Origin: Acidimicrobiales bacterium
Lineage (GTDB): Bacteria; Actinomycetota; Acidimicrobiia; Acidimicrobiales; Bin134
Assembly: GCA_965231915.1 (NCBI GenBank)
Contig: OZ246892.1
Coordinates: forward strand, 2,443,247 to 2,507,246
DNA length: 64,000 nucleotides
Direction of reading: 5' to 3'
Positions 1 to 64,000 of this stretch are shown here, piece after piece. The translations under genes were made by a program, and so were the position numbers. The notes under the pieces were generated by a model. The model was not told the DNA's origin. It made no database searches and saw only the letters and a list, made by a program, of their open reading frames with translations. Positions within the stretch are counted from its first letter, which is position 1. Every line of letters begins with the position of its first letter.

Positions 1-308
1 CCCCCGAAGTCGCCGCGGTGGTCTATGCCCCACCCCGCAACCCGTGCCGACTCAAGACCGCGGAGTGTCGCCAGAACCTCCTGGATCGCCCCAATACGTC
101 CAAGGCGGCGGCTGGCCTCAGCCTGGGACACCGAGTACTCCAACGCATAAGACTCCACAGCCGCATCCACCTATTCCACAGCCGGGCTTCGCTCTGTCGC
201 TTTAGACGGCTTGTCCTCAGCCGCATGCACCGTGCCCGCGATTGCTGCACCAAAGGCAAACAGCCCAATCGTACCGAGCAAAATGATTTGCCACTTCTTC
301 CACTTCAT
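1..308 (-). pseudogene. 5' part of a secreted-protein gene running off the left edge, interrupted by an in-frame TAG at 171..173
   Basis: ATG at 308..306 has GGAGAA 4 nt upstream. The N-terminus MKWKKWQIILLGTIGLFAFGAAIAGTVHA looks like a signal peptide. After 45 codons there is an in-frame TAG, then the same frame stays open to base 1 (VDAAVESYALEYSVSQAEASRRLGRIGAIQEVL...). Both halves are under 60 aa, so they are absent from the ORF track. Confidence 0.3.
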
Positions 309-541
309 TGGCTTCTCCTATTCTGGGCTTCCTCTTTGTTCTGGGTTTGGGGATGTATTTCTTGCTTCGCCTCTGTTGCGTCTTCAAGTGAACGTATGTC
401 GGATTCACGGGTCTTGCACTCAAAACGGGTGTCAAAACATGACGAGTTTTTGTCATGTTTTGACACTTGACAACGTCGGGACGGGCGTGTACAACGCGGC
501 TTTCTTGCAAGACAAGGCCAAGTTGGTCAAGATTTGGACCA

Positions 542-805
542 ATGAACACAATCCTCCCCTTTTCCGAAGCCAAGAGCCGTCTGTCAGAACTGGCTGATCG
601 CGTTGAACATCAGGAAGACCGAATTCTGGTGACTCGAAATGGCCGCCCTTCGTTCATACTGGTCAATTGCGACTATCTCGAATCTCTAGAAGAGACCTTT
701 GACATCATGAGGGATCCTGAGTTGGTGGCATCGCTTCGCAGGTCTCGCGCCGAGGCCGAAGCAGGCCTGACCCTTCCCCTGCGGGATTGTGTGAATACCA
801 GCTAG
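542..805 (+). CDS. Phd/YefM-family type II antitoxin, with no toxin gene downstream
   Basis: Internal ATG of ORF 467..805. MNTILPFSEAKSRLSELADRVEHQEDRILVTRNGRPSFILVNCDYLESLEETFDIM matches the Phd/YefM N-terminal pattern. The next gene is convergent. Confidence 0.75.
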   Translation: MNTILPFSEAKSRLSELADRVEHQEDRILVTRNGRPSFILVNCDYLESLEETFDIMRDPELVASLRRSRAEAEAGLTLPLRDCVNTS

Positions 806-1158
806 CCGGGCTGGCGGACCACCGTGCCGGGTTCTATGCCGGAGTCGGGGCCGATGCCGTCGAGTTGAAAGGCCATGAGCATGTGGAACTCTTCGTCGTT
901 CTGCACGGCGTGGTCGATGGAGGTGACTCGGGTGGAGATCGACTGACCGCCGACGTCTACCACTAGGGCGTCGCCTTCTTGCACGCGGCCCGCAGTCGCC
1001 CGGCCGATGACGAAGAAATCGTCGGCGGACATGGCCTCGGTGCGGATGACCTCGAAGTGGAACAGCTCCTTGCTGCGGCGCCAGCGCTTGAAGAATGTCC
1101 GCCAGTTGCGGGGCTGGTCGTCCCACTCCCCTTCCACGATGCCCGGCGAGTTGCTCAC
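802..1158 (-). CDS. small hypothetical protein with an EF-Tu domain-2-like beta-barrel signature
   Basis: This is the C-terminal part of ORF 802..1503. A GTG at 1158 avoids overlap with the divergent amidohydrolase. IGRATAGRVQEGDALVVDVGGQSISTRVTSIDHAVQ...GIEPGTVV resembles translation-factor domain 2. The start is uncertain; an alternative ATG lies at 1032. Confidence 0.4.
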   Translation of the reverse strand: MSNSPGIVEGEWDDQPRNWRTFFKRWRRSKELFHFEVIRTEAMSADDFFVIGRATAGRVQEGDALVVDVGGQSISTRVTSIDHAVQNDEEFHMLMAFQLDGIGPDSGIEPGTVVRQPG

Positions 1159-1176
1159 AGTTGGCAAACTAGTGGA

Positions 1177-2382
1177 ATGAGCGACCGGTACACCATCATC
1201 TCGGCCGACTGCCACGCCGGGGCCAACCACGAGACCTATCGCGGGTTCTTGGAATCCAAGTACCACGGCGACTTCGACGCCTGGCGGGATAAGTACCGCA
1301 ACCCGTTCCGCGATCTCCAAGACGGCGGCCGGGTGCGCAACTGGGACAACGAGCGCCGATTGGGCGACCTGTATGCCGACGGACAGGTGGGCGAGGTGGT
1401 GTTCCCCAACACCGTGCCCCCTTTCTTTCCCAGCTTCATCCTGTTCGCCCGCCCGCCCCGGGCTGATCAGCTCGAGCACCGGCTGGCTGGCATCCGGGCT
1501 CACAACCGCTGGCTAGCCGACTGGTGCGCCCAGTACCTCGACCAGCGGGCCGGCATCGGCCAGACATTCTTGAACGACGTGGACGAAGCCATCAAAGACG
1601 TGGAGTTCATCGCGGCCAACAACCTGCGCGGCGGCGTGCTCATCTCGGCCATCCCGCCCGACTGCAAAGATCTGGCTCCCCTGTATGACCCGGCTTACGA
1701 CCCGTTCTGGGCCGCCTGTGAGGACCTCGGGGTGATCGTCAACAGCCACGGCGGCACCGGCGTCCCCAACTACGGCAAGTATTCGGTGTCCGATTTGCTG
1801 TTCATCACCGAAGTGAGCTTTTACTCCCACCGGCCCTTCTACCAGCTGCTGTTGTCGGGGGTGTTCGAGCGCTTCCCCAACCTCAAGTTCGTGATGACTG
1901 AGCAGGGCTGCGCCTGGCTGTTGGACGCTTTGTCCCACATGGACGAGACCCTGGCCAAGATCCGCGACACCGGCCGCATGGGCGAGATGCGCTACGACGA
2001 GAACCACATCCTGCCCCGCAGCGCCACCGAGTACTTCCAGCGGAACTGCTGGGTGGGCATCAGCCAGCCCGGACACGACGACGCCGCCGCCCGTGAGGTG
2101 CTAGGCGTGAATAAAGTTATGTGGGGCTCCGACTACCCCCACAACGAGGGCACCGGCCCCTACACCCGAGAGCACCTGCGCCAGGTGTTCTGCGACACCG
2201 ATCCCGTTGAGCTCCAACAGATTCTGGCCGGCAACGCCGCCGACCTCTACGGCTTCGATCTCGACGCCCTGGCCCCGCTGGCCGCCCAGCACGGCCCGAC
2301 CCACGACGAGATCGCCGTTCCGCTGGGCGAGCTTCCCGCCGAGCCCAACGAAGCGCTGCTGAAAAACGCCGTCGCAGCCTGA
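1177..2382 (+). CDS. amidohydrolase-2 (PF04909/ACMSD-like) family metal-dependent hydrolase
   Basis: Start MSDRYTIISADCHAG at the internal ATG of ORF 979..2382. The C-terminal GSDYPHNEG motif is typical of the family. Confidence 0.85.
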   Translation: MSDRYTIISADCHAGANHETYRGFLESKYHGDFDAWRDKYRNPFRDLQDGGRVRNWDNERRLGDLYADGQVGEVVFPNTVPPFFPSFILFARPPRADQLEHRLAGIRAHNRWLADWCAQYLDQRAGIGQTFLNDVDEAIKDVEFIAANNLRGGVLISAIPPDCKDLAPLYDPAYDPFWAACEDLGVIVNSHGGTGVPNYGKYSVSDLLFITEVSFYSHRPFYQLLLSGVFERFPNLKFVMTEQGCAWLLDALSHMDETLAKIRDTGRMGEMRYDENHILPRSATEYFQRNCWVGISQPGHDDAAAREVLGVNKVMWGSDYPHNEGTGPYTREHLRQVFCDTDPVELQQILAGNAADLYGFDLDALAPLAAQHGPTHDEIAVPLGELPAEPNEALLKNAVAA

Positions 2383-2486
2383 CGGGGCCAGCCACAATTC
2401 GAGCTGCTCGCTAGACAATCCAGGGTCGCCCGGGCACTTCAGCGAGGCGAAGGGAACCAAGCAGCATCACCGGGCGTCGTTGCTGG

Positions 2487-3023
2487 GTGATGAAGACTAT
2501 CCCTTGGATGGCTTCGGGAGTTTCTGAAGGCGAGTGGCCGGTTTCCCGTGAACCAGCGCCAACTGGAGAGGTTCTCAAGCTGGCCAGCTTCGACGACCTG
2601 TACCGTGCCGAATATGAGCCGATGGTCCGGCTGGCCCGGGGGCTGGTGGACGCCAGAGAGGTCGCGGAAGAGGTCGTTCAGGACGCCTTCGCCAAGGTAT
2701 TCGACCGCTGGAGCCGCCTCGACAATCCGGGAGCGTACCTGCGCACTGCGGTGGTGAACGGTTCCCGCAGCGAGCTGCGCAAGCGCGAGGTGAGGCGGCG
2801 CATCGGCCTTCGGCCGTTTATTCCCCCCCAACCCGAGGATCAGGACTACCTGCTCGATGCACTCAACCAACTCTCACCCCGTCAGAAATCCGTCCTTGTT
2901 ATGAAGTTCTATGCCGATATGACCGAAAAAGAGATCGCCCAGGCCATGGGAGTACGGCAGGGCACGGTGAAAAGCGCCACCTCTCGAGGGTTGGCCGAGC
3001 TGCGAAAGGTGGTCGACCAATGA
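2487..3023 (+). CDS. ECF-type sigma-70 family RNA polymerase sigma factor
   Basis: Region 2 (EVVQDAFAKVFDRWSRLDNPGAYLRTAVVN) and region 4 HTH (LSPRQKSVLVMKFYADMTEKEIAQAMGVRQGTVKSATSRGLAELRK) are both present. Confidence 0.9.
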   Translation: MMKTIPWMASGVSEGEWPVSREPAPTGEVLKLASFDDLYRAEYEPMVRLARGLVDAREVAEEVVQDAFAKVFDRWSRLDNPGAYLRTAVVNGSRSELRKREVRRRIGLRPFIPPQPEDQDYLLDALNQLSPRQKSVLVMKFYADMTEKEIAQAMGVRQGTVKSATSRGLAELRKVVDQ

Positions 3024-4987
3024 GCGATGAGCGCCGCACCCCTGAGAACCTGACCGGAGCCGATGATCAGACCCTCGGCGAGGCTCTTGGCTCCGCCATC
3101 CGAAGTCGAGTCGAAACACCGACCACTAGGCCGCCGGCGTCGTCGATCGCGGAGCGGGCCGCCGCCCGGGCCAAGGCCCGTCACACACGCCAGGCGGTTG
3201 TGGGCATCGCCGCGTCGGTCGCCCTGGTGGCGGGCGGAATCGCCGCCTGGAATGCACTGGAGGAAGATCAGTCCACCGAGGTCATCGTGGTCGATGAACC
3301 CACTGCCTCCCCTGCGCTTCAGCCGAGCGCAGAACCGACCCCGGCGCCTATTTCAGAGCCTACGAGTGAACCAGAAAACACCCCTCAGACAAGTTCCGAG
3401 GAGAGCTTCGAACCTCCTACGGCGGAGAGCCTTTCAACCGGGACGACACTTGAATGGACCGAGTTCGATGCCACTGGGGTATTCGGGGGCGAAGTAATCG
3501 ATGCCTTCAACGTCATATCCGTTGGGGACGGGCGGGTGCTTGTCAATACCTATGGCCCAGACGGCAACCAGTTGATGGTCTCCGACAACGGCGCCGAATG
3601 GACCGCTATTCCCATCCCGCCCGACTTCGCTGCTGACCGTTTCGACTTCGCCGGCGGCCGCTGGCTGATCACTGGATGGGACACCGCCGGACTTGGGAAC
3701 TCAATTCAAGCCTTCTTCTCCGACGACCAAGGCACCACCTGGACCGAGCTGGCATTCGACCCCAGCAGAGCCGGCGAAACCTCGGAAGTGGCGGCGGCCA
3801 TGGTGTCCGGGGAGAATATGGTTATCGCCCTAGAGCACCGCGTCCAGCCCGATATCGCTGCGGTGATCGTGGGACGCGACCTGGTGCCCAACAAGGAATC
3901 GATCAAGGGTTGGACGAGCGTGGAGGGCGACACTGTGAGCTTCACCCGCGACGAATCATCGCCCCCCGAGTCGTTCACGCTGACTGCGGAAGAGGAGGAC
4001 TTCCTCTACGAGGGCGACCGCAGCTTCATCCAGATGTATCACAGCAACAACGGTGCAGTTGAGATGACAGGCGAATTCCCAGCCTGGGAGGTTGACGGCT
4101 ACGGCGCAACCGACGGCTTCCACCTCTTCATCTTCAACACCGAGGGAATTATGCGCCTCACCTCGTCTGATGGCCGTCAATGGGCCCAAGCGCCTTTGAC
4201 CACCAATGACAATGTTCTGGTTGATTCGTTGTCCAACTATCACTCCAGTTCGACTCCTGGCATCGTGTGGACGTCGGGTCAGGCAAGCAGCCAGTTGCGG
4301 ATCGAACGCTTCGATGGCGTCTACTCCCCTCCACTAGTGGCCGAGCTTCCCACCGGCATCGCCCATGTAGAACGTCTGGAGGTCGGGCCGGCCGGGATCG
4401 CCATGGTGGCGGTACCAGGACGCTTCCCCGATACCGAAGTCGTGCCGACTTCCCGGATCGCCAAAGACGGCTATGAGCTGCGCTACAACGTGCCTCCGGG
4501 CAGCATCATGCTATGGGATTTGTCTGAAAACAGGGCGATCTACGAATGGGGCGCCGAGAATGCTCAGACCAACATGCTGCCCGAGGGCATTCGTGCCGTG
4601 GACGGCGTTGATGACCGACCTGACTTGCTGGTATTCGATGATCCCGAAACCGGCGAACATCTCGTGACCTTCACCACAGACGAATTAGCGGAGTCCCAAA
4701 TCGGCGGCGGTTTCTTTGCCGCCACGCCCGAAATCAGCACTGAGCAGCCTGAGCGGTGGATGGGCTGGTCGGCTGGCGGCGGCGAGTGGTTCTGGCAGAC
4801 CCTCCCTGAGGCTTTTGGACTCGCAGATACCGAGACAGACTTCGCCAACGTCGAGCTGGCCGTTGGCCGCGACTTCGTGATTGCCCGAGTCCAGCCCTAT
4901 TCCGCCGTCCCCTCCGACACCCCCGGCGATGACAGCATCATGCTCTCCGGCCATGCGCCACTTTGGTTCATTGCCACCATAGAATGA
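3020..4987 (+). CDS. single-pass membrane-anchored protein with BNR/Asp-box motifs; possible anti-sigma partner
   Basis: ATGA overlap with the sigma gene stop. One TM helix (AVVGIAASVALVAGGIAAWNAL), a Pro/Ser/Thr/Glu linker, and Asp-box motifs (SDDQGTTW, SSDGRQW). Confidence 0.8.
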   Translation: MSDERRTPENLTGADDQTLGEALGSAIRSRVETPTTRPPASSIAERAAARAKARHTRQAVVGIAASVALVAGGIAAWNALEEDQSTEVIVVDEPTASPALQPSAEPTPAPISEPTSEPENTPQTSSEESFEPPTAESLSTGTTLEWTEFDATGVFGGEVIDAFNVISVGDGRVLVNTYGPDGNQLMVSDNGAEWTAIPIPPDFAADRFDFAGGRWLITGWDTAGLGNSIQAFFSDDQGTTWTELAFDPSRAGETSEVAAAMVSGENMVIALEHRVQPDIAAVIVGRDLVPNKESIKGWTSVEGDTVSFTRDESSPPESFTLTAEEEDFLYEGDRSFIQMYHSNNGAVEMTGEFPAWEVDGYGATDGFHLFIFNTEGIMRLTSSDGRQWAQAPLTTNDNVLVDSLSNYHSSSTPGIVWTSGQASSQLRIERFDGVYSPPLVAELPTGIAHVERLEVGPAGIAMVAVPGRFPDTEVVPTSRIAKDGYELRYNVPPGSIMLWDLSENRAIYEWGAENAQTNMLPEGIRAVDGVDDRPDLLVFDDPETGEHLVTFTTDELAESQIGGGFFAATPEISTEQPERWMGWSAGGGEWFWQTLPEAFGLADTETDFANVELAVGRDFVIARVQPYSAVPSDTPGDDSIMLSGHAPLWFIATIE

Positions 4988-5125
4988 GTCGAGCGGTGGT
5001 GATATAGCCAACGGTTATGGCTAGAAGGCGGGACTCCTGCGGGTGGTTGGTGAGACCCCCTCCACACCAACCACCCGCAGTGAACTTCGCTACTTCTGCC
5101 GCCGGGTTTTCCCATCTATTGTGCG

Positions 5126-6817
5126 GTGAACATGACTTGTGCCCAGAACAGCCTGCGGGCAGCCGCCGGCGTTGCTGCGCTGGTTGCCTTGGCGATTGGC
5201 GGGATCGCGGGATGCAGTTCTTCAGGAGACTCCGAGGTGATCGTGTCCAGCGATTCCCCGGACTTTGTGGACGCTCCGGCTCCGCAGGTCGCGACACCCG
5301 AGGGAGTTGCTCAGCTACCAGAGCCCACGGTCGCGCCGGTAGTCACACCCACCGAGTCGCCTGAAAACTCTGGGCTGGTCTGGACTGAGGTCGATCTCAC
5401 CGACGCTCTAGGTGCAGATGAGCACTCGACCATCAACCTCGAGTCGGTGGGCGACGGGCGGGTGCTGGCCATGAGCTTCGTCGACCGAGGCATAGACACG
5501 ATATTGGTCACTGACGACAGCACGGAATGGGCGCCAATCCCAGTTCCCGCTGGTTTCCTGCCTTGGGAAGTCGACATCATCGGCGACCGCTGGTTGATTC
5601 AGGGATGGGACTCAACCGTCGAAGCTCCGGGTACTCAGATTCTGTTCTCCGACGACCAAGGAGCGAGTTGGACTGAGCTGGTGGTCGACTTGGGCTCGTT
5701 CGATGGCACTGCTTGGATCGCCGACGCGATTGTGGCCGGAGAGCTCATCGTGGTCGTGGTCCTAAACCATTCAGTACCGCCCGACGTTGAGGCATTTTCT
5801 GAGGACGACATGGGCAACGAGCCAAGCATGAGCAGCGTCCACATCTTTTTGAGCGATGGCGGGCCGGCGGATTGGATCACGGAGTACCCGGGGTGGTTCA
5901 CCATCGGCTACGGAGCGTCTGATGGTTTCCACCTGATCATGTCCGGACCGGATGAGATCTCAATGGTGGAGTCGCTCGATGGTCGTCAATGGACCAGTAC
6001 CGTCGTGGACCATGAGGTAATCGATTCTGGCCCGGACACGATCTGGACAACCGATCAGACCGGCCAGGAATTCATTGTTGAGCGCTTCGATGGTGTCTAT
6101 GGCCCAGGACAGATATTGACCAAGCCCGACGGCATCAGCTGGATCGTGGACCTTTCCGTTGGGCCTGCGGGCGTTGCCGCGGTGGGAGGACCAGAAGCGC
6201 CCTACGCATACTCCAATGTCGATTCCGGGCTACCCGACGTCAGTGTCGAGAAAGACGGCTTCGAGCTTCGGTATAACCAGCCCGAAGGCGGCATCACGTT
6301 GTGGGACCTGGAGGAAGACACTGCCGTGTACGTCTTCGACGCCGAGGCTGTGGAGAGCGAGACGACGCCCGAGGGAGTTCGAGAGGTCCAAGAAGAAGAC
6401 GGCACTCAGCTGGTTGTCTTTGAAGACCCTGAGACCGGCTCTGACTTAGTGACCTTCACTTTTCTTGAGCTGGCGACAGCAACTGATGAAGCCAGAGACA
6501 TCAACCCAACGTTCGACTGGCGCTCTCTCTCGGTGGGCCGGTCATTGGATGGCACCGACTGGGAGTGGCAGTCCCTTCAGGAGGCTTTCGGGCTACCTGA
6601 GCGCAGGGAGGGGGACAACTCATTCACCGAAGTCCAGGTGGCCGTGGGCCGCGATTTCGTGCTCGCCCAGGTTCAGACCTTCGAGTTCCCCCAAACCGAC
6701 TTGTACGAGGACGTCGAGGTCGGCGCCGACGCCGGCCAGTCCGATTCAACCTCTGGCTACCTCGCCGGCCCCATCTCCCCCTCACCCCCGCGCTGGTTCA
6801 TCGCCAAGGTCGGCTGA
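5126..6817 (+). CDS. lipoprotein paralog of 3020..4987 (BNR/Asp-box)
   Basis: Lipobox AIGGIAGCSSS. Collinear blocks are shared with the upstream gene: SDDQGASW, ERFDGVYGP, VGPAGVAAV, KDGFELRYNQPEGGITLWDL, LVVFEDPETGSDLVTFT, WQSLQEAFGL, VAVGRDFVLAQVQ. Confidence 0.8.
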   Translation: MNMTCAQNSLRAAAGVAALVALAIGGIAGCSSSGDSEVIVSSDSPDFVDAPAPQVATPEGVAQLPEPTVAPVVTPTESPENSGLVWTEVDLTDALGADEHSTINLESVGDGRVLAMSFVDRGIDTILVTDDSTEWAPIPVPAGFLPWEVDIIGDRWLIQGWDSTVEAPGTQILFSDDQGASWTELVVDLGSFDGTAWIADAIVAGELIVVVVLNHSVPPDVEAFSEDDMGNEPSMSSVHIFLSDGGPADWITEYPGWFTIGYGASDGFHLIMSGPDEISMVESLDGRQWTSTVVDHEVIDSGPDTIWTTDQTGQEFIVERFDGVYGPGQILTKPDGISWIVDLSVGPAGVAAVGGPEAPYAYSNVDSGLPDVSVEKDGFELRYNQPEGGITLWDLEEDTAVYVFDAEAVESETTPEGVREVQEEDGTQLVVFEDPETGSDLVTFTFLELATATDEARDINPTFDWRSLSVGRSLDGTDWEWQSLQEAFGLPERREGDNSFTEVQVAVGRDFVLAQVQTFEFPQTDLYEDVEVGADAGQSDSTSGYLAGPISPSPPRWFIAKVG

Positions 6818-6852
6818 CAGCGGGGTTGCCAACAGCCACTTAGACTCGGCCC

Positions 6853-8013
6853 ATGATCATCGATGTGGATACCCACTGGGAGATCACGGGGGACACGGCT
6901 GGGGTTGACCCGATTAAGCCGTGGGCCGATCAGATTCCCGACAATCGGACGCATCTGGCCAACGCCATCGCCGGCGACCTGCTCCAGGTGCTGCCTGCGG
7001 AGCGTCGGCCCAGCCCGGCAGAGCTGCTGCCCAAGCTGTTCGAGCGGGCCAGGGAATCGGGTGGGCCGGTGATCTTGCATCCCCGCCACGACTCCACCGC
7101 GGCCGAGCGGGTGGCCTGGATGGACTCGGTGGGCATTGACCACTGTCTGGTAAACCCCGGCGGGTACTGGCAGAAGCTCGACTACCTGCGGCCCGACGAC
7201 CGTGTGGCTGCCGCCCAGCGGTGCAACGACTTCCTCACCGAGCAGCTTTGGGATCAGCAGCACCGTCTCCATTCAGTGGCCACCGTCGACTTCTCCGACA
7301 TCGACGCCGCCGTCGCCGAACTGGAGCGCTGCCGGGAACGGGGCGCTCGGGCGTTCTTCCTCTACACCTTGCGTGGGGCACCCGCAGGAGGCCCTCCCGG
7401 CCACCCCGATTGGGACCAGGTGTGGGCTGCGGCCACTTCGCTGGGCATGGTGGCGGTGATCCATGTGGGCAACACCGAGGCCGATTTCACGAAATGGGCC
7501 GACATCGGCTGGGACTTGCCTGAAGGCACCGGGGTAGGCGGGCTGATCCGGCTGGCCAACACCCAGCGGCTGCACGCCGCCCAGAACCTGGTGGCCAGTC
7601 TGCTGTTCGGCGGGGTATTCCACCGATTCCCCAATCTCACCGTGCTGATCGAGGAGATGCGGGCCGGATGGCTCCCCTGGTATGTGGCCACTCTGTCCCG
7701 CCAGTGCCTCTCGTCGCCCTCTTTGGGCGACTGGCCGTGGCCGGTAAGCGGAGAGGAAATGCTACATCGCAACCTGCGGCTCACTCCCCTGCCCGGCTTC
7801 GGCGACACCGACGCCCTCGACGTGCTGGCTGAGCTGCCCGACATGGTGGTGTTCTCCTCCGACTACCCCCACCAGGAGGGCAACGCCGACCCCATCGAGC
7901 TCTACCAGCCCGCCCTCGACGGCCTTGACGACGAGGTGAGGACCGCATTCATGGGCGCTACCACCGAAGACTGCTTCGCCCGCATCGGCGATCCCCTGCC
8001 TGCGGTGGCCTGA
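6853..8013 (+). CDS. amidohydrolase-2 (PF04909) family hydrolase
   Basis: MIIDVDTHWE N-terminus and SSDYPHQEG near the C-terminus. Confidence 0.85.
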   Translation: MIIDVDTHWEITGDTAGVDPIKPWADQIPDNRTHLANAIAGDLLQVLPAERRPSPAELLPKLFERARESGGPVILHPRHDSTAAERVAWMDSVGIDHCLVNPGGYWQKLDYLRPDDRVAAAQRCNDFLTEQLWDQQHRLHSVATVDFSDIDAAVAELERCRERGARAFFLYTLRGAPAGGPPGHPDWDQVWAAATSLGMVAVIHVGNTEADFTKWADIGWDLPEGTGVGGLIRLANTQRLHAAQNLVASLLFGGVFHRFPNLTVLIEEMRAGWLPWYVATLSRQCLSSPSLGDWPWPVSGEEMLHRNLRLTPLPGFGDTDALDVLAELPDMVVFSSDYPHQEGNADPIELYQPALDGLDDEVRTAFMGATTEDCFARIGDPLPAVA

Positions 8014-8070
8014 CCGCTCCCCGAGTTCAGCGCCCCACGGGCTGCATCTAGAACGTGATGGCCCTGGGGA
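8005..8070. repeat. left copy of the direct repeat flanking the 8071..8861 insertion
   Basis: GTGGCCTGA plus the 44-nt TCAGCGCCCCACGGGCTGCATCTAGAACGTGATGGCCCTGGGGA (8027..8070). By hand alignment, 39 of these 44 nt are identical to 8875..8918. Confidence 0.75.
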
Positions 8071-8098
8071 GCGACTATGTCACACGCAATGGCGATGG

Positions 8099-8386
8099 TC
8101 AGGCCTGCGATCCAGCAACATGGCTGGGCTTCATAACGTGCTCCCACAGATCACTCGGCTGCCCTCTGTCTCCAGAGGCGATCCGCTCATTGATCTCCTT
8201 GTCCAACAGCGGGTGGATCTGCATCACCTCGTTGGGGGACTTCGCCTCTACTACCGCGGGGATCAACAAGATGGAACCGTCTTGGAGCGAATGACCTACG
8301 TAGTGGCTGCTCAACTGCTGGGTGATTCTTGTCAACAGCACCCGACCCCGAGCATCAGGTTGAATAAGAATTTCATTATGTTCCAT
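8099..8386 (-). CDS. small AbrB/SpoVT (MazE/VapB-like) looped-hinge-helix protein, putative antitoxin or regulator
   Basis: Internal ATG of ORF 8099..8509. MEHNEILIQPDARGRVLLTRITQQL...DGSILLIPAV resembles the SpoVT-AbrB pattern. Weak call. Confidence 0.4.
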   Translation of the reverse strand: MEHNEILIQPDARGRVLLTRITQQLSSHYVGHSLQDGSILLIPAVVEAKSPNEVMQIHPLLDKEINERIASGDRGQPSDLWEHVMKPSHVAGSQA

Positions 8387-8524
8387 GTTATTATGGTTAT
8401 CTCCTGACGCCGACTCAACCACAGCAAACGACCGAAGCAAAGACGTTATAGTGTACCGCCGTAACATTGTAACGCAATCCAGGGTCTGATGCCACGGCTC
8501 TCTCGACACAGAACTGCCAGCGAC

Positions 8525-8827
8525 ATGACACTCCGCTTCACCCCCGGGGCAGCTTCAGAACTGGGTATGGCCCACACCAGGTTCGTGGGCACCCCAGAGC
8601 AGGCCACATATGACCGGATTGTCAGAACCCTGGCCGAACTGGACATCGCCCCCGGGCTGTTTGCGCTGGTAAATGCCTCCGAGTTGCCCCGATCCAAACT
8701 CCCCGCAACTCTCAGGGCCTATCAAGTGATCCACGAGGTACAGCCAAAGGGACCGAATGCGTCCATCACATTCATTCTGAGCACTGAAGACGAGGACGTC
8801 ACCGTGTCGGCCATCGTCTGGGGTTGA
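8525..8827 (+). CDS. small RelE/ParE-like protein (tentative)
   Basis: MTLRFTPGAASEL...RIVRTLAELDIAPGL...LRAYQVIHEV...ITFILSTEDEDVTVSAIVWG follows the layout of RelE/ParE toxins. Homology is not verified. Confidence 0.35.
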   Translation: MTLRFTPGAASELGMAHTRFVGTPEQATYDRIVRTLAELDIAPGLFALVNASELPRSKLPATLRAYQVIHEVQPKGPNASITFILSTEDEDVTVSAIVWG

Positions 8828-8861
8828 GCCGGCAAGCGACAGGCGACCCCATTGGGCCGAA

Positions 8862-8918
8862 GTGGCCTGATGGCTCAGCGCCCCACAGGCTGCATGTAGA
8901 ACGTGATGCCGCTGGGGG
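8862..8918. repeat. right copy of the direct repeat; it overlaps the functional 3' end of the GrdB-like gene
   Basis: GTGGCCTGA (8862..8870), a 4-nt spacer, then TCAGCGCCCCACAGGCTGCATGTAGAACGTGATGCCGCTGGGGG (8875..8918). Confidence 0.75.
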
Positions 8919-10032
8919 CTTCTTGTTTGGTGAGGGCGTCGCGGGCCGCGGCCAGGGTCTTGCCTGCCTCAGTCTGCTCATAGAACCAGGCCTCCGCCTG
9001 CCGGGCGTCGGGGGCCGGGCCGCCGACTAACTCCAGGGCAGCCTCCTGGTAGTAGGCCCGGATGTCGTGGGCAATGGCGATGGTGTCCAGCCGGGGGCCG
9101 TACACCTCTTTCCAGTGCTCACCGGCAGCCACCCGCTCCAGGTCGGCCAGCGCCCCGGCCACACCGTCGGCGTCGATGGCCCGGCCCACCTCGGTGGCCC
9201 CCCGACGGGCCACCGCCCGGTCGTAGGCGGCCCGCAGTCCCTGGGCCTCGTCTATTGACGGTGCCAAATCAGGATCGAAGCGGGGCGGCAGCGCACAGGC
9301 CAGCGGCGTTTCTACCGCTTCCACCACTTCGGGATAGTCCACCAGTACCGGGCCCGACGGCGCGTTGAACAAGTCGAACGCCGCGGCGAGCACCCCGTGT
9401 TGGAATTGGGCGTTGTCGGGCATGCCTACTGGGCGACCCAGGGGGAACTCGCAGTACAGCACCCGGGGGACGTTCATCCGCTCAGCCACCGCCCGCATCG
9501 AGGCCAGCACCACCGTAGCGATGCCTGCTTCTTCGAGAATGTGGGCCAGCACACACACGGTGCGCGTGCACAGCGGTCAAACCGGGGTCAAGATGGCCAC
9601 GTCCACCCCATCGGCCCTCAGCTCGGCGGCCGCAGCCGGGCCGGTGTCGAGGCGCACCTCCGAAACCGTGTCGGGCTGGTTGCCGGCGAACGCCACATGG
9701 CGGGGGGCCACGCCCCCGATGGTGCCGGCGGCGGCCAATTCTTCCAACCGGTCGATGGGATACACCACGTTGTGGTCGGACACATACGCGGCACGGTCGA
9801 AATTCGAGCTCCAATGGCCCAAGATCAGCTCCCGGTCGCCCCGGTCGAGCATCCGGTAGCTGACGTCGCCCCGGCCGTCGAAACGATCCTGGTCGGCCCG
9901 GTGCAGACCCGCGCTGGTCACAATGGCAACCGTGGCCTTGGCCAGCGGCGGCGGCGAAGCCCACGGAGTGGACTCAAACTCCGGCACCGGCAAGTTCGCC
10001 ATCATGTCGCGCATCACTTGGTCACTGGACAT
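8875..10032 (-). CDS. glycine/sarcosine/betaine/D-proline reductase component-B (GrdB/PrdB, PF07355-like) family protein with in-frame TGA (9577..9579) as candidate selenocysteine
   Basis: ORFs 9577..10032 and 8875..9558 are in the same frame, separated only by a TGA. The joined sequence reads ...VDVAILTPV-U-PLCTRTVCVLAHILEEAGIATVV. The U-x-x-C-T-R context matches my recollection of the Sec site of GrdB. Confidence 0.7.
9549..9571 (-). promoter_or_regulatory. candidate SECIS-like hairpin downstream of the TGA
   Basis: An 8-bp stem (GUGCACGC / GUGUGUGC, four G-U pairs) with a 7-nt loop GCACCGU, starting 6 nt after the UGA. Confidence 0.3.
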
Positions 10033-10060
10033 GCTCTAACTCTCCCACAGCGTCGCTTCT

Positions 10061-11530
10061 TCACCCGGTGCCAGGCATGGACAATCGTGTCCGGAACTCG
10101 GCGTAGCGAGCCCGGACCTCCCGGCCGTCAACCCCAGCGGGAGGCTCGACACTCGCACCCTGGCCGAGCGCCCAGTCGACGGCCACCTCGGCGGGGCTGC
10201 GCCCAGTTGAGACCGCGGCAGCTTGGACTGCTGCCCCCAGAGCCACCGTCTCATCGTCGTCGGGCACGATGATCGCTTCGCCGTGCAGCCCCGCAGCCCT
10301 AACCCGATAGGCGGGCGATCGAGCACCGCCGCCGATGAGATGCAGCCTCCCACCGGTGCTCACCCCCGCATCCCGCAGGGCATCAAGCCCGTCGAACAGG
10401 CCGCAGAGCACGCCGTCGTGGGCGGCTAAGGCGAGCTCTTCCCTGGTGGTGTCATTGCGCAGACCCGCGAGAAGCCCGGTGGCGTTTGGCAGGTCGGGGG
10501 TGCGCTCCCCGTCGAAGTAGGGCACTAGCACCGGAGTGCTCGCGTTGTCGGCTGAGGCGAGAGCTAGATCGCCCAGCCCGGCCGAGTCGACCCCCAGCCA
10601 GCGGGCAACCGTGTCGGTGACTCGGGTGGCGTTGAGGGTGCACACCAGAGGCAGGTAGCCGCCGGATGCGTCGGCGAACCCTGCCACTGCCCCTGACGGG
10701 TCGCTGGTGGGGGTGCGGGACACGGAATAGGCAGTGCCCGATGTGCCCAGCGAGATCACCGTGTCGCCGGGCTTCAGCCCGAGGCCGAGGGCCGCACCCA
10801 TGTTGTCGCCGGTGCCGGGGCCGACCAGCGTTGAATCTGGCAACCCAAGCGCAACGGCCGCTTCGCCGGCGATTGGTCCGGCAACCTCATCAGGTCCCAA
10901 TACTTGGGGCAGCCGGGACAGCCAGCCGGCAGGATCGTCGACCACCAGCCCCAGCAAGTCAGCAGCCATCTCATTGGCGGCGGGATCGAACCAACCGGTG
11001 CCCGAAGCGTCGCCCCGGTCGGTGACGTGGGCCCCGGACAGCCGCCAAGTGAGCCAGTCGTGGGGCAGCATGATTCGGGCGATGCGGTCGGCCAGATGGG
11101 GCTCGTGCTCCAGCACCCAGGCCAGCTTGGCGATGGTGAACGACGCCAACGGCACCGAGCCGCAGCGCTGGGCCCATCCCTCCGGGCTCAAGCGGGCCAC
11201 CATGTCACGGGCTTGGGGCGCAGATGTGGTGTCGTTCCACAGCTTGGCCGGGCGCAGTACCTCACCGTCGTCGCCCACCAGCACCAGGCCGTGCTGCTGG
11301 CCGGTCACGCTGATGGCCACCACCCGGGCCCGGTCGACCTCGGTGAACTGGGCGAAGCAGGCCGCCAGTGCCTCCCACCAGGTTTGGGGATCCTGCTCGC
11401 TCACCGGCGGATCCCAGCGGGTGTGGGCATGGGGAGCGCTGGCCCGGGCCACCAACTGTCCCGAGTCGCCCACTCGCAGCTCGACTTTGGTCGACTGGGT
11501 GGACGAGTCCACCCCCGCCACCAGCACCAT
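10061..11530 (-). CDS. xylB: xylulokinase (FGGY family)
   Basis: Start [18 protein letters not shown] at the internal ATG of ORF 10061..11944. There is an ATGA overlap with the xylA stop, and FGGY motifs run throughout. Confidence 0.9.
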   Translation of the reverse strand: MVLVAGVDSSTQSTKVELRVGDSGQLVARASAPHAHTRWDPPVSEQDPQTWWEALAACFAQFTEVDRARVVAISVTGQQHGLVLVGDDGEVLRPAKLWNDTTSAPQARDMVARLSPEGWAQRCGSVPLASFTIAKLAWVLEHEPHLADRIARIMLPHDWLTWRLSGAHVTDRGDASGTGWFDPAANEMAADLLGLVVDDPAGWLSRLPQVLGPDEVAGPIAGEAAVALGLPDSTLVGPGTGDNMGAALGLGLKPGDTVISLGTSGTAYSVSRTPTSDPSGAVAGFADASGGYLPLVCTLNATRVTDTVARWLGVDSAGLGDLALASADNASTPVLVPYFDGERTPDLPNATGLLAGLRNDTTREELALAAHDGVLCGLFDGLDALRDAGVSTGGRLHLIGGGARSPAYRVRAAGLHGEAIIVPDDDETVALGAAVQAAAVSTGRSPAEVAVDWALGQGASVEPPAGVDGREVRARYAEFRTRLSMPGTG

Positions 11531-12867
11531 CAGCTCGGCGTGGTCCAGATGATGCGGTTGACCTCGTTCTCGAGGCGCTCTTGGCGACCCGACACCGGCT
11601 GCGGGCTGAGCCCGTCGGCCACTGCCTGGTCGGCCAGAGTGGCCAAGTCCACGTCGCCCTTCATGATGTCGACCCCGAGGCCCGACTCCCATTGGGCATA
11701 ACGCTGTTCCCGGGCCTGCTCGATTGTGCCATCGGCCACCATGGCCTCGGCCACCAGCAGGGAGCGGGCCAGCGTGTCGATGCCCCCGACATGGCCCCAG
11801 AACAGGTCGTCTCGGGCCATGCTCTGGCGCCGGAGCTTGGTGTCGAAGTTGAACCCTCCGGTGGAGAACCCCCCGCCCCGCACGATCTCGTACAGAGCCA
11901 GCGACAGCTCGTCCACCGAGTTGGGGAACTGGTCGGTGTCCCAACCGTTCTGGGGGTCGCCCCGGTTGGCGTCCACGCTGCCGAAGATGCCGTTGTCCAC
12001 CGCGTAGGCCACCTCATGGTGGAAGGAATGGCCTGACAAGGTGGCGTGGTTCACCTCGATGTTCACCTTGAACTCGTCCACGAGGTCGTAGCGCTCCAAG
12101 AACCCGTGGACCGAGGCGCAGTCGTAGTCGTACTGGTGCTTGGTGGGCTCTTGGGGCTTGGGCTCGAGCAGCAGTGTGCCCGAAAAGCCGATCTTGTGCT
12201 TGTGCTCGGCTACCAGGGTCAAAAAGCGAGCGAGCTGGTCGGCCTCTTGGCGCAGGCGGGTGTTGAGCAGCGTCTCGTAGCCTTCACGCCCGCCCCACAG
12301 CACGTAGTTGGCCCCGTTGAGGCGGTGGGTGGCCTCAAGCATGTGGCGCACCTGGGCTGCGGCATGGGAGAACACCTCAGGATCGGGGTTGGTGGCCGCC
12401 CCGGCGGCGTAGCGAGGATGGCTGAACAGGTTGGCGGTGCCCCACAGCAGCCGCACCCCGGTGGCCTCCATCTTGGTGGCGGCCCGCTCCACCATGGCAT
12501 CGAGGTTGGCCCGGCTCTCGGCCAGATCAGCGCCCTCGGGGGCCATGTCCACGTCGTGGAAGCAGAAGAACGGCGTGCCCAGCTTCTCGAAGAACTCGAA
12601 GGCGGCGTCCTGCTTGGCTCGAGCGGCGGCCATCGGGTCCTGCCCCGGCGCCAGCCAGGGTCGGTCGAACGTGCCATGCCCGAATATGTCGCTGCCCGGC
12701 CAGTTGAAGCTGTGCCAATAGCACACAGCAATTCTGAGATGGTCCTCCATCCGCCGCCCCAACACCTGCCGGTCGGGGTTGTAAACCCGATAGGCCAGCT
12801 GGCCAAGTCCGGCGCTACCCCCGGCATGGGCCACCGGTTCGGGAACGGTGTCAAAGAAGTCAGTCAT
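11530..12867 (-). CDS. xylA: xylose isomerase
   Basis: 445 aa. FCFHDVD, WGGREGY and [17 protein letters not shown] are hallmark XylA blocks. Confidence 0.95.
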
Positions 12868-12988
12868 TGTGCGGCTCCGTCACGACGAGAAATCTGCCGC
12901 GTGATTCTAAGGTTCGCCGCACGAAGCCGCTCGTTTGCGCGTACGCTGACGGAGTTGAAAACAAGCGACAAGCATGAGAGGCGGGTCC

Positions 12989-14686
12989 ATGTCTTTTCCA
13001 TCCGATCTTGAGATCGCTCGCGGGGCGAATCTCCGTCCGCTGACCGAAATCGCCGAGGAGGCTGGCATCCCAACGGAGATGCTGGAGCCCTACGGGGCGG
13101 GCGCGGCCAAGATCAGCCTGGATGCGATCGAGGCGCTAGCCGACCGACCTAGAGCCCGTTATGTGGTGGTAACGGCCATCACTCCCACTCCGCTGGGCGA
13201 GGGCAAGACCACTACCACCGTGGGGCTGGGCCAGGGCTTCGGCCACATCAACAAGCGCGCCACCATTGCCATCCGCCAGCCCTCGCTGGGTCCGACGTTC
13301 GGCATCAAGGGCGGCGCGGCCGGCGGTGGCTACAGCCAGGTGGTACCCATGGAGCTGTTCAACCTCCACCTAACCGGCGACATGCACGCGGTGACCGCAG
13401 CTCACAACATGTGCTCGGCCATGCTCGATGCCCACATCTACCACGGCAACGAGTCGGGCCTAGATCTGCACAACATCACCTGGCGCCGGGTGGTGGACAT
13501 CAACGACCGGGCCTTGCGCAACATCGTCGTGGGTCTGGGCGGGCGCCTTGACGGCGTCCCCCGGGAGAGCGGCTTCGACATCACCGCCGCCTCCGAGGTT
13601 ATGGCCACCCTGGCGCTGGCCACATCGCTGTCGGACCTGCGGGCCCGGCTGGGCCGGATCGTGGTGGGCTACACCAAAGACGGCGACCCGGTGACCGCTG
13701 AAGACCTGAAGGCCGCCGGCGCCATGGCCGTACTGTTGAAGGACGCCCTCAAGCCCAACCTGATGCAGACCCTGGAGGGCGGTGCCGCCTTGGTGCACAC
13801 CGGGCCGTTTGGCAACATCGCCACCGGCAACTCCTCCATCGTGGCCGACCGCATCGCCATCCGTACCGGCGACTTCCTGGTGACCGAGGCCGGGTTCGGC
13901 GCCGACATGGGCGCTGAGCGGTTCTTCAACATCAAGTGCCGCTACTCGGGCATCGATCCCGACGCCGCGGTGATGGTGGCCACCGTGCGGGGGCTCAAGG
14001 CCCACTCCGGCAACCACCGGATCGTGGCCGGCCGACCCCTGCCCGAAGCACTGCTGGCCGAGAACCCCGACGAGGTGCACGCCGGAGGCGACAACCTCCG
14101 CAAGCAACTGTCCAACATGAAGGCCCACGGGGTGACCCCGGTGGTGGCCATAAACGCCTTCCCCGGCGACCACGACGCCGACCTGGCCGCCATCGCCGAG
14201 ATCGCCGACGAGTACGGTGCCCGCTGCGCGATCACCACCCACTTCTCCGACGGCGGTGCGGGGGCAGCCGAGTTGGCCGAGGCAGTGGCCGAGGCCTGCG
14301 AAGAACCCAGTTCGTTCAAGGTGCTGTACGAGGACGACTTGTCGCTCAAAGACAAGATCGCCGCGGTGGCCACCACCGTGTACGGCGCCGATGATGTGGA
14401 GTATTCGGCCACCGCCAACCGCCAGCTCAACACCTACGAGTCGGCCGGCTTCGGCCACCTCCCGGTGTGCATCGCCAAGACCCACCTGTCTATCTCGTCG
14501 GACCCCTCCCTCAAGGGTGCCCCCACCGGCTGGACCCTGCCGGTGCGGGAAGTGAGGGCCTCGGTGGGCGCCGGCTTCGTGTACCCCATCTGCGGCGACA
14601 TGCGCACCATGCCCGGCCTAGGCCGCCAACCCGCCGCCATGGGCATCGACCTCGACGAGAACGGCGAGATCGTCGGCCTGAGCTGA
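12989..14686 (+). CDS. fhs: formate--tetrahydrofolate ligase
   Basis: MSFPSDLEIA...VTAITPTPLGEGKTTTTVGLGQ...PVCIAKTHLSISSDP. Confidence 0.95.
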   Translation: MSFPSDLEIARGANLRPLTEIAEEAGIPTEMLEPYGAGAAKISLDAIEALADRPRARYVVVTAITPTPLGEGKTTTTVGLGQGFGHINKRATIAIRQPSLGPTFGIKGGAAGGGYSQVVPMELFNLHLTGDMHAVTAAHNMCSAMLDAHIYHGNESGLDLHNITWRRVVDINDRALRNIVVGLGGRLDGVPRESGFDITAASEVMATLALATSLSDLRARLGRIVVGYTKDGDPVTAEDLKAAGAMAVLLKDALKPNLMQTLEGGAALVHTGPFGNIATGNSSIVADRIAIRTGDFLVTEAGFGADMGAERFFNIKCRYSGIDPDAAVMVATVRGLKAHSGNHRIVAGRPLPEALLAENPDEVHAGGDNLRKQLSNMKAHGVTPVVAINAFPGDHDADLAAIAEIADEYGARCAITTHFSDGGAGAAELAEAVAEACEEPSSFKVLYEDDLSLKDKIAAVATTVYGADDVEYSATANRQLNTYESAGFGHLPVCIAKTHLSISSDPSLKGAPTGWTLPVREVRASVGAGFVYPICGDMRTMPGLGRQPAAMGIDLDENGEIVGLS

Positions 14687-14747
14687 GAGGATTCCACTCA
14701 TCTGAGGGAACCAATCCGCCGAGTAATGCGTCTATACAGGGATAAGT

Positions 14748-17033
14748 ATGACACCGCGTGCCGGAAATCTCTTGGTCTTGGTCGGCACCTTGGTGATTCT
14801 CTCCGTCGGGGTGGCGGGTTGCGGCGCTGACAACTCCCAACCCGCAGCCCATCAGCCCGGCACCATTGCTACCGTCGCTCCCACGGCTGAATCCACTGTT
14901 CTGCCCAGCGCGTTTCCAACAGAACTCCCTACGCCGATTGCCGCACCTGCTTCGACACCGATACCTTCTCTATCAGCCACTCCCCTTCCAACTCCAATGT
15001 CGAGTCCAGATACGGCCCTTGGCCCTACGGTGGACAATTCAGAGGACTCACCTTTCCAATCCGTATCCGCTGGGGAAGACCATGTTTGTGGCCTCCGAGC
15101 AAACGGAACGGCCCATTGCTGGGGAGACAATTCACGCGGCCAACTAAATGTCCCCAATCATCTATTCCACTCAGTCTTTGCGGGCAATGGACACACCTGC
15201 GGACTACTCGCCGATAGCACGGTGGACTGTTGGGGAGGAGCATTCGAATACGAGAACTCTGAATATGCGCTTATTGAGCCTGATGGTTTGTTCCTAGATA
15301 TTTCGGCTAGGTCGAGTCAAGCATGTGGAGTGAAGATAGATCACTCCATACTGTGTTGGGGTAGTGAAGGCGGACGGGGCCAAGAAAGTTACAACTGGGA
15401 CCTTCTGGACCGGTTTGAATACGAAGCTGTCTTCGCAGGGGACGGCGAGACTTGCGGGCTGCGCTTTGACTCTCGAATGGTCTGCTGGGGGCAAAGACAT
15501 GTCCGGGCATGGAGCGGCCCTCCAGAAGGATCACACTTCACCACTGTCTCGACAGGCCAAGACCGCCACTGCGGACTGCTGGCGAACAAGAGAATTGTCT
15601 GCTGGGGTAGCACTTATTCCGGTGTGGCCCTCATTCCTGAAGGGCAATATATCGACGTCTCAAGTGGCGAAGACTTTGTTTGCGCGGTGCGGAGCGACCA
15701 AAGCATCATCTGCTTTGACAACTATGCCCCGAAAGTCGTTGCGCACATCTCTGGCCAATACGAGGCAGTGTCCGTGGGTGGGGCTCACTATTGCGGCTTG
15801 AGGGTAGACGGTACAATCGATTGCTGGAGCGGCGCATACGGGGGGCAAACTGAAGCCCCAGACGGCCAATTTGTCCACATCGCATCAGCAGGATCGGGTA
15901 CCTGTGCAGTTAGCACTGAATCTCAGGCGATGTGCTGGGGTTACGGAAGCAATCAGGAGGCAACCACAACAGGTGCCTATGTTGAAGTCGCGACCAGCGA
16001 CATCATGTCATGCGGTTTACGGGAGGACACAACAATTTCTTGCTGGAGCTCTCAGTATTTTGAGAGTGTCGACGTAGGTGAAGGAGAAATAGAAGTCAAG
16101 AGAGCCTTTGGATGGAGATCAACTTGCCACTTATCCTCAAGTGGGCATATTTCCTGTTTTGGAGACATTGCAGGTCCACCGGCCGCAATTCTCACCCCAC
16201 CTTCAGGCCCTCACATTGATCTCTTCATGGGAACCAGCTATGGCTGTGCATTGCAAGCCGACGGCAATGTGGATTGTTGGGGAGCGCACAATTGCTCCGA
16301 CCGAGAGTGCCTTGAGACGGTGCCAGACTATGAAGATGCTCCCCCGGGTATCTACACAAGATTCCCTGAAATGGATGTTGCCCCACCTTGGGGAATTGAA
16401 GGGATATGCGCATTGCGGGAGGACAAACAGGTTGTCTGCTGGAACTACGACCTGCCCGGCCTTCCGTCAGGAGAGTTCGAAAAACTCTCAGCAGGTTCAG
16501 AGCACTATTGCGGACTCAAGACTGACCGAACGGTTGCCTGCTGGGGCAACAATGGCTACGGCCAAACTATGGCTCCTAGCGGCGAGTATATGGATGTTGT
16601 TGCCAAAGTCGAGCATTCCTGCGCGCAACGAGCTGATTGGTCAGTCATTTGCTGGGGCCGTGGGTTCGATGACATGCCGGACCAGACTGAAGATTCGTTT
16701 GTGCAGATTGTCGGCAGCAAGACGCACATATGCGCACTGAAATCAGACGGGTCCAGTAGGTGCTGGGGATCAGGAGACGAGCCGCCCTTGGACAATGGCA
16801 CTGCTTCTCCCAATGACGAGACTTATACGGCGATCTCGACCGGAACCCATCATGCGTGCGGCCTGCTAGCTGATAGAGACGCAGACTGCTGGGGCGACAA
16901 CACCTACGGGCAAGCGAGTCCACCCGCTAGTCAATTCACATCGATCGCTGCCGGCTCGCTTCACACGTGCGGCCTGCGACCTGACCAAACAGTGGAGTGC
17001 TGGGGAATCCAGCCTGTCGTTCACATCGAATAG
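14748..17033 (+). CDS. RCC1-like repeat (beta-propeller) lipoprotein
   Basis: Lipobox SVGVAGCGADN, a Pro/Thr/Ser linker, then about 17 short repeats ending in C-W-G/S (HVCGLRANGTAHCWGDNSRGQ, HTCGLLADSTVDCWG, ...). The gene is visibly AT-richer than its neighbours. Confidence 0.85.
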   Translation: MTPRAGNLLVLVGTLVILSVGVAGCGADNSQPAAHQPGTIATVAPTAESTVLPSAFPTELPTPIAAPASTPIPSLSATPLPTPMSSPDTALGPTVDNSEDSPFQSVSAGEDHVCGLRANGTAHCWGDNSRGQLNVPNHLFHSVFAGNGHTCGLLADSTVDCWGGAFEYENSEYALIEPDGLFLDISARSSQACGVKIDHSILCWGSEGGRGQESYNWDLLDRFEYEAVFAGDGETCGLRFDSRMVCWGQRHVRAWSGPPEGSHFTTVSTGQDRHCGLLANKRIVCWGSTYSGVALIPEGQYIDVSSGEDFVCAVRSDQSIICFDNYAPKVVAHISGQYEAVSVGGAHYCGLRVDGTIDCWSGAYGGQTEAPDGQFVHIASAGSGTCAVSTESQAMCWGYGSNQEATTTGAYVEVATSDIMSCGLREDTTISCWSSQYFESVDVGEGEIEVKRAFGWRSTCHLSSSGHISCFGDIAGPPAAILTPPSGPHIDLFMGTSYGCALQADGNVDCWGAHNCSDRECLETVPDYEDAPPGIYTRFPEMDVAPPWGIEGICALREDKQVVCWNYDLPGLPSGEFEKLSAGSEHYCGLKTDRTVACWGNNGYGQTMAPSGEYMDVVAKVEHSCAQRADWSVICWGRGFDDMPDQTEDSFVQIVGSKTHICALKSDGSSRCWGSGDEPPLDNGTASPNDETYTAISTGTHHACGLLADRDADCWGDNTYGQASPPASQFTSIAAGSLHTCGLRPDQTVECWGIQPVVHIE

Positions 17034-17139
17034 CTGATCCACCCACTACCAGTCTGCTTCCACTCTCCAACCTGACCGGGAAACAACGGCGCAGGGCAGA
17101 TAGGCTTAATCGACCTCAGGGTGCCTCTGGGGGAAGGGG

Positions 17140-19065
17140 GTGTACATGGCGAGGCGGGAACGTTTGACCGTGCCGATGGTGCGGGACAACGGAAGCCTGC
17201 GGGAAGCGACGTGGGACGAGGCCCTGTCGCGAGCCGCGACTGGATTCAACCAGGTGCTCTCCGAGCATGGGCCGCAGGCGTTCGGGATGTTCAGCTGCTC
17301 AAAGGCCACCAACGAGATGAACTACATCGCCCAGAAGTTCATTCGCACGGTGGTGGGCTCCAACAACATCGACTCCTGCAACCGAACTTGACACGCTCCT
17401 TCGGTCGTCGGTCTGGCGACAGTGTTCGGAGCGGGAGGGGGCACTAGCTCCTACCAGGAGATCGAGGAAACCGACGTAATCCTTCTGTGGGGATCCAACG
17501 CCCGCGAGGCCCATCCCATCTTCTTCCACCACCTGCTCAAGGGCCTCGACAACGGCGCCCGCATGTACTGCGTCGACCCCCGCTATACCTCCTCGGCCCG
17601 CTTCGCCGATGTATGGGTGGGCATCGACGTGGGCACCGACATCGCCCTGGCCAACGGTATCGGCCGCGAGATCATTAGGGCTGGCCTGGCCAATCAGGAA
17701 TTCATCGCTCACTCCACCCAGGGTTTTGAGGCCTACACCGCCTCGGTGGAGCCGTTCACTCCCGATGCGGTAGCTGCCATTTGCGGTATTCCCCCCGAGG
17801 CCGTGGTGGAGATGGCCCACGCCTACGCCACTGCCGACAAAGCCCAGATCCTGTGGACCCTGGGCATAACCGAACACCACAACGCGGTCGACAACGTCTT
17901 GTCGCTGTGCAACCTGGCCCTGCTTACCGGCCATGTGGGGCGGTGGGGATCGGGCCTAGTGCCTCTGCGGGGGCAGAACAATGTGCAGGGCGGGGGCGAC
18001 ATGGGGGCCATTCCCAACAAGTTCCCCGGCTTTGCCAGCGTGGATGATCCTGACCACCAAGCCCGGTTCGAGGCTGCCTACGGCCGGTCGCTCAACCCGG
18101 TGCCAGGCTGGCATCTCACGCTGATGTTCGAGGCCATGGAGCAGGGCGACCTGCGGGCGCTGTATGTGATCGGCGAGAACCCGGCCGATTCCGAGGCCGA
18201 TGTGATCCACGCCCGGGCCCAAATGGAAAGCCTCGACATTCTGGTGGTGCAGGACATTTTGATGACCCGCACCGCGGAGATGGCCGACGTGGTTCTGCCC
18301 GCCTCGGTGGCCTGGGCGGAAAGCAACGGCACCGTCACCTCAAGCGAACGCCGGGTGCAGCGGGTGCGCCCAGCGGTGTCGCCCCCCGGCCAAGCCCGCC
18401 ACGACATTGACATCTTGTGCGACATGGCCGAGGCCATGGGTGACGAACTCGGCCCGCGGGATCCGGAGGCCGCCTGGGACGAGCTGCGCTCTTTGTCGTC
18501 GATGCACGGGGGCATGGCCTGGGAGCGCCTGGAGGCTGCTGGCGGACTGCAATGGCCGTGCCCCGACGAGGATCACCCTGGCAGCCCGTTGCTCCACGGC
18601 TGGCTGTGGGCTGATGATTTGGAAGGCCACGACCCGGCCCCCTTCTCGGTGCTTGAGCACGAGGGACCGACCGAGGAGTTGAGCGAGGAGTTCCCCCTGC
18701 GGCTCACCACGGGACGGGCTCTGGACTCCTATAACACCGGTGTGCAGAGCGGGAACTATGACTCACCGCTGCGGTTTGCCGGGCTTGACCTGAATCCGGC
18801 AGATGCGGCCGCACTGGGTATCGCCGATGGCGACCGGGTGAGGGTCTGCTCCCCCCGTGGTTCGGTGGAGATGAATGCCCGACTGGCGTCGAGCCTGCCC
18901 GCTGGGCTTGCTTTCACCACCCTGCACCAACCCGAGCTGATCGATGTCAACGTGCTCACCAACCCCGACTGGGACCCCAAATCTGGCACCGCCGAGTTCA
19001 AGGCGGCCGCCGTGAGGGTTGAGCTGGTCGAAGCCCCCGAGACTGCGGGGGCCACCGTTGGCTGA
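17140..19065 (+). CDS. fdhA: formate dehydrogenase alpha subunit, molybdopterin part only, with TGA-selenocysteine at 17389..17391
   Basis: ORFs 17140..17391 and 17422..19065 are in frame. The junction ...NNIDSCNRT-U-HAPSVVGLATVFGAGGG matches the FdhF Sec site (CARV-U-HGPSVAGL). GGAAGGGGG lies upstream of the GTG 17140 / ATG 17146 start. MGD-binding blocks follow (GSNAREAHPIFF, ADVVLPASVAWAESNGTVTSSERR). Confidence 0.85.
17404..17420 (+). promoter_or_regulatory. SECIS hairpin (fdhF-type)
   Basis: GUCGUC-GGUCU-GGCGAC: a 6-bp stem and GGUCU loop starting 13 nt after the UGA. Position and loop match the E. coli fdhF mini-SECIS (GGUUGCAGGUCUGCACC), as I recall it. Confidence 0.7.
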
Positions 19066-20814
19066 CCTGCACTTTGGTGACGACCAGCCCACAGATGCCG
19101 AACGGGCCGCCGTCGATGCTGTAGTGCCCCTGGTTGACGCCGCCACTGTCACCGAGACCGAGCGATTGGTGCGAGGGGGCCGCTCCCGCCGACAGGAACT
19201 CCGTCACCTCTTGCTGCCCGTGCTGCACTCGCTTCAACACGAGATCGGCTGGATCAGCCCTGGTGGATTGAACTGCGCCGCCGAGCGGCTGGGGGTGCCG
19301 CCGGCCGAAGCCTACGGCGTGGCTACGTTTTACGAGCTCCTTCGTACCACTGATCCTGGGCACCGAGATGACGTCGTCCATGTGTGCGTCGACCCCACGT
19401 GTGCCATAGCTGGAAATGACGAGCTGCGGGCTTCGTTGGAGGCCAGCGGGGCCAGGGTTCACGCCAGCCCCTGTCTGGGCCAGTGCGAGCGAGGTCCGGC
19501 CCTATTCATACAGGGAGTTGGCCGACCTGACCGAGTGCCGGCCGAAGACGACGAGGATTTTCGATTGCCCCAAGCCGGCCACCCGGGTCTGAGGGTGCTG
19601 CGTCGGGTGGGCGAAGTCGATCCCACTTCCCTGGACTCGTACCGAGAACACGGCGGCTACCAGGCCCTAGCCCAGGCCATCGAGATTGGGCCAGACGCTG
19701 TCATCGCTGCGCTGTCGGAGTCAGGTTTGTCCGGCCGGGGCGGGGCTGCTTTCCCCACCGGCATCAAATGGCGGGCCGTGGCCGATGAGCCCGGACCCGA
19801 CAAGCATGTGGTGGCCAACTGCGACGAGTCGGAACCGGGCACTTTCAAAGACCGCATCGTCTGCGAGCACGACCCGTTTGCTCTTATCGAGTCGATGACC
19901 ATTGCCGGGCTGGCCACCGGCTCGCCTCACGGCTGGATCTACATTCGGGGGGAGTACCCTCGGGCCACCGCCCGCCTCGAGGGCGCCATCGCCCAAACCC
20001 GGGCCGCCGGTCTGCTGGGCGACGACGTGGCTGGCAGCGGGCAGCGCTTCGACATCGAGCTGCGCCGAGGGGCGGGGGCCTATATCTGTGGCGAGGAGAC
20101 CGCCCTGTTCAACTCCATCGAGGGATTCCGGGGAGAGCCCCGCAACAAGCCTCCCTTCCCCACCACTCACGGCCTGTTCTCCCAGCCCACCGCCATCAAC
20201 AATCCCTGAGACCCTCATCAACGTGCTCGACATCGTGACCGACGGCCCCGAGGCCTATCGCTCGGTGGGCACCGAGCGCTCCCCCGGCACCCGGCTGTTC
20301 TGCCTGTCGGGCCGGGTAGCGGTACCTGGCCTTTACGAGGTGCCGTTCGGCACCACGCTGGGGGAGCTTGCTCGAATTGGCCGGCGGTCCGGTCGGTTCA
20401 CCCTGGCCGCGGTGCTGTCTGGGCGGCGCCGCTGGAGTATTCGTCGGTCCCGACGCCCTCGACATGCCCCTCACCCTGGAAGACGCCCGGGAGGCCGGTG
20501 CCACCTTGGGTTCTGGGGTCGTGACCGTGTTCGATGACACCGTTGACATGCAGGCCGTGGTGGTCCGCATAGCCGAGTTCTTCCGAGATGAATCGTGCGG
20601 GCAGTGCGTGCCCTGCCGTGTGGGCACCCAGCGCCAACACGAGGTACTGGTGGAGTTGCAAAGCTCCGGCCAGCCCCTGGCCCCCCAGCGGGCCGAGCTC
20701 ATCGACGACATGGCCCTGGCAATGGTGGACGCCTCCATCTGCGGCCTGGGCCACACCGCGGCTTCCGCGGTGCGCTCCGCTCTGGCGCTGGGCCTGATAG
20801 GAAATAGCTTGTGA
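19019..20814 (+). pseudogene. NuoE-like (2Fe-2S) / NuoF-like (FMN, NAD, 4Fe-4S) fusion, FDH diaphorase subunit, interrupted by about 4 frameshifts
   Basis: Recognisable sequence runs through three frames: ORF 19019..20209 (...GRGGAAFPTGIKW...TAINNP*), ORF 19902..20537 (ETLINVLDIV...GTTLGEL) and ORF 20368..20814 (LELAGGPVG...LGGAAGVFVGPDAL...ESCGQCVPCR). Indels lie near 20205, 20370, 20397 and 20418. A likely TTG start at 19058 overlaps the fdhA stop. Confidence 0.7.
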
Positions 20815-21650
20815 GCGGCGTGGCCACCGAGACAGCGGTCACCATTCGGGTCGACGACCAAGAGGTCGCCGTGCCCGTGGGGGCCACCATACTCGACGCC
20901 TGCAACGCCGCCGGGGTGGAGACTCCCACCATCTGCTACGGACCCACCCTCACCCCGGTGAACGTGTGCCGAGTATGCGTGGTGGAACTCGACGGCAGCC
21001 GGGCCCTGGTTCCCTCCTGCTCGCGCCCCGCAGAGGAGGGAATGGTGGTGCACACCGACAGCGAGCGGGTGCGCCACAGCCGCAAGATGGTGTTGGAGTT
21101 CCTGGCCACCGGTGTCGACTTGTCTCAGGCCGATGAACTCGGCCACTGGGCTGAGCACTACCGGGCCGACCCCGACCGCTATGTCCCCGGTGGCGAGACC
21201 ATGAACGAGCCTGTACGGGTGCAAGACAACCTCTACATCCGCGACTACGACAAGTGCGTGCTGTGCTACCGCTGTGTGGAGGCCTGCGGCGACGACGCCC
21301 AGCACACCTACGCCATCTCGGTAGCCGGCCGGGGCTTCGGCGCCCGCATCTCCACCGAGTTCGACGTCACCCTGCCCGACTCAGCCTGCGTGTACTGCGG
21401 CAACTGCGTGGCCGTGTGCCCCACCAACGCCCTCCAGTTCAAGACGGAGTTCGACCTCCGCCAAGCCGACGACTGGCGCCCCGAAGACCAGACCGTCACC
21501 CAAACCGTCTGCTCCTACTGCGGCGTGGGCTGCAACCTCGAACTCCACGTGCAAGACAACCAAATCGTCAAGTGCACCTCCCCCGACGACCACGACGTCA
21601 CCCAAGGCAACCTCTGCATCAAAGGCCGCTTCGGCTGGAACTACGTGTAG
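20811..21650 (+). CDS. Fe-S subunit equal to the N-terminal (NuoG-like 2Fe-2S, 4Fe-4S and MoCo-domain 4Fe-4S) part of canonical NAD-dependent FDH alpha
   Basis: The GTG start overlaps the upstream stop (TTGTGA). Motifs present: ICYGPTLTPVNVCRVCVVE, CVLCYRCVEAC, CVYCGNCVAVCP, CSYCGVGCNL...LCIKGRFGWNYV*. It ends exactly where the 17140 ORF sequence (RERLTVPMVRD) begins in canonical enzymes. Confidence 0.85.
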   Translation: MSGVATETAVTIRVDDQEVAVPVGATILDACNAAGVETPTICYGPTLTPVNVCRVCVVELDGSRALVPSCSRPAEEGMVVHTDSERVRHSRKMVLEFLATGVDLSQADELGHWAEHYRADPDRYVPGGETMNEPVRVQDNLYIRDYDKCVLCYRCVEACGDDAQHTYAISVAGRGFGARISTEFDVTLPDSACVYCGNCVAVCPTNALQFKTEFDLRQADDWRPEDQTVTQTVCSYCGVGCNLELHVQDNQIVKCTSPDDHDVTQGNLCIKGRFGWNYV

Positions 21651-21751
21651 GGCAATGTAGGATTTAGGCATGGTCCAGCTGCTCGTCCTACAGCAGGACG
21701 CCCTTGCCAATTTGGATATGATGAGAATAGACTGAAAGTTATCTAAAATAT

Positions 21752-22321
21752 ATGAGTGCTACTGAAACCAGATTGGCTGACACAAAGCTGTTGACCGCCG
21801 ACGACCTGCTGCGGTTGAGCGCCCAAGGCGTGCGCGGCGAGTTGGTGAGGGGAGTGCTTCACGAGACGATGGCATCAGGACACCGACACGGCAAGATCGC
21901 TGTCAATCTCGTCATGGAGCTGGGCAACTTCGTAAGGCCCAGGAAGTTAGGGACGCTCGTTGCCTCCGACTCGGGCGTGTGGCTGGAGCGCGACCCCGAC
22001 ACCGTGCGTGAGCCCGACGTGGCATTCACCTCAGCAGCGAAGATCCCACTGGATGCGGAGATCGACGGCTATGCCGATGTCGTCCCCGACCTAGTGGTGG
22101 AGATCGTCTCGCCTAGCGACAGCCGCCGCTGGGCCCGCGACCGAGCACAGATGTGGCTCGACCACGGTGCCCCACTGGTCTGGATAGTCCACCCCGATAC
22201 CCGCACCATCGACGTGTACCACCCCGGCGCAGCTGCCATGACCCTGGGCGAAAACGACTCCCTCAATGGCCAAGACGTCCTCCCCGGCTTCACCTGCTCT
22301 GTCAGAACCATCTTCGCCTGA
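21752..22321 (+). CDS. Uma2 (DUF820) family endonuclease
   Basis: LTADDLLRL...GELVRGVL...PDVAF...VPDLVVEIVSPSD...LVWIVHPDTRTIDVY is the Uma2 pattern. An AT-rich leader precedes it. Confidence 0.85.
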   Translation: MSATETRLADTKLLTADDLLRLSAQGVRGELVRGVLHETMASGHRHGKIAVNLVMELGNFVRPRKLGTLVASDSGVWLERDPDTVREPDVAFTSAAKIPLDAEIDGYADVVPDLVVEIVSPSDSRRWARDRAQMWLDHGAPLVWIVHPDTRTIDVYHPGAAAMTLGENDSLNGQDVLPGFTCSVRTIFA

Positions 22322-22456
22322 TGCCATTGGCGGGCTCCCGAACGAAGAAGCCTGATGGCAGGGCTACAGAGTTGAACGGGATCCCGCCGGGCAGTACCGA
22401 TTGAAGCCGCCGAGGCGCATTGGGGATGGAATATCAGCGAGGGGACCGACTCCCGC

Positions 22457-22903
22457 CTACTCCCCAGTGGCCCAGTACCGCTGAATCCGCTCGATGGCCT
22501 CTTGCCGCGTCATTTCGCTCAGTTGGGCTTCGGAGAGGCCCACCCTGTGCTTCAGCAGATAGAGCAAATCAGCCGGGATTGATTCTGCCGACATTGGCCT
22601 GGTCCCCCGAGCTGGCGGAACGCCGTCTTGGACACATCGCCAGAACTCTTCAGCGCTCACTTTGAGCTGGTCGCGCAGGACGTGTGCCCACAGGGCATCG
22701 CCATAGGTGGTGCGATCAGGCGGGCTGGATACCCGCGTCCTCAAGACATCGCCGTCAGGCATCTCTAGCTCATAGGTCTCATGATGCGTGCTTCGCCTGC
22801 CGACGGCAGAGCGGACCAGCCTCCAACCCTCAACCTCGCAGAACCGGACATGATCACGCCGAGTGGGCGCTGGAAAACTCAAGAAGTCCTGCCGAACGCC
22901 CAA
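22457..22903 (-). CDS. HicA/YcfA-like toxin-domain protein with a C-terminal extension
   Basis: RDHVRFCEVEGWRLVRSAVGRRSTHHETYELEMPDGDVLRTRVS resembles HicA-type 'GW..vr..gsHh' cores. It overlaps the upstream antitoxin-like gene by 25 nt. Confidence 0.55.
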   Translation of the reverse strand: MGVRQDFLSFPAPTRRDHVRFCEVEGWRLVRSAVGRRSTHHETYELEMPDGDVLRTRVSSPPDRTTYGDALWAHVLRDQLKVSAEEFWRCVQDGVPPARGTRPMSAESIPADLLYLLKHRVGLSEAQLSEMTRQEAIERIQRYWATGE

Positions 22904-23289
22904 CTAGCCAATTCAGCGTCAGAACTCATAGACACGAACAGCACGAGCGGCCAAAGGTGTTCGTGGTTGGGTGCCAGTCTGAGCCGGTCCTCCCAATTTC
23001 GAGCGTACTCTCTGAGGGCCTCTATGAACTCCTCGACGGCCCCCTCCAAGTCGACCCCATCGGCAGCAATAGGTGTGCCGGACAAGAACACCGACCAGCC
23101 TCCCGCTTCAGCCACCGCCTCTGGCCTGCCCAACTGCCAGGAGTCGGCGAGGAGTCCTTGGAGACGATCCCGCTCAACCAGTGCAACCCTTCTGCCATGG
23201 CGCTCTATCCCGATTGGCTTGCCTGCCTCGGCTGCGTCAAGTACTTCACGAAGCCGGCGGCGGGTATCCGTGAAAGTGAGAAGTTGCAT
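22879..23289 (-). CDS. Phd/YefM-like antitoxin-domain protein
   Basis: MQLLTFTDTRRRLREVLDAAEAGKPIGIERHGRRVALVERDRLQGLL. Confidence 0.6.
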   Translation of the reverse strand: MQLLTFTDTRRRLREVLDAAEAGKPIGIERHGRRVALVERDRLQGLLADSWQLGRPEAVAEAGGWSVFLSGTPIAADGVDLEGAVEEFIEALREYARNWEDRLRLAPNHEHLWPLVLFVSMSSDAELASWAFGRTS

Positions 23290-23310
23290 AACCGAACACT
23301 ACCTGGACAG

Positions 23311-23336
23311 TGACGTACGTCAAGTACACAATGTAC
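23311..23336. promoter_or_regulatory. candidate operator of the 23289<-22457 TA operon
   Basis: A perfect 12-bp palindrome TGACGTACGTCA (23311..23322) plus GTACA-CAA-TGTAC (23324..23336), 22 nt upstream of the antitoxin ATG. Confidence 0.4.
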
Positions 23337-23449
23337 GCAAATGGTATCTCTTGACGGCCCCGATGAACTGAGCAGCCCAAACGAGACCTTTAGCTCATAC
23401 ACGTTGGCTGACCGTTGCAGGCAGCTTCGATATGCGAGAATTCCAGGCG

Positions 23450-24307
23450 ATGACTGCTATCAAACTGGACGGCGAAATGCTGTCAGCCGAGATCAAAGAA
23501 GGACTGCGGGAGCGGATCGCCGCTCTGGCCGAGAAGGGCAAGACCCCGGGGTTGGGCACGCTGCTGGTGGGCGACGACGGGCCTTCGGCCAACTACGTGG
23601 CCATGAAGCACCGCGACAGCGAGGAACTGGGTATGGGCTCTCGGGAGGTGCATCTGCCTGCCAATGCGACACAAGACGAGGTCGACGCCGTGGTGGACGA
23701 CTTCAACGCAGATCCGGCGGTGGACGCCTACATCATGCAGTACCCGTTCCCCAGCCAGCTCGACTACGAGACAGCGCTGTTGCGGGTGCTGTCCGAAAAG
23801 GACGCTGACGGGCTGCATCCGGTGAACCTGGGGCGGCTGGTGCAGGGGGTGGAGGCCCCGCTGGCCTGCACCCCCCGGGGCATCCAGTTGATGCTGGAGC
23901 GCTACGACATTCCCATCGCCGGCCAGCACGTGGTGATCATCGGGCGTGGGCTCACCATCGGGCGGCCGTTGGCCAATCTGCTATCGCTGAAGCGGCCCAA
24001 CGCCAACGCCGCGGTCACGGTGGTGCATACCGGGGCGGGCGACATCTCCCGCTACACCCGCCATGCCGACATCTTGATCGCCGCGGCAGGGGCACCCCGT
24101 ATGGTGAAGGCCGACATGGTCAAGCCCGGCGCGGCAGTGGTGGCCGCGGGGGTGAGCTTTGCCGACGGCAAGCTGGTGTCGGACGTGGACGACGACGTGG
24201 CCGAGGTGGCGGGCTGGCTCTCGCCCCGAATCGGCGGGGTGGGGCCGATGACCCGTACCATGCTGATGGCAAACACCGTGGCCGCCGCTGAGCGGGCTGT
24301 GGGCTGA
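23450..24307 (+). CDS. folD: bifunctional methylene-THF dehydrogenase / methenyl-THF cyclohydrolase
   Basis: MTAIKLDG...GLGTLLVGDDGPSANYVAMKHR...DGLHPVNLGRL...TPRGI...VVIIGRGLTIGRPLA...GGVGPMTRTML. An alternative start lies at 23432. Confidence 0.9.
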   Translation: MTAIKLDGEMLSAEIKEGLRERIAALAEKGKTPGLGTLLVGDDGPSANYVAMKHRDSEELGMGSREVHLPANATQDEVDAVVDDFNADPAVDAYIMQYPFPSQLDYETALLRVLSEKDADGLHPVNLGRLVQGVEAPLACTPRGIQLMLERYDIPIAGQHVVIIGRGLTIGRPLANLLSLKRPNANAAVTVVHTGAGDISRYTRHADILIAAAGAPRMVKADMVKPGAAVVAAGVSFADGKLVSDVDDDVAEVAGWLSPRIGGVGPMTRTMLMANTVAAAERAVG

Positions 24308-24374
24308 GAGGCTTCGGTCCGTCAAGCCGCGACCTGACGACCAGAGCCAGCGACACCGAACAGAAAGCAACGAA

Positions 24375-25529
24375 ATGGCCGACGCCTACATCATCGACGC
24401 AGTCCGCTCCCCCATGGGCCGCTACGGCGGAGGACTGAGCCACCTCCACCCCGCCGATCTCGGCGCCAACATCTTGAGCGGCCTGATCGAGCGCACCGGC
24501 GTGGATCCCGCGGCGGTAGACGACTGCATCATGGGCTGCGTCGGCCAGATCGGCGCCCAGGCCTTCAATGTGGCCCGCAACGCCTGGCTGTCAGCCGGTC
24601 TGCCCGAGCACGTACCGGCGGTGACCATCGACCGCCAGTGCGGATCGTCGCAGCAGGCGGTGCACTTTGCCGCTCAGGGCATCATGTCGGGCACCCAAGA
24701 CCTGGTGGTGGCCGGCGGGGTCGAGGTGATGAGCCTCATCACCCTCAACAGCCAAGGCGATGTGGGCCCCGATTTGGGCATGCGCTACCCGTTCGACGGC
24801 GAGGGCTGGGCCAACCGCTTCGGCGATGAGGAAGTCCACCAGTTCCGGGGCGGCAACCTGATCGCCGAGCGCTGGGACGTGACCCTGGAGGACATGAACG
24901 GCCTGGCCCTGCGCAGCCACCAGAACGCGGCCCGAGCCTGGGAAGAGGGCCGCTTCGAACGCGAGGTTCTGGCCGTGGACGAATGCGCCCGGGACGAGGG
25001 CATCCGTCCCGACACCTCCATGGAGAAGATGGCCAAGCTGCGGCCCTTCTCCGAGCACGGACCGCTGACCGCGGCCAACTCCAGCCAGATCACTGACGGA
25101 TCAGCCGCGCTGCTCATCGCCTCTGAGAAGGCGGTAGCCGAGCACGGTCTCGCCCCTCGGGCCCGGATCCACACCATGGCCGTGGTAGGCAGCGACCCGG
25201 TGCTAATCCTCACCGGCCCCATCCCGGCTACCGCCAAGGTTCTCGACCGTGCCGGCATGGAATTGGACGACATCGACCTGTTCGAGTGCAACGAGGCCTT
25301 TGCCTCTGTGGTGCTGGCCTGGGCCAAAGACACCGGTGTGGACATCGACAAGGTCAACGTGAACGGCGGGGCCATCGCCTTGGGCCATCCACTGGGGGCC
25401 AGCGGCGCCCGAATCATGACCACCCTGCTCAATGAGCTGGAGCGCTCCGGCGGCCGCTACGGCCTCCAGACCATGTGCGAGGGCGGCGGTCTGGCCAACG
25501 CCACCATCATCGAGAACCTGGCTGCGTAG
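24375..25529 (+). CDS. thiolase (acetyl-CoA C-acyltransferase)
   Basis: AYIIDAVRSPMGRYGG...VTIDRQCGSSQQA...NVNGGAIALGHPLGASGARI...CEGGGLANA. Confidence 0.9.
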   Translation: MADAYIIDAVRSPMGRYGGGLSHLHPADLGANILSGLIERTGVDPAAVDDCIMGCVGQIGAQAFNVARNAWLSAGLPEHVPAVTIDRQCGSSQQAVHFAAQGIMSGTQDLVVAGGVEVMSLITLNSQGDVGPDLGMRYPFDGEGWANRFGDEEVHQFRGGNLIAERWDVTLEDMNGLALRSHQNAARAWEEGRFEREVLAVDECARDEGIRPDTSMEKMAKLRPFSEHGPLTAANSSQITDGSAALLIASEKAVAEHGLAPRARIHTMAVVGSDPVLILTGPIPATAKVLDRAGMELDDIDLFECNEAFASVVLAWAKDTGVDIDKVNVNGGAIALGHPLGASGARIMTTLLNELERSGGRYGLQTMCEGGGLANATIIENLAA

Positions 25530-25576
25530 CCAAGACAGATCGTCTAAGAAAAATCATTGGGGAGACAGCGAAGACA

Positions 25577-26110
25577 ATGGGCATCCACATCGACCACATC
25601 TCACTTCTGGTGAAGGACCTGGACCAGGCCGAAGCCGACTGGCATCAGATCCTGGAAGTGCTGGCCCCCGGCCACACCATGAAGGTCACCCGGGGCTCAG
25701 GCGCCGACGACATGGACGGCACCCCCATGAGCTGGGTGACGTTCCAAAACCCCGACCCCACCGGCGTGTCCATCCAGCTGTGGTCGCCGTCGGAGCCAGG
25801 GCACTGGCCCGACAAGGTGCTGGCCAAGAAGGGCGAGTACGTGCACCACATCGCCTTCTGCTCCGACGACTTCGACACCATGATCGACGGCGTGCGGGAT
25901 GCCGACATCCCCTTGGTTCTGAACGAGCCCAGCAACCCAGATACCCAGCCGTGGCTGAAGTGGAACTTCATCCCCCCCGACAAAGCCCACGGACCGCTGA
26001 TCGAGTTGGCCACCCGATACCTCTCGGTGGGCGAGGAATGGCTCCCCCACCCCGACAACGCCGAGAACCAGCCCCTGGCCGAAGAGCTCCGCGATCGCTT
26101 CGTCGGCTAG
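25577..26110 (+). CDS. VOC (glyoxalase/dioxygenase) family protein
   Basis: The internal ATG gives MGIHIDHISLLVKDLDQAEADW... and HHIAFCSDDFD. Confidence 0.7.
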   Translation: MGIHIDHISLLVKDLDQAEADWHQILEVLAPGHTMKVTRGSGADDMDGTPMSWVTFQNPDPTGVSIQLWSPSEPGHWPDKVLAKKGEYVHHIAFCSDDFDTMIDGVRDADIPLVLNEPSNPDTQPWLKWNFIPPDKAHGPLIELATRYLSVGEEWLPHPDNAENQPLAEELRDRFVG

Positions 26111-26151
26111 TGCTGGCTTCGAATCTCCCAATTCACTAGTCGACCAAGAGC

Positions 26152-27150
26152 ATGGCCAGTCCCCCGGTCGCCATCACCATGCCGGTGGAGGATGGACTCT
26201 CCATCGGCTGGCTGACTGACCTCGTCGTACACGCCGAAAAATCCGGCATCGACACCGCTCTGGTGGGCGAGGTGGCCGGCCCCGAGGTGTTCGCCACGCT
26301 GGGGGCCATGGCCGCCCGCACCGAGCGCATCAAACTGGGCTCGGGAATTGTGGCCGCCTACACCCGCTCCCCCGCCCTCACCGCCATGGGGTTCGCCACC
26401 CTGGCCTCGCTGGCCCCTGGCCGGGTGGTGGCCGGCATTGGGGCCAGCAGCCCGATTGTCGTCGGCCGCTGGCACGGCGGTGACTTCGAGCAGCCCCTGG
26501 CCACGGTGCGGGAGTTCACCGGCCTGCTTCGGGCTGCACTCGCCGGCGAGAAGCTAGATCACGATGGGCCGAGATTCAGGTCCAAGGGGTTCCGGCTCGA
26601 CCTGCCCCCGGCGGATGTGCCCATCTGGTTGGGGGCCATCAACCCCCGGATGCTGGCCGTGGCCGGCGAAATCGCCGACGCGGTGTTCATGACCTGGTGT
26701 CCGCCAGCCGAAGTCTCACCCAAGCGAGAGATCGTCGAAGCCGCGGCCGCCAATTCAGGGCGCAACCCCGACGACGTGGCCACCGTGCTGTCGTTTTGGG
26801 CCTACGCCGGCCCCGATCCCGAGCAGGCCCTGGAGCGGATGCGCCGACAGGTGCTGGCCTACGCCATGGTTCCCACCCACCAGCCCGCATTCGTCGGCAC
26901 TTTCGACAATCTGCCTGAGGTGGCCGCGGCTTGGCAAAACGGCGATCGAGCCCGGGCATTGTCGATGGTGTCCGACGAGACCGTGCTGGCCCAGTGCGCG
27001 CTTGGCCCCGATGCCCTGGCCGACCGCCTCGCCGTCTACCGAGCCGCAGGAGTGGACCTGCCCGTCGTGCTGCTAACCGGCGCCCACGTCGGCGACGACA
27101 TCGGCCCACAGGCCACGGTGGACGCCCTGAGTCGGATTGCCGCGCCCTGA
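26152..27150 (+). CDS. LLM-class (luciferase-like) flavin/F420-dependent oxidoreductase
   Basis: GPEVFATLGAMAARTERIKLGSGIVAAYTRSP...RVVAGIGASSP. Confidence 0.85.
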   Translation: MASPPVAITMPVEDGLSIGWLTDLVVHAEKSGIDTALVGEVAGPEVFATLGAMAARTERIKLGSGIVAAYTRSPALTAMGFATLASLAPGRVVAGIGASSPIVVGRWHGGDFEQPLATVREFTGLLRAALAGEKLDHDGPRFRSKGFRLDLPPADVPIWLGAINPRMLAVAGEIADAVFMTWCPPAEVSPKREIVEAAAANSGRNPDDVATVLSFWAYAGPDPEQALERMRRQVLAYAMVPTHQPAFVGTFDNLPEVAAAWQNGDRARALSMVSDETVLAQCALGPDALADRLAVYRAAGVDLPVVLLTGAHVGDDIGPQATVDALSRIAAP

Positions 27151-27220
27151 GCCCAGGCGACCCTGTGAGGCCCGCCCTCATGAAGTGCCGCCCATAGGCC
27201 CACGCTCTTAGTATCCCCCC

Positions 27221-28606
27221 ATGACCAAACGCGACGTTGTCGTCATCGGCGCCGGGGCGGCGGGGCTGAGCGCAGGCGCTCTTCTGGCCGCCGAGGGCCG
27301 CTCGGTGACCATCCTTGAGAGGTCACCATTCCTGGGCGGCCGGGCGCTGGCGGTGGACGACGAGGGATTCACGGTCAACCTGGGCGGTCACCTCATCGAG
27401 GACCCGGGCTCGGGGCTGACCAAGGTATTCGAGCACGTCGGCAAAGAGCTGATCCACGGCGAGGTGTCCCATGACATGCCGATCTGGGACAACGACGCCG
27501 GCAAGTGGGGATCGATCCGAGACCGCTACCCCGACAAGGCCGAGGTGAAGAAGGTCATCAAGGCCCTAACCGAGACCTCCTGGGACGAACTGGAGGAGTG
27601 GGACGACCGCCCGATGCGGGATTGGCTGGCCCAGCACACCACTGACCAGGGCGTCTATGACCTGTACGAGTTCATAGCCGTGCTGGAGTGCATGACCGAC
27701 GAATGGTACGACCACTCGGCCAGCGACAACCTGTGGGTGCGCAAGATGCACTACGAGGAGCGGCACATGGCCGCCTATTCCTGCTGGCCCGGCCAAGGCT
27801 GGGATGGCATGTGGCAAGACCTGGCCGACGGATTCACCGAGCACGGCGGCGAGCTGCGGATGCAGACCCCGGCCGGGCGGGTGCTGATAGAGAACGGGGC
27901 GGTGGTCGGCGTGTCGATCCCCCACACCCCCAACGTGCCCAACGACTGGGACATCGGCGAGGTGATCGAGTGCGACGCGGTCATCTCCACCCTGCCGGTG
28001 TGGAACGTGTTCAACGTGGTGCCCGAGTGGGAGCTGCCCGAGTGGTACACCAGCCAGATCCGCTACCTGGCCCAAGACCAGTACCGGGTGACCATGCTCA
28101 ACCTCTATTTCGCCACCGAAGAGCCGGTGACCATGTTCGACCCCCGGGAGCTGGCCACCTGGCTCGCCACCCCCCACAGCCCCACGCCGGGGTACATGTA
28201 CGACCAAACGGCGATGGACCCGACCGGCGTTCCCGACGGACTCCATCTCTACTGCACCGGCGGCATAGTCCCCGGCTCGCGTGGGCGGGACCGGCGCTTC
28301 ATCGAAGACATGTACGACCGCCTCGAACAGGGCCTGTACGTGATGTATCCCGGCCTGGCCAAGCACGTATGGAAGAGACGGCTGCTGGCCTTCGACCCGG
28401 CGTTCGGTGTCGCCCAAAAGCCCATGCTGGTGGGCAAATTCCGGCCCCATTGGCGGGCGCCCACCGTGGACGGCCTGTACTTCGCCAGCGAGACGTTCCG
28501 CAGCCGGGGCATCGGCACCGACCGAGCAGCCCGGGCCGCCCTCACCTGTGTGGAGGACATCTTGGCCCGCCGCATCCCCACCTTTGGCGACGGTTGGCGC
28601 TACTGA
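27221..28606 (+). CDS. NAD(P)/FAD-dependent oxidoreductase (phytoene-desaturase-like fold)
   Basis: N-terminal Rossmann motif DVVVIGAGAAGLSAGALLAAEGRSVTILERSPFLGGRA. Confidence 0.8.
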   Translation: MTKRDVVVIGAGAAGLSAGALLAAEGRSVTILERSPFLGGRALAVDDEGFTVNLGGHLIEDPGSGLTKVFEHVGKELIHGEVSHDMPIWDNDAGKWGSIRDRYPDKAEVKKVIKALTETSWDELEEWDDRPMRDWLAQHTTDQGVYDLYEFIAVLECMTDEWYDHSASDNLWVRKMHYEERHMAAYSCWPGQGWDGMWQDLADGFTEHGGELRMQTPAGRVLIENGAVVGVSIPHTPNVPNDWDIGEVIECDAVISTLPVWNVFNVVPEWELPEWYTSQIRYLAQDQYRVTMLNLYFATEEPVTMFDPRELATWLATPHSPTPGYMYDQTAMDPTGVPDGLHLYCTGGIVPGSRGRDRRFIEDMYDRLEQGLYVMYPGLAKHVWKRRLLAFDPAFGVAQKPMLVGKFRPHWRAPTVDGLYFASETFRSRGIGTDRAARAALTCVEDILARRIPTFGDGWRY

Positions 28607-28648
28607 CCGCGACTGACTGATTCTTCAAGACAAGGAGCAACCAAGCAC

Positions 28649-29809
28649 ATGGAGTTCACCCTCACCGACGAACAGCAGATGTTCCAAGAGATGGTCCGCA
28701 ACTGGGTCGAGAAGGAATGCCCCAAGGACGCGGCCCGCGACTATGAGGCCCAGGAGTTCGAGTACCCCTTCGAGCTGTGGGACAAGATGTCCGAAGCCGG
28801 CTTCCACGCCATCGGCCTTCCCCCCGAGCTGGGCGGCCAAGGCGGCGACGTGGTCACCCAGATGATTCTCACCCGTGAGCTGGCCCGCTCGCTGGCCGGT
28901 CTCACCTGGATATTCGGCATCTCCTCGTTCTGCGCCAAGTCGATCAACAAGTTCGCCTCCGACGTGGCCCGCGAGGAGCTCATCCCTCAGCTCGCCGAGG
29001 GCAAGCTGCGGGTGGCCATCGCGGTCACCGAGCCGTCGGGCGGCACCGACCTGATGGGTGCCATGAAGACCCGGGCCACCAAGGTGGACGGCGGTTGGAG
29101 CATCACCGGCCAGAAGATCTGGTCGACCGCGGCCCACGTGTCCGACTACCTGTTCTTGATGGCCCGCACCGAGGACATCCAAGACAAGCCGGCCCGAGGG
29201 GTCACCCTGTTCTTGGTGAAGAACCCGGCTGGAGGGCTCGAATGCCGCCAGATACCCAAGGTGGGCATGAAGTCGGTGGGGTCGTGCGAGGTGTTCCTCG
29301 ACGAAGTGTTCGTTCCCGACGAGTATGTGGTGGGCCAACCCGGCCAGGGTTTCTACCAAATGCTGTCCACCCTCAACAACGAGCGGATCATGGTGGCCGC
29401 GCTGTGTACCGGCATCATCGATGGCTGCATCGAAGAGGCCCTCAGCTACCTGATGGAGAGGGAGGCCTTCGGCAAGAAGATCGGCTCGTTCCAGGTGTGG
29501 CACCAGAATCTGGCCGACATGGCCATGATGCAGAAGCAGTCCGAGCTGATGACCTACTACGCGGCGTGGAAGTCGGAGTCGGGCGAGGACTGCGGCCGGG
29601 AGGCCAACATGGCCAAGGTGGTGGCATCCGAGTACGCCGGCAAGTGCTCCGACATCGCCATCCAGGTGCTGGGCGGAATGGGCTACGCACTCGAAACCCA
29701 TCCTCAGCGCTATTGGCGGGACAGCCGTCTGTACCGCATCGGCCCCATCACCAACGAGATGGCACGGAACAGCATCGCTGAGACCTTCGGACTGCCCCGA
29801 AGCTTCTAG
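28649..29809 (+). CDS. acyl-CoA dehydrogenase
   Basis: ACAD blocks TEPSGGTDL, GQKIWST, and a QVLGGMGY...YRDSRLYRIGPITNEM C-terminus. Confidence 0.9.
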   Translation: MEFTLTDEQQMFQEMVRNWVEKECPKDAARDYEAQEFEYPFELWDKMSEAGFHAIGLPPELGGQGGDVVTQMILTRELARSLAGLTWIFGISSFCAKSINKFASDVAREELIPQLAEGKLRVAIAVTEPSGGTDLMGAMKTRATKVDGGWSITGQKIWSTAAHVSDYLFLMARTEDIQDKPARGVTLFLVKNPAGGLECRQIPKVGMKSVGSCEVFLDEVFVPDEYVVGQPGQGFYQMLSTLNNERIMVAALCTGIIDGCIEEALSYLMEREAFGKKIGSFQVWHQNLADMAMMQKQSELMTYYAAWKSESGEDCGREANMAKVVASEYAGKCSDIAIQVLGGMGYALETHPQRYWRDSRLYRIGPITNEMARNSIAETFGLPRSF

Positions 29810-30612
29810 TGGGCAACGCTTTAGAGGGGCGCGCCGCGCTGGTCACCGGAGCCGGCCGGGGCATCGGGTTGGCGGTTGCTTCTCGGCTGGCCCGTGACGG
29901 GGCCGCGGTGGTGGTGAACGACGTGGACGCCGACGTGGCCGATGAGGCCGCAGCCTCCATCACCGCCGCTGGCGGACAGGCCGTGTCCGCTCCTGGGTCG
30001 GTGGTAGACCTAGACGATGTCGCCGCCATGCTGGGCACCGCTCAAGACACATTCGGCAGCCTGGACATCCTGGTGAACAACGCGGGAATCACCGCCGACG
30101 CCATGGCCCACAACATGACCGACGAGCAGTGGAACCTGGTGTGCGAGGTGGCCCTCAAGGGCACGTTCAACCTGTGCCGGGCGGCTTTTCCAATGCTTCG
30201 GGGCAGCCGAGACAACCCACCGGCCCACCACCGCAAGATTGTCAACATGGCCTCCATCAACGGGATCTACGGGATCGCGGGCAACGCCAACTACTCGGCG
30301 GCCAAGGGCGGGGTGATAGCGCTCACCAAGTCGCTGGCCCGGGAGTGGGCCCGCCATCGGATCAACGTCAACGCGGTGGCACCGGGCTATATCGCCGGCA
30401 CCCGCCTCACCGGCGCTCGCGACGATGACACCGGCCTGGGCATCCCCGAGTCGATCATCGAGCGCATCGAGGCCCAGATCCCCATCGGGCGGGCCGGAAC
30501 CCCCGAGGACGTGGCCGGGGCCTGCGCTTGGCTGGCGTCCCCCGATTCCGACTATGCAACCGGTCAGGTGATCGAACTCCACGGAGGCCGAGAGATGGTT
30601 GAGCTCTTATGA
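29809..30612 (+). CDS. SDR family oxidoreductase (FabG-like)
   Basis: ALVTGAGRGIG, NNAG, YSAAKGG. Confidence 0.9.
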   Translation: MGNALEGRAALVTGAGRGIGLAVASRLARDGAAVVVNDVDADVADEAAASITAAGGQAVSAPGSVVDLDDVAAMLGTAQDTFGSLDILVNNAGITADAMAHNMTDEQWNLVCEVALKGTFNLCRAAFPMLRGSRDNPPAHHRKIVNMASINGIYGIAGNANYSAAKGGVIALTKSLAREWARHRINVNAVAPGYIAGTRLTGARDDDTGLGIPESIIERIEAQIPIGRAGTPEDVAGACAWLASPDSDYATGQVIELHGGREMVELL

Positions 30613-31496
30613 GCGCAGAAAAACTGACGACGCTGCCTGAGGCGGCCGCGCTGGTGCGCGATGGCGACACCGTGGCCATCCAGAACATGGCCACCCAGGC
30701 CGCGCCGATGGCCCTCGTGCGAGAACTGATCCGCCAGGGTCGGCGAGAACTCGGGGTGGTGTGCTTGGTAGGCGGCATCCCCGTGGACTTGCTGGCCGCA
30801 GCCGGGGCCATAAACCGCCTCATCGGCGCCGCGGTATCCATGGAGCAATTCGGACTGTGCCAGCGCTACCGCAAAGCGGTAGAAGCCGGTGCAATACGGG
30901 TAGAGGAGCTCTCGGAGACCGCGTTGAATGCCCGCTTGGGTGCCGGTGCTCGCAACCTGCCGTTCTTGCCCACCCGGGGGCTGATCGGCACCGACCTGAT
31001 CGACGTGAACGACAACCTGATGATGCTCGACGACCCGTTCGGCGGTCCGTCGGTGGTGGCCTGCAAGGCGCTGGTGCCCGATGTGGCGCTGGTACACGCC
31101 CACAAGGCCGACCGGTTCGGCAACATTGGCTACGAGCCCACCGCCCTGTGGCCCGACCTGGGCATCATGCCCAAGGCGGCCACCACGGTGATCGTCACCG
31201 CCGAAGAGATCGTCGACTCCGAAGTGCTGCGAGCCAACCCCGACCGCACGGTGCTGCCCGGCTTCATGGTGGATGCTGTGGTGGAGGCCCCCTACGGCGC
31301 CCATCCCACCTCGTTCTTCCCCCGCTACGGCTACGACACGGCAATGCACCTCGAGTGGATTGGCGCCACCCGAGACGACGACGCGGTGGCTGCGTTTATG
31401 GAGAAGTACGTGACTGGCCCCTCTGACCACGCGGCCTACTTGGAGGCCGTGGGCGGCGCCGACCGGACGGCTGCCCTGGAAGCGTGGGAGGCATAA
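30609..31496 (+). CDS. CoA-transferase subunit A (glutaconate-CoA-transferase-like)
   Basis: LPEAAALVRDGDTVAIQNMATQAAPMALVRELIRQ...ALVHAHKADRFGN. The start overlaps the upstream stop. Confidence 0.85.
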   Translation: MSAEKLTTLPEAAALVRDGDTVAIQNMATQAAPMALVRELIRQGRRELGVVCLVGGIPVDLLAAAGAINRLIGAAVSMEQFGLCQRYRKAVEAGAIRVEELSETALNARLGAGARNLPFLPTRGLIGTDLIDVNDNLMMLDDPFGGPSVVACKALVPDVALVHAHKADRFGNIGYEPTALWPDLGIMPKAATTVIVTAEEIVDSEVLRANPDRTVLPGFMVDAVVEAPYGAHPTSFFPRYGYDTAMHLEWIGATRDDDAVAAFMEKYVTGPSDHAAYLEAVGGADRTAALEAWEA

Positions 31497-32314
31497 TGAG
31501 CGACTGGCAGAACAGCCCTCCGGCTGGTGACTGGACCATCGATGAGCTGATGATCGCCCGGCTGGCCGCGTGCTTCGCCGACGGCGACCAGGCCTGCAAC
31601 GGCATGGCCTCGTTCGTGCCGGTCAGCGCCTTTTGGCTGGCCCGGCTCACCCACGCCCCCGACCTGGTGTGGCTGGCGGGAGCGGTGGGGCTCGAACCCC
31701 GCCCCGACCGGGTTCCCGCCTCCACCCTGGAGGCCCCGCTGTGGCGGGACTCCATTATGTATGTGGAGCAGTTCGGCGACTTCTGGAACTTCGCCCTCAA
31801 CGGCCGGTGGCTCACCAAGTTCTGCGTGGGTGCTGCCCAGCTCGACCGCTACGGCAACGGCAACAACTCGGTGATCGGCTCTGACTACCACAACCCCAGA
31901 GTGCGGCTGCCGGGCACCGCTGGGCTGGGCGACATGGGCTCCATCGGCAAGGCGCTGTACTACTGGAATCCCAACCACAACCCCCGCTCGCTGGTGGAGA
32001 GGGTGGACTTCATCTCCTGCGCGGGCTATTTGGGCGGCGGGTCGGAGCGGGCCGACGCCGGTTTGGAAGGCGGACCTGAGCTGGTGATCACCAACCTGTG
32101 CGTTATGGATTTCCACCCGGAAACCCGACACATGCAGGTGGCGTCGCTGCATCCCGGGGTCACCTTCGAGCAGGTGCAAGAGGCCACCGGCTTCGAGCTG
32201 CCCGCCGCTGAAGGGCAGTTGCCCACTACCCCAGTCCCCACCAGTGAGCAGGTGCGCCTCATCAGAGATGTCATCGACCCCGACAACATGCGCCGCCGGG
32301 AGTTTGGCGGATGA
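31496..32314 (+). CDS. CoA-transferase subunit B
   Basis: TAATG overlap. MSDWQ...TIDELMIARLAACF...GNGNNSVIG. Paralog of 53106..53903. Confidence 0.8.
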   Translation: MSDWQNSPPAGDWTIDELMIARLAACFADGDQACNGMASFVPVSAFWLARLTHAPDLVWLAGAVGLEPRPDRVPASTLEAPLWRDSIMYVEQFGDFWNFALNGRWLTKFCVGAAQLDRYGNGNNSVIGSDYHNPRVRLPGTAGLGDMGSIGKALYYWNPNHNPRSLVERVDFISCAGYLGGGSERADAGLEGGPELVITNLCVMDFHPETRHMQVASLHPGVTFEQVQEATGFELPAAEGQLPTTPVPTSEQVRLIRDVIDPDNMRRREFGG

Positions 32315-33417
32315 AAGACCTGGAAATCGGCGTACCGGGGCAGATCATGCCGCCCGCGGATCGGGCGGTGACCCTGGGCCAACGGGCCGAAGCCGACGGA
32401 TTCGACGCCCTGTGGTGGCCGTGCCATCTCATGGGCTGGCATCCCGACTCGATTTGGACCCCAGACATGAGCCCGCTGGCCGCGATGCAGCCCAGCTCCC
32501 ATGTGTACTTCGACCCGCTGGTGATGATGGGCGCGGTTGGGGCTCAGACCGAGACCATCAAGGTGGGATCGGTGGTGACCGACCTGATCCGCCGCCACCC
32601 GGCCATGGTGGCCAACATGGCTCTCACCGTCGACCACCTCACTCAAGGCCGGTCGATCTTGGGACTGGGCTCGGGAGAGCGGATGAACGTGACCCCTTAC
32701 GGCATGGGCTTTGACCGCCCGGTCGGCCGTCTCGAAGAGGGCATCGAGATCATCCGGGCACTGTGGGCCGCCGACGGCCCCATCAACTACGAGGGCAAGT
32801 TCCATCAGCTAAAGGACGCAGTGCTGGGCCTGTCCCCCTACGGTGACGCTCCCCCGCCGATCTGGACTGCGGCCCACGGCCCCAGGATGCTGAACATCAC
32901 CGGGCGGCTGGCCGACGGCTGGCTGCCCACCAAACTGGCCCCCGAGGTCTATTCCGATTCGCTGACCACCATTCGCCAGGCGTCGGTGGACGCGGGACGG
33001 AGCGCCGACGCCGTCACACCGGGGCTCTTGGCCTACGTGCTGGCCGCTCCCGACGAGGCCACGCTGCGGCGTATGCAGGAGGCCCCGCTGCTGCGAGCCA
33101 TCATGGTCATGCTGCCCCCGCAGATCTTCCGCCAACTGGGCGTGGAACCGCCCGAGGGATTTCACGAGCTGATCCCCGCTTCGGTGCCCCGCCAGCAGGC
33201 CGAGGCCATCATCGCCGGCATCCCCCCCAAGGTGGTGGACTACTACTGCTTCTGCGGCACCCCCGAGCAGATCGCCGAGGAGGTCCGCACCTACTACGAC
33301 GCCGGTCTGCGCCATTTGATCATGTGGAACGTGACCGCCTTCGGCGACCCCGAGTTGGCCGGCTGGTCTTTCCGGGCCATGCGCGAGGTCAAAGACATCT
33401 TGAGGAGCGAGGGATGA
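32311..33417 (+). CDS. LLM-class F420/flavin-dependent oxidoreductase
   Basis: FDALWWPCHLMGW...RSILGLGSGERMN... Confidence 0.85.
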   Translation: MKDLEIGVPGQIMPPADRAVTLGQRAEADGFDALWWPCHLMGWHPDSIWTPDMSPLAAMQPSSHVYFDPLVMMGAVGAQTETIKVGSVVTDLIRRHPAMVANMALTVDHLTQGRSILGLGSGERMNVTPYGMGFDRPVGRLEEGIEIIRALWAADGPINYEGKFHQLKDAVLGLSPYGDAPPPIWTAAHGPRMLNITGRLADGWLPTKLAPEVYSDSLTTIRQASVDAGRSADAVTPGLLAYVLAAPDEATLRRMQEAPLLRAIMVMLPPQIFRQLGVEPPEGFHELIPASVPRQQAEAIIAGIPPKVVDYYCFCGTPEQIAEEVRTYYDAGLRHLIMWNVTAFGDPELAGWSFRAMREVKDILRSEG

Positions 33418-33806
33418 GCCAGCCTGAACATACGAGAAGCCCGTTGGAAACAATCCAGAGCTACTTCACCGCCCTCAACACCGAAGACTGGGAGCTGATG
33501 GCCACGGTGCTGCACCCCGAGGTCGATCTGGTGCCCACCGGATCACGCCCTCGCACCGGTTCCGACAAGGCCATCGCCATGTTTCAGAAGATCTTCGAGC
33601 GCTTCCCAGTCCACGCCGACGACCCCACCCGATACATCTGCGACGGCAGCACCGTGGTGGTGGAGATCACCTTCACCGGCGCCACGGCTGACGGGCTCGA
33701 CGTGACCTTCGACGCGGTTGACATCTTCGACGTCGAAGATGGCCGTATCTGCCGCCTCTCCCAGTGGTTCGACTCTGCCGCGCTGGCTGCGATGTTGCAG
33801 GCGTGA
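33414..33806 (+). CDS. SnoaL/NTF2-like family protein
   Basis: ATGA overlap. ETIQSYFTALNTEDWELMATVLHPEVDLV... Confidence 0.75.
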   Translation: MSQPEHTRSPLETIQSYFTALNTEDWELMATVLHPEVDLVPTGSRPRTGSDKAIAMFQKIFERFPVHADDPTRYICDGSTVVVEITFTGATADGLDVTFDAVDIFDVEDGRICRLSQWFDSAALAAMLQA

Positions 33807-33941
33807 CCGCGTTTATCTGGTCTGCGGCATTTGCCCGGGCTGCGGGTCCTGTCGCCGGGGCGGCTCGGCGCGCGGTGGCGCCGAGTCCCAGCCGTGACGC
33901 CACCCACAGCCCTCACGGGGGCCATCCCACAAATCCGTGAT

Positions 33942-35498
33942 ATGCCTTCGGTAGTCGTCGTCGGGTCGGGGGCGGCAGGACTGACCGCGGCCGTGACGGC
34001 AGCTCAGGCGGGAGCTGAGGTGACCGTGGTAGAGCGGGCCCCGGTTCTGGGTGGGACCACAGCGCTGTCGGGCGGACTGGCCTGGATGCCGGCCAACCCG
34101 ATGATGGCCGCCGAAGGGGTGGACGACTCCCCCGCCGAAGCTCGGAAATACCTGCGGGCCCTGCGGCTGGGGGACGTGGACGACGATCTCGTGGACTATT
34201 TCGCTGGGCAGGCGTCATCTGTGGCCGACTGGCTGGAGTCGGCCACCGGGCTCTCGTGGCAGACCGTCCCCTATCCCGACTACCACCCCGAACTGCCCGG
34301 TGGAAAACCCGGCCACCGGCCCCTGGAGCCCCAGCCCCGAGTGGTGCGGGCTGAACTCGACCAGCGAATCCGCACTGCCCCCAACGTGACTGCCCCAATC
34401 ACCTACCGGGAACTGGCCACTGGAAACATCAATTGGGACGAAGTAGCCGACCGAACAAGCCACGGAGTGATCACCATGGGCCGGTCGATGATTGCCTCGC
34501 TGGTAGAGGCGGCCGAAGCTGCCGGCGCGATGATCCATGTTGGAACGGGGGTAGATGGCCTTGCCCAGTCCGGCGGCACCGTGAACGGAGTGCGGATCGG
34601 CGACGAGGTGCTACCCGGACGGGTGATCCTGGCTTCCGGCGGATTCGAGCGCGATCCCGCCATGGTGCAGTCATTCCTGCGGGGACCGATGACCGGCCCA
34701 GTGGGTGCCCCCGGCATGGACGGCACCGCTTTGCGGCTGGCACTAGCCATGGGCGCCGAACTGGGCAACATGGCCGAGGCCTGGTGGTGCCCGGCCATGA
34801 CCGTGCCTGGCGAAGAGATCGATGGCCAGCCGTTCCACCGTCTAGTACTCACCGAGCGGGCTCGGCCCCGGTCGCTGATGGTGGACTCCCGGGGGCGGCG
34901 GTTCGCAAACGAAGCCTGCAATTACAACGACGTCGGCCGGGCTATGCACGCCTTCGACCCCACTAGCTTCCAGCACCCAGCCTCCACTTCCTGGCTGGTG
35001 TTCGACGCCGGTTATCGCCGCCAATACCACCTGGGGCCGTTACGTCGGGGAGGGTCAGATCCAGAGTGGCTGCACCGGGCCGAGAGCCTGGCTGAACTGG
35101 CCGACGCCATCGGCGTGAGTGGAAGCGAGCTGGCCGCATCGGTAGCCCGATTCAACGAACTGGCTGCCGCGGGCGACGACCCCGACTTCGGCCGTAGCCG
35201 CTCCATCTACGACCGTTTCGTCGGCGACCCCGCCGCCCCCCACCCCACCCTCGGCCCAGTAGACGAGCCGCCGTTCTACGCCGTCCGCCTCCACCCTGGC
35301 TGCCTGGGCACCAAAGGCGGCCCCCGCACCAACGTCAACGGCCAGGTCCGCCACCAAGACGGCGACCTAATCGAAGGCCTCTACGCCGTCGGCAACGCCG
35401 CCGCCAGCCCCCTCGGCGCCGCCTACCCCGGCGCCGGAGGCACCATCGGCCCCCTCCTGGTCGCCGCCCGCGCCGCTGGCATCACAGCAGCCAGCTAG
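33942..35498 (+). CDS. FAD-binding dehydrogenase (KstD / fumarate-reductase flavoprotein-like)
   Basis: The internal ATG gives MPSVVVVGSGAAGLTAAVTAAQAGAEVTVVERAPVLGGTTALSGG; the C-terminus contains LYAVGNAAAS. Confidence 0.85.
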   Translation: MPSVVVVGSGAAGLTAAVTAAQAGAEVTVVERAPVLGGTTALSGGLAWMPANPMMAAEGVDDSPAEARKYLRALRLGDVDDDLVDYFAGQASSVADWLESATGLSWQTVPYPDYHPELPGGKPGHRPLEPQPRVVRAELDQRIRTAPNVTAPITYRELATGNINWDEVADRTSHGVITMGRSMIASLVEAAEAAGAMIHVGTGVDGLAQSGGTVNGVRIGDEVLPGRVILASGGFERDPAMVQSFLRGPMTGPVGAPGMDGTALRLALAMGAELGNMAEAWWCPAMTVPGEEIDGQPFHRLVLTERARPRSLMVDSRGRRFANEACNYNDVGRAMHAFDPTSFQHPASTSWLVFDAGYRRQYHLGPLRRGGSDPEWLHRAESLAELADAIGVSGSELAASVARFNELAAAGDDPDFGRSRSIYDRFVGDPAAPHPTLGPVDEPPFYAVRLHPGCLGTKGGPRTNVNGQVRHQDGDLIEGLYAVGNAAASPLGAAYPGAGGTIGPLLVAARAAGITAAS

Positions 35499-35522
35499 CG
35501 TGTCCCGCGGCAGGTTGCCCTC

Positions 35523-35771
35523 TTAAAGCCGCTCTGGAACCCCAAGGAACTCTGCTGACTTGGTCAAGCTGGCCATTAGTGCATCTTGAGTGAATGACAC
35601 TGTCAGGTCAGCAAGCACGCCTTCGCATTCTGCCCACTCCGTGATCATGGCCAAGAGCTCTTCCAGGTCGTCCGAACCACCGGTGAATCCAATGTCGTCC
35701 TCAGCCCACCAACGGACGCCATCATCTTGGTTGAGGTGTATTCGCACTTGGTGCTTCATTCCTTCGAGCAC
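35523..35771 (-). CDS. HicB-like antitoxin (tentative)
   Basis: Immediately downstream of hicA. MKHQVRIHLNQDDGVRWWAEDDIGFTGGSDDLEELLAMITEW resembles HicB/DUF1902 N-domains. Confidence 0.55.
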   Translation of the reverse strand: MLEGMKHQVRIHLNQDDGVRWWAEDDIGFTGGSDDLEELLAMITEWAECEGVLADLTVSFTQDALMASLTKSAEFLGVPERL

Positions 35772-35781
35772 TCCTTACCAT

Positions 35782-36021
35782 CTACAGCAACTGCCGTATC
35801 TCGTCGTCGGTCAATCCAGCCCGCTCCACCAGCATATGCCGAAGCGCCCAGGGGGGAACTTCAGACCGGTCATGGAACGCGAACCCAATCGGCAAGCGCC
35901 CCTCCGCAACCAGTTTGCGATGTGATCCCCTTTGCCGCTCAATCCGGTATCCAATGCTCCTGAGCATTCTCAGCACCGTACGCGCCTTCAGCGCAGGAAA
36001 GTGGGACGACGGGATGGGCAT
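35782..36021 (-). CDS. hicA: HicA family mRNA-interferase toxin
   Basis: 79 aa. KARTVLRMLRSIGYRIERQRGSHRKL. Confidence 0.8.
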   Translation of the reverse strand: MPIPSSHFPALKARTVLRMLRSIGYRIERQRGSHRKLVAEGRLPIGFAFHDRSEVPPWALRHMLVERAGLTDDEIRQLL

Positions 36022-36112
36022 GGCGTCAGCGGCGCAAATACTCGCTTGCCGAGATCATTCTCGCGTTTCCGATCCCCCTTGCTGTCGGCTTGTTGTTGCC
36101 CATACATGCTCC

Positions 36113-36162
36113 TGTGGATATGTGGAAATGTCTGTGGATACAGTTATTTTCAATATTTTTCC
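36113..36162. repeat. TGTGGATAT-type module, copy 1 (three DnaA-box-like 9-mers plus an AT tract)
   Basis: TGTGGATAT/TGTGGAAAT/gtc/TGTGGATAC followed by AGTTATTTTCAATATTTTTCC, about 100 nt upstream of the MTase start. Confidence 0.5.
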
Positions 36163-36269
36163 GTGTATCAAGGAGCCAGTGTCGTTCGAAAGGGTTTTCG
36201 GCTTGCTCGCCATCCCCAGCAGGGTGAAGAGCGCAAGGCTCAACTCGCCGCTGCCTAGGCTTGGTCCTG

Positions 36270-37124
36270 ATGGGAAAGATCGTTTTCGGTGACAACCTGC
36301 CGGTCTTGCGGGGCTTGTCCGACGGCAGCGTTGACCTCATCTATGTCGACCCGCCGTTCAACACCGGCAAGCGCCAAGAGCGCGAGCGGATCAAGACGGT
36401 GCATGACGAGGCCAACGGCGATCGAACAGGCTTCGCCGGTCGCCGCTACCAGACCATCCGCCTGGGCAAGTCTGGCTACGAAGACGCCTTCGACGACTAC
36501 ATGGCCTTCCTGGCTCCCCGCTTCGAGGAGGCCCACCGAGTGCTGGCCGACAACGGCAGTTTCTTCCTCCACATCGACTACCGGGAGGTCCACTACTGCA
36601 AGGTGCTTCTCGACCAGATCTTCGGCCGAGAGTCGTTCATGAACGAGATCATCTGGGCCTACGACTACGGCGCCCGCTCCAAGAGGAAGTGGTCAGCCAA
36701 GCACGACAGCATCCTGTGGTACGCCAAAGACCCTGCTGACTACACATTCTGCTTCGAGGAGATGGACCGGATCCCCTACATGGCCCCTGGTCTAGTAGGC
36801 AAGGAGAAGGCCGCCCGCGGCAAGACTCCCACCGACGTGTGGTGGCACACCATCGTGAGCCCCAACGGGAAAGAGAAAACCGGCTACGCCACCCAGAAGC
36901 CCCTCGGCGTCCTCGAACGTCTGGTGAAAGTCCACTCCCGCCCAGGCGACCTGTTGCTCGACTTCTTCGCCGGCAGCGGCACCCTCGGCGAAGCCGCCGC
37001 CAAACACGGCCGCGACTACCTCCTCATCGACAACAACCCCGAAGCCATCCAAGTCATGATCCAGCGCCTCGCCCCCACCAATCCCGAACTCATCGGCTGC
37101 GACGCTCTACTCGGAACGCCGTAG
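36270..37124 (+). CDS. beta-class N6-adenine or N4-cytosine DNA methyltransferase
   Basis: Motif IV DLIYVDPPFN lies N-terminal to motif I LLDFFAGSGTLGEAA. An alternative TTG start lies at 36261. Confidence 0.9.
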   Translation: MGKIVFGDNLPVLRGLSDGSVDLIYVDPPFNTGKRQERERIKTVHDEANGDRTGFAGRRYQTIRLGKSGYEDAFDDYMAFLAPRFEEAHRVLADNGSFFLHIDYREVHYCKVLLDQIFGRESFMNEIIWAYDYGARSKRKWSAKHDSILWYAKDPADYTFCFEEMDRIPYMAPGLVGKEKAARGKTPTDVWWHTIVSPNGKEKTGYATQKPLGVLERLVKVHSRPGDLLLDFFAGSGTLGEAAAKHGRDYLLIDNNPEAIQVMIQRLAPTNPELIGCDALLGTP

Positions 37125-37330
37125 AGCACTAAGGGCACTCCCCCAATTCCCATTCCCCGCCAGCAAACGCCGACTCAGCACACAGGTCGCCGACGAAGAT
37201 TCCCAGCGTGTCCGCATCGCATCCAAAGAATGACACCGGCAGCGACCCGACTTTGCCAGCCTCCTGGACCACATTCTCAAAGTAGCAACTTGTGAACTCA
37301 GGGAACCTATCTAACTTGGTCTGAGTTCTT

Positions 37331-37390
37331 TGTGGATATGTGGATATCTCTGTTGATTAAGTGTATTTCAGTATGATTATATATATTTCC
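37331..37390. repeat. TGTGGATAT-type module, copy 2
   Basis: TGTGGATATGTGGATATCTCTGTTGATT... The first 28 nt match copy 1 at 24/28 positions by hand alignment. An AT tract follows (GTATGATTATATATATTTCC). Confidence 0.5.
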
Positions 37391-37716
37391 ATCATGCCAT
37401 TTGGGAAGCCACCCACGATCAGTTGATGGGCCACCTAGACGATCCCCCCAGCCGCTGGCGCCAGCTGGGCGGCGCTAGTGGCCACGCCAACCTCGCCCTC
37501 CAAGCCGCCCTCGAGACCCGCGGCGGCGGCACTCTCCTCATCAAGACTGGCAAGGACTCTCCAGTCGAGTCACCAGTGATCGTCGTCGCTTGCTCAGAGC
37601 ACCTCATAGCCGCTGGTACGATAAGGAAGCAGAGGCGGGCGCATGATTCTCGACTGCCGACTCGCGTATCTGGACTAGAGGGGCAACTACTCTCTTTAAC
37701 GAGGAAAGGGGTGTGA

Positions 37717-39438
37717 ATGGCTCGACCCGCTGTACGCGAGTACAAAGTCGCGCATCGGCGGTCTGATCCGCTGCACCTTGATCCACACCCTGACACACCG
37801 GAGGAATCTGACTGGAGCGATTGGGTGCAGGGGTTGACTGCGCCGATCGCGGTCGATTTGTTTTGCGGAGCCGGAGGATTGAGTTGCGGGCTTGAGGCTG
37901 CTGGGTGGCAGGTTGTGCTGGCTGCTGACAGCGACGAGTGGGCATTGGAAAGCCATGGGCACAATGTGGCTGGACGGGCTCTGCACCTCGACTTGAGCGA
38001 ACAGCGGGATCGCGATGCGCTAGTAGAGGTCCTCGATGGCGTCGATGTGGGGCTTGTCGCTGGCGGGCCACCTTGCCAGCCCTTCTCGCGGGCAGGTCAC
38101 TCCAAGATCCGAAGCCTTGTCCAACAGGGAGTCCGAAGCGGTGAAGACTCCCGCCGTGAGCTTTGGCGAGCATTCCTGGAGATAGTGGAGGCGGTTCGGC
38201 CGCACGCGGTGCTCATGGAGAATGTGCCAGACATGGCGCTTGGAGACGGTTTTACCGTGTTGCGCAAGATGATCGAGCGTCTCGGCAAGGCTGGATATGA
38301 GGCCGAGGCAAGGATTGTGGATACTTGGCGTTTTGGCGTTCCACAACACCGGCAGCGGCTGATTCTGGTTGGCCTGAGGAACGGGGCTGTATTCGCGTGG
38401 CCCGGTGAATCGGCCCAAGCAACAGTGCGCGACGCGATCTGGGATCTACCGCGCCTTCATGTGGCGCCTAATACCCAGATCGGAGCATCAGAAATGGGTT
38501 ATGGGGCCGCCGCAGCATGTCGCGATGGTCATCCCTCAGCAATGGGAGAGGCGGCTGGCAACGGCGCTGCCCCATTGAGCGGCTTTGCCGCACAAGCTCG
38601 TGAAAGATGCGCAGGAGACAACCCGGGAATTGTCTACGACCACCAGACGCGTGCCGTGCGCGCTGATGACTTTGAGGCGTTCAAGCTCATGGACGGCCAC
38701 ACGCTGTATTCAGATTTGCCTGAGTCCTTGAAGCGCTACAGAGATGACATTTTCGACGACAAGTACAACCGACTTGACTGGGACAAGCTTTCCCGGACGA
38801 TCACGGCGCATATAGCAAAGGACGGCTACTGGTACATCCATCCTGAGCAGCCCCGGACCCTCACCGTCCGGGAGGCTGCCCGCCTCCAGACGTTTCCCGA
38901 CACGTTCCGATTCGCCGGATATCGGTCTCATCAGTTCCAACAGATCGGCAACGCTGTGCCCCCAGTGCTAGGGCAGATAATCGGGAAGGCAATCCTCTAT
39001 AGCCTGCGTGTCCAACCAACTCGCAAAGATCCGCAACCCTCGACTACTGCACTACGCAGCAGGTTCAGAGAGTCAGTACAGCGCTGGACCGACGAAGACC
39101 CTGTTGCAAAGCGAGTAGCGGCCTCACTGGCTAAGGGAGAAGGAAGACACGGCCAGCGGTGGACTGACCTGTTGAATGGCCCCGAGAGCGGGATAGTGGC
39201 ATCGGCTCCAGCCCTGCGCGTGGCATCAAGGGTTTCAGGTGCTGCCAACGAGGGCAGACTCCATAGGTCAACAGCACAGATGGAGTTGGCACAGTTAGTT
39301 GGCATCAGCGGACAAGCCAGGAAGCTCAACATCGCATCACATGTCCTCGGAACAGAAGTCTGCAAACCCGCTATTCCTCTATGCGACAAGTGCCCCGTCT
39401 CGGACATTTGCGCCGAATCCTCGGACGCTGAGCTTTGA
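37717..39438 (+). CDS. DNA (cytosine-5)-methyltransferase with a 143-aa C-terminal extension ending in an EndoIII/MutY-type Fe-S cluster loop
   Basis: Motifs I DLFCGAGG, IV GGPPCQPFS, VI ENV, VIII QHRQRL and X GNAVPP. The extension contains LAQLVGISGQARKLNIASHVLG and C-x6-C-x2-C-x5-C (CKPAIPLCDKCPVSDIC). Confidence 0.9.
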   Translation: MARPAVREYKVAHRRSDPLHLDPHPDTPEESDWSDWVQGLTAPIAVDLFCGAGGLSCGLEAAGWQVVLAADSDEWALESHGHNVAGRALHLDLSEQRDRDALVEVLDGVDVGLVAGGPPCQPFSRAGHSKIRSLVQQGVRSGEDSRRELWRAFLEIVEAVRPHAVLMENVPDMALGDGFTVLRKMIERLGKAGYEAEARIVDTWRFGVPQHRQRLILVGLRNGAVFAWPGESAQATVRDAIWDLPRLHVAPNTQIGASEMGYGAAAACRDGHPSAMGEAAGNGAAPLSGFAAQARERCAGDNPGIVYDHQTRAVRADDFEAFKLMDGHTLYSDLPESLKRYRDDIFDDKYNRLDWDKLSRTITAHIAKDGYWYIHPEQPRTLTVREAARLQTFPDTFRFAGYRSHQFQQIGNAVPPVLGQIIGKAILYSLRVQPTRKDPQPSTTALRSRFRESVQRWTDEDPVAKRVAASLAKGEGRHGQRWTDLLNGPESGIVASAPALRVASRVSGAANEGRLHRSTAQMELAQLVGISGQARKLNIASHVLGTEVCKPAIPLCDKCPVSDICAESSDAEL

Positions 39439-41636
39439 CTCTCACGAACGATCCACAGCGCACGGGACTGCGGTTCCGCCCTCGCGCCCGCCTGATGAAC
39501 ACTTTGGGACGCGAGCTGATCAGCAGCGATACGGTCGCGCTAGCCGAACTAGTCAAGAACTCCTATGACGCTGGCTCCAGTCTTGTGCTGGTTCGCATTT
39601 CCGGAGAAGTCGATGCGGATGGGGCGATCACACCTGACACAGGCACTATTAGCGTCCTAGATGACGGGCACGGAATGGACGAAGAACGGATAATCGGCAC
39701 CTGGCTAGAACCTGCCACCTCGTTCAGGAACGAGCGCGACCCGCTGCAAAATGGGCGGCGTGTGCTCGGAGAGAAGGGTGTCGGCAGGTTTGCGGCTGCC
39801 AAGCTGGGCAACATATTGAATCTGACTTCCAAAACCGCCGATGGTGAAGAAGTCCGGCTAGGACTGGATTGGCGAGCCTTCAATGATGACTCCAAATATC
39901 TGGAGGACATCGGAATCGACTTGTTAGTTGGCAGCACTGGTGTTTTTGCGCAGGATGGGGATGCCGAACGAACATGGCGGGAGCAGTCCGACTTCAGACA
40001 CGACGACCGAATCCGACCCACTCTTGGGCAAGGCACGCTAATCGAAATAGCAGGCCTCCACAGCCGGTGGAACCCAACGCTGGCCATAGCCGTACATCGG
40101 GCGCTCTCAAGGCTTGTAAGCCCTTTCGCAGAGGAACGCGGAGTAGGCGATGGTTTCAGGATATTCCTCGAGATCCCCGATGATCTTGGCCCTCATAGCG
40201 GGGCGGTCACATCAGATGACCTGCTAAAGCAAAGCCATTACAGCCTTAGCGCCGAAGTTGAGGCCGACGGGCAAGCCACAGTTCTGCTCACCCTGAAAGA
40301 CCGAAGTGAACGTGAACAGGAACTTATCCTGAGTCCCAGCCACGATAGCGAGGTGCTCAGATGTGGCCCGTTCGAGGTGTTCTTGTACGTCTGGGACCGC
40401 GATGCCGACTCCATGAGCAGCCTGGCCGAATACTTCGGTGAAAAGAAACTAGCTAGAGATGCGTTGGACGCAGCATCAGGCGTGAACATCTACCGCGACG
40501 AGTTCCGGGTCCTACCCTACGGTGAGATAGGAGATGACTGGCTGGGTCTAGACGCTCGAAGAGTCCAAAATCCGACGATGCGCCTGTCGAATAACCAGAT
40601 AGTGGGGTACGTCCTCATAGGCCGCGACGGAAACCCGGATCTTGTAGATCAGTCCAACAGAGAACGAATAGTCGAAACCCCAGCTTTCGCAGATCTCCGC
40701 GAAGCCGTCAAACAACTTCTAGGAATCATCGAGACGGAACGATTCAAGTTTCGCCCGAGGCAGCCGAAGAAGAGACGTGGCAGTCTGTTTGACCCGATTG
40801 ATCTAGAGCCACTGCGTGAGGCCGTTTCCGAGTTGGCACCGCACGATGAACAAATTCAAGGATTGGTTGACAAGGCTCAAAGTGATTTTGATGAACAACT
40901 CAAACATGCGGGCGAAGCACTATCCAGATACCATCGCCTGGCCACATTGGGGAGACTCACTGATATGGTCGTCCATGAGTTGGCCCAGCCGATTTTCGCA
41001 ATCAGGCAAACTGCTTCACTGAGCATGGCCAAACTTGACGACGTTCCCAACCAGGATCAGGGTGACATCCTAGAAGACATTGATGCCAACTTCAGCAGGA
41101 TAAAAGACCAAGCCGACATTGCAAACACCGTCGTGAGGCGCATCGAACCGTTCGGTGGCAGACAACGAGGCCGACCAGCTAGTCATATTGCAGAAGACGC
41201 CATCCGCAACACAATCGACCTACTCTCCTCTCAGATATCTGATGCTAAAGCGAAAGTCAACTTGCCGACAACGACACACCAGGTAACAATTGATAAAGGT
41301 GAGTTTCAGGAAATCCTCATCAACTTGCTTGACAACAGTCTCTACTGGTTGAAGCAATCTAAGGCAACACTAAGAGAGATCAGCGTGTCAGCAGAAAGAC
41401 ACGATGACGGCAGCCTGTCCATCGTAGTTGAGGACTCTGGACCAGGCATCTCTGATGAGCACAGAGACCTGATTTTCCAGCCGTACTTCTCTACAAAAGC
41501 CGACGGGGTCGGACTAGGTTTGGCCATTGCAGGAGAAATAGTCGAAGATTACTACGGAGGAAGTCTGGAGTTGCTACCACCCGGGCCGCTCGGAGGATCA
41601 AGGTTTAGGGCAACACTTAAAAAGCGAGTCAACTGA
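39435..41636 (+). CDS. cytoplasmic hybrid protein: N-terminal MORC/HATPase_c_3-like GHKL ATPase module plus C-terminal HisKA/HATPase_c histidine kinase
   Basis: N-terminal Bergerat motifs: ELVKNSYDAG, VLDDGHGM, GEKGVGRFAAAKLG. C-terminal H-box VVHELAQPIFAI, N-box LINLLDNSLYW, G1 VEDSGPGI, F IFQPYFSTK and G2 GVGLGLAIA. No TM segment. The TTG start overlaps the dcm stop; an alternative ATG lies at 39495. Confidence 0.85.
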   Translation: MTLTNDPQRTGLRFRPRARLMNTLGRELISSDTVALAELVKNSYDAGSSLVLVRISGEVDADGAITPDTGTISVLDDGHGMDEERIIGTWLEPATSFRNERDPLQNGRRVLGEKGVGRFAAAKLGNILNLTSKTADGEEVRLGLDWRAFNDDSKYLEDIGIDLLVGSTGVFAQDGDAERTWREQSDFRHDDRIRPTLGQGTLIEIAGLHSRWNPTLAIAVHRALSRLVSPFAEERGVGDGFRIFLEIPDDLGPHSGAVTSDDLLKQSHYSLSAEVEADGQATVLLTLKDRSEREQELILSPSHDSEVLRCGPFEVFLYVWDRDADSMSSLAEYFGEKKLARDALDAASGVNIYRDEFRVLPYGEIGDDWLGLDARRVQNPTMRLSNNQIVGYVLIGRDGNPDLVDQSNRERIVETPAFADLREAVKQLLGIIETERFKFRPRQPKKRRGSLFDPIDLEPLREAVSELAPHDEQIQGLVDKAQSDFDEQLKHAGEALSRYHRLATLGRLTDMVVHELAQPIFAIRQTASLSMAKLDDVPNQDQGDILEDIDANFSRIKDQADIANTVVRRIEPFGGRQRGRPASHIAEDAIRNTIDLLSSQISDAKAKVNLPTTTHQVTIDKGEFQEILINLLDNSLYWLKQSKATLREISVSAERHDDGSLSIVVEDSGPGISDEHRDLIFQPYFSTKADGVGLGLAIAGEIVEDYYGGSLELLPPGPLGGSRFRATLKKRVN

Positions 41637-41654
41637 AGCGAAAGGACTGGAAAC

Positions 41655-42791
41655 TTGGGAGCTGCGTGGCATATTTTGGTAGTTGATGATAACGAAGGAG
41701 TTGCAAAAGACACTGCTGAACTCTTGCATCTAAAATTGAACGCAGATTCACCGACAGGACGTATTATCGCCATGCCAGAAAGCTCCTTCGACAAAGCTTT
41801 GGAGAGGCTTGATCGGGGTGGCATTGACCTACTTGTCTTAGATGTTATTCAACAAGGAGAAATGACACCAAGATCAGAAGAAGAACTCAGAGGCATCGAT
41901 GTATTTGAGCAAGTGCGTGCCACACGGTTTCTCCCAATTGTGTTCCTAACTGCGCTCCCGAACGAGGTCGAACATTACAAGAACCCCCCTTTCGTGCATG
42001 TGGTATCTAAGCAGACAGATGACTTCAATGAAGAATTGGCCCAATGCATATCGGAATGCTTGAATTCCCTGTTTCCACGACTTTCTAGAGAACTACAGAA
42101 CCACATTGATCACGTATCTCGCGACTTTATGATCGAGTTTGTGGAAGAGAATTGGAATGAGTTGAGCGACAACGAAGAAGATATAGCCCATCTGCTGATG
42201 AGAAGACTGGGCGTCTCTTTCGACAATGGCGGCAATCTCTTTGAAGACAGATCTGAAGACTCCACGTCCCTGTTAGGAAAAGTCCCGCCAATTCGCCATT
42301 ACATCGTCCCCCCACCTAAAGAGTTCAGAATGGGCGACGTCTTAAGGCTCCCAGATGAGAGTGGCAGCAGTGAGACTGCAAATAATTGGTACGTCATCAT
42401 GACACCGAGCTGCGACTTGGCCAACGACAAAGCCGACTCGGTAATATTGGCCGAATGCGTTGGAATTAGCGCATTCAATGAGTATAAACAATGGCTAGAG
42501 AGTAGAAGCAGCTCTGCACGAAAGAATTTGACGCGTTTGCTTAGATCAAATCCAAGCGGTGGTCAACAATACCGTTACTACTATCTGCCGAAGGCGTGGA
42601 AGCTACCAGATTTGATTGTCGATCTTCAAAAGATCTTGCACATAGCCTATGAGAACCTTAACAACTACGAGAAGATCGCATCGATTGATAGTCCCTACGC
42701 TGAATCTCTATCACAACAGTTTCTCAGCTATATCGGACGTATTGGTACGCCTGACCTAGATATTGATCTTGCCATAGATCGAATGTCTTGA
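41655..42791 (+). CDS. response-regulator receiver (REC) domain fused to an uncharacterised ~240-aa output domain
   Basis: ILVVDDN, phospho-acceptor context IDLLVLDV, IVFLTA and HVVSKQ form a complete REC signature. I cannot assign the remainder to a family. This is the most AT-rich gene in the window. It starts 18 nt after the kinase stop, with AGGA upstream of a TTG start. Confidence 0.85.
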   Translation: MGAAWHILVVDDNEGVAKDTAELLHLKLNADSPTGRIIAMPESSFDKALERLDRGGIDLLVLDVIQQGEMTPRSEEELRGIDVFEQVRATRFLPIVFLTALPNEVEHYKNPPFVHVVSKQTDDFNEELAQCISECLNSLFPRLSRELQNHIDHVSRDFMIEFVEENWNELSDNEEDIAHLLMRRLGVSFDNGGNLFEDRSEDSTSLLGKVPPIRHYIVPPPKEFRMGDVLRLPDESGSSETANNWYVIMTPSCDLANDKADSVILAECVGISAFNEYKQWLESRSSSARKNLTRLLRSNPSGGQQYRYYYLPKAWKLPDLIVDLQKILHIAYENLNNYEKIASIDSPYAESLSQQFLSYIGRIGTPDLDIDLAIDRMS

Positions 42792-42842
42792 TAAATCAGC
42801 AATTTTCGAGATATCCCCGAGACTGCTTTGGATGATATTTGA

Positions 42843-43043
42843 ATGGTGAAGGTCAAACCGCAACCGGCTGGCCTTCTGCTTGACTTCTTCCCTGGCAGAG
42901 GCACGTCTAACGAAGTCGCCGCCAGACACGGCCGCGACTACCTGCTTGTCAACAACACCAGTCCCATTGGCATCATGACCCAGCGCCTCGCCTCCACTAA
43001 CCCCTAGCTCATCGGTTGCAACGCGCTCTTCGAATCGTCATAG
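42843..43043 (+). pseudogene. decayed 3' fragment of a beta-class MTase gene, homologous to 36921..37124
   Basis: It translates to MVKVKPQPAGLLLDFFPGRGTSNEVAARHGRDYLLVNNTSPIGIMTQRLASTNP*LIGCNALFESS*. The intact gene has LVKVHSRPGDLLLDFFAGSGTLGEAAAKHGRDYLLIDNNPEAIQVMIQRLAPTNPELIGCDALLGTP*. The fragment has an in-frame TAG and a degenerate FxGxG motif. Confidence 0.7.
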
Positions 43044-43047
43044 TGAA

Positions 43048-44067
43048 CTAATGCCTCGGCGTCAGATTTCGATAGTCCCCCTGGAAGACATGCTCGTGAT
43101 GCCATTCCAAGTACGAGTTTCCAGGGCGCTGCCCTCGCTTGGGAACAACCAACTTTGGCCTCAGGGCCTGGCCAAAGTACTGGTCGACTCCGGGATCAGC
43201 ACGACTGCTTGCCTCCAGTTTGGGGGATTGGTGGACCCTGAGGCCCCCGTTCACAGTAATCAGCCCTGTGTCAAAAGCAGCGTCATGAGTCGGGCAGGCT
43301 GCTACGCCGTTGCGAAAGTCCAACCGCTCATTGTCATCGCACGCTGCCCAGGGCTTGATGTGTGAGGCCACCAGGAGCTTGTTGCCCCTAAGCCTTTTGG
43401 GTGCAAATCCGCAAAAACCGCATGTGTAGCTAAAGTTTTCAAGCACTATCGTTGCGAATCTGTGCTGGCCGTTGCGAATCTTTTGCTCGACGACTCGTTC
43501 TGTTTCACCTACGTCTACCAGATGACGACCTCGTTGCTGGGCAACCATACTGGTCACCACCCTCAACAAATCCTGATGATTCAATTCGTCTTGACCCAAT
43601 AGATCAGCATAATCGAGTCCTTCCAGCATCAGAAAGTCCGGTAGTTTCTGAGTGGTAATTCCCAATTCTCGTGCTGCCGAGAGTACCTGGTTGTAGAGCT
43701 GCGTGAACAGGTTAGGATCTCTCCTCATAGCGGCGTAGAAATCTGGCTCGAATTTTCCGCCCCGATTCCTAGACCCTCCTTCCAGGTTCATCATCTTGTG
43801 AGTGATCGAAGTCGACGGCCTGACAAACAGCTCTGCGAGCTCATGCACCAGCGGCGGGGCGTTACGAATGGACTCGCTCCCATATTTGTGGGGATCGTCG
43901 ACGACCTGGAAGAGTCCATAGCACAAGATGGCTTCTACCGGCGTGAACGGCTCCTGACGAGGTTTCGGCTGGCGGCGAAGTATCTGGCTCCACTGCGATC
44001 GAGCCTGCTCGACTGTGAGGTCGAGGTAGTCGCTCAGCGATCGCACCCTGCCAACGTAGCCGGCCAC
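43048..44067 (-). CDS. HNH endonuclease (HNH_2-type) with an uncharacterised ~210-aa N-terminal region
   Basis: CGFCGF...LLVASHIKPWAACDDNERLDFRNGVAACPTHDAAFDTGLITV. Confidence 0.85.
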   Translation of the reverse strand: MAGYVGRVRSLSDYLDLTVEQARSQWSQILRRQPKPRQEPFTPVEAILCYGLFQVVDDPHKYGSESIRNAPPLVHELAELFVRPSTSITHKMMNLEGGSRNRGGKFEPDFYAAMRRDPNLFTQLYNQVLSAARELGITTQKLPDFLMLEGLDYADLLGQDELNHQDLLRVVTSMVAQQRGRHLVDVGETERVVEQKIRNGQHRFATIVLENFSYTCGFCGFAPKRLRGNKLLVASHIKPWAACDDNERLDFRNGVAACPTHDAAFDTGLITVNGGLRVHQSPKLEASSRADPGVDQYFGQALRPKLVVPKRGQRPGNSYLEWHHEHVFQGDYRNLTPRH

Positions 44068-44166
44068 TGATCTGGGATCACAGGAAGCAGCGCACTGAGC
44101 GTCGATTGCAGGGAATACTCCCTGTTCAGCCGGCGCGTAGTCCCTAGAGAACCATAGGATCAGCTG

Positions 44167-44955
44167 ATGCCCGTGCTTGCACTCAAACCGGCAACCACCA
44201 CCTCTTCTCTGGTGGCCCGGTACACCCGAGCTCTAGTCATGCCCGAAGTCGCAGTCAGGCTCCCCGCGGTGACGGTGATGGAGTCCGGGATCACCCGCGT
44301 GCCCGTCGGGCGTGTCTCAGGGGAGCGCTTGTACCAGTCAGAGCACTTCTTCTTTTGGATGACGGTGATCGAGAACCTCCCCGAGTACACCTTCCAGCGA
44401 GCCTTGAGCTACGCCGACCCCGATAACGTCGAAGAGCTCGCTCAGTTAGCAGGCAGGCTCCGGCTTGAGTCGGTGGAACCTGGCAACTGGTACCCCACCG
44501 AAGAAGACGCGACGGCTCTCTTCTCAAGGTCAGGCGGCTTCGAAGGAGTCCAAGTCACAAAGCAGTCGACTATGGACACGCCGGAGGGGGCCAAGTGCAC
44601 TGCGATGATCTGGTTCACTCCTGACACCCTGGAGAAGATGAGCCTTGCGCTGCTGGCCGCAGCGTATCGGGAAGCAAACGAACAGGGGTACAAGCCGATC
44701 AGCGCTGAAATTGCTGAAGTGGTGCTCCCAGTGGCCAAGCAAATGGATCGATTCGCTGGGTCCGCAGTATTCATGCCGGATACCAGCTACGGGCTTGGAG
44801 GACTGCTGGAAGCCCGTCACGCCCTCAGAATCGGGTCGATCTCTGTACCGAAATCCAGGCTCGCGGAACTCGACGACATCATTTCAACCCATGGCGAGCA
44901 ATACCGCGAATATCTCGGTGGGCGTGATGCCTACGGTCTGACTGTCCGGGTATAA
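44167..44955 (+). CDS. hypothetical protein; start uncertain (candidates 44278 and 44359)
   Basis: Long ORF with a plausible composition from about MTVIENLPEYTFQRAL onward. No family recognised. Confidence 0.4.
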   Translation: MPVLALKPATTTSSLVARYTRALVMPEVAVRLPAVTVMESGITRVPVGRVSGERLYQSEHFFFWMTVIENLPEYTFQRALSYADPDNVEELAQLAGRLRLESVEPGNWYPTEEDATALFSRSGGFEGVQVTKQSTMDTPEGAKCTAMIWFTPDTLEKMSLALLAAAYREANEQGYKPISAEIAEVVLPVAKQMDRFAGSAVFMPDTSYGLGGLLEARHALRIGSISVPKSRLAELDDIISTHGEQYREYLGGRDAYGLTVRV

Positions 44956-44998
44956 GCCAATAGCGGGATCGGATTACCAAGGTCGACGTAGGCTTGGG

Positions 44999-46147
44999 TC
45001 AAGGCCAAAGCTGGTCCGAGGCCAGAGCTTCATGGAAGTACTCGAGGGGCCAGACATGGATGCCGTCTTCGGTTTGGAAGTGGTGGGTGCCGTTGTAGAT
45101 GAGGATGCGGCGGGCCAAGCCGGGGAGGTCGGCTATGGCTCGTAGGCCCTTGAGCATCGCGGTGTTGTAGCGGGCTGCGGCTTTGACTTCGATCGCCAGG
45201 TGCTCGCCGTCGCGGGTAAGTACGAAGTCGACTTCGGCGTTGGACTCGGTGGGCGACCAGTAGGCGATGGCATCGAACACGCTCTGGGTCACATTGTGGG
45301 TCCTCAGCAGCCCATAAACCCAGCCCTCCAACAGAGCGCCTCGCTCTTCGGCGGCAACCGGGCCGAGTTGGCGCTTAGCCGCCCGCACCAACCCCGGGTC
45401 GACCCAGTAGAGCTTGGGACGCTTCCGCTCGCGCACTCGGAGCTTGGCCTCGAACGCCTCTACGCGAGTGGCGAGCAGTGTGTCCTCTAGCACCTCCAGA
45501 TAGCCAGCCACGGTGGGTCGGGCAACCCCCGCATCTCTTGCCAATCCAGCCACATTGAGCGTCTGGGCATGCATCAGCGCGGCCACCGGGAGGAACCGAA
45601 TGAAGCCAGGCAGATTCCGCACTGCGGCCTCAGCTCTGATCTCCTCGCGAAGATAGAGCTGGGTGTAGCTCTCCAAGACTTCACGGCGGTCATCGGCCGC
45701 CCACACCAGCGGAATGGTCCCGAAACTGAGGGCGTCGTCCAAATCGAAATCGCCACCCAACTCGGCCGGGGTGAGCGGATACATGGCCTTGTGGGCTGCC
45801 CGCCCGGCCAGCAGATTCGTGCCTGCTGTCTTGAGTTTCCGAGCGCTGGAGCCCAGCAGAGCAAAGCGCAAACCTCGTTCTTCGATCTGACGGTGAACCT
45901 CATTGAGCAGGGCGGGAATGCGCTGCACTTCGTCCACCACTATCCACTCATCAGGCTCAGCGCCCGACAGGAGGTTTCCGAACAGCGCTGGATCAGCCAG
46001 CAAATCTGTGTAAAGGGCCTCGTCGAGCAGGTCGAAGCGCGTGGCGTCGGGCAGCATCATGCGCACCCAGGTGCTCTTGCCCACGCCGCGCACGCCGAAC
46101 AGGAAGAAGCTCCGCTCGGGAACCGGCAAGAGCCTCGTGTATACCAT
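44999..46147 (-). CDS. AAA ATPase with DUF4143 domain (AAA_14/DUF4143 family)
   Basis: Walker A FGVRGVGKST, Walker B WIVVDEVQ, and the typical C-terminal ...AEVDFVL...AIEVK block. Confidence 0.85.
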   Translation of the reverse strand: MVYTRLLPVPERSFFLFGVRGVGKSTWVRMMLPDATRFDLLDEALYTDLLADPALFGNLLSGAEPDEWIVVDEVQRIPALLNEVHRQIEERGLRFALLGSSARKLKTAGTNLLAGRAAHKAMYPLTPAELGGDFDLDDALSFGTIPLVWAADDRREVLESYTQLYLREEIRAEAAVRNLPGFIRFLPVAALMHAQTLNVAGLARDAGVARPTVAGYLEVLEDTLLATRVEAFEAKLRVRERKRPKLYWVDPGLVRAAKRQLGPVAAEERGALLEGWVYGLLRTHNVTQSVFDAIAYWSPTESNAEVDFVLTRDGEHLAIEVKAAARYNTAMLKGLRAIADLPGLARRILIYNGTHHFQTEDGIHVWPLEYFHEALASDQLWP

Positions 46148-46249
46148 TCCACAAAAAATAGCCGAAAAGTGATAGCTATCTATACATTTTTCGATCTACC
46201 CATTTCCCTGGGGAGGCAAGAAACCAGCAGGGTGCGCGAAGCTACGGGG

Positions 46250-47890
46250 ATGAGCACTTGGGTTGATGTGACCACGTATGGGGATCTGGTGGTGCGGGGG
46301 GCGGCGCTGTATGGGGACCAGGATGCGGTGGTGTTCCCCGATACCCGGCATAGCTTTGCGTCGCTGGAGAATGCGGCTAGGCGGTCGGCTCGATCACTGC
46401 TCGGGTTGGGAGTTCGGCCTCAGGATCGGGTGGGGATCCTCATGCCCAACTGCATGGACTTCATCGAAGTCATGTTCGGCGCCTCGCTTATCGGCGCGGT
46501 CCCGGTTCCCATCAATGCCCGCTTCAAGGGGCGGGAGCTGGCCTATGTCACCGAGAACGCCGACCTCAAGGTTCTGGTCACCAGCGACATCATCGACCAG
46601 TTCACCGATTATGTGGTGATCCTGCACGACTGCCTGCCCGGCTTGGCCGAGGCGCTTGACCCGGCCAACCTCGATCTCGGGGTTGCTCCCGAATTGAAGG
46701 CAGTGGTGCTGTTGGGCAGCACCTCCCCCGCCGGGATGGTGGACCGGGGCGCATTCGAAGCCTTGGCCGACGACGCCACCGACGACGAGGTGGAGCTGCT
46801 CCGCAGCCAGGTAGCCATCCGGGACGAGGCCCTCATGATCTACACCTCGGGCACCACGGCCGAGCCCAAGGGCTGCCCCCTGAATCACGAGTCGCTGGTG
46901 CGAACTGCCATCACCGCCTGTCGGACCCGGTTCGAGCTGACCGACACCGACGTGTTCTGGGACCCGCTCCCCCTGTTCCACATGAGCTCGATCCTCCCGC
47001 TCATCGGCTGCCTCGATGCGGGATCGTCCTATGTGACCATCACCCACTTCGAACCGGCGTCGGCCATCTCCCAGATGCGCGATGAGAAGGCCACCGTGTG
47101 CTTCTCCACCTTCCCGCCGGTCACCCAGGCCATGATCAACCACCCCGACTGGGACTCCGACGAGTTCCAGCGCATCCGGCTGGTGAACAACGTGGCGCCC
47201 CCCGACGCCTTGCGGGCCATCCACGCCCTGCTCCCCTGGGCCCGCCACATGAACGCCTACGGGCTCACCGAGTGCGGCGGCGTGGTGGCCTTCTCCGGCC
47301 CCGACGATCCGCCCGAAACTTGGGCCGTGTCTTCTGGCCGCCCGTTCCGGGGCATCGAGGTCAAGATCAAAGACCTCGAGACCCGAGAAACCCTCACCGA
47401 GCCCCACCAAGCCGGTGAGATCTGGGTGCGGGGCTACAACGTGTTCGAGGGCTACCACAAGGATCCCGAGAAGAACGCCGAGTGCTTCGACGACGAGGGC
47501 TGGTTCTTCACCGGAGACATCGGCTCGCTCGACCCCGACGGGCGCATCAGCTACCTGGGCCGCACCAAGGACATGCTCAAGGTGGGCGGCGAGAACGTGG
47601 CCGCAGTGGAGATCGAGAGCTACCTCCAGACCCACCCGGCGGTGGCCATCGCCCAGGTGGTCCCGTTGCCCGACGAGAAGTACCAGGAGATACCGGCCGC
47701 CTTCGTCGAGCTCAAGCCCGGCACCGAGGCCAGCGAGAAAGAGCTGATCGAGTTCTGCCAAGGCCAGATCGCCAGCTTCAAGATCCCCCGCCATGTCCAA
47801 TTCGTCGCCCCCAACGAATGGCCCATGTCCGCCACCAAGATCCAAAAATTCCGCCTGGCCGACAAGCTCCAAGCCGAACTGGGGCTCTAG
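46250..47890 (+). CDS. AMP-dependent acyl-CoA synthetase/ligase
   Basis: Internal ATG (MSTWVDVTTYGDL) of ORF 45569..47890. Motifs IYTSGTTAEPKGC and GWFFTGDIG...GRTKDMLKVGGENV. Confidence 0.9.
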   Translation: MSTWVDVTTYGDLVVRGAALYGDQDAVVFPDTRHSFASLENAARRSARSLLGLGVRPQDRVGILMPNCMDFIEVMFGASLIGAVPVPINARFKGRELAYVTENADLKVLVTSDIIDQFTDYVVILHDCLPGLAEALDPANLDLGVAPELKAVVLLGSTSPAGMVDRGAFEALADDATDDEVELLRSQVAIRDEALMIYTSGTTAEPKGCPLNHESLVRTAITACRTRFELTDTDVFWDPLPLFHMSSILPLIGCLDAGSSYVTITHFEPASAISQMRDEKATVCFSTFPPVTQAMINHPDWDSDEFQRIRLVNNVAPPDALRAIHALLPWARHMNAYGLTECGGVVAFSGPDDPPETWAVSSGRPFRGIEVKIKDLETRETLTEPHQAGEIWVRGYNVFEGYHKDPEKNAECFDDEGWFFTGDIGSLDPDGRISYLGRTKDMLKVGGENVAAVEIESYLQTHPAVAIAQVVPLPDEKYQEIPAAFVELKPGTEASEKELIEFCQGQIASFKIPRHVQFVAPNEWPMSATKIQKFRLADKLQAELGL

Positions 47891-47894
47891 CCCC

Positions 47895-48479
47895 CTACTC
47901 CGCGTAGCCATCGGGCAGTTGGTCGACGTGCCAGATTTGGCTCCTCCACCAGCGCCACTTCCCGGCAATCACATCCTCAACGGTGCAGTGCGGGTGGGGC
48001 TCGAGCCAGTCGATCTCAGAGTCGACGATTTGAAACAGGCATCCGTGCCCTGACTTGGGCCGCACATAGGTCTCCCGCCAGTGCGGTTCGCTCAGGTCGG
48101 TGTCGACCACCTCATAGCCGGTGGCCTCCAAGTCGGCGATAGTCGCCTCCACATCGTCTACGAAGATGGTCACGTGGTGGAACCCCTCCCCATGCTTGTC
48201 GATGAAGCGGCGCAGGTAGCTCTGCTCGTTCAGCGGCTCCAGCAACTCCACCTTCACGGTGTCGGGCAGCTTGAACATGGCGGTGCGGATGTCCAGCGGC
48301 AAATCGTCGCCTCCCATCACGAACTGCCCGCCGAACACATCTCGAAACAACGGCAAGGCAGCCTCGATGGAGCGCACTGCGATGCCGATGTGATCCCACC
48401 GCTGAATGCGGGGCGACACCGCCGGGTTCGAGTCCAGACCGGCCGGATATCCGGCTTCGCCCATTGTTCTCCAGCCCAT
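47895..48479 (-). CDS. VOC family protein (methylmalonyl-CoA-epimerase-like)
   Basis: WDHIGIAVRSIEAALPLFRDVFGG...GFHHVTIFVDD. Confidence 0.75.
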   Translation of the reverse strand: MGWRTMGEAGYPAGLDSNPAVSPRIQRWDHIGIAVRSIEAALPLFRDVFGGQFVMGGDDLPLDIRTAMFKLPDTVKVELLEPLNEQSYLRRFIDKHGEGFHHVTIFVDDVEATIADLEATGYEVVDTDLSEPHWRETYVRPKSGHGCLFQIVDSEIDWLEPHPHCTVEDVIAGKWRWWRSQIWHVDQLPDGYAE

Positions 48480-48543
48480 GGCCGACTCCTCTCGGTGTCC
48501 TTACATTCTTCGGACAGCTTCCAAGTGTGCTATCTAGCAGGGC

Positions 48544-49326
48544 ATGGGCAAACTTGACGAAGCCATCGCCGGACAAAGTGGATTTCCTCGGGTGATGCCC
48601 GGACTCGACCAGCCGCTCACCGTTCCTCAGAAGATCGCCTGTGCCGCCCGCATCCTCGACGCCGAGGGATATGCGCTGGACGTGGCCGGTCACATCACGG
48701 TGGTGCGAGACGACGCCGACGACGGCTCCATGTGGTGCACACCCTATGGGCTGTGGTGGAACGAGATCACCGCCTCCGACATCTTGGCCATCGACGCCGA
48801 CGGCGAGGTGCTGGAGGGCCGCTGGGACGTGACCCCGGCGGTGCATATCCACACCGAGATGCACCGGGCCCGCCCCGACGCCCAGGTCGTGATCCACAAC
48901 CACCCCTACTACGGAAGCCTGCTGTCCACCATGCACAAGCTGCCCGACATCACCGACCAGCAGGCCTGCATGTTCGACGGCGACATAGCCTTGTTCGGCA
49001 CCTACACCGGCGGGGTGGACGACGCCGCCGGGGGCCAGCAATTGGCCGACTCGGTGGGCAGCGCCACGGCGGTGATCCTGGCCAACCACGGCGTGCTCAT
49101 CACCGGCGAGACCACTGAGCAAGCCGTATACCGGGCCTCCAACTTCGAGCGGGTTTGCCGCCTCAACTACGACGCCATGCAGGCAGGCCAGACCCCGGTT
49201 CCAGTGCCCCCTGAGCAGCGCCCCACGCTGAAGGCCGCGGTCAACAGCCACCACATGACGGTCAAATATTTCTGGGAGGGGGCGGTGCGAAAACTGCTGC
49301 GCGAGGCCCCCGAAGTGTTGAACTAA
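48544..49326 (+). CDS. class II aldolase/adducin family protein
   Basis: ASDILAIDADGEVLEG...PAVHIHTEMHRARPDAQVVIHNHPYYG. Confidence 0.85.
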   Translation: MGKLDEAIAGQSGFPRVMPGLDQPLTVPQKIACAARILDAEGYALDVAGHITVVRDDADDGSMWCTPYGLWWNEITASDILAIDADGEVLEGRWDVTPAVHIHTEMHRARPDAQVVIHNHPYYGSLLSTMHKLPDITDQQACMFDGDIALFGTYTGGVDDAAGGQQLADSVGSATAVILANHGVLITGETTEQAVYRASNFERVCRLNYDAMQAGQTPVPVPPEQRPTLKAAVNSHHMTVKYFWEGAVRKLLREAPEVLN

Positions 49327-49337
49327 CGGGCACTTCT

Positions 49338-50951
49338 ATGAGTTGGACAATCAGCCCAGACAGCCCGCGCACCATCGGCACGTGGATCCGCCATAAGGCC
49401 GATGTCAACGGCGACCGTCTGGCCCTCACCGTGGAGGGTCGGGACAAGACCTATGCCGGAGTCCATGCCGACTCCGACCGCCTGGCCGCCGGCCTGGCCT
49501 CACTCGGCCTCGGACCGGGCGACCGCTCCTGTTTGATGATGCAGAACTCCCTTGAGTGCATCGACGCCTGGTTCTCCATGAACAAGGCCGGAGTAGTGGA
49601 AGTACCCATCAACCAGGCCTATAGAGGCCATCTACTGGAGTACCTGATCAGCCAGTCGCGCTCTTCGGCGGTGGTATGCGATGCCGATTATTTGGACCGC
49701 ATCGCCGAGGCGGCTCCGAGCCTTCCCGGCCTAGAGCACGTTGTGGTCAACCGGGCCACAGGCACGGTCGACGCCGGCACCCCCGACTTCCCCAGCCACG
49801 TCACCGTGCATGAGCTATCCGACCTGTACCTAGACTCTCCGCCCCCAGAGCCCGACGTCAACTACCGAGACACCGCAGTCATCTTGTACACCTCAGGCAC
49901 CACCGGCCCGTCCAAGGGCGTGATGCTGTGCCATGAGGCCAATCTGAACCTGGCCCGACACACCGTGGACCTGGTGGGCTATGGCGCCGACGACGTGCTC
50001 TACACCGCCTTTCCGCTGTTTCACATCAACGCCAAGTACACCAGCGTGATGTGCGCCATGGAGGCCGATGCCCGCCTAATCATGGACCGGCGGTTCTCGG
50101 CCAGCCGTTTCTGGGACCGCTGCCGGGCCGAGGGTATCACCGCCTTCAACTACCAGGGCGGGCTTTTGATGATGCTCTGGAAGCAGCCCGAGCGGTCCGA
50201 CGACGCCGACAACCCGGTGCGCAACGGCTTCGGCGCCCCCTGCCCGGTGGAGATCTGGGAGCCCTTCGAAGAGCGCTTCGGGGTCCACCTCTCCGAGGTC
50301 TACGGCATGACCGAGGTGGCCATCACCACCGAGAACCGCCGCGGGGTGCGCAAGATCGGCACCGCGGGCCGTGAATCAGCGCTTTACCACGTGGCGGTGG
50401 TGGATTCCGAGGACCGACCGGTGCCGCCGGGCACCGCAGGCGAGATCGTGGTGCGGCCCAAGAAGCCATACATCATGATCGACAGCTACTTCGACATGCC
50501 CGACGTCACGGTGGAGACATTCCGCAATCTGTGGTTCCACACCGGCGACCGGGGCCGCCTCGACGAGGACGGCTACCTAACCTTCATCGACCGCATGAAG
50601 GACTGTGTGCGCCGCCGGGGCGAGAACATCTCCTCCTACGAGGTAGAAGCAGTGATCAACACCTGCGATGCCGTGCTGGAGTCAGCGGTGATCGGTGTGC
50701 CCTCCGAGCTGGGTGAAGAAGAGGTGATGGCCGTGGTGGTGCTCAAACCCGACCACGAGCTGTCTGAGACAGAGCTGCTCGACTTCTGCGTCCCCCGCAT
50801 GGCCCACTTCGCCGTGCCGCGATTCGTGCGCTGGTGCGACGATCTGCCCAAGACCCCGTCAGAGCGGGTGCAGAAGTTCAAGCTGCGTGAAGAAGGCATT
50901 ACTCCCGACACCTGGGACCGCGACGACGCGGGATACGTGGTGCCCCGCTAG
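49338..50951 (+). CDS. AMP-binding acyl-CoA synthetase
   Basis: LYTSGTTGPSKGV, WFHTGDRG, DRMKDCVRRRGENIS. Confidence 0.9.
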   Translation: MSWTISPDSPRTIGTWIRHKADVNGDRLALTVEGRDKTYAGVHADSDRLAAGLASLGLGPGDRSCLMMQNSLECIDAWFSMNKAGVVEVPINQAYRGHLLEYLISQSRSSAVVCDADYLDRIAEAAPSLPGLEHVVVNRATGTVDAGTPDFPSHVTVHELSDLYLDSPPPEPDVNYRDTAVILYTSGTTGPSKGVMLCHEANLNLARHTVDLVGYGADDVLYTAFPLFHINAKYTSVMCAMEADARLIMDRRFSASRFWDRCRAEGITAFNYQGGLLMMLWKQPERSDDADNPVRNGFGAPCPVEIWEPFEERFGVHLSEVYGMTEVAITTENRRGVRKIGTAGRESALYHVAVVDSEDRPVPPGTAGEIVVRPKKPYIMIDSYFDMPDVTVETFRNLWFHTGDRGRLDEDGYLTFIDRMKDCVRRRGENISSYEVEAVINTCDAVLESAVIGVPSELGEEEVMAVVVLKPDHELSETELLDFCVPRMAHFAVPRFVRWCDDLPKTPSERVQKFKLREEGITPDTWDRDDAGYVVPR

Positions 50952-52171
50952 CCGGCAACAAAATCCGGGTTCGGCGTGAACGTCAGCGGCAGAGAGGTCA
51001 GCCCACGGGTGTACACCCCGGTCTCTACCTGCTCGTAGCCGTCGGCGTAGGCGATGTCGTCCATGGCGTCCAACAGCGCGTCCAAGGCAACGGTCAGCTC
51101 AGCCCGGGCCAGCATCGATCCCACGCAGAAGTGGCGGCCTAAGGCGAACGCGGTGTGGTCGGCTGCGGCGGTGAACGCCTCGTCGAACTCCATGTCGGTG
51201 CGGTGGATGTTGAACCGATCGGGTTCGCTGAATACCTCCGGGTCCCGGTTGGCCGAGCCCAGCAGCAGCTCCAGGGTGTGGCCCGCCGTTACTGTGCCTC
51301 CGGAGAACTCCACGTCTTCTTCCGTTTGGCGCATGATCATCTGCACCGGCCCGGTAAAGCGCAGCGTCTCGGCGAAGGCCCGGCCGATGAGCTGGCGGTC
51401 GGCCCGCACCTCGGCCATCTGCCCAGGATTGTCCAGCAGGTTCCGCATGGTCAGCGTGATGGCCTTCTCGGTGGTCTCCCCGCCGGCGGTCAGCAGCAAA
51501 CTGCAAAAGCCGCGGATGTCGTCGTCGGTCATCTGAACGCCGTCGAACTCCTTGGTCACCATGGCGGTGAGCAGGTCGTCGCCGGGGTTGGCCCGCCGCT
51601 CGGCGATCTTGGGCATGAGGTACTCCCCCATCTCCACCCTGGCCGCCATGCCCCGGCGGTTCTTCTCTTCGTCGCCGGTGATGTTGGACACGAAGTCCAT
51701 GATCATCGTGTACCACTCGTAGAACTGGGGCACGTCCTCCATCGGCAGATCGAGGAGCTGCACGATCACCCCGATTGGGTAATGGGTGCTGAACCGCTTG
51801 CACAGGTCCACCTCGCCGTCGGCCACGAACTCACCAATCTGGCTGCGGGCCGCCTTGGTGATGGCCGGAACGATGCTCTGCTCCAGGTAGCTGCCCCTAA
51901 AGATCGGGTTCACGATGCCCCGGTAGGAAGAATGCTCCTTGCCCTCCATCTGCAAGATGGTGCGCCCGTGGACCGGCTCGGTTTGCCACTCGTAGTTGCG
52001 GCTGGATATCTGAGGGTTGCGGAAGGCACCAGCAACGTCTTCATATCGGCTAATCACGAAGGCCTGGGTGCCTTCGTGCCACATCACTGGATGCTCGTTG
52101 CGCAGCACCTCATAGAGGGGATATGGATTGGCGTCGTACTCCGGGGAGAGGATGTCGGGGGCAGCAGTCAT
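50948..52171 (-). CDS. cytochrome P450
   Basis: Haem-binding FALGRHFCVGSMLA, an ETLR (EXXR) motif, and I-helix LLLTAGGETT. Confidence 0.95.
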   Translation of the reverse strand: MTAAPDILSPEYDANPYPLYEVLRNEHPVMWHEGTQAFVISRYEDVAGAFRNPQISSRNYEWQTEPVHGRTILQMEGKEHSSYRGIVNPIFRGSYLEQSIVPAITKAARSQIGEFVADGEVDLCKRFSTHYPIGVIVQLLDLPMEDVPQFYEWYTMIMDFVSNITGDEEKNRRGMAARVEMGEYLMPKIAERRANPGDDLLTAMVTKEFDGVQMTDDDIRGFCSLLLTAGGETTEKAITLTMRNLLDNPGQMAEVRADRQLIGRAFAETLRFTGPVQMIMRQTEEDVEFSGGTVTAGHTLELLLGSANRDPEVFSEPDRFNIHRTDMEFDEAFTAAADHTAFALGRHFCVGSMLARAELTVALDALLDAMDDIAYADGYEQVETGVYTRGLTSLPLTFTPNPDFVAG

Positions 52172-52239
52172 GGGCCGTATAGTACGGCGGGCTGCATGAA
52201 CAGCAAGAACAGCGAGCCCAGGGGGAAGCGAACAGTCCC

Positions 52240-53109
52240 ATGAGCAAAGTCACCACACTGGAAGAGGCGGCGGCGTCCATACCCGACGGATCAACCGTGG
52301 CCATCGGCGGGCTGTCCATGAACAGCGCCCCCATGGCCCTGGTTCGGGAGCTGGTGCGCCAGCAGAAAAAGGACCTGGATTTGGTGGCCATAGTGGCCGG
52401 CATGGCGGTGGACTGGCTGGTAGCCGGGGGCTGCGTGCGCCGGGTCATGTCCGGGCTGGTCAGCTTCGAGGGTCTTGGCTTGGCCCCCAATTTCCGAGCT
52501 GCGGTGCAGTCGGGGCAAGTGGCCATCGAGGAGTACAGCGAGCATCTTCTGATCTGCCGACTCCAGGCTCAGAGCTACAACCTGCCGTTCATGCCCACCA
52601 AGGCCGGGCTGGGAACCGACGTGCTCGGCTTGCACGCCGAAAGCGGCGCGGTGCGGGAGGAGAAGGATGGCCCCACCGGAGAGCACTACGTGGCCTGCAC
52701 CCGCCTGCCGGTGGACGTGGCGCTGGTCCACGCCCACGAAGCCGACCAGCGGGGCACCACCCGGGTCAACCCCAAGCTGGTGTGGATGGACAACGAGATC
52801 GTCAACGCGGCTGCCCGTTCGGTGGCCTCGGTGGAGCGGGTGGTGGACACTGCGGCGTTCACCGCCGAACCGGAGCGGACGACCTATCCCCGATTCATGA
52901 TCGACACGGTGGCCCCCGCCCCTATGGGGGCCTACCCCTGTTCGTGCTTCCCCGAGTACGGCCACGACTCTGGATTCTTCACGGAGTACTCCATGGCGGC
53001 CCGTGATCCGCAGGACTTCTCGCGCTTCTTCCAAGAGCGAGTTGTGAGCCCGGACACCTGGGAGGACTTCCTGGCCGCCAACAGCGTCTCGACGGGAGTA
53101 TCGCCATGA
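52240..53109 (+). CDS. CoA-transferase subunit A (second copy)
   Basis: LEEAAASIPDGSTVAIGGLSMNSAPMALVRELVRQ...ALVHAHEADQRG. Paralog of 30609..31496. Confidence 0.85.
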   Translation: MSKVTTLEEAAASIPDGSTVAIGGLSMNSAPMALVRELVRQQKKDLDLVAIVAGMAVDWLVAGGCVRRVMSGLVSFEGLGLAPNFRAAVQSGQVAIEEYSEHLLICRLQAQSYNLPFMPTKAGLGTDVLGLHAESGAVREEKDGPTGEHYVACTRLPVDVALVHAHEADQRGTTRVNPKLVWMDNEIVNAAARSVASVERVVDTAAFTAEPERTTYPRFMIDTVAPAPMGAYPCSCFPEYGHDSGFFTEYSMAARDPQDFSRFFQERVVSPDTWEDFLAANSVSTGVSP

Positions 53110-53903
53110 GCACCCCGGTCCCCGGATACGACTGCACCATCGACGAATTGATGGTGGTGGCCTTCTCCCGGGCCATGTCCAACGACACCCGGGCGTTCAA
53201 CGGCGCGGTGTCGTTCATCCCCGTGTGCGGCTATCTGCTGGCCCGGCGCACCCACGCCCCTGAGCTGGTGTGGGCGGCCAGCTCCATCGCCATCGACGCC
53301 GACCCCGATGAGATCGGCGACTCCACCCTGTCGGACTCGCTGTGGGGCGGGGCCTCCATGCTGAGCAACTCCCCCTTCGACTTCTGGACCTACGCCCAGG
53401 GCGCCCGCTACAACACATTCGCCTTCCGGGGGGCGCAAATGGACGCCTACGGCAATGTGAACAACACGGTGATCGGCCCCTACGACGCCCCCAAAGTGCG
53501 TCTGCCCGGTGGCGGCGGCATGGCCGACCTCGGCGCCATGATCCCCCGCATCTACCTATGGTCGTCCACCCACGACCCCCGCACCTTTGTGGATCGACTC
53601 CATTTCCGCTCCGGGATCGGCTGGGGCGACGGCGGCGACCACCGGGAGCGCATGGGCATGCCCGGCGGACCCCAGCTGTGCATCACCAACCTGTGCGTGT
53701 TCGACTTCGAGCCGGCCAGCAAGCGAATGCGGCTGGCCTCGCTGCACCCGGAGGTCACTGCTGAGCAGGTGCAAGACGCCACCGGATTCGAAGTGTTGAT
53801 GCCCGACGGAGACATCCCCACCACCGCACGGCCCACCGCCGAAGAGCTGCACATCTTGCGCACCGAGGTAGACCCGACCAGCGCCCGCCTCCGGGAGTTC
53901 TAG
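53106..53903 (+). CDS. CoA-transferase subunit B (second copy)
   Basis: ATGA overlap. TIDELMVVAFSRAM...GNVNNTVIG. Confidence 0.8.
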   Translation: MSTPVPGYDCTIDELMVVAFSRAMSNDTRAFNGAVSFIPVCGYLLARRTHAPELVWAASSIAIDADPDEIGDSTLSDSLWGGASMLSNSPFDFWTYAQGARYNTFAFRGAQMDAYGNVNNTVIGPYDAPKVRLPGGGGMADLGAMIPRIYLWSSTHDPRTFVDRLHFRSGIGWGDGGDHRERMGMPGGPQLCITNLCVFDFEPASKRMRLASLHPEVTAEQVQDATGFEVLMPDGDIPTTARPTAEELHILRTEVDPTSARLREF

Positions 53904-53905
53904 CT

Positions 53906-54676
53906 ATGCAGGTTCCTGGATCTGTAGCCCTGGTCACCGGCGGCGCCTCCGGGCTGGGCGCCGGTGTGGTCAATACGCTGCTCGACAAGGGCGGTCGGGC
54001 CGTGATCATGGATCTGCCCTCATCAGCCGGGGAGGCAATGGCCAACGAGTTGGGCAATGCAGCCGCCTTCGTCCCCGTTGACGTCACCAACCCCGATGAC
54101 GTTGAACTAGCCGTATCCGCCGCGGCCTCCGCTTTCGGCCGCATCGACGTGCTCGTGAGCTGCGCAGGTATCAGCTCCGGCCAGCGGGTGGTTTCCCGCG
54201 ATGGCACGCCCAATCCCCTCGGGCATTTCCGCAGCCACATCGAGGTGAACCTGATCGGGTTGTTCGACGTGGCCCGCCACGCGGTGTCGGCCATGTCGGC
54301 CAACGAGCCCAATGCCGACGGCGAGCGAGGCCTGATCGTGAACATCGCCTCCATCGCCGGCTACGAGGGCCAGGTTGGGCAGTCGGCCTACGGATCGTCC
54401 AAGGCCGGGGTGATCGGCTTGACCCTGCCCATGGCCCGGGATCTGGCCGTGTGGGGCATCCGGGTGATGTCCATCGCACCGGGCACCATGGACACCCCGA
54501 TGCTGGCCACCCTCAATGAGGAATTCATCGCCAAGCTGGTGGAAGACAACGTTTTCCCCCACCGTCTGGGCACGCCCGCCGACGTCGGGGCGCTGGTGGC
54601 CCACTTCATGGAAAACGTCTTCTTGAACGGAGAGGTCGTCCGGCTCGACGCCGGGTTGCGGCTAACCAGCAACTAG
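53906..54676 (+). CDS. SDR, 3-hydroxyacyl-CoA dehydrogenase type-2-like
   Basis: ALVTGGASGLG...YGSSKAGVIGLTLPMARDLA... Confidence 0.9.
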   Translation: MQVPGSVALVTGGASGLGAGVVNTLLDKGGRAVIMDLPSSAGEAMANELGNAAAFVPVDVTNPDDVELAVSAAASAFGRIDVLVSCAGISSGQRVVSRDGTPNPLGHFRSHIEVNLIGLFDVARHAVSAMSANEPNADGERGLIVNIASIAGYEGQVGQSAYGSSKAGVIGLTLPMARDLAVWGIRVMSIAPGTMDTPMLATLNEEFIAKLVEDNVFPHRLGTPADVGALVAHFMENVFLNGEVVRLDAGLRLTSN

Positions 54677-54722
54677 AAGTGGCGTCCGCTCAGGGCTGCC
54701 CTACGTCTGCCCGATGAGCAGC

Positions 54723-54761
54723 GGCGGCCGAGACGCGGGAGGGGGTGGCGCCTCGGCCGCC
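54723..54761. terminator. bidirectional hairpin between convergent genes
   Basis: A perfect 10-bp stem GGCGGCCGAG ... CTCGGCCGCC with a 19-nt loop, lying between the stops at 54676 (+) and 54779 (-). No clear U-tract. Confidence 0.45.
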
Positions 54762-54778
54762 AGTTGCCATCACATGCC

Positions 54779-55861
54779 TCAAGTCCCGATGCGCTCACCG
54801 TTGGGAGCAAACACATGAACCGGGCCACGGCATGCGACCTGGACGTTGTCGCCGCGCTGAATCATGGTTTCCCCCTCAGCGCGCACAACAAGAAGGAGCG
54901 GACCACCCTGATGCTCCACGGTGACGTGGACGTATGACTCTGAGCCCAACTCTTCCACCACGGTGACCTCCCCCGCGATGCCCTCGTCAGCCAGTTGCAG
55001 GTGCTCGGGGCGTACCCCGACCGTGTAGGCACCCGGGCCGCGAGCAGCCAGATCATGGGTTATCTGCTCATCGATGGGAAGTGAGAGGGAGCCCAGACGG
55101 AGACCGTCCGCGCCCTCTGAGGAGACTTCGACAAGATTCATTGCCGGCGAGCCGATGAACCCGGCGACGAACAGATTGACCGGATGGCTGTAGAGAGTTC
55201 GCGGTCGGTCCACCTGCTGGAGGAGCCCGTCTTTGAGGACCGCGACCCGATGGCCCATGGTCATGGCCTCCACCTGGTCGTGGGTGACGTACACGGTGGT
55301 AACCCCCAGCCTGGCCTGGAGGTCGGCGAGCTCAGTTCGAGTCTGAACCCTCAGCTTGGCGTCGAGGTTGGAGAGCGGCTCGTCCATCAAGAAGACCTGC
55401 GGCCGGCGCACGATGGCGCGGCCCATCGCCACCCGCTGGCGCTGCCCCCCAGACAAGTTCTTCGGCTTGCGATCCAGATAGGGCTCCAGATCGAGGATGC
55501 GGGCTGCTTCTCGCACTCGCTCGGCCCGCTCCGCCTTCGCGACACCCTGCTGCTTGAGCGCGAATCCCATGTTCGCCTGCACGGTCATATTGGGGTAGAG
55601 GGCGTAGTTCTGGAACACCATGGCGATATCGCGGTCTTGGGGCGGAGTCAGCGTCACATCCTGGTTGTCGATATAGACACTGCCCTGGTCGACGAACTCC
55701 AGCCCGGCCAGCATTCGCAGCGCGGTGGACTTGCCCGAGCCCGATGGGCCCACGAGCACCAAGAGCTCGCCGTCGGGGATGTCGAGGTTCAGCGACCCCA
55801 CCGCGGGAATGTCGGTTCCCGGATAGATTCGACTGGCGTTCTCGTAGCGGACTTCAGCCAT
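54779..55861 (-). CDS. sugar ABC transporter ATP-binding protein (MalK/UgpC/MsmX-like)
   Basis: GPSGSGKST, LSGGQRQRVAMGRA, FLMDEPLSNLD. Confidence 0.95.
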   Translation of the reverse strand: MAEVRYENASRIYPGTDIPAVGSLNLDIPDGELLVLVGPSGSGKSTALRMLAGLEFVDQGSVYIDNQDVTLTPPQDRDIAMVFQNYALYPNMTVQANMGFALKQQGVAKAERAERVREAARILDLEPYLDRKPKNLSGGQRQRVAMGRAIVRRPQVFLMDEPLSNLDAKLRVQTRTELADLQARLGVTTVYVTHDQVEAMTMGHRVAVLKDGLLQQVDRPRTLYSHPVNLFVAGFIGSPAMNLVEVSSEGADGLRLGSLSLPIDEQITHDLAARGPGAYTVGVRPEHLQLADEGIAGEVTVVEELGSESYVHVTVEHQGGPLLLVVRAEGETMIQRGDNVQVACRGPVHVFAPNGERIGT

Positions 55862-55891
55862 GTCCCAGCTCCTTTCGGCACTTGAACCAAA

Positions 55892-56749
55892 TCACTTGAT
55901 CGCTCCCATCGAAAGGCCGCGTATCATCCGCTTCTGGGCCAACCACCCGGCCAATACCACCGGGAGGGTGGCGAGAGTGGACGCAGCCGACAGCTTGGCC
56001 AAGAAGTTGCCGCGAGTGCTGACGTTGGAGGTGACCCAGATGGGAATGGTCGACCCGTCCACCGGGTTGAGCTGGACGGCGAGGAAGAACTCGTTCCAGG
56101 CGAAGATCACGCACAACAGGGCGGTGGCGGCCAGGCCTGGGGCGACGATGGGCAGAATCACCGAGGTGATCTGGCCGCGCAGCTTTGCCCCGTCGATCTG
56201 GGCGGCTTCGATGAGCTCTTTGGGCACTTCGCTGAAGAACGACCGGAGCATCCACACCGCCAGCGGGAGGTTCATCGCGGTGTAGAGGATGATGAGCACC
56301 AGCCGGGTGTTAAGGAGATCCAACTCCCGGGCGATGATCCATAGCGGGAGGATCGCCGCCACCACCGGCAGGAACTTGGTGGAGATGAAGAAGAACAGCA
56401 CATCCCGCCACTTGGCCACGGGCCGAATGGCCAGGGCGTAGGCAGCCGGGACGGCGAGAACCAGCACCAGGATGGTCGAGATCGACACCGCCCACACCGA
56501 GTTCATGAACGCCTCCCTGAAGCCGAGCAAGCCCTGGGTCTGAGAGGTCACCTCGTCGAACCGGTCGAATGTCGGGTCGAAAACAAGCTTCGGGTCGGTG
56601 TTGGCATCAATCTCTTCTTTGAAGCCGTTCAGAACCATCCAGAAGATGGGGAAGAAGAAAACAAGGGCGACCCCCCAGCTCAAGAGTCCCAGAAGGAAGG
56701 AGACAGCTCGCTTCTTCCCAACTTCCATGCCAGTCCTGCCGGTCCTCAC
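55892..56749 (-). CDS. carbohydrate ABC transporter permease
   Basis: Six-TM pattern with the EAA loop EAAQIDGAKLRGQ. Confidence 0.9.
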   Translation of the reverse strand: MRTGRTGMEVGKKRAVSFLLGLLSWGVALVFFFPIFWMVLNGFKEEIDANTDPKLVFDPTFDRFDEVTSQTQGLLGFREAFMNSVWAVSISTILVLVLAVPAAYALAIRPVAKWRDVLFFFISTKFLPVVAAILPLWIIARELDLLNTRLVLIILYTAMNLPLAVWMLRSFFSEVPKELIEAAQIDGAKLRGQITSVILPIVAPGLAATALLCVIFAWNEFFLAVQLNPVDGSTIPIWVTSNVSTRGNFLAKLSAASTLATLPVVLAGWLAQKRMIRGLSMGAIK

Positions 56750-57660
56750 GGCTTCTCACCTTCCAGGAGATTGGACAGCACCCGCAGACCGAAGGTGGCA
56801 ATCACGATTGAGGCGATCACCACCACGATGCTGTAGGCCGAGGCCTGCCCGAACTGCCAGCCGCCGCCGATGGATCGCTGGAAGACGAAGTAGGGCACGT
56901 TGGTGGAGTCGGGTCCCCCACCGGTGATTACATCCACGTAGTCGAAGACCTGGATGAGGTAGATGGAACCCAGCAGGATCCCCAACTCCAGATAGGGACG
57001 GAGCTGGGGCAGCGTGATCTGGAAGAACATCGCCCTGCTCGACGCGCCGTCCACCCGGGCGGCTTCCAACACCGACTGGTCCTGACCCTGCAATCCGGCC
57101 AGAACGATCAACATCATGAACGGCGTCCATTGCCACACCAGCACAGACACGATCGACCACAACGGCCAGCGGGTCACGAACTCGATCCGCTCGAACCCAA
57201 GGGAATCGAGCAGCCAGTTCAACACCCCGAATGACGAGTTGAACACCTGTGTCTTCCACACCAGCCCGGCAACAACGGGCATGATCAGGAACGGGGTGAT
57301 CAACAGCGTCCGAACAAACCCCTGTCCGAAGAACTTTCGGTCGAGCAGGAGGGCGAGAAGCGTTCCCAGCAGCAATGAGAGCAGCACCGCGGAGACCGTC
57401 ATCCAGACGCTGGTCCACACAGCCTCTCGGAAGAACCGATTGTCGAGGAGATCGACGTAGTTGTCGAAGCCGATGAAGTTCCGCGGCTCAGGCGGAACGA
57501 TCTTCCATTCGGTCAGGCTGTACCACAGGCTCAGGATGAAGGGAACCTGGGTGACAACGATGGTGAACACCAGGGCAGGAACAAGGGGGAGCCGACGCCG
57601 CCAACCTTCTCGGCGTTGCAGTCTCTTTACCTGCTCCGCTCGATCTGTCTGCTGCGACAC
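56746..57660 (-). CDS. carbohydrate ABC transporter permease
   Basis: EAARVDGASSRAMFFQITLP. The stop overlaps the downstream start. Confidence 0.9.
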   Translation of the reverse strand: MSQQTDRAEQVKRLQRREGWRRRLPLVPALVFTIVVTQVPFILSLWYSLTEWKIVPPEPRNFIGFDNYVDLLDNRFFREAVWTSVWMTVSAVLLSLLLGTLLALLLDRKFFGQGFVRTLLITPFLIMPVVAGLVWKTQVFNSSFGVLNWLLDSLGFERIEFVTRWPLWSIVSVLVWQWTPFMMLIVLAGLQGQDQSVLEAARVDGASSRAMFFQITLPQLRPYLELGILLGSIYLIQVFDYVDVITGGGPDSTNVPYFVFQRSIGGGWQFGQASAYSIVVVIASIVIATFGLRVLSNLLEGEKP

Positions 57661-57772
57661 GGCTCCCCCTAGCCTGTTCCTGAAATTGTGTTCAACCTAG
57701 GCCAAGCCAACGCATCTCAATCAGAGGACATGCACTTTCTTGGCCAGTGGGTTTTCTCGGGTGAGTGTGCTC

Positions 57773-59221
57773 CTAATTGCTCACTTCGGACGCGATGTCC
57801 TGACACGCACTGAGAGCTGAGTCAACGCTGATCGACCCGGCAATGGCAGCCGAGAACTGCTCGGTGCAGCGGGTGCCGACATCTTGGAACTCGGGCACGC
57901 CGACGTACTGCACGCCCGGCAGGCCCGGACGGGGCGTGGTGCCCGGGTTGTCGATGGGTGCGGCCAGCATGGCGTCAAGCGTCTTCTGGGCAAAGGCCTG
58001 CGCCGCAGCCTGATAGTTAGGATTGGCGTAGGTTGACTCGCGCGTCCCCGGCGGGACCGCGGCCCAGCCTCCAGGCAGCGACTCGCCGGCAGCGTTGATG
58101 TACTCCTCGCTGGTGGCCCAGCTCACGTACTCCCACGCGGTGTCGGGGTCAGAGGAGTTTTGCGGAATGGCCAGCGCCCAGGCCCACAGCCAGCCAGAGG
58201 CATCGGTGACCTTGGTCGGCGCGAGGGCGAAGCCGTTGAGGCCCTTGACCGGGCTGTCGTCGGCTTCGAGGATGCCGGCTGCGACCGTGGCGTCGTACCA
58301 CATGGCCACCTGGCCGTTCTGGTAGAGGCTCAAGCACTCGTTGAAGCTGGCGTTGGCTGCGTCGTCCTGGCCGGCGTCGTTGATGAGCGCGACATAGAAC
58401 TCGAGGGCCTCGCGGAACTCAGGCTGATCAACCTGGGCCGCTCCAATCGAGCCGTCAGCGTTGGCCAGCCACCAGGTGCCGCCGAACGTGTTGAGAACGG
58501 TGGTGAAGGCGGCACCGAGGTCGCCCCAGCCCGGCTTGCCCCGCAAGCAGATGCCGGCCATCTCATCGGAGTCGATGGTGCGGGCGATGTCGGCCAGCTC
58601 ATCCCAGGTGGGGGCGGCCGGCATCGTCAGACCTGCGGCGTCGATGACGTCTTGGCGGTACATGACGAACGAGGACTCCGCATAGAAGGGCGACGCGTAG
58701 AGGCCTCCCTCATAGGAAAGGCCGCCGCGTACTGCGGGGATGATGTCGTCGACGTTCCACTCGGGCGTGTCAGCGGCGAAGTCGTTGAGATCGTAGAGCC
58801 ATCCGTTGGCCCCGAACTGCGGCGCCTCGAACATGCCGATCATGACCACGTCGAACTGCTCGCCCCCGGCGCCCACGTCGCGGGTGACGATCTCGCGCAG
58901 GGTCTGCTCCTCCAGGAACGTGTAGTTGACTTCGATACCGGTCTCGGCGGTGAACAGACTCGGGGTGAGACTGGCAATGTCCTCCATCTGCGGGTTGCCC
59001 ACGATGGCCACGTTGATCGATCGGCTCTCAACCGGGGCTGCGGGGGCTTCAGTGGCCGGAGCGGGGGCTTCGGTGGCCGCAGCAGTGGCCGGTGCATCAC
59101 TCGACGTGTCGCTGTCATCATCGTTGCCGCATGAAGCGGCCACGAGAGCGAACGCCGCGAGCAGGCTGAAAAACAGGAGCCGAATGCTCCACCTCTGTCG
59201 GCTGGTTCTTGTCATTGGCAC
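57773..59221 (-). CDS. sugar/polyol ABC transporter substrate-binding lipoprotein
   Basis: Lipobox LVAASCGNDDD, an Ala/Thr/Pro linker, and a family-1 SBP-like body. Confidence 0.9.
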   Translation of the reverse strand: MPMTRTSRQRWSIRLLFFSLLAAFALVAASCGNDDDSDTSSDAPATAAATEAPAPATEAPAAPVESRSINVAIVGNPQMEDIASLTPSLFTAETGIEVNYTFLEEQTLREIVTRDVGAGGEQFDVVMIGMFEAPQFGANGWLYDLNDFAADTPEWNVDDIIPAVRGGLSYEGGLYASPFYAESSFVMYRQDVIDAAGLTMPAAPTWDELADIARTIDSDEMAGICLRGKPGWGDLGAAFTTVLNTFGGTWWLANADGSIGAAQVDQPEFREALEFYVALINDAGQDDAANASFNECLSLYQNGQVAMWYDATVAAGILEADDSPVKGLNGFALAPTKVTDASGWLWAWALAIPQNSSDPDTAWEYVSWATSEEYINAAGESLPGGWAAVPPGTRESTYANPNYQAAAQAFAQKTLDAMLAAPIDNPGTTPRPGLPGVQYVGVPEFQDVGTRCTEQFSAAIAGSISVDSALSACQDIASEVSN

Positions 59222-59359
59222 TTTCCCCCTTGGGTAGGAACCGGTGGGAGACCTCCTCCCTGACGGTACTTTGCCCGAACTTAGTTGGGTTTATTTGGGA
59301 TTGCAAGCCATAAGGTTGGTTTTATGTGGTTATAGTCCTGAATTTCCGCCACTTTATCT

Positions 59360-60874
59360 GTGTATGTGTTGGTAGTAGGGTGTATGGCCGTGCCAGCCGA
59401 ACCGCCAGACACTCTGCTCCAGAGCCGGTCTCTCCACCGTCTGCGGGCGTCTGTCGCTGTCCCCACCTACGACCGCAGCCAACTCCAGCGCAGCATTGTC
59501 CATGTCGGCGTCGGCGGCTTCCACCGCTCGCACCTGGCCACCTATATCCACGAACTGTGCCAGTCCGGCCACCGCGACTGGTCGATCACCGGGGCCGGCG
59601 TGCTTCCCAGCGATCAGGCGATAGCCGATGCCCTCAAACCGCAGGACTACCTCTATACCCTCATCATTCGGGGCCCCCAGTCCACCGAGGTAGAGGTCAT
59701 CGGCAGCATCGTCGACTATGTTCACGCCTCCCCCAGCGCAGACCGGCTGCTCGCTTCCATCGCCGACCCGGGCACCCAAATCGTGTCGCTCACCATCACC
59801 GAAGGCGGCTACCCGGTAGACGACATCACCGGCGACTACCTCTCCACCTCGCCAACCGCGGGGCCGGCATCGGCCTTCGGCATCCTCGCTGCCGGGCTCC
59901 AACAGCGCTACCAGAACGGCCACTCAGGGCTCACCGTGATCAGTTGCGACAACATCCTCAGCAACGGCTCGGTGGCCCGCACCGCCACCCTCGGCGAAGC
60001 CCACTCATTGGGCGACGACCTCGCCGACTGGATCGCTGACTCGGTCGCCTTTCCCAACAGCATGGTCGACCGCATCACACCGGCTACTACCGACTCCGAC
60101 CGGGCCTGGCTGGCCCAGCACAAGGGCGTCAATGACAACTGGCCCGTTGTCACCGAGTCGTTCCGGCAGTGGGTGATCGAGGACAATTTCGCCGCCGGTC
60201 GCCCCCCTTTCGAGCAACTCGACGTGCTGACCACAACCGACGCCAGGCCCTACGAGCTCATGAAGCTCCGCCTGCTCAACGCAGGCCACTCCTGTTTGGC
60301 CTACCTGGCCGCCCTCAAGGGGATGGAAACCATCGGCGCGGCCATGACCTGTCCCGAGTTAAACAACTTCACGGCGAGCTTCCTAGATCGCGAGGCTCGC
60401 CCCGTCTTGCCGCCCATTGCCGGGATCGACCTCGACCAATACGTGGCGTCGATCATCGCTCGATTCTCCAACGCCAGCATCGGAGACCAGATCAGCCGTC
60501 TTTGCCTAGACGGGTCGGTGAAGTTCCCCAAGTTCCTGTTGCCGACGGTCAGAGCCCAACTCGAAGCAGGAGGGTCAATCAGTCTCAGTGCATTGGCCCT
60601 GGCCGGCTGGTGCGAATATCTCGCGGGGCCGCCGGAGCGCTTGGCCTCCGATCCCATGCTCGACCTAGGTGTGAGCCACGCACGGCGAGCCCAGCACAAC
60701 TCCCCGGCTTTCCTCGACTTCACCGAAGTGTTCGGAGACGATCTGCCGCGCTCGCAGCGGTTCTCCGATGCCTTCGACCAGGCTCTCCGCTCCTTGCGGG
60801 AACGAGGAGTAGAATCTGCCATCAACGAAGCACTGAAAGGGGATAGAGACCTCGGTGACCGACCAGCTGACTGA
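59360..60874 (+). CDS. mannitol dehydrogenase family oxidoreductase (MtlK/UxuB-type long-chain polyol dehydrogenase)
   Basis: IVHVGVGGFHRSHLATYI...SLTITEGGY...CDNILSNG...FPNSMVDRITP. The likely start is the internal ATG at 59384. Confidence 0.9.
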   Translation: MYVLVVGCMAVPAEPPDTLLQSRSLHRLRASVAVPTYDRSQLQRSIVHVGVGGFHRSHLATYIHELCQSGHRDWSITGAGVLPSDQAIADALKPQDYLYTLIIRGPQSTEVEVIGSIVDYVHASPSADRLLASIADPGTQIVSLTITEGGYPVDDITGDYLSTSPTAGPASAFGILAAGLQQRYQNGHSGLTVISCDNILSNGSVARTATLGEAHSLGDDLADWIADSVAFPNSMVDRITPATTDSDRAWLAQHKGVNDNWPVVTESFRQWVIEDNFAAGRPPFEQLDVLTTTDARPYELMKLRLLNAGHSCLAYLAALKGMETIGAAMTCPELNNFTASFLDREARPVLPPIAGIDLDQYVASIIARFSNASIGDQISRLCLDGSVKFPKFLLPTVRAQLEAGGSISLSALALAGWCEYLAGPPERLASDPMLDLGVSHARRAQHNSPAFLDFTEVFGDDLPRSQRFSDAFDQALRSLRERGVESAINEALKGDRDLGDRPAD

Positions 60875-61652
60875 ACCGACCACAACAACACTCTTTCAGA
60901 CCGAGCGCCAGCGAGAGATTGTGGGAATTACGCTGCAAAGCGGTCGAGTCGAAGTGGCCGAGCTGGCCGACCGATTCGGGGTGACCACCGAGACCATCCG
61001 TCGAGATCTGTCCGACCTCCAGCGCCAACAGGTGGTGCGCCGAGTTCACGGCGGGGCGATTCCCTGGGAAACAGACGATTTTGAACCACTCCTGTCGGTT
61101 CGCGCCGATCAGCACGACCCTGAGAAGCGCCGGCTGGCCCAAGCGGCGGTGCAAGAATTGCCCGACACGGGAGCCATCATCATCGACTCGGGCAGCACGC
61201 TCACTCGGTTCGCCGAAGTATTGCCCCGCCACTGCAACCTCCGCGTGGTCACCAATTCTCTGCATACCGCCCAGATCCTGGCCGAATACGAGGATGTCGA
61301 CGTGATCGTGATCGGCGGCAAGCTCCGCAAGAACACCCTGGCCATGGTGGACACCGACGCCGTTGCCGCCGTCAAGCCGCTATTGGTCGACACCTTGTTC
61401 ATCAGCAGCGATGGCCTGTCGGCCACCAAGGGCCTTACCACTCCCTACCGGGAGGAAGCGGCTCTGAAGCAGGCCATGATTAGAGCGGCGCGCCGAGTTG
61501 TCGCCCTCGTCGATCATTCCAAGGTGGGCCAAGACCAGTTCGTCCGCTTTGCCGACTGGTCTGAAGTGGACGTGCTGGTCACCAATTCCGAAGTCGACCG
61601 AGGCATCATCGCCACCATCGAATCGCTCGGCACCACCGTGTTGCTGGCGTGA
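60855..61652 (+). CDS. DeoR/GlpR family transcriptional regulator
   Basis: ERQREIVGITLQSGRVEVAELADRFGVTTETIRRDLSDL plus a sugar-binding C-domain. Confidence 0.9.
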   Translation: MTDQLTEPTTTTLFQTERQREIVGITLQSGRVEVAELADRFGVTTETIRRDLSDLQRQQVVRRVHGGAIPWETDDFEPLLSVRADQHDPEKRRLAQAAVQELPDTGAIIIDSGSTLTRFAEVLPRHCNLRVVTNSLHTAQILAEYEDVDVIVIGGKLRKNTLAMVDTDAVAAVKPLLVDTLFISSDGLSATKGLTTPYREEAALKQAMIRAARRVVALVDHSKVGQDQFVRFADWSEVDVLVTNSEVDRGIIATIESLGTTVLLA

Positions 61653-62443
61653 GCGAAGGCCACCAGTCGGCCCGAGCCCGCCATCTCGAAGACGTGGCCA
61701 TCGAAGTCGCCTCAGCGGCCGCCGGCTATGTACGAGTGCGCAGCGGCCAAGCCACCGCGGCACGAACCAAGAGCTCGCCCACCGACGTGGTCACCCACAC
61801 CGACATGGAGTGCGAGCAGCTCATACGGTCGGAACTGCTGGCACGCTGTCCTGGATCGTCAATAGTTGGCGAGGAACTCGACGACGATGACGGAGGCAAC
61901 AACGTCGGTTGGATCGTCGACCCCATCGATGGGACCGTCAACTTCCTCTACGACTTACCGGTGGTCTCGGTCAGCATTGCCGCAACCATTGATGGCGAAG
62001 TGATGGCCGGAGCTGTTGCCGACATCCACCGAGATGAGGTGTTCTCCGCCACCCGAGACTTGGGGGCGAGGCTTGCGGGCAAGCCCATCTCCCCTACAGA
62101 ACTGGCCGATCTCGACGGCGCACTGGTGGCCACCGGCTTCGCTTATGACGCTGGACTGAGGGCAACCCAGGCCCAAATGCTGACCCGGTTGCTTCCCGTT
62201 TGCCGCGACATTCGGTGCATGGGCTCCGCGGCACTCAACCTCTGCTGGGTTGGATGCAGTCGCCTCGACGCCTACTTCGAGCGCGACTTGAAGATGTACG
62301 ACTATGCCGCTGGTGCTCTTGTCGCGAGCGAGGCCGGGGCCAAGATCGAGCTCCCCTCCACTACGGACCGCAACCTGACCATCGCGGCCACTGGCGGCGT
62401 ATTCGACTCGCTCCGAGCAATCCTGGTCAGCCCCAGCGACTGA
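61649..62443 (+). CDS. inositol monophosphatase family protein
   Basis: WIVDPIDGTVNF and the GSAALNLCWVG motif. Confidence 0.85.
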   Translation: MSEGHQSARARHLEDVAIEVASAAAGYVRVRSGQATAARTKSSPTDVVTHTDMECEQLIRSELLARCPGSSIVGEELDDDDGGNNVGWIVDPIDGTVNFLYDLPVVSVSIAATIDGEVMAGAVADIHRDEVFSATRDLGARLAGKPISPTELADLDGALVATGFAYDAGLRATQAQMLTRLLPVCRDIRCMGSAALNLCWVGCSRLDAYFERDLKMYDYAAGALVASEAGAKIELPSTTDRNLTIAATGGVFDSLRAILVSPSD

Positions 62444-63284
62444 CGCCTCCGGCCAGCAGAGCCTCCAGCAAGGAGGCATCCCCGCCTTCTCCTCCGGCCT
62501 GCCACAGCGCCAACAACGGCGACTCGTCGGTCTCGGCCTCCTCGGCCAGCCGACTGGCCGCAACCACCGCCTCCCACTGGCAGAGCTCATCGCCGGGAAA
62601 CGCCAGCACATCGTGCATCGCCGATACATACGACTTGTGCAACTCCTCTAGCACCGGTCGAGCCACCCTCGGCATGTGCGGCCTGTCAGCCACGGAGTCA
62701 AATGGCCGGATCAACAGAGAAGATCGGACGACGTCAGCGACAGGATGGCCGATGGCGGCGTCGAACCAGTCGATAGCTACGGGACCAGCCGGGCTCATTA
62801 GGACATTTCCGGGGTGAAGGTCGCCGTGCAGGAGTGCCGCGCCGCAGGGCAGGCTCTCCAAGATATGCAGGGCGCGATCTCGCTCGGCCTCGGAGAACTG
62901 TTTGATCTCGATGATCTTCCTTTGCATTCTCCCCACCAACCCGGACACTGCGACGGGTAGCCCCGCCCGAAGGATTTGCCGGTGGATATCTGCCAGTTGC
63001 TTCCCGAACGCCGCGGCGTTCTGGGGACCCTCCACGATCAGCTCCCACATCGACGGACCCCACACCCTCTCAAAGACGATGGCATCCCGCCCTTGGACTT
63101 GCACCACATCCAACACTGCGGGGGCTGGGGCTCCCAGATCGCGCACCGCCGCGGTGAACTCTGCCTCGTCCCCGGCCCAATGGGCGGGAACGGAAGGCCG
63201 GGACACCTTCACTACCGCGCCAGGCCCGAACGTATATACATCTGACGTCCTGCCCACGGCCACCAATTGCCCAGGACGGCTCAT
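62427..63284 (-). CDS. phosphotransferase (APH/choline-kinase-like) family protein
   Basis: LLHGDLHPGNVLMSPAGPVAIDWFDA. Confidence 0.8.
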   Translation of the reverse strand: MSRPGQLVAVGRTSDVYTFGPGAVVKVSRPSVPAHWAGDEAEFTAAVRDLGAPAPAVLDVVQVQGRDAIVFERVWGPSMWELIVEGPQNAAAFGKQLADIHRQILRAGLPVAVSGLVGRMQRKIIEIKQFSEAERDRALHILESLPCGAALLHGDLHPGNVLMSPAGPVAIDWFDAAIGHPVADVVRSSLLIRPFDSVADRPHMPRVARPVLEELHKSYVSAMHDVLAFPGDELCQWEAVVAASRLAEEAETDESPLLALWQAGGEGGDASLLEALLAGGVSRWG

Positions 63285-63291
63285 CGGCCAA

Positions 63292-64000
63292 CTACGCCAG
63301 CATGCCGCCGTCGATTACCAGGACGGCGCCGGTGATGTAGGACGCCGCCGGGGAGGCCAAGAACGCCACTGGCAGGGCTACTTCTTCGGCGGTTGCCCAC
63401 CTTCCCAGGGGGATGCCGATGCCGGCTTCGGCCACCACCGCGTCTTTGTCGTAGCTGTCCCAGCCGCTGGTGTCCACAAAACCGGGGGCAACCGCGTTCA
63501 CCCGCACTCCGTGGGGAGCCCACTCGCGGGCCAGCGCCTTGGTCTGCTGGAACAGGCCGCCCTTGGCCGCCGAGTAGGCCGCCATTCCCGGTAGGTGGCG
63601 CAACCCCGACAACGAGCCCACGTTGACGATGCTGCCCTGGCCCCGCTCGATCATCGACCGGCCGAAGGCCTGTGACACCAGGAACGGCCCCGTCAGATTG
63701 AGGGCCACCGTTTTGGACCAGCCCGGCTCGGCAATGTCCAGCACCGGTGCGGTGAACCGGGCGCCGCCCGCGTTGTTGATTAGAACGTCTACTGGGCCAA
63801 TCGCGGTGGTGACCTGCGCGGCGGCCTTGGAAATGGCGTCGGAATCGGTCACGTCGCAGGGAGCGACGCACACCTCAGCGCCCCTGCTTCGGAGTTCTTG
63901 GGCCAACTCCTCCAGCCGCTCCACTCGACGGGCCATGAGCGCCACCCGTGCCCCCTGCTCGGCCAGCACCCGGGCGATGGCTCCGCCGATGTCGCCGGTG
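63292..64000 (-). CDS. SDR family oxidoreductase; N-terminus lies beyond the right edge
   Basis: NNAG and YSAAKGG motifs. The frame continues open to base 64000 (..TGDIGGAIARVLAEQG..). Confidence 0.85.
   Translation of the reverse strand, partial: TGDIGGAIARVLAEQGARVALMARRVERLEELAQELRSRGAEVCVAPCDVTDSDAISKAAAQVTTAIGPVDVLINNAGGARFTAPVLDIAEPGWSKTVALNLTGPFLVSQAFGRSMIERGQGSIVNVGSLSGLRHLPGMAAYSAAKGGLFQQTKALAREWAPHGVRVNAVAPGFVDTSGWDSYDKDAVVAEAGIGIPLGRWATAEEVALPVAFLASPAASYITGAVLVIDGGMLA

Follow-up and report, generated by a model that had tools for sequence, protein, structure and literature searches.

An in-frame UGA and an orphan PrdB-like domain in a predicted selenoprotein gene of an Acidimicrobiales bacterium

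Two open reading frames on the minus strand of an Acidimicrobiales contig, 9577..10032 and 8875..9558, share a frame and together read as one protein with a single internal TGA, which raises the question of how the UGA is read and, if it is read as selenocysteine (Sec), what kind of selenoprotein the locus encodes. The window analyzed here is the whole stretch of 64,000 nt that holds both frames, and all positions refer to it. The residues around the TGA are ...VDVAILTPV-U-PLCTRTVCVLAHILEEAGIATVV..., a U-x-x-C arrangement of the type found in PrdB, the selenoprotein subunit (26 kDa) of D-proline reductase from clostridia (Kabisch et al. 1999, cited in PMC13188914). A preliminary description had proposed a single GrdB/PrdB-family selenoprotein gene hidden as two open reading frames; the shared frame, the coordinates, the quoted sequence and the length of 385 codons were all correct. 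On the comparisons set out below, 10032..8875 (minus strand) is very probably a single gene whose product, a cytoplasmic selenoprotein of 385 residues, would function through a PrdB/GrdB-like domain and a helical domain, with a Sec152/Cys155 pair and without a PrdA/GrdE or GrdA partner. The features of the gene and its product are as follows.

8875..10032, minus strand: predicted selenoprotein gene, 385 codons and a terminal TGA at 8875-8877, with the ATG at 10030-10032
9579..9577, minus strand: in-frame TGA, predicted Sec codon 152, the U of U-P-L-C in the motif TPV-U-PLC-TRT
9568..9570, minus strand: codon of Cys155, the putative resolving cysteine of UxxC, invariant in alignments of 15 and 50 sequences
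10040..10046, minus strand: Shine-Dalgarno-like GGGAGAG, 7 nt 5' of the ATG, in the 28-nt gap to xylB
9328..10005, minus strand: PrdB/GrdB-like alpha/beta domain, residues ~10-235, with the TGA inside it (Pfam, NCBIfam and AlphaFold2)
8878..9315, minus strand: family-specific all-helical C-terminal domain, residues 240-385

Family placement and the reductase partners

The joined protein matches the Pfam family GRDB (PF07355) at 37.8 bits (cut-off 22) over residues 10-149, and the match covers model positions 202-345 of 347, so that it ends two residues short of U152 and close to the end of the model. The best NCBIfam model is TIGR04483 (PrdB), with 134 bits and an E value of 5.7e-39 over residues 28-219, below the equivalog cut-off of 300. 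With TIGR01918, the model for the selenoprotein B subfamily, the score is 50.8 bits (cut-off 65.45) and the match is confined to model positions 201-399, which means that the N-terminal half of GrdB (full length ~430 aa) is absent. BLASTP against a canonical GrdB-type protein of Entotheonella (TIGR01918, 435 bits) aligns residues 10-232 of the window protein at 26% identity (E 1e-10) and places LTPV-U-PLC-TR over LVST-U-GTC-NR; U152 thereby corresponds to U421 and C155 to C424, and the arginine two residues beyond is kept.

The preliminary description had put the TGA at the redox position of the GrdB family, and both this alignment and the homologues with Cys agree with that placement. Among 14 aligned full-length database homologues (~390 aa, ~50% identity), 11 have Cys in the U152 column and the other three have Ser, Ala or Gly, while Cys155 is invariant throughout. 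The homologues with Ser, Ala or Gly may mean that the redox pair is dispensable in some members, or they may be erroneous calls.

Comparison with the two known groups shows what is shared and what is missing. Like GrdB, GrdF and GrdH (PF07355, TIGR01918), the protein is homologous to GrdB residues ~275-506, aligns Sec on Sec and keeps Cys at +3 and Arg at +5; unlike them it has neither the N-terminal half nor the second Cys of UxxCxxC, and genes for GrdA, GrdE, GrdC and GrdD do not accompany it (profiles run: PF04723 and PF09338). With clostridial PrdB it shares the alpha/beta domain, a UxxC with Sec first and the best-matching curated model, TIGR04483. It differs from PrdB in its length of 385 aa, as opposed to ~240 (model length 238), owing to an added helical domain of ~145 residues, in the lack of a PrdA pyruvoyl proprotein and of a prd operon, and in its hosts, sponge symbionts of the Acidimicrobiia together with further lineages that are mostly not clostridial.

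A search for the partners grdA, grdE and prdA, which the preliminary description had proposed, returned none from the protein's own genome: PF09338 (PrdA/GrdE) has no match there, and neither has PF04723 (GrdA), the latter searched without a positive control. As PF09338 was also silent in the named control genomes, the search was repeated in 30 further genomes with the long form, that is, the PrdB-like domain with its C-terminal extension. PF09338 was absent from 29 of these, so that with the source genome 30 of 31 carriers are without PrdA/GrdE. The one positive carrier, Entotheonella, has two PF09338 genes (325.7 and 270.7 bits), both on contigs other than that of the long form, which demonstrates that the search works and that the negatives in the other carriers are valid. 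Next to each of the two is a GrdB-type gene of the canonical kind (413-435 bits with TIGR01918), and one has a component C beta gene beside it as well; Entotheonella thus holds the long form and canonical Grd genes together in one genome, on separate contigs.

These results bear directly on the reading of the protein as a genuine B subunit of D-proline reductase (PrdB) or of glycine/sarcosine/betaine reductase. That TIGR04483 is the best curated match speaks for it, as do the JGI name of the homologues, "D-proline reductase (dithiol) PrdB", and the label of proline reductase PrdB given to a marine UxxC family (PMC1088965, PMC2398784). Nonetheless we consider it very unlikely, given scores far below the TIGR04483 cut-off and short of that for TIGR01918, PrdA/GrdE and GrdA profiles that find nothing in the source genome and a PrdA/GrdE profile that finds nothing in all but one of the other carriers, a domain of ~145 residues that PrdB does not have, and no conserved operon partner at 73 loci. 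Of the family assignment in the preliminary description, the superfamily (PF07355) and the Sec residue stand, and membership in a GrdB or PrdB complex does not. The protein is, as predicted from these profile and genome comparisons, an orphan PrdB-like form and not a B subunit of either reductase. With 30 of 31 carrier genomes lacking PrdA/GrdE in a search that includes a positive control, the name "D-proline reductase PrdB" is very likely wrong for this family. The selenoprotein may have a partner that is unrelated to PrdA/GrdE and encoded elsewhere.

In an AlphaFold2 model computed from an alignment of 50 sequences (mean pLDDT 95.5, pTM 0.93), one alpha/beta domain at residues ~30-235 encloses the TGA position. 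U152 lies in the loop between the strand at 145-149 and the helix at 155-168, and C155 is on the first turn of that helix. A loop before a helix N-terminus is the usual setting for a redox-active pair of the CxxC type. In the C-terminal domain the helices span residues 258-378, and residues 240-385 match no Pfam or NCBIfam model. Used alone in a phmmer search of 1.84 billion representative proteins, this domain gave 189 hits, all from the same family, either full-length or as fragments that follow the TGA. The sole apparent fusion of the domain to another protein (P0142, 1019 aa) was discarded, as it is a spurious reading frame that Pfam does not match. Foldseek against the PDB returned photocobilin B12-domain proteins as its best matches (E 4.5e-3, TM 0.29-0.33), which we rejected as relatives since they share only a generic alpha/beta plus helical likeness, and a sequence search of the PDB gave chance matches only (E > 0.5).

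In the 50-sequence alignment eight residues never vary (S75, D79, D86, N88, R190, Q211, E262 and W349), and H73, R80, H112 and R157 are kept in at least 90% of the rows; in the alignment of 15 sequences C246 likewise reaches at least 90%. The conserved polar residues argue for a predicted substrate pocket and against a bare redox protein. Sec152 and Cys155 would form a U-x-x-C redox pair at the helix N-terminus of the PrdB/GrdB-like alpha/beta domain, and from this motif and what is known of PrdB and GrdB we infer that Sec152 would serve as the nucleophile or redox centre. Each turnover would then form a Sec152-Cys155 selenenylsulfide, to be re-reduced by a cellular dithiol system such as thioredoxin; the substrate would probably be bound between the alpha/beta and helical domains, and the enzyme would act without a pyruvoyl PrdA/GrdE partner or GrdA. 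Tentatively, we propose that the long form could be a self-contained selenoenzyme with no pyruvoyl partner, which carries out an undescribed reductive reaction in aerobic or facultative marine and sponge-associated bacteria of many phyla. If this is true, a highly abundant and supposedly known selenoprotein family of the ocean has been misnamed proline reductase for twenty years.

Conservation and decoding of the UGA

A read-through search of 61 related genomes recovered an orthologue with exactly one in-frame TGA from 30 genomes of the same genus, at 76-95% identity and with the same length as the window copy, and from a further 6 genomes in other families of the order, at 47-61% identity and again with one TGA each. 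Within the genus the TGA is at the same codon and in the same motif at all 30 loci; relatives with an ordinary sense codon beside a truncated copy here, a case raised in the preliminary description, were not what was found, as the relatives keep the TGA. Compared pairwise with the window copy, these orthologues have dN/dS of 0.03-0.21 before the TGA and 0.06-0.22 after it, with dS up to ~1, and such low values on both sides mean that both halves are translated and under purifying selection. A wider scan, in which each GTDB species was represented by one genome, yielded 80 loci, of which 73 were scored. The codon is TGA at 71 and Cys (TGT) at two, both from Porticoccaceae. The 73 loci come from at least eight phyla, with Acidimicrobiia (Sva0996 group, Poriferisocius, Ilumatobacteraceae, Microthrix), Dehalococcoidia, Gammaproteobacteria (SAR92, Porticoccaceae), Binatia, Entotheonella, Dormibacterota, Myxococcota and Acidobacteriota all represented.

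The machinery for Sec, whose absence the preliminary description had named as a refutation, is complete in the 3.73-Mb genome. It comprises tRNA-Sec (67.5 bits, anticodon TCA), selA (403.9 bits), selB directly downstream of selA (276.6 bits) and selD (357.6 bits), which itself has one in-frame TGA; all four score above curated cut-offs. A formate dehydrogenase (FDH) gene ~8 kb away has its own in-frame TGA in the context SCNRT-U-HAPSVVGL, so the earlier count of two Sec genes within 10 kb holds. TGA is also an ordinary terminator in this genome, as at xylB and at the selenoprotein gene's own end, and hence the genetic code is standard overall.

The codons that follow the UGA also carry a conserved RNA hairpin, which we take as the Sec insertion sequence (SECIS).

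9549..9565, minus strand: SECIS hairpin, 6-bp stem from 11 nt past the UGA, defined by covariation in 69 sequences
9565-9560, minus strand: SECIS 5' arm, GCGCAC
9559-9555, minus strand: SECIS loop, CGUGU
9554-9549, minus strand: SECIS 3' arm, GUGUGC

Across 69 distinct sequences 99.8% of 414 stem cells are paired, and three of the six pairs show compensatory (double) changes; the covariation score was matched by none of 500 shuffles, and controls in slid registers gave 5-76% pairing. For one pair, 37 sequences have C-G, 32 have U-A and none has a mismatch; it joins the synonymous third position of an Arg codon to the first base, ten bases away, of a codon for Val, Thr or Ala. Mapped on a protein tree that included the stem-encoding codons, this pair has switched at least four times with good support, or nine times when all branches are counted, and every switch is compensated; Sec changed to Cys once on the same tree. 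Synonymous-site diversity in the 30 orthologues reaches its gene-wide minimum of 0.13 at codons 151-160 (gene mean 0.49), where five codons in succession have zero synonymous variation. Both Cys forms from Porticoccaceae have lost the stem. The element would direct recoding of UGA152 by SelB and Sec-tRNA(Sec) from within the coding sequence, through its 6-bp stem and a 5-nt loop with GU, 11 nt past the UGA.

The preliminary description had pointed to an 8-bp hairpin, rich in G-U pairs, 6 nt downstream. A G-U-rich hairpin is indeed present as the minimum-free-energy fold (13 bp, one bulge, loop CCG, beginning 3 nt past the UGA), but it is not the conserved SECIS. We rejected it because it shows no gain in folding over shuffled sequence (z = 0.63) and because the equivalent register, with the 3' partners slid by -2, pairs at 76% with no compensatory changes. 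This fold is available in the genus owing to a GU repeat and is not a conserved register.

Bacterial SECIS elements of the E. coli fdhF type are short stem-loops shortly 3' of the UGA. The hairpin here resembles that type in being a short stem-loop 11-12 nt past the UGA whose apical loop of 5 nt contains GU, and differs from it in the loop CGUGU, in showing no evident bulged U and in a conserved stem of only 6 bp. The FDH SECIS in the window has 12 nt between the UGA and a 6-bp stem with the loop GGUCU, and GGUCN loops, GGUCU among them, occur in several members of the selenoprotein family; the two elements are alike in design, as expected if one SelB serves both. A scan of the whole window at Rfam gathering scores found no match and missed the FDH SECIS too, so Rfam is uninformative on bacterial SECIS elements. 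With a defined SECIS, the family gains a feature that can be used for annotation. Taken from conservation and pairing, the TGA at codon 152 is a predicted genuine selenocysteine codon.

Stem-loops 3' of stop codons can stimulate readthrough, and on that ground the UGA might be read without Sec, by near-cognate insertion of Trp or Cys or by local reassignment, with a hairpin that promotes readthrough and does not bind SelB. We regard this as extremely unlikely in a genome with the full selABCD set, where codon 152 aligns with the canonical GrdB Sec and with Cys of homologues, where the spacing, stem length and GU loop of the hairpin match those of the FDH SECIS, and where neighbouring genes end in TGA. 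That a real stop or nonsense mutation instead parts a 151-aa product from a 227-aa product starting at the GTG at 9558, as two genes or a pseudogene, would suit the many annotated genomes in which the 227-aa piece is a separate "hypothetical protein" and the role of TGA as an ordinary stop elsewhere in this genome, but is scarcely credible in view of a TGA that is invariant over dS ~1, purifying selection on both halves, full-length Cys homologues, a single alpha/beta domain that crosses the TGA in the AlphaFold2 model, and a covarying hairpin past the TGA that the Cys forms have lost.

Public annotation and earlier surveys

The selenoprotein reading of the gene has consequences for how its relatives appear in databases. 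In a collection of 5.8 billion proteins the nearest relatives, at 75-93% identity, are all C-terminal pieces of ~227 aa called "hypothetical protein"; their sources are Acidimicrobiia, Candidatus Poriferisocius among them, and all are split at the same place. Gene callers leave a lost N-terminal piece and the 227-aa remainder, including in NCBI entries of Candidatus Poriferisocius and other Acidimicrobiia, and the selenoproteomes of sponge symbionts and of many marine lineages are under-counted as a result.

The family has been seen before in environmental data. In the survey by Zhang, Fomenko and Gladyshev 2005 (PMC1088965), "Proline reductase PrdB" (UxxC, pfam07355) was the third most abundant selenoprotein family of the Sargasso Sea, with 42 Sec forms and 1 Cys form, and Zhang and Gladyshev 2008 (PMC2398784) placed it among the most abundant selenoproteins of the GOS data, with 235 Sec and 110 Cys forms. 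Reviews list PrdB and GrdB together as UxxC selenoproteins and GrdB as UxxCxxC (PMC13188914, PMC9312934). The marine family and the one described here have in common pfam07355, the UxxC Sec motif, marine bacteria that do not carry out Stickland reactions and an excess of Sec over Cys, and on motif, Pfam family and counts they are most probably the same. The gene hence belongs to a family already on record in 2005, and is a correct find but not a new one. The marine surveys give counts and the motif only, in contrast to the C-terminal domain, the absence of PrdA and the SECIS described here, and in the survey and review literature on PrdB and GrdB selenoproteins we found nothing on the lack of PrdA in this group, on its additional domain or on its SECIS. 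A literature text search for "PrdB-like" and "GrdB-like" returned unrelated work only.

Gene neighbourhood

Two features flank the selenoprotein gene in the window.

10061..12867, minus strand: xylA (11530-12867) and xylB (ending at 10061), upstream of the selenoprotein gene and on the same strand
8027..8917: 848-bp insertion with 43-nt direct repeats at 8027-8069 and 8875-8917 (91% identity, spacing 848)

NCBIfam models identify the upstream genes, with 674.8 bits for xylose isomerase and 422.4 bits for XylB. Between the stop codon of xylB (10061-10063) and the ATG of the selenoprotein gene (10030-10032) lie 28 nt, as reported earlier, and no promoter or terminator was found between the two genes. 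The adjacency itself had been read as a functional pairing that called for explanation. xylB lies upstream at 27 of the 30 same-genus loci and at none of 66 loci outside the genus, and since it is never seen there, the pairing is inherited synteny with no functional link; xylAB are neighbours at the level of the genus, not functional partners. The downstream side is similarly stable, with a convergent Amidohydro_2 gene at 27 of the 30 same-genus loci.

Across all 73 loci no neighbour gene is conserved, each of the commonest clusters being present at 9 loci or fewer. The genes directly adjacent on the same strand differ at nearly every locus, and none of them recurs outside the genus. The commonest neighbour clusters, named by eye from their sequences, are SDR, CoA-transferase III, acyl-CoA synthetase, enoyl-CoA hydratase and luciferase-like oxidoreductases.

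Small open reading frames inside the 848-bp insertion have no Pfam match. The right-hand repeat copy (8875-8917) is the real 3' end of the selenoprotein gene. At 27 of the 29 other loci of the genus only 8-35 nt separate the stop from the amidohydrolase gene, and the insert is found in the source genome only.

Further selenocysteine codons in the genome

Two further genes carry an in-frame TGA.

17389-17450 of the window, + strand: in-frame TGA and stem of the FDH alpha subunit gene, in the context SCNRT-U-HAPSVVGL
G000:C1:137479-138417 (L048), in the genome of the window: selD, with one in-frame TGA, in HGAG-U-AGK

In the FDH alpha gene the TGA is followed after 12 nt by a 6-bp stem with the loop GGUCU, a SECIS geometry that it has in common with the PrdB-like gene of the same window. 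Given its single in-frame TGA, SelD of this genome is a selenoprotein as well.

PrdB-like paralogues and canonical GrdB-type genes

Shorter PrdB-like paralogues, each with one in-frame TGA, occur elsewhere in the order, in genomes G047, G058, G059 and G060, with up to four in a single genome, and align to the PrdB-like protein over residues ~25-235 only, at 32-38% identity. Orphan PrdB-like selenoproteins thus seem to have radiated more widely within Acidimicrobiales.

Entotheonella genome G082, contigs C70 and C264 (L132, L133): two canonical GrdE/GrdB-type gene pairs

One of these pairs is adjoined by genes for a choline-sulfatase and an MFS transporter, and the other by a component C beta gene. 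In one of the two GrdB-type proteins U-G-T-G replaces U-x-x-C.

Sequence flanking the PrdB-like gene

8027-8917: 848-bp insertion, separating the selenoprotein gene from the convergent amidohydrolase gene
10061-11944, - strand: xylB ORF as listed, 627 aa, TTG start

The insertion is absent from all 29 other same-genus loci, and a Pfam search of its small ORFs gave no match. On either side of the insertion lies one copy of a direct repeat of 43 nt; the two copies share 91% identity and represent a duplication of the 3' end of the selenoprotein gene. Upstream, the listed xylB ORF is over-extended. Because the XylB model match starts only at residue 142-144 and relatives are ~490 aa long, the true start must be placed near the xylA stop, at ~11530.

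Follow-up and report, generated by a model that had tools for sequence, protein, structure and literature searches.

A widespread split operon for a putative selenocysteine-containing, NAD-linked formate dehydrogenase, with the proximal [4Fe-4S] domain and the molybdenum cofactor domain on separate polypeptides

The window analysed here, a 64,000-nucleotide stretch of contig OZ246892.1 from an Acidimicrobiales bacterium, harbors three overlapping genes for the parts of a predicted formate dehydrogenase (FDH): a molybdenum cofactor subunit (MoCo), a NuoE-NuoF fusion (NuoEF) and an iron-sulfur subunit (FeS). The features of the locus are as follows.

12974..14686, + strand: fhs (formate-tetrahydrofolate ligase), conserved upstream neighbour of the operon
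14748..17033, + strand: RCC1-repeat protein gene (eight Pfam RCC1_2 matches), between fhs and the FDH operon
17129..17137, + strand: Shine-Dalgarno-like GGAAGGGGG, read in the sequence, 8 nt 5' of ATG 17146
17146..19065, + strand: gene for the molybdopterin (bis-MGD) catalytic subunit (MoCo), 639 aa including selenocysteine (Sec)
17389..17391, + strand: in-frame TGA at the catalytic position, taken as a selenocysteine codon, in the context SCNRT-U-HAPSVVGL
17395..17432, + strand: SECIS-like hairpin from folding, with a 6-bp apical stem (17404-17420), a GGUCU loop and a lower stem
19058..20814, + strand: NuoE-NuoF fusion (diaphorase, Fdh1B-like) gene, from Pfam matches on its pieces, lying in three frames here
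20203..20418, + strand: four window-specific insertions (+1, +1, +2, +1) in NuoF, from comparison with relatives
20811..21650, + strand: Fe-S subunit gene (FeS), 279 aa, from Pfam

The junctions are tight. An 8-nt overlap joins the MoCo stop to the TTG start of the NuoE-NuoF gene, and a 4-nt one (GTGA) joins the NuoEF stop to the GTG start of the FeS gene, both as read in the sequence. The three FDH genes are translationally coupled and take the place of two. The preliminary description placed the molybdopterin half in a separate 5' gene at 17140..19065, which holds, although this stretch is not open under translation table 11 owing to the TGA at 17389-17391. It also began the product with (V)YMARRERLTVPMVR, as read from GTG 17140, behind the GGAAGGGGG element. 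The element is there, and the same leader precedes the MoCo gene in the relative G010, but ATG 17146, from which the product starts MARRERLTVPMVR, is the likelier start. This ATG is kept in all genus members, while GTG 17140 is absent in one relative, and across the split clade an ATG start lies 4-12 codons 5' of RLTxPLVR. The Sec codon, the diaphorase frameshifts and the wide distribution of the split design did not feature in that description.

The domain content of the three products divides a familiar enzyme in an unfamiliar place. The MoCo protein consists of a Molybdopterin domain (PF00384, residues 8-431, 1.5e-71) and a Molydop_binding domain (PF01568, residues 520-623, 4.9e-24), and Pfam and NCBIfam profile searches find no Fe-S domain or motif in it. 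In the FeS protein, Fer2_4 and two ferredoxin-type 4Fe-4S motifs are followed at the C-terminus by Molybdop_Fe4S4 (PF04879, residues 228-279). Its predicted clusters are one [2Fe-2S], two ferredoxin-type [4Fe-4S] and the proximal [4Fe-4S] (A1/FS0), and 16 cysteines in four motifs are invariant among FeS proteins. The proximal [4Fe-4S] domain is therefore not on the MoCo polypeptide but forms the C-terminus of a separate protein. These domains, together with the C-terminus ...KGRFGWNYV* (...LCIKGRFGWNYV-TAG), bear out the earlier assignment of the Fe-S half to its own gene at the 3' end of the operon. Between the halves lies the diaphorase gene, as first described; its frame is broken here, and its pieces match 2Fe-2S_thioredx, Complex1_51K, SLBB and NADH_4Fe-4S in Pfam as well as the NuoE and NuoF models, with no extra Fer4 domain in Pfam or NCBIfam.

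Joined end to end, FeS and MoCo align in one stretch to Rhodobacter capsulatus FdsA (6tg9_A, residues 25-937, E 1.6e-163), their best full-length structural homologue by sequence, and are colinear with Methylorubrum extorquens FDH1 alpha (7vw6_A, residues 69-985). At the joint the alignment is disturbed only by a 3-residue insertion, which the start-codon residues create, so the residue-exact junction originally proposed is otherwise unbroken against both references. The MoCo subunit by itself is colinear with the FdsA, FdhF and FDH1 structures. In the NCBIfam model TIGR01591 (Fdh-alpha), the FeS half covers positions 1-48 (50.4 bits) and the MoCo half positions 48-672. The MoCo half alone scores 615.7 bits, below the cut-off of 666.25, as a different protein supplies the first 47 positions of the model. 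It matches TIGR03129 weakly, and its closest relatives are FdsA, FDH1 and FdhF.

The in-frame TGA falls at the catalytic residue. U-H and an arginine (PLRGQNNVQG) align to the active-site columns of FdsA and FdhF, and the catalytic codon is TGA in 57 related loci and TGC or TGT in 11 Streptomyces loci. Aligned over 22 Sec-type loci of many phyla, the SECIS-like hairpin shows no change in its loop and preserves its stems, with compensatory change in two pairs; in the Cys-type Streptomyces the loop codons of this region differ. The single-sequence z-score of the hairpin is not significant, and a comparison with Rfam gives no match. The genome encodes tRNA-Sec (selC), selA (403.9 bits) and selB (276.6 bits), the latter two over cut-off, selD (357.6 bits, its own sequence containing one TGA) and an FdhD-like gene. 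On sequence criteria (the UGA, the hairpin and selA/selB/selC/selD), the MoCo subunit is a bacterial selenoprotein. Gene callers cut its gene at the Sec codon.

The split order is conserved far beyond this genome. Within the genus, 21 of 24 genomes carry the split form, and all ten loci inspected have the order MoCo-NuoEF-FeS. In a wider set of 83 related loci, 72, namely those with enough flank to read the order and drawn from nine or more phyla, show the same arrangement; in the remaining 11 a contig end interrupts the locus, and no fused gene occurs in the set. The FeS reading frame ends 0-41 residues past GRFGxxxV in all 83. Split loci occur in Acidimicrobiia, Gaiellales, Thermoleophilia, cultured Streptomyces, Acidobacteriota, Gemmatimonadota, Eremiobacterota, Chloroflexota, Bacillota and Planctomycetota, and fused forms are seen only at 43% identity or less. 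Among 151 sampled genomes of Acidimicrobiia, about 36 have the split type and about 7 the fused type, making the former the commonest NAD-type FDH of the sample. A tree from a quick search, built on a domain of 275 columns and with long branches for the fused forms, places all 88 split sequences in a single clade (SH-aLRT 100) that lies within the fused forms. In the operons of the nearest fused relatives, NuoE and NuoF, or NuoEF, precede FdhA, and a fused copy in the same order (L041) lies in such an operon too. One split clade among fused forms of this kind points to a cyclic rotation of the order with a single origin. We conclude, by comparative evidence, that the split order is a conserved design and not damage. 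The proposal of an evolved fission and permutation thus gains from the break point and order shared by the genus and 72/72 loci, from the single clade and from the canonical order of the nearest fused relatives. The survey of relatives that had been suggested finds MoCo-NuoEF-FeS in the genus and beyond, and shows neither a rearrangement peculiar to this genome nor a contiguous gene in its relatives.

The neighbourhood suggests a role for the enzyme. In all loci of the genus, fhs directly precedes the MoCo gene; in the window the RCC1 gene intervenes. The latter is found in this genome only, the fhs-fdh spacer of relatives being free of it, and at 0.52-0.57 its G+C content is lower than that of the flanks (0.65-0.69). 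With a Uma2 and toxin-antitoxin islet, it makes up the mobile insertions flanking the operon. Since fhs adjoins the operon and folD is near it, formate set free from the folate C1 pool is probably the substrate that the enzyme oxidises.

Could the arrangement have arisen in the assembly, or in this genome alone, by a misassembly, inversion or other rearrangement that cut a normal fused fdhA and shifted one half? The window comes from a single long-read-style contig with local consensus errors, which would fit. However, the break point, the order, the overlapping stop and start codons and the Shine-Dalgarno element recur in 21 of 24 congeneric assemblies and in the 72 independent loci, which come from many phyla and projects and from assemblies without a common template. 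This conservation excludes misassembly of the split itself, and we give the idea practically no weight. The four NuoF insertions are another matter. They fall at about 20203, 20368, 20397-20400 and 20417, all within 215 bp, and are absent from seven relatives and two metagenome contigs; in every relative checked nuoEF is a single intact frame of 583 aa. They may be real, leaving a decaying operon in an NAD-linked-FDH-negative cell while the split remains ancestral. Such decay would suit four uncompensated insertions that are unique to this genome, do not all lie in long homopolymers and are packed far above the genome's average error rate, in a window where comparison of some 50 kb shows no other window-specific frame-breaking indel in conserved coding DNA, next to the mobile insertions. 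Against it, the MoCo gene, the FeS gene, the SECIS hairpin and the rest of nuoEF are intact, and residues are still conserved in each shifted frame. In addition, the frame-breaking indels of this genome relative to G010 are all insertions and also hit an ABC transporter and murA (two, 200 bp apart), while the reverse comparison finds none in G010. This pattern points to a technical cause, and the clusters in murA make consensus error likelier than a pseudogene. We therefore regard the four insertions as probable assembly consensus errors, and genuine inactivation as possible but rather unlikely.

Alternatively, the genes might not make one enzyme: FeS and NuoEF could form an NADH:acceptor oxidoreductase, with MoCo acting as a stand-alone oxidoreductase with another partner or substrate. 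DMSO-reductase-family enzymes without FS0 do exist (DorA, TorA and BisC). However, the three genes are strictly co-inherited across phyla, always in the same order and with each stop codon overlapping the next start, fhs is their neighbour, the FeS protein ends in an Fe4S4 domain that packs on the Molybdopterin domain in all homologues, and the MoCo protein retains the Sec/His/Arg triad of FDHs and is closest to FdsA, FDH1 and FdhF. Two separate enzymes thus appear highly improbable.

To our knowledge, all characterised DMSO-reductase superfamily members with a proximal [4Fe-4S] cluster hold it on the cofactor-binding polypeptide, and in every characterised relative the N-terminal domain of the catalytic chain provides it. 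By its sequence, the present locus is a real and widespread variant of a known enzyme in which the cluster and the molybdenum cofactor reside on different polypeptides; a full-text literature search found no description of such a split, reordered FDH. Fdh1AB, the tungsten NAD-dependent FDH1 of M. extorquens (PDB 7vw6, 7e5z), is likewise soluble and NAD-linked, and its beta subunit was reportedly recognised by Laukel et al. in 2003 as a NuoE-NuoF fusion. Its alpha subunit, however, is one polypeptide with Cys, whereas the present alpha is cut into two after the Fe4S4 domain and has Sec, the genes stand in rotated order, and there is no His-Cys3 cluster. FdsGBACD of R. capsulatus and Cupriavidus necator (PDB 6tg9, 6tga) shares the cofactor chain (bis-MGD, A1, A2, A3, A5, B cluster, FMN), but has a fused FdsA of 958 aa with Cys instead of Sec, separate FdsG (NuoE) and FdsB (NuoF), and the accessory genes FdsC and FdsD in its operon. 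FdsA also holds an off-pathway A4 cluster (His117, Cys121, Cys124, Cys130) at the dimer interface (PMC7171172). This His-Cys3 cluster is missing from 88/88 split FeS proteins and also from the nearest fused relatives.

In HylABC-FdhF2 of Gottschalkia acidurici and related bifurcating FDHs, the NuoG/HoxU-like HylA is separate from the Sec catalytic subunit (PMC5736913). The Fe-S protein and the Sec catalytic subunit are thus on separate genes as here, but the cut is at the natural HoxU/FdhF boundary and FdhF2 retains its own proximal [4Fe-4S], which in the present system travels with the Fe-S protein. HylB has extra C-terminal ferredoxin domains and HylC is separate, whereas here NuoE is fused to NuoF. 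The locus lacks the marks of a bifurcating FDH of this type: its MoCo protein has no Fe-S motif, and NuoE is fused to NuoF with no extra Fer4 domain. In formylmethanofuran dehydrogenase, FwdB and FwdD are said (Wagner et al., 2016) to be an FdhF-like catalytic unit in two polypeptides. That would be a precedent for fission, but the opposite end is affected there: the Molydop_binding cap at the C-terminus is separate and FS0 stays with the Molybdopterin domain.

We consider it very probable, judging from sequence, that the operon encodes a cytoplasmic NAD(P)+-linked Sec-containing Mo/W-bis-MGD FDH from three coupled genes, rotated once in evolution. The first product would be a cofactor-only catalytic subunit with a Sec, His and Arg active site and no Fe-S cluster, the second a NuoE-NuoF fusion with FMN, an NAD(H) site, a [2Fe-2S] and a [4Fe-4S], and the third a 279-aa Fe-S subunit with HoxU/NuoG-like clusters plus the proximal [4Fe-4S] (A1/FS0). 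We infer that they assemble into one complex, in which electrons would pass from formate to Mo/W, across the subunit interface to FS0, and on through the two ferredoxin-type clusters, the [2Fe-2S], the NuoF cluster and FMN to NAD+. The first electron-transfer step from the metal site would then have to cross a subunit boundary.

The ancestor was very probably a fused NuoEF-FdhA operon, from which the design arose once. Its alpha gene would have been severed at the boundary of the Fe4S4 and Molybdopterin domains, and all three modules rotated cyclically; the simplest route would be a tandem duplication with later loss of both ends. The design would then have spread through at least nine phyla. 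More tentatively, the split enzymes might constitute an unrecognised major class of soluble FDH with the proximal [4Fe-4S] in trans, and the rotated order might be adaptive for selenoprotein synthesis, though we think this doubtful. With the Sec gene first and the next two coupled to it, diaphorase and Fe-S output could be tied to successful UGA decoding. Failed decoding would yield a harmless 82-residue peptide and not a complex-poisoning Fe-S fragment of 360 residues. The Cys-type Streptomyces enzymes would be heirs to the rotated order.

This genome is only one member of a widespread design that reaches soil and marine lineages across many phyla, and its occurrence in cultured Streptomyces opens it to bench testing. 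A cofactor-only catalytic subunit may interest engineers of CO2-reducing FDHs. In annotations, the FeS gene is named merely '2Fe-2S iron-sulfur cluster-binding protein'; with a MoCo protein below the Fdh-alpha cut-off and a gene cut at the Sec codon, metabolic reconstructions of these lineages can miss or misread formate oxidation.

The operon region contains three genes, all in the same direction, and divides the alpha subunit of formate dehydrogenase (FDH) between the first and the last:

17140/17146..19065, gene of the cofactor-only catalytic subunit (MoCo), with Molybdopterin and Molydop_binding domains and no others
20811..21650, gene of the Fe-S subunit (FeS), 279 aa, with a [2Fe-2S] Fer2_4 domain, two ferredoxin-type [4Fe-4S] motifs and a C-terminal Molybdop_Fe4S4 domain

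The middle gene is a NuoE-NuoF fusion (NuoEF), which is broken in the genome to which the window belongs. The FeS frame is closed by TAG immediately past ...LCIKGRFGWNYV. The MoCo protein begins with (VY)MARRERLTVPMVR, and GGAAGGGGG precedes its start. The preliminary description had called the break in the alpha subunit residue-exact, and this is correct. The NCBIfam model TIGR01591 (Fdh-alpha) is cut at position 48, with model positions 1-48 on the FeS protein and 48-672 on the MoCo protein. When the two proteins are concatenated and compared with Protein Data Bank sequences, the alignment with R. capsulatus FdsA forms a single stretch (6tg9_A residues 25-937, E 1.6e-163), and so do those with 9wxb_B, a close homologue of FdsA, and with M. 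extorquens FDH1 alpha (7vw6_A). The sole irregularity at the joint in these alignments is a three-residue insertion contributed by start-codon residues. Alignment of both frames to the FdsA/FDH1 references thus confirms the junction. ATG 17146 is the likelier MoCo start, since it is kept in all genus members and GTG 17140 is missing in one; in the clade at large, the RLTxPLVR motif is preceded by an ATG at a distance of 4-12 codons. NuoEF starts at a TTG, with an 8-nt overlap with the MoCo stop, and its own stop overlaps the start of FeS as GTGA; the three genes are predicted to be translationally coupled. A scan for promoters and terminators gave nothing usable.

The stretch 17140..19065 had been presented as an open frame, but a TGA at 17389-17391 interrupts it. 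This in-frame TGA occupies the catalytic Sec/Cys position (SCNRT-U-HAPSVVGL), and gene callers truncate the MoCo gene there. The TGA is followed, 13 bases on, by a SECIS-like hairpin whose loop is GGUCU, the two together spanning 17389-17432. Comparative alignment of 22 Sec-type homologous loci from many phyla shows an invariant loop and preserved stems; the Cys-type Streptomyces genes have other synonymous codons at the loop position. Since the single-sequence fold of the hairpin is no better than that of shuffles (z = 0.03), its support comes solely from the comparative alignment. An Rfam search of 16500-22500 returned no match and no SECIS family. The genome encodes tRNA-Sec, selA, selB and selD as well as an FdhD-like gene. 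The hairpin, the conservation of its loop and the sel genes argue for decoding of TGA 17389 as selenocysteine. The selD gene (contig C1:137479-138417) itself holds one in-frame TGA, so that the selenophosphate synthetase of this genome is probably a selenoprotein as well.

Judged from sequence, the three products are most likely subunits of a single soluble enzyme. In it, bis-MGD would be held by the MoCo subunit, which also has Sec, His and the LRGQNNVQG Arg. The FeS subunit, which has 16 invariant Cys, would provide the proximal cluster in trans, in addition to two [4Fe-4S] and one [2Fe-2S], and NuoEF would contribute a [4Fe-4S], FMN and the NAD(H) site. Such an enzyme would work like the Fdh1AB and FdsABG class, though it lacks the proximal [4Fe-4S] domain (FS0) in cis and falls below the curated cut-off of TIGR01591. 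The natural HoxU/FdhF boundary lies at about residue 250 of FdsA (PMC7171172), and the cut described here is ~50 residues beyond it, past the FS0 domain. This position, after FS0, sets the split enzyme apart from HylA plus FdhF2-type systems. The presence of fhs as a conserved upstream neighbour and of folD nearby suggests that the formate oxidised by the enzyme comes from the folate C1 pool. The split architecture was not found described in the full-text literature, whose coverage was incomplete, so that an earlier description is possible; PMC7325909 and PMC5736913 deal with fused FdhA or unrelated splits, not with the FeS/MoCo split. Public annotation of the FeS gene reads '2Fe-2S iron-sulfur cluster-binding protein' or 'YjgC-like' and nothing more.

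The proposal that the arrangement is an evolved fission and permutation rather than a random disruption is borne out by relatives, as the same split and order recur across the genus and many phyla. In 21 of 24 congeneric genomes, an open frame of 280 codons encodes the FeS protein (89-97% identity), and all ten genus loci inspected have the order fhs > MoCo > NuoEF > FeS. We also surveyed 83 related loci, comprising 80 from a scan of species-representative genomes (57-96% identity) and three from public assemblies. The order MoCo > NuoEF > FeS is present in 72 of the 83, the other 11 end at contig edges, and none contains a fused FeS-MoCo gene. In every one of these loci, the FeS frame ends 0-41 residues past GRFGxxxV. 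The hosts include Acidimicrobiia, Gaiellales, Thermoleophilia, Nocardioidaceae and eleven cultured Streptomyces strains of the Cys type, such as S. lanatus JCM 4588 and S. parvulus JCM 4068; SCO6559-6562 of S. coelicolor is presumably a cluster of the split type. Further hosts belong to Acidobacteriota, Gemmatimonadota, Eremiobacterota, Chloroflexota, Bacillota and Planctomycetota. Among 151 evenly sampled Acidimicrobiia genomes, the split type was seen in ~36 and a fused type in ~7. The copy in the window is therefore an ordinary member of the split FDH variant, and its exact FeS protein was not found in public assemblies. One congener (G024) carries a second, divergent fhs > MoCo > NuoEF > FeS cluster of ~61% identity (contig C9; locus L039, 3281-9704), and its grouping with another Acidimicrobiia lineage in the tree suggests lateral acquisition. 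Three metagenome-assembled genomes labelled Gammaproteobacteria, Verrucomicrobiales and Micrarchaeaceae (an archaeon; loci L058, L061 and L106) have operons that fall inside Acidimicrobiia or soil-bacterial subclades, reflecting either binning contamination or recent transfer.

Among the best 120 of at least 8000 matches to the FeS protein, there are solely 276-307-aa proteins of split architecture. Fused FdhA proteins first appear at 43% identity or less to this half, and many of their entries are truncated by gene callers at their own Sec codon. A maximum-likelihood tree was built for the Fe-S domain by a quick search and has long fused branches; in it, the 88 split sequences all group together within the fused forms, as a single clade with SH-aLRT 100 and a stem of 1.5 changes per site. 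The closest fused relatives have the operon order NuoE, NuoF > FdhA or NuoE-F > FdhA, and an operon of this kind also holds a fused copy from another family of the same taxonomic order (L041). Because NuoEF stands ahead of FdhA in all of these, the ancestral module order NuoEF - FeS - MoCo has undergone a cyclic rotation to MoCo - NuoEF - FeS. The simplest route would be a tandem duplication of the operon and subsequent loss of its two ends. The His-Cys3 [4Fe-4S] motif, which in R. capsulatus binds cluster A4 at the dimer interface, off the electron path (PMC7171172), is absent from 88 of 88 split proteins. Its loss was considered as a split-specific trait and rejected, since the motif is also missing in 9 of 22 fused relatives, the nearest included; the loss thus predates the fission.

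In all relatives, NuoEF is a single-frame 583-aa gene. In the window, the homologous reading stays in frame 0 until ~20205 and then passes through +1, +2, +1 again and +2, owing to four private insertions that fall in a 215-bp section of the NuoF part (20203-20418): +1 at ~20203, +1 at ~20368, +2 at ~20397-20400 and +1 at ~20417. The insertions are absent from nine relatives (seven congeners and two metagenome contigs). A metagenome pattern scan did not find the frameshifted variant; the only matches were two relatives with 92% identity, in both of which the gene is intact. When ~50 kb of the window was aligned to two congeners, conserved coding DNA showed no private frame break apart from this cluster, as might be seen if the operon were truly decaying. 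A GC3-phase frameshift screen was insensitive, flagged mainly intergenic indels and was dropped. Its replacement, an ORF-versus-genome tblastn run in both directions, covered ~87,000 codons of ORFs from the congener G010 and revealed more frameshifts elsewhere in the genome:

C1:2732305 and C1:2732506, +1 insertions in murA, 200 bp apart, relative to G010
C1:3179497, +1 insertion in an ABC-transporter gene, relative to G010

The reverse comparison found no frameshifts in G010. The frame-breaking changes of this genome are thus insertions without exception and locally clustered, with one cluster in murA, a normally essential gene. For these reasons, we regard the nuoEF insertions as probably a consensus error of the assembly, and real decay of the operon as less likely. 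Our data suggest that the assembly has patchy consensus errors.

In this genome only, a gene for a 761-aa RCC1-repeat protein (14748-17033), of lower G+C (0.52-0.57), lies between fhs and the FDH operon. The same spacer holds a different insert of ~1.2 kb in the congener G001 and one of ~3 kb in the congener G022, where a duplicated fhs 3' end adjoins the MoCo gene. The spacer looks like an insertion hot spot. Between the operon and folD (21752-23289), a Uma2-family endonuclease gene is followed by two minus-strand genes, one for a Phd-like antitoxin and one for a 148-aa protein without a Pfam match; the Uma2 gene occurs at the equivalent position in several congeners.

Follow-up and report, generated by a model that had tools for sequence, protein, structure and literature searches.

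A mobile cassette linking a C5 DNA methylase with a soluble histidine kinase and a receiver of predicted MazF/PemK/CcdB toxin fold

In the window (the whole 64,000-nucleotide stretch of DNA analysed here), a gene for a C5 cytosine DNA methyltransferase (dcm) forms a mobile three-gene cassette with genes for a soluble histidine kinase and for a receiver-effector protein. The C-terminal domain of the last protein is predicted to adopt the MazF/PemK/CcdB toxin fold, with two Foldseek libraries in agreement, and this fold assignment leads to a concrete effector hypothesis. The original prediction had described a two-gene phosphorelay core lying inside a restriction-modification (R-M) cluster and had regarded the system as undescribed. 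Our results revise both points: the unit comprises three genes, and its kind has already been described, first in kinase-receiver pairs reported in 2021 (PMC8011034) and then in Ambrosia in 2025 (bioRxiv 10.1101/2025.09.30.679545), a system shown to act against phages. The receiver family of the window differs from these and has no Pfam domain for its C-terminal part. The coordinates of all features are listed in Table 1.

Table 1. Features of the cassette and its neighbours in the window
Feature	Coordinates	Strand	Evidence
HicA	35782-36021	-	domain match
N6_N4 MTase	36261-37124		domain match
C5 cytosine DNA methyltransferase (dcm), first cassette gene	37717..39438	+	Pfam DNA_methylase E 1e-55; TIGR00675 dcm
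dcm C-terminal tail resembling last third of HhH-GPD (MutY/Nth-type) glycosylase	39175..39432	+	NCBIfam mutY
Soluble double-GHKL histidine kinase, 733 aa	39435..41636	+	Pfam, NCBIfam, structure alignment, motif conservation
N-terminal Hsp90/MutL/MORC-type GHKL ATPase, residues 33-154	39531..39896	+	Pfam HATPase_c_3 E 3e-20
Kinase middle domain, residues ~155-480	39897..40874	+	conservation map, invariant alignment columns
DHp/H-box region	40947..41108	+	Pfam HisKA residues 505-558, weak (E 4e-3, below gathering score)
CA domain, N/G1/F/G2 boxes	41298..41624	+	Pfam HATPase_c residues 622-730, E 1e-24
Receiver gene, 378 aa	41655..42791	+	ORF
REC domain, residues 1-120	41655..42014	+	invariant residues, AF2/Foldseek, PF00072
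Three-helix linker, residues ~121-195	42015..42239	+	AF2 secondary structure, conservation
Predicted MazF/PemK/CcdB-fold domain, residues 196-378, plus stop codon	42240..42791	+	AF2 + Foldseek
HNH_2	43048-44067	-	domain match
AAA_14/DUF4143	44999-46147	-	domain match

Cassette make-up, linkage and mobility

The three genes are co-oriented and as tightly packed as the original prediction had it: the TTG start of the kinase gene overlaps the TGA of dcm in the tetranucleotide TTGA, and the receiver gene begins with a TTG 18 nt past the kinase stop, with AGGA 10-13 nt upstream. For the linkage census, 80 loci were collected from one-genome-per-species contigs, and the 57 loci with enough flanking sequence served as the denominator. 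The receiver gene lies immediately downstream of the kinase gene in 55 of the 57. The two genes, whose co-occurrence had been proposed as a check, are a real and conserved pair, and their phosphotransfer residues are intact. Besides, a C5 methylase gene is adjacent in 50 of the 57 loci (upstream of the kinase in 33, downstream of the receiver in 21), and a Vsr or HhH-GPD glycosylase gene is adjacent in 27. The C5 methylase is therefore a conserved member of the cassette, usually with a gene for the repair of 5mC deamination (Vsr or HhH-GPD). In metagenome contigs the genes follow one another in this order too, and their stop and start codons overlap.

Across the 57 loci the cassette has no conserved conventional nuclease, and searches with Pfam, PADLOC and NCBIfam together with the census revealed no conserved recognisable DNA endonuclease next to the methylase. 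The census also contains no conserved small antitoxin-like gene accompanying the receiver. In line with the original prediction, neither an Hpt/buffer protein nor a PNP effector is encoded in the cassette.

The methylase of the window carries an additional C-terminal tail. Its residues 501-568 match NCBIfam mutY (E 2.7e-4), and the tail shares 31% identity over 86 aa (E 2e-11) with a separate HhH-GPD gene that sits between dcm and the kinase gene in another locus (L007). The tail contains a C-X6-C-X2-C-X5-C iron-sulfur loop, as judged from the spacing of its cysteines, and it appears to be derived from a T:G-repair glycosylase.

The original list of neighbours was only partly borne out. The N6_N4 MTase, HNH_2, HicA and AAA_14/DUF4143 genes are present, whereas the supposed methylase remnant gave no signal within 37100-37760 and HicB had no Pfam match in the window. 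HNH_2 is adjacent to the pair in merely 2 of the 57 census loci, and in about 15 annotated contexts (a scope separate from the census) neither an N6 MTase, hicAB nor AAA/DUF4143 was found beside the cassette. No XRE gene adjoins the cassette in the window.

The cassette was detected in Acidimicrobiia, Planctomycetota, Bacteroidota, Streptococcus, Haemophilus and one archaeal MAG, and the flanks of the loci are different each time. It is also carried by plasmids, including Campylobacter conjugative plasmids (39 records), Acaryochloris pREB1 and one Bacillus plasmid; 40 of 42 plasmid matches fall on plasmids typed as conjugative. Islands with the cassette adjoin integrases, IS elements and toxin-antitoxin genes. 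These mobile, defence-type surroundings agree with the context originally proposed, and none of the contexts is of the housekeeping type. The predicted AT-richness of the two signalling genes is evident as well: GC content is 0.54 in the kinase gene and 0.459 in the receiver gene, against 0.643 in the backbone. Anecdotal support for the mechanism proposed below comes from the sister genome, where the methylase is gone and IS elements have cut off the sensor GHKL of the kinase.

Domain architecture of the kinase and the receiver

The TTG start of the kinase is supported by the peptide GLRFRPRARLM, whose coding sequence precedes the first ATG and which is found again in 5 of the 12 homologues listed (47-67% identical). 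The maximum 19-residue Kyte-Doolittle mean of the protein is 1.01, so a TM segment is not expected and the kinase is cytoplasmic, as had been claimed. Both of the predicted GHKL ATPase signatures are present with all their motifs. In the N-terminal module the ExxxN, DxGxG and GxxGxG motifs are intact (ELVKNSYDA at 38-46, LDDGHGM at 75-81 and GEKGVGRFAAAKLG at 112-125). A family profile of the kinase matched HtpG, endoplasmin (Grp94), MutL and MORC3 in the PDB, and the first ~125 residues only resemble the N-terminus of the BbrUII/HgiDII restriction enzymes (NCBIfam, E 5e-14). This Hsp90/MutL/MORC-type module occupies the position usual for a sensor domain, as the original prediction stated, and it is presumed to act as a sensor or clamp.

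The middle domain has no Pfam or PDB-sequence match and contains the most conserved block of the kinase, YRDxFRVLPxGE..DDWLxLDxRRVQxPTxxLSNNQ. Further downstream, the kinase core aligns in full to the FixL and HK853 structures. The phospho-accepting His514 (codon at nt 40974-40976) is followed by E515 within HELAQP, and the CA domain has its N box at 630-638, G1 at 666-672, F at 680-687 and G2 at 691-699. In a 118-sequence alignment, conservation of the core residues of each motif, H514 among them, is 95% or higher, and flanking motif positions vary.

Homologues of the receiver share the start position found in the window. A database copy of the protein (P0001, 339 aa) is 100% identical over the covered part and begins at M40, a start that would delete strand beta1 of the REC domain. 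The full REC signature noted originally is confirmed: T99 is found along with D12, D58, D63 and K119, the last four of which do not vary among 64 sequences, and the acceptor Asp63 is encoded at nt 41841-41843. The REC domain of the window protein itself is weak in Pfam (E 0.011), and PF00072 is matched by 63 of the 64 members of one family alignment and by 91 of the 106 in another. The AF2 model of this domain (pLDDT ~90) shows the REC fold, with target-normalised TM values of 0.7-0.79 for its Foldseek REC matches. It is followed by a linker predicted to form three helices (H124-137, H139-170 and H174-191) and carrying a conserved RRL motif (R183, R184, L185). The layout of REC, linker and C-terminal domain is constant in the best 150 of 2406 representative matches.

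Approximately 240 aa of the receiver could not be assigned in the original prediction. In the AF2 and Foldseek analyses they resolve to the helical linker and a domain with a predicted MazF/PemK/CcdB fold, an SH3-like barrel (AF2 pLDDT 82). Every one of the best 50 Foldseek matches in the PDB is a toxin of the MazF, CcdB or CptN type (E 3e-4), with target-normalised TM values of 0.49-0.71 and query-normalised values of ~0.43. Among the best 13 matches in BFVD, twelve are named PemK-like or endoribonuclease and one has no name. Foldseek probabilities of the toxin matches in the two libraries are 0.96-1.00. Comparison with MazF/Kid by hhalign gave P 0.0026 in the matching register, with a probability of just 11.6%. 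Searches of Pfam, PADLOC, NCBIfam and PDB sequences with the C-terminal domain returned no match, and Pfam PemK_toxin matched neither the window receiver nor the aligned family members. Pfam and NCBIfam detected no DNA-binding output domain in the receiver, HTH and wHTH included; a MazF-like fold is predicted instead of the ordinary DNA-binding domain that had been considered as an outcome.

The domain shares with MazF/PemK/Kid and ToxN-type toxins not only the predicted fold but also the N-terminal YxPxxGD and (I/V)xxTP motifs in register. It differs from them in being fused to REC and a helical linker with no separate antitoxin, in having a ~30-residue helical insert and extra C-terminal helices, and in its own family invariants C253, D254, R307, D323 and R362, the Cys253-Asp254 pair being encoded at nt 42411-42416. 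Positions aligned with the catalytic Arg and Thr of MazF (R29 and T52 in E. coli MazF) are not conserved as Arg or Thr. Since these residues are not conserved and PemK_toxin does not match, the domain may bind instead of cut, or it may act on another substrate. In the alignments, the invariant Cys-Asp and the conserved Arg, Asp and Gln residues resemble an active site more closely than they do a binding surface.

Relation to described systems

Kinases of the HATPase_c_3-DHp-HATPase_c type, together with REC-like proteins, were described beside C5 methylases and Vsr by Bellieny-Rabelo, Pretorius & Moleleki (2021), in a paper without experiments that assigned no function to the C-terminal part of the receiver. 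These HEF_HK/Response_reg_2 pairs resemble the window pair in having a soluble kinase in which HATPase_c_3 is N-terminal, HATPase_c is C-terminal and the DHp has a conserved His, a REC-like gene immediately downstream, an adjoining C5 methylase and Vsr and sometimes a nearby HNH_2 gene; a paraMORC origin has been proposed for both. The published receiver, however, is ~600 aa long and is defined by PF19192, whereas that of the window has 378 aa and a REC domain recognised through PF00072. PF19192 was matched by 0 of 64 (E <= 1), 0 of 106 (E <= 0.01) and 0 of 3 plasmid homologues (E <= 0.1), with the presence of this model in our Pfam copy unconfirmed; it was likewise unmatched by the ~637-aa partners of HEF_HK kinases in Acinetobacter and Agrobacterium, so the model had no positive control. 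These partners have only a weak REC match with the window receiver family. The DHp of the window kinase does not match PF19191 (HEF_HK; E <= 0.1, window kinase and three plasmid homologues), whereas the Acinetobacter and Agrobacterium relatives match it weakly.

Ambrosia is a two-component pair within R-M genes and has been validated as an anti-phage system; defence requires the kinase, the receiver Asp and the R-M genes (bioRxiv 10.1101/2025.09.30.679545). It likewise combines a histidine kinase/Hsp90-like ATPase, a REC protein and a DNA methylase in one cluster. Ambrosia, reported in Gammaproteobacteria, has five genes (AbrR-AbrA-AbrB-AbrC-AbrD), including an XRE regulator, an N6-adenine methylase and a REC-wHTH transcription factor, and its effector is a type IV HNH nuclease. 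Compared by description, the cassette of the window has a C5 methylase, a predicted MazF fold in place of wHTH, no XRE gene and only rarely HNH_2. The N6_N4 MTase and HNH_2 genes near the cassette are Ambrosia-like traits of the window itself that are not conserved family-wide.

Detocs (Rousset et al. 2023) likewise relies on a His-Asp phosphorelay for defence, and its effector too is joined to a receiver domain. It has a buffer receiver as a protein of its own, uses a PNP nucleosidase as effector and lacks methylase linkage, and the cassette matches none of this: it has no PNP domain, no second REC gene and no PADLOC Detocs match. The paraMORC GHKL proteins and BbrUII/HgiDII (Iyer, Abhiman & Aravind 2008, PMC2292703; NCBIfam NF050001) have a similar N-terminal MutL/MORC-type GHKL ATPase and are encoded beside cytosine methylases and Vsr. 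Their ATPase works together with a nuclease or helicase, while that of the window is linked to a histidine-kinase core and, through it, to a phosphorelay. With canonical two-component systems, the pair shares the His and acidic residue of the DHp, a CA domain with N, G1, F and G2 boxes and a REC domain with the acidic pair, Asp, Thr and Lys.

Proposed mechanism and alternative readings

We tentatively favour, at slightly less than an even chance, a phosphorelay that is guarded by methylation and controls a toxin-fold effector, for abortive infection or addiction. The methylase would mark the host's own DNA, and the kinase would read the state of DNA through its N-terminal MutL/MORC-type GHKL and the conserved middle domain, a candidate reader. 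The natural signal would be sites without the cognate 5mC, carried by phage or plasmid DNA entering the cell or, once the methylase is lost, by host DNA. ATP-driven dimerisation of the GHKL module would then switch autophosphorylation of His514, from which the phosphoryl group would pass to Asp63 of the receiver. Phosphorylation may alter the hold of REC and the helical linker on the MazF/PemK-fold domain and lead to its release or dimerisation and thereby to toxicity; phosphorylation could just as well turn the effector off. REC and linker would constitute a built-in regulator replacing a separate antitoxin. The toxic activity would most likely be RNA cleavage at a non-canonical site around Cys253-Asp254, Arg307 and Asp323, and the outcome would be growth arrest or abortive infection, plus addiction to the cassette. 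Such a system would follow R-M logic with a phosphorelay-to-toxin branch in place of the restriction nuclease. The analysis itself provides the gene anatomy, the intact catalytic and phospho-acceptor motifs, the conserved linkage, the predicted fold and the mobility; the kinase signal, the direction of phosphorylation control and the biochemical activity of the C-terminal domain are the parts of this scheme that we infer. The 7 of 57 loci with no C5 methylase adjacent to the pair are awkward for it, should self DNA without methylation be lethal, except where a methylase encoded elsewhere covers that DNA or the copies are inactive.

The pair might instead be a regulatory module of R-M systems that senses infection or stress and whose receiver controls the methylase or a remote nuclease, with a C-terminal domain that binds nucleic acid. 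The HEF_HK/Response_reg_2 pairs and Ambrosia have been interpreted in this way in print, and infection raises reporter expression in the latter; moreover, proteins of the MazF/CcdB fold bind to nucleic acids or to other proteins, and the catalytic residues of MazF are missing here. However, the receiver has no recognisable DNA-binding output domain, the cassette has no conserved nuclease gene to control, and the putative active-site residues point away from a mere binding surface, so we consider this reading unlikely, though worth serious attention. We regard as rather improbable that the cassette performs true DNA restriction instead of abortive infection, in which case the MazF/CcdB-fold domain would damage DNA directly or via gyrase, as CcdB does, after recognition of unmethylated sites. 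The tight linkage with C5 methylase and Vsr as in type II R-M, the kinship of the kinase GHKL with BbrUII/HgiDII and the presence of CcdB at rank 47 among the structural matches would fit it, but both Foldseek lists are dominated by MazF, PemK and CptN-type ribonucleases, and signatures of PD-(D/E)xK, HNH and GIY-YIG nucleases are absent from the kinase and the receiver (Pfam, PADLOC, NCBIfam).

A further possibility retains the molecular steps of the favoured phosphorelay-to-toxin scheme and differs in what is selected, namely maintenance of the element by a mainly selfish addiction (post-segregational killing) module. The prevalence of conjugative plasmids among the plasmid matches, the islands beside integrases, IS elements and toxin-antitoxin genes, and the toxin-type fold are consistent with it; we rate it about as improbable as direct DNA restriction. 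Finally, alignments of the kinase core with FixL, AtoS and ZraS-type kinases are good, and source annotations read 'CheY-like' or 'response regulator', as would be expected of an ordinary housekeeping two-component system lying by chance beside R-M genes in the genome of the window. This is extremely improbable, given the plasmid carriage, the host-atypical GC content and the lack of a DNA-binding output; the 57-locus census contradicts it, with methylase linkage recurring over many phyla amid unrelated flanks.

Composition and spread of the cassette

In all contexts that were opened, the genes follow the order C5 DNA methylase, double-GHKL kinase and receiver, with overlapping stops and starts, and they are often accompanied by a gene for a Vsr endonuclease or HhH-GPD glycosylase. 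For a census of this arrangement, 80 loci were fetched from one-genome-per-species contigs by the family motif [VI][VIL][LM]TP[ST]CDL and their ORFs were scored by HMMs built from seeds; 57 of the 80 loci had sufficient flank. The kinase lies immediately upstream of the receiver in 55 of these 57 loci, and a C5 methylase is adjacent in 50 (upstream of the kinase in 33, downstream of the receiver in 21), leaving seven loci in which the kinase-receiver pair has no adjacent C5 methylase. Vsr or HhH-GPD was found in 27 of the 57 loci and HNH_2 in two. Therefore, dcm belongs to the system and HNH_2 is not a conserved member of it, and the two-gene core of the original prediction has to be replaced by a unit of three genes. 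This anatomy (three genes, one mobile unit) is held with much higher confidence than the mechanistic reading discussed below.

No conventional nuclease is present within the cassette. Vsr and HhH-GPD-type glycosylases repair the T:G mismatches that result from 5mC deamination; their presence follows from that of the methylase and adds no restriction function. Along 86 aa, the C-terminal tail of dcm is 31% identical to the final third of the HhH-GPD gene that other cassettes carry separately, and it is homologous to that third only, with the iron-sulfur loop C-X6-C-X2-C-X5-C intact. In four of these other cassettes (L007, L040, L043 and L046) a complete glycosylase is encoded by a gene of its own that lies between those for dcm and the kinase; the dcm tail may be what remains of a fusion and not an active domain.

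The three plus-strand ORFs agree in coordinates with those first read from the sequence. The dcm stop and the TTG start of the kinase overlap as TTGA, and the TTG of the receiver, preceded by AGGA, lies 18 nt past the kinase stop. Both TTG starts are supported by homologues: the peptide GLRFRPRARLM, which lies ahead of the first ATG of the kinase, was found again in five of 12 listed relatives (47-67% identical), and the receiver homologues share their start position with the TTG of the window receiver. A 339-aa database protein (P0001) is 100% identical to the window receiver over the 90% covered and starts at M40; this start would drop REC strand beta1 and the acidic pair, and the homologues favour the upstream TTG. 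As had been noticed, the kinase and receiver genes are AT-richer than the host, with GC contents of 0.54 and 0.459, respectively, versus 0.643 outside the island.

Coordinates of the cassette, its domains and neighbouring genes in the window
Feature	Position	Strand	Basis
82-aa ORF beside hicA	35523-35771	-	no Pfam match
HicA	35782-36021	-	Pfam E 5e-10
N6_N4 methylase	36261-37124
dcm, C5 DNA methylase	37717-39438	+	ORF
dcm C-terminal tail	39175-39432		homology to HhH-GPD gene
Kinase (733 aa)	39435-41636	+	ORF
HATPase_c_3	kinase residues 33-154		Pfam E 3e-20
Middle region of kinase	kinase residues 155-480 (39897-40874)
HisKA, weak	kinase residues 505-558		Pfam
HATPase_c	kinase residues 622-730		Pfam E 1e-24
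Receiver (378 aa)	41655-42791	+	ORF
Part skipped by the M40 start	41655-41771
HNH_2 protein	43048-44067	-	NCBIfam E 2e-19
262-aa ORF	44167-44955		no family match

The flanks of the cassette are unrelated between loci. Its hosts include Acidimicrobiia (closest to the window), Planctomycetota, Verrucomicrobiota, Bacteroidota, Streptococcus mitis, Haemophilus, Omnitrophota and one Aenigmatarchaeota MAG. It is also carried by 39 Campylobacter plasmids, Acaryochloris pREB1 and one Bacillus plasmid, and 40 of the 42 plasmid matches were typed as conjugative. No tRNA was found at the island borders in 30-50 kb. The closest genome is an Acidimicrobiales MAG (OZ242339.1; L001 1405-9981, also retrieved as L018), which is syntenic with the window. 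There, dcm is absent, several IS elements (DDE_Tnp_1, rve and IS110) lie upstream, the kinase is shortened to 569 aa, its N-terminal GHKL module having been removed by IS elements, and the receiver is intact and 88% identical. It looks like a decaying copy in which the sensor and the methylase were lost together.

Domains of the kinase and the receiver

The proposed double-ATPase kinase was borne out by Pfam matches to both HATPase_c_3 and HATPase_c. All Bergerat-fold and kinase boxes were found, and in a family alignment of 118 sequences their core residues, among them the putative phospho-acceptor H514, show a conservation of 95% or more. Hydrophobicity averaged over 19 residues peaks at 1.01, so that a membrane segment is not expected, in line with the prediction. 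When a profile of the N-terminal 480 residues was searched against PDB, HtpG, endoplasmin (Grp94), TRAP1, MutL and MORC3 were retrieved, with matches confined to residues 17-148. The N-terminus also matches that of BbrUII/HgiDII-family restriction enzymes (NCBIfam E 5e-14), and a PADLOC type II REase model matches the same stretch. No match to Pfam or PDB sequences was obtained for residues 155-480, a region that contains the best-conserved block of the whole kinase (YRDxFRVLPxGE..DDWLxLDxRRVQxPTxxLSNNQ..DQxNRE).

The REC domain of the window receiver is weak in Pfam (E 0.011). Its identity as a REC protein is upheld by the invariance of D12, D58, D63 (the acceptor) and K119 in the family and by the REC fold in a full-length AlphaFold2 model (pLDDT 88), in which REC (residues 1-120) is followed by a set of three helices (124-191) and then by an alpha/beta domain (212-378). 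By word-indexed search the family is small, with 123 clusters that are all about 380-400 aa long. A profile of the C-terminal domain (residues 196-378, hereafter C-domain), searched against a library clustered at 50% identity, retrieved 2406 representatives at E <= 1e-3 and 1184 at E <= 1e-10. Among the best 150 of the 2406 matches, nearly all are about 375-400 aa long and have the domain at positions of about 200-380, which indicates a fixed architecture.

This C-domain had been described as an orphan, and searches of Pfam, NCBIfam, PADLOC and PDB sequences indeed gave no match; no model of Pfam, NCBIfam or PADLOC covers it in the window receiver, nor any of Pfam in members of the family alignment. 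Since Foldseek with the full-length model returned REC domains only, residues 196-378 were modelled separately from a 30-sequence alignment (pLDDT 82). With this model the orphan resolved to the MazF/PemK/CcdB toxin fold: the top 50 PDB matches are all MazF, MoxT, YdcE/EndoA, CcdB or ToxN-type CptN (best E 3e-4; target-normalised TM 0.49-0.71), and 12 of the 13 top matches in the viral BFVD are named 'PemK-like', 'PemK/MazF family toxin' or 'endoribonuclease', the other one being nameless. Local hhalign of the C-domain family against six MazF/Kid-type sequences gave a weak match (P 0.0026, probability 11.6%) that spans MazF 3-107 in the same register and pairs Y216..P219..G227-D228 with MazF YxPxxGD, 'VIMTP' with 'VVLSP' and 'VDLQ' with 'ADQ'. 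The positions of the MazF catalytic residues Arg29 and Thr52 are not conserved in the C-domain family. Its near-invariant residues are P251, C253, D254, C268, R307, D323, Q325, R362 and G364, and C253 and G364 are the sole C-domain residues that are invariant across 106 diverse members. On the basis of these models, a MazF-like toxin fold is predicted for the C-domain with moderate confidence. A PD-(D/E)xK nuclease had been suspected from 'SCD...ExC' and 'DxQ', and this idea was dropped because the fold search gave no nuclease-fold matches.

Related systems and a candidate mechanism

The cassette is more coherent than the original prediction held, yet less novel in kind, as a system of the same kind was published by Bellieny-Rabelo et al. 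in 2021 (PMC8011034). The soluble kinases reported there combine HATPase_c_3, a new DHp domain (HEF_HK, PF19191) and HATPase_c; in 91.6% of 644 regions they have a REC-like neighbour (Response_reg_2, PF19192). C5 methylases lie on the upstream side and Vsr on the downstream side, and the published Response_reg_2 query is 600 aa long (PMC8011034). PF19191 has no match in the window kinase or in three plasmid-locus homologues, whereas the Acinetobacter and Agrobacterium relatives do match it weakly. None of the 170 proteins scanned from the receiver alignments matched PF19192, nor did the three receivers from plasmid loci, and the ~637-aa partners of HEF_HK kinases also have no Pfam match. These partners share only a marginal REC match with the window receiver family. 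The missing PF19191 match, together with the 600-aa length of the 2021 receiver query and the marginal REC match of the ~637-aa partners, places the window cassette in a sibling branch with a different receiver-effector.

Kinase relatives with other downstream partners were seen at three further loci (L015 4629-8883, L017 4629-8932 and L016 4986-10088). In Acinetobacter and Agrobacterium the protein downstream of the kinase is the one of ~637 aa, and a Bacteroides plasmid carries a third combination (kinase, 209-aa REC protein, HNH and N6 methylase), whose layout resembles Ambrosia. This variety of partners suggests one kinase chassis with swappable receiver-effectors. Ambrosia is a five-gene system validated against Pseudomonas phages, in which defence depends on each of the five proteins and on the receiver Asp, and a REC-wHTH protein is proposed to turn on R-M gene expression (bioRxiv 10.1101/2025.09.30.679545). 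Detocs has the relay principle alone in common with the window cassette, and MazEF, Kid and ToxIN the effector fold alone. The association of paraMORC, methylase and Vsr was described by Iyer, Abhiman and Aravind (2008), who mention no receiver or two-component link, and full-text literature searches returned no paper in which a REC-MazF/PemK fusion is tied to a cytosine methylase. The receiver family and the assignment of a toxin fold to it appear to be new, as does the resulting concept of toxicity that is guarded by methylation and gated by a phosphorelay.

ATP-driven dimerisation is established for MutL, MORC and GyrB, and MazF acts as a dimer whose RNA groove lies where the two subunits meet. 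In the mechanism that we propose, the GHKL module and the middle domain of the kinase would watch for DNA without the cassette's own 5mC mark, and ATP-driven dimerisation of the GHKL module would toggle autophosphorylation of H514. The phosphoryl group would pass from H514 to receiver D63, and phospho-REC would free or dimerise the MazF-fold domain, with growth arrest as the outcome, which would show either as abortive infection or as element addiction. The basis in hand is the co-inheritance, as a mobile cassette, of a methylase, a kinase whose H-box and ATP boxes are intact and a receiver whose acceptor pocket is likewise intact. The joint loss of the methylase and the kinase GHKL module in the sister genome, where the receiver is kept, is an anecdote consistent with this mechanism, and the seven loci without an adjacent C5 methylase count against it. 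We regard the full reading, a methylation-guarded relay that switches a toxin-fold effector, as tentative, with our confidence falling somewhat short of even. Its more specific form, a nuclease-free R-M system in which a GHKL-kinase clamp senses missing 5mC and phosphotransfer to a MazF-fold receiver with a new Cys-Asp-centred site leads to cell shutdown, seems rather unlikely.

If the nuclease-free form were true, it would provide the first two-component kinase sensing DNA methylation state and the first phosphorylation-gated MazF-fold toxin. Methylation-based self/non-self recognition would then be wired through a phosphorelay to abortive infection or addiction, beyond DNA cleavage, and prokaryotic MORC-like GHKL ATPases, whose mechanism has been open since 2008, would gain a concrete and assayable sensing role. 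The MazF/PemK fold would be extended by a member that is gated by phosphorylation and differs in its active site, and a widespread domain without a Pfam family (Campylobacter conjugative plasmids, Streptococcus mitis, Haemophilus and many environmental phyla) would obtain a name. Such a system would complement the 2021 bioinformatic report and Ambrosia of 2025 and show interchangeable receiver-effectors on one kinase chassis.

Neighbouring genes in the window

Most of the neighbours listed by the original prediction were recovered (N6_N4 MTase, HNH_2, HicA and AAA_14/DUF4143); the 'MTase remnant' was not, as a six-frame search of 37100-37760 gave no signal. The N6 MTase, hicA and AAA/DUF4143 genes of the window showed no recurrence in about 15 annotated contexts that were read. 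The 82-aa ORF sits like a HicB partner of HicA. No partner nuclease is evident for the N6_N4 methylase. Its GC3 of 0.85 lies near the range obtained for host-like genes (0.70-0.78) and far exceeds that of the cassette genes (0.48-0.61).

NCBIfam relates the HNH_2 protein to phosphorothioate-dependent (type IV-like) restriction endonucleases (E 2e-19). HNH_2 also adjoins the cassette in the sister genome, at L031 and on the contig of P0119 (a relative of the receiver), and is probably an independent defence gene that occasionally travels with it. It is the commonest nuclease near the kinase-receiver pairs of 2021 (PMC8011034). The sister genome has a conserved copy of the 262-aa ORF beside the island (L001 12314-13102).
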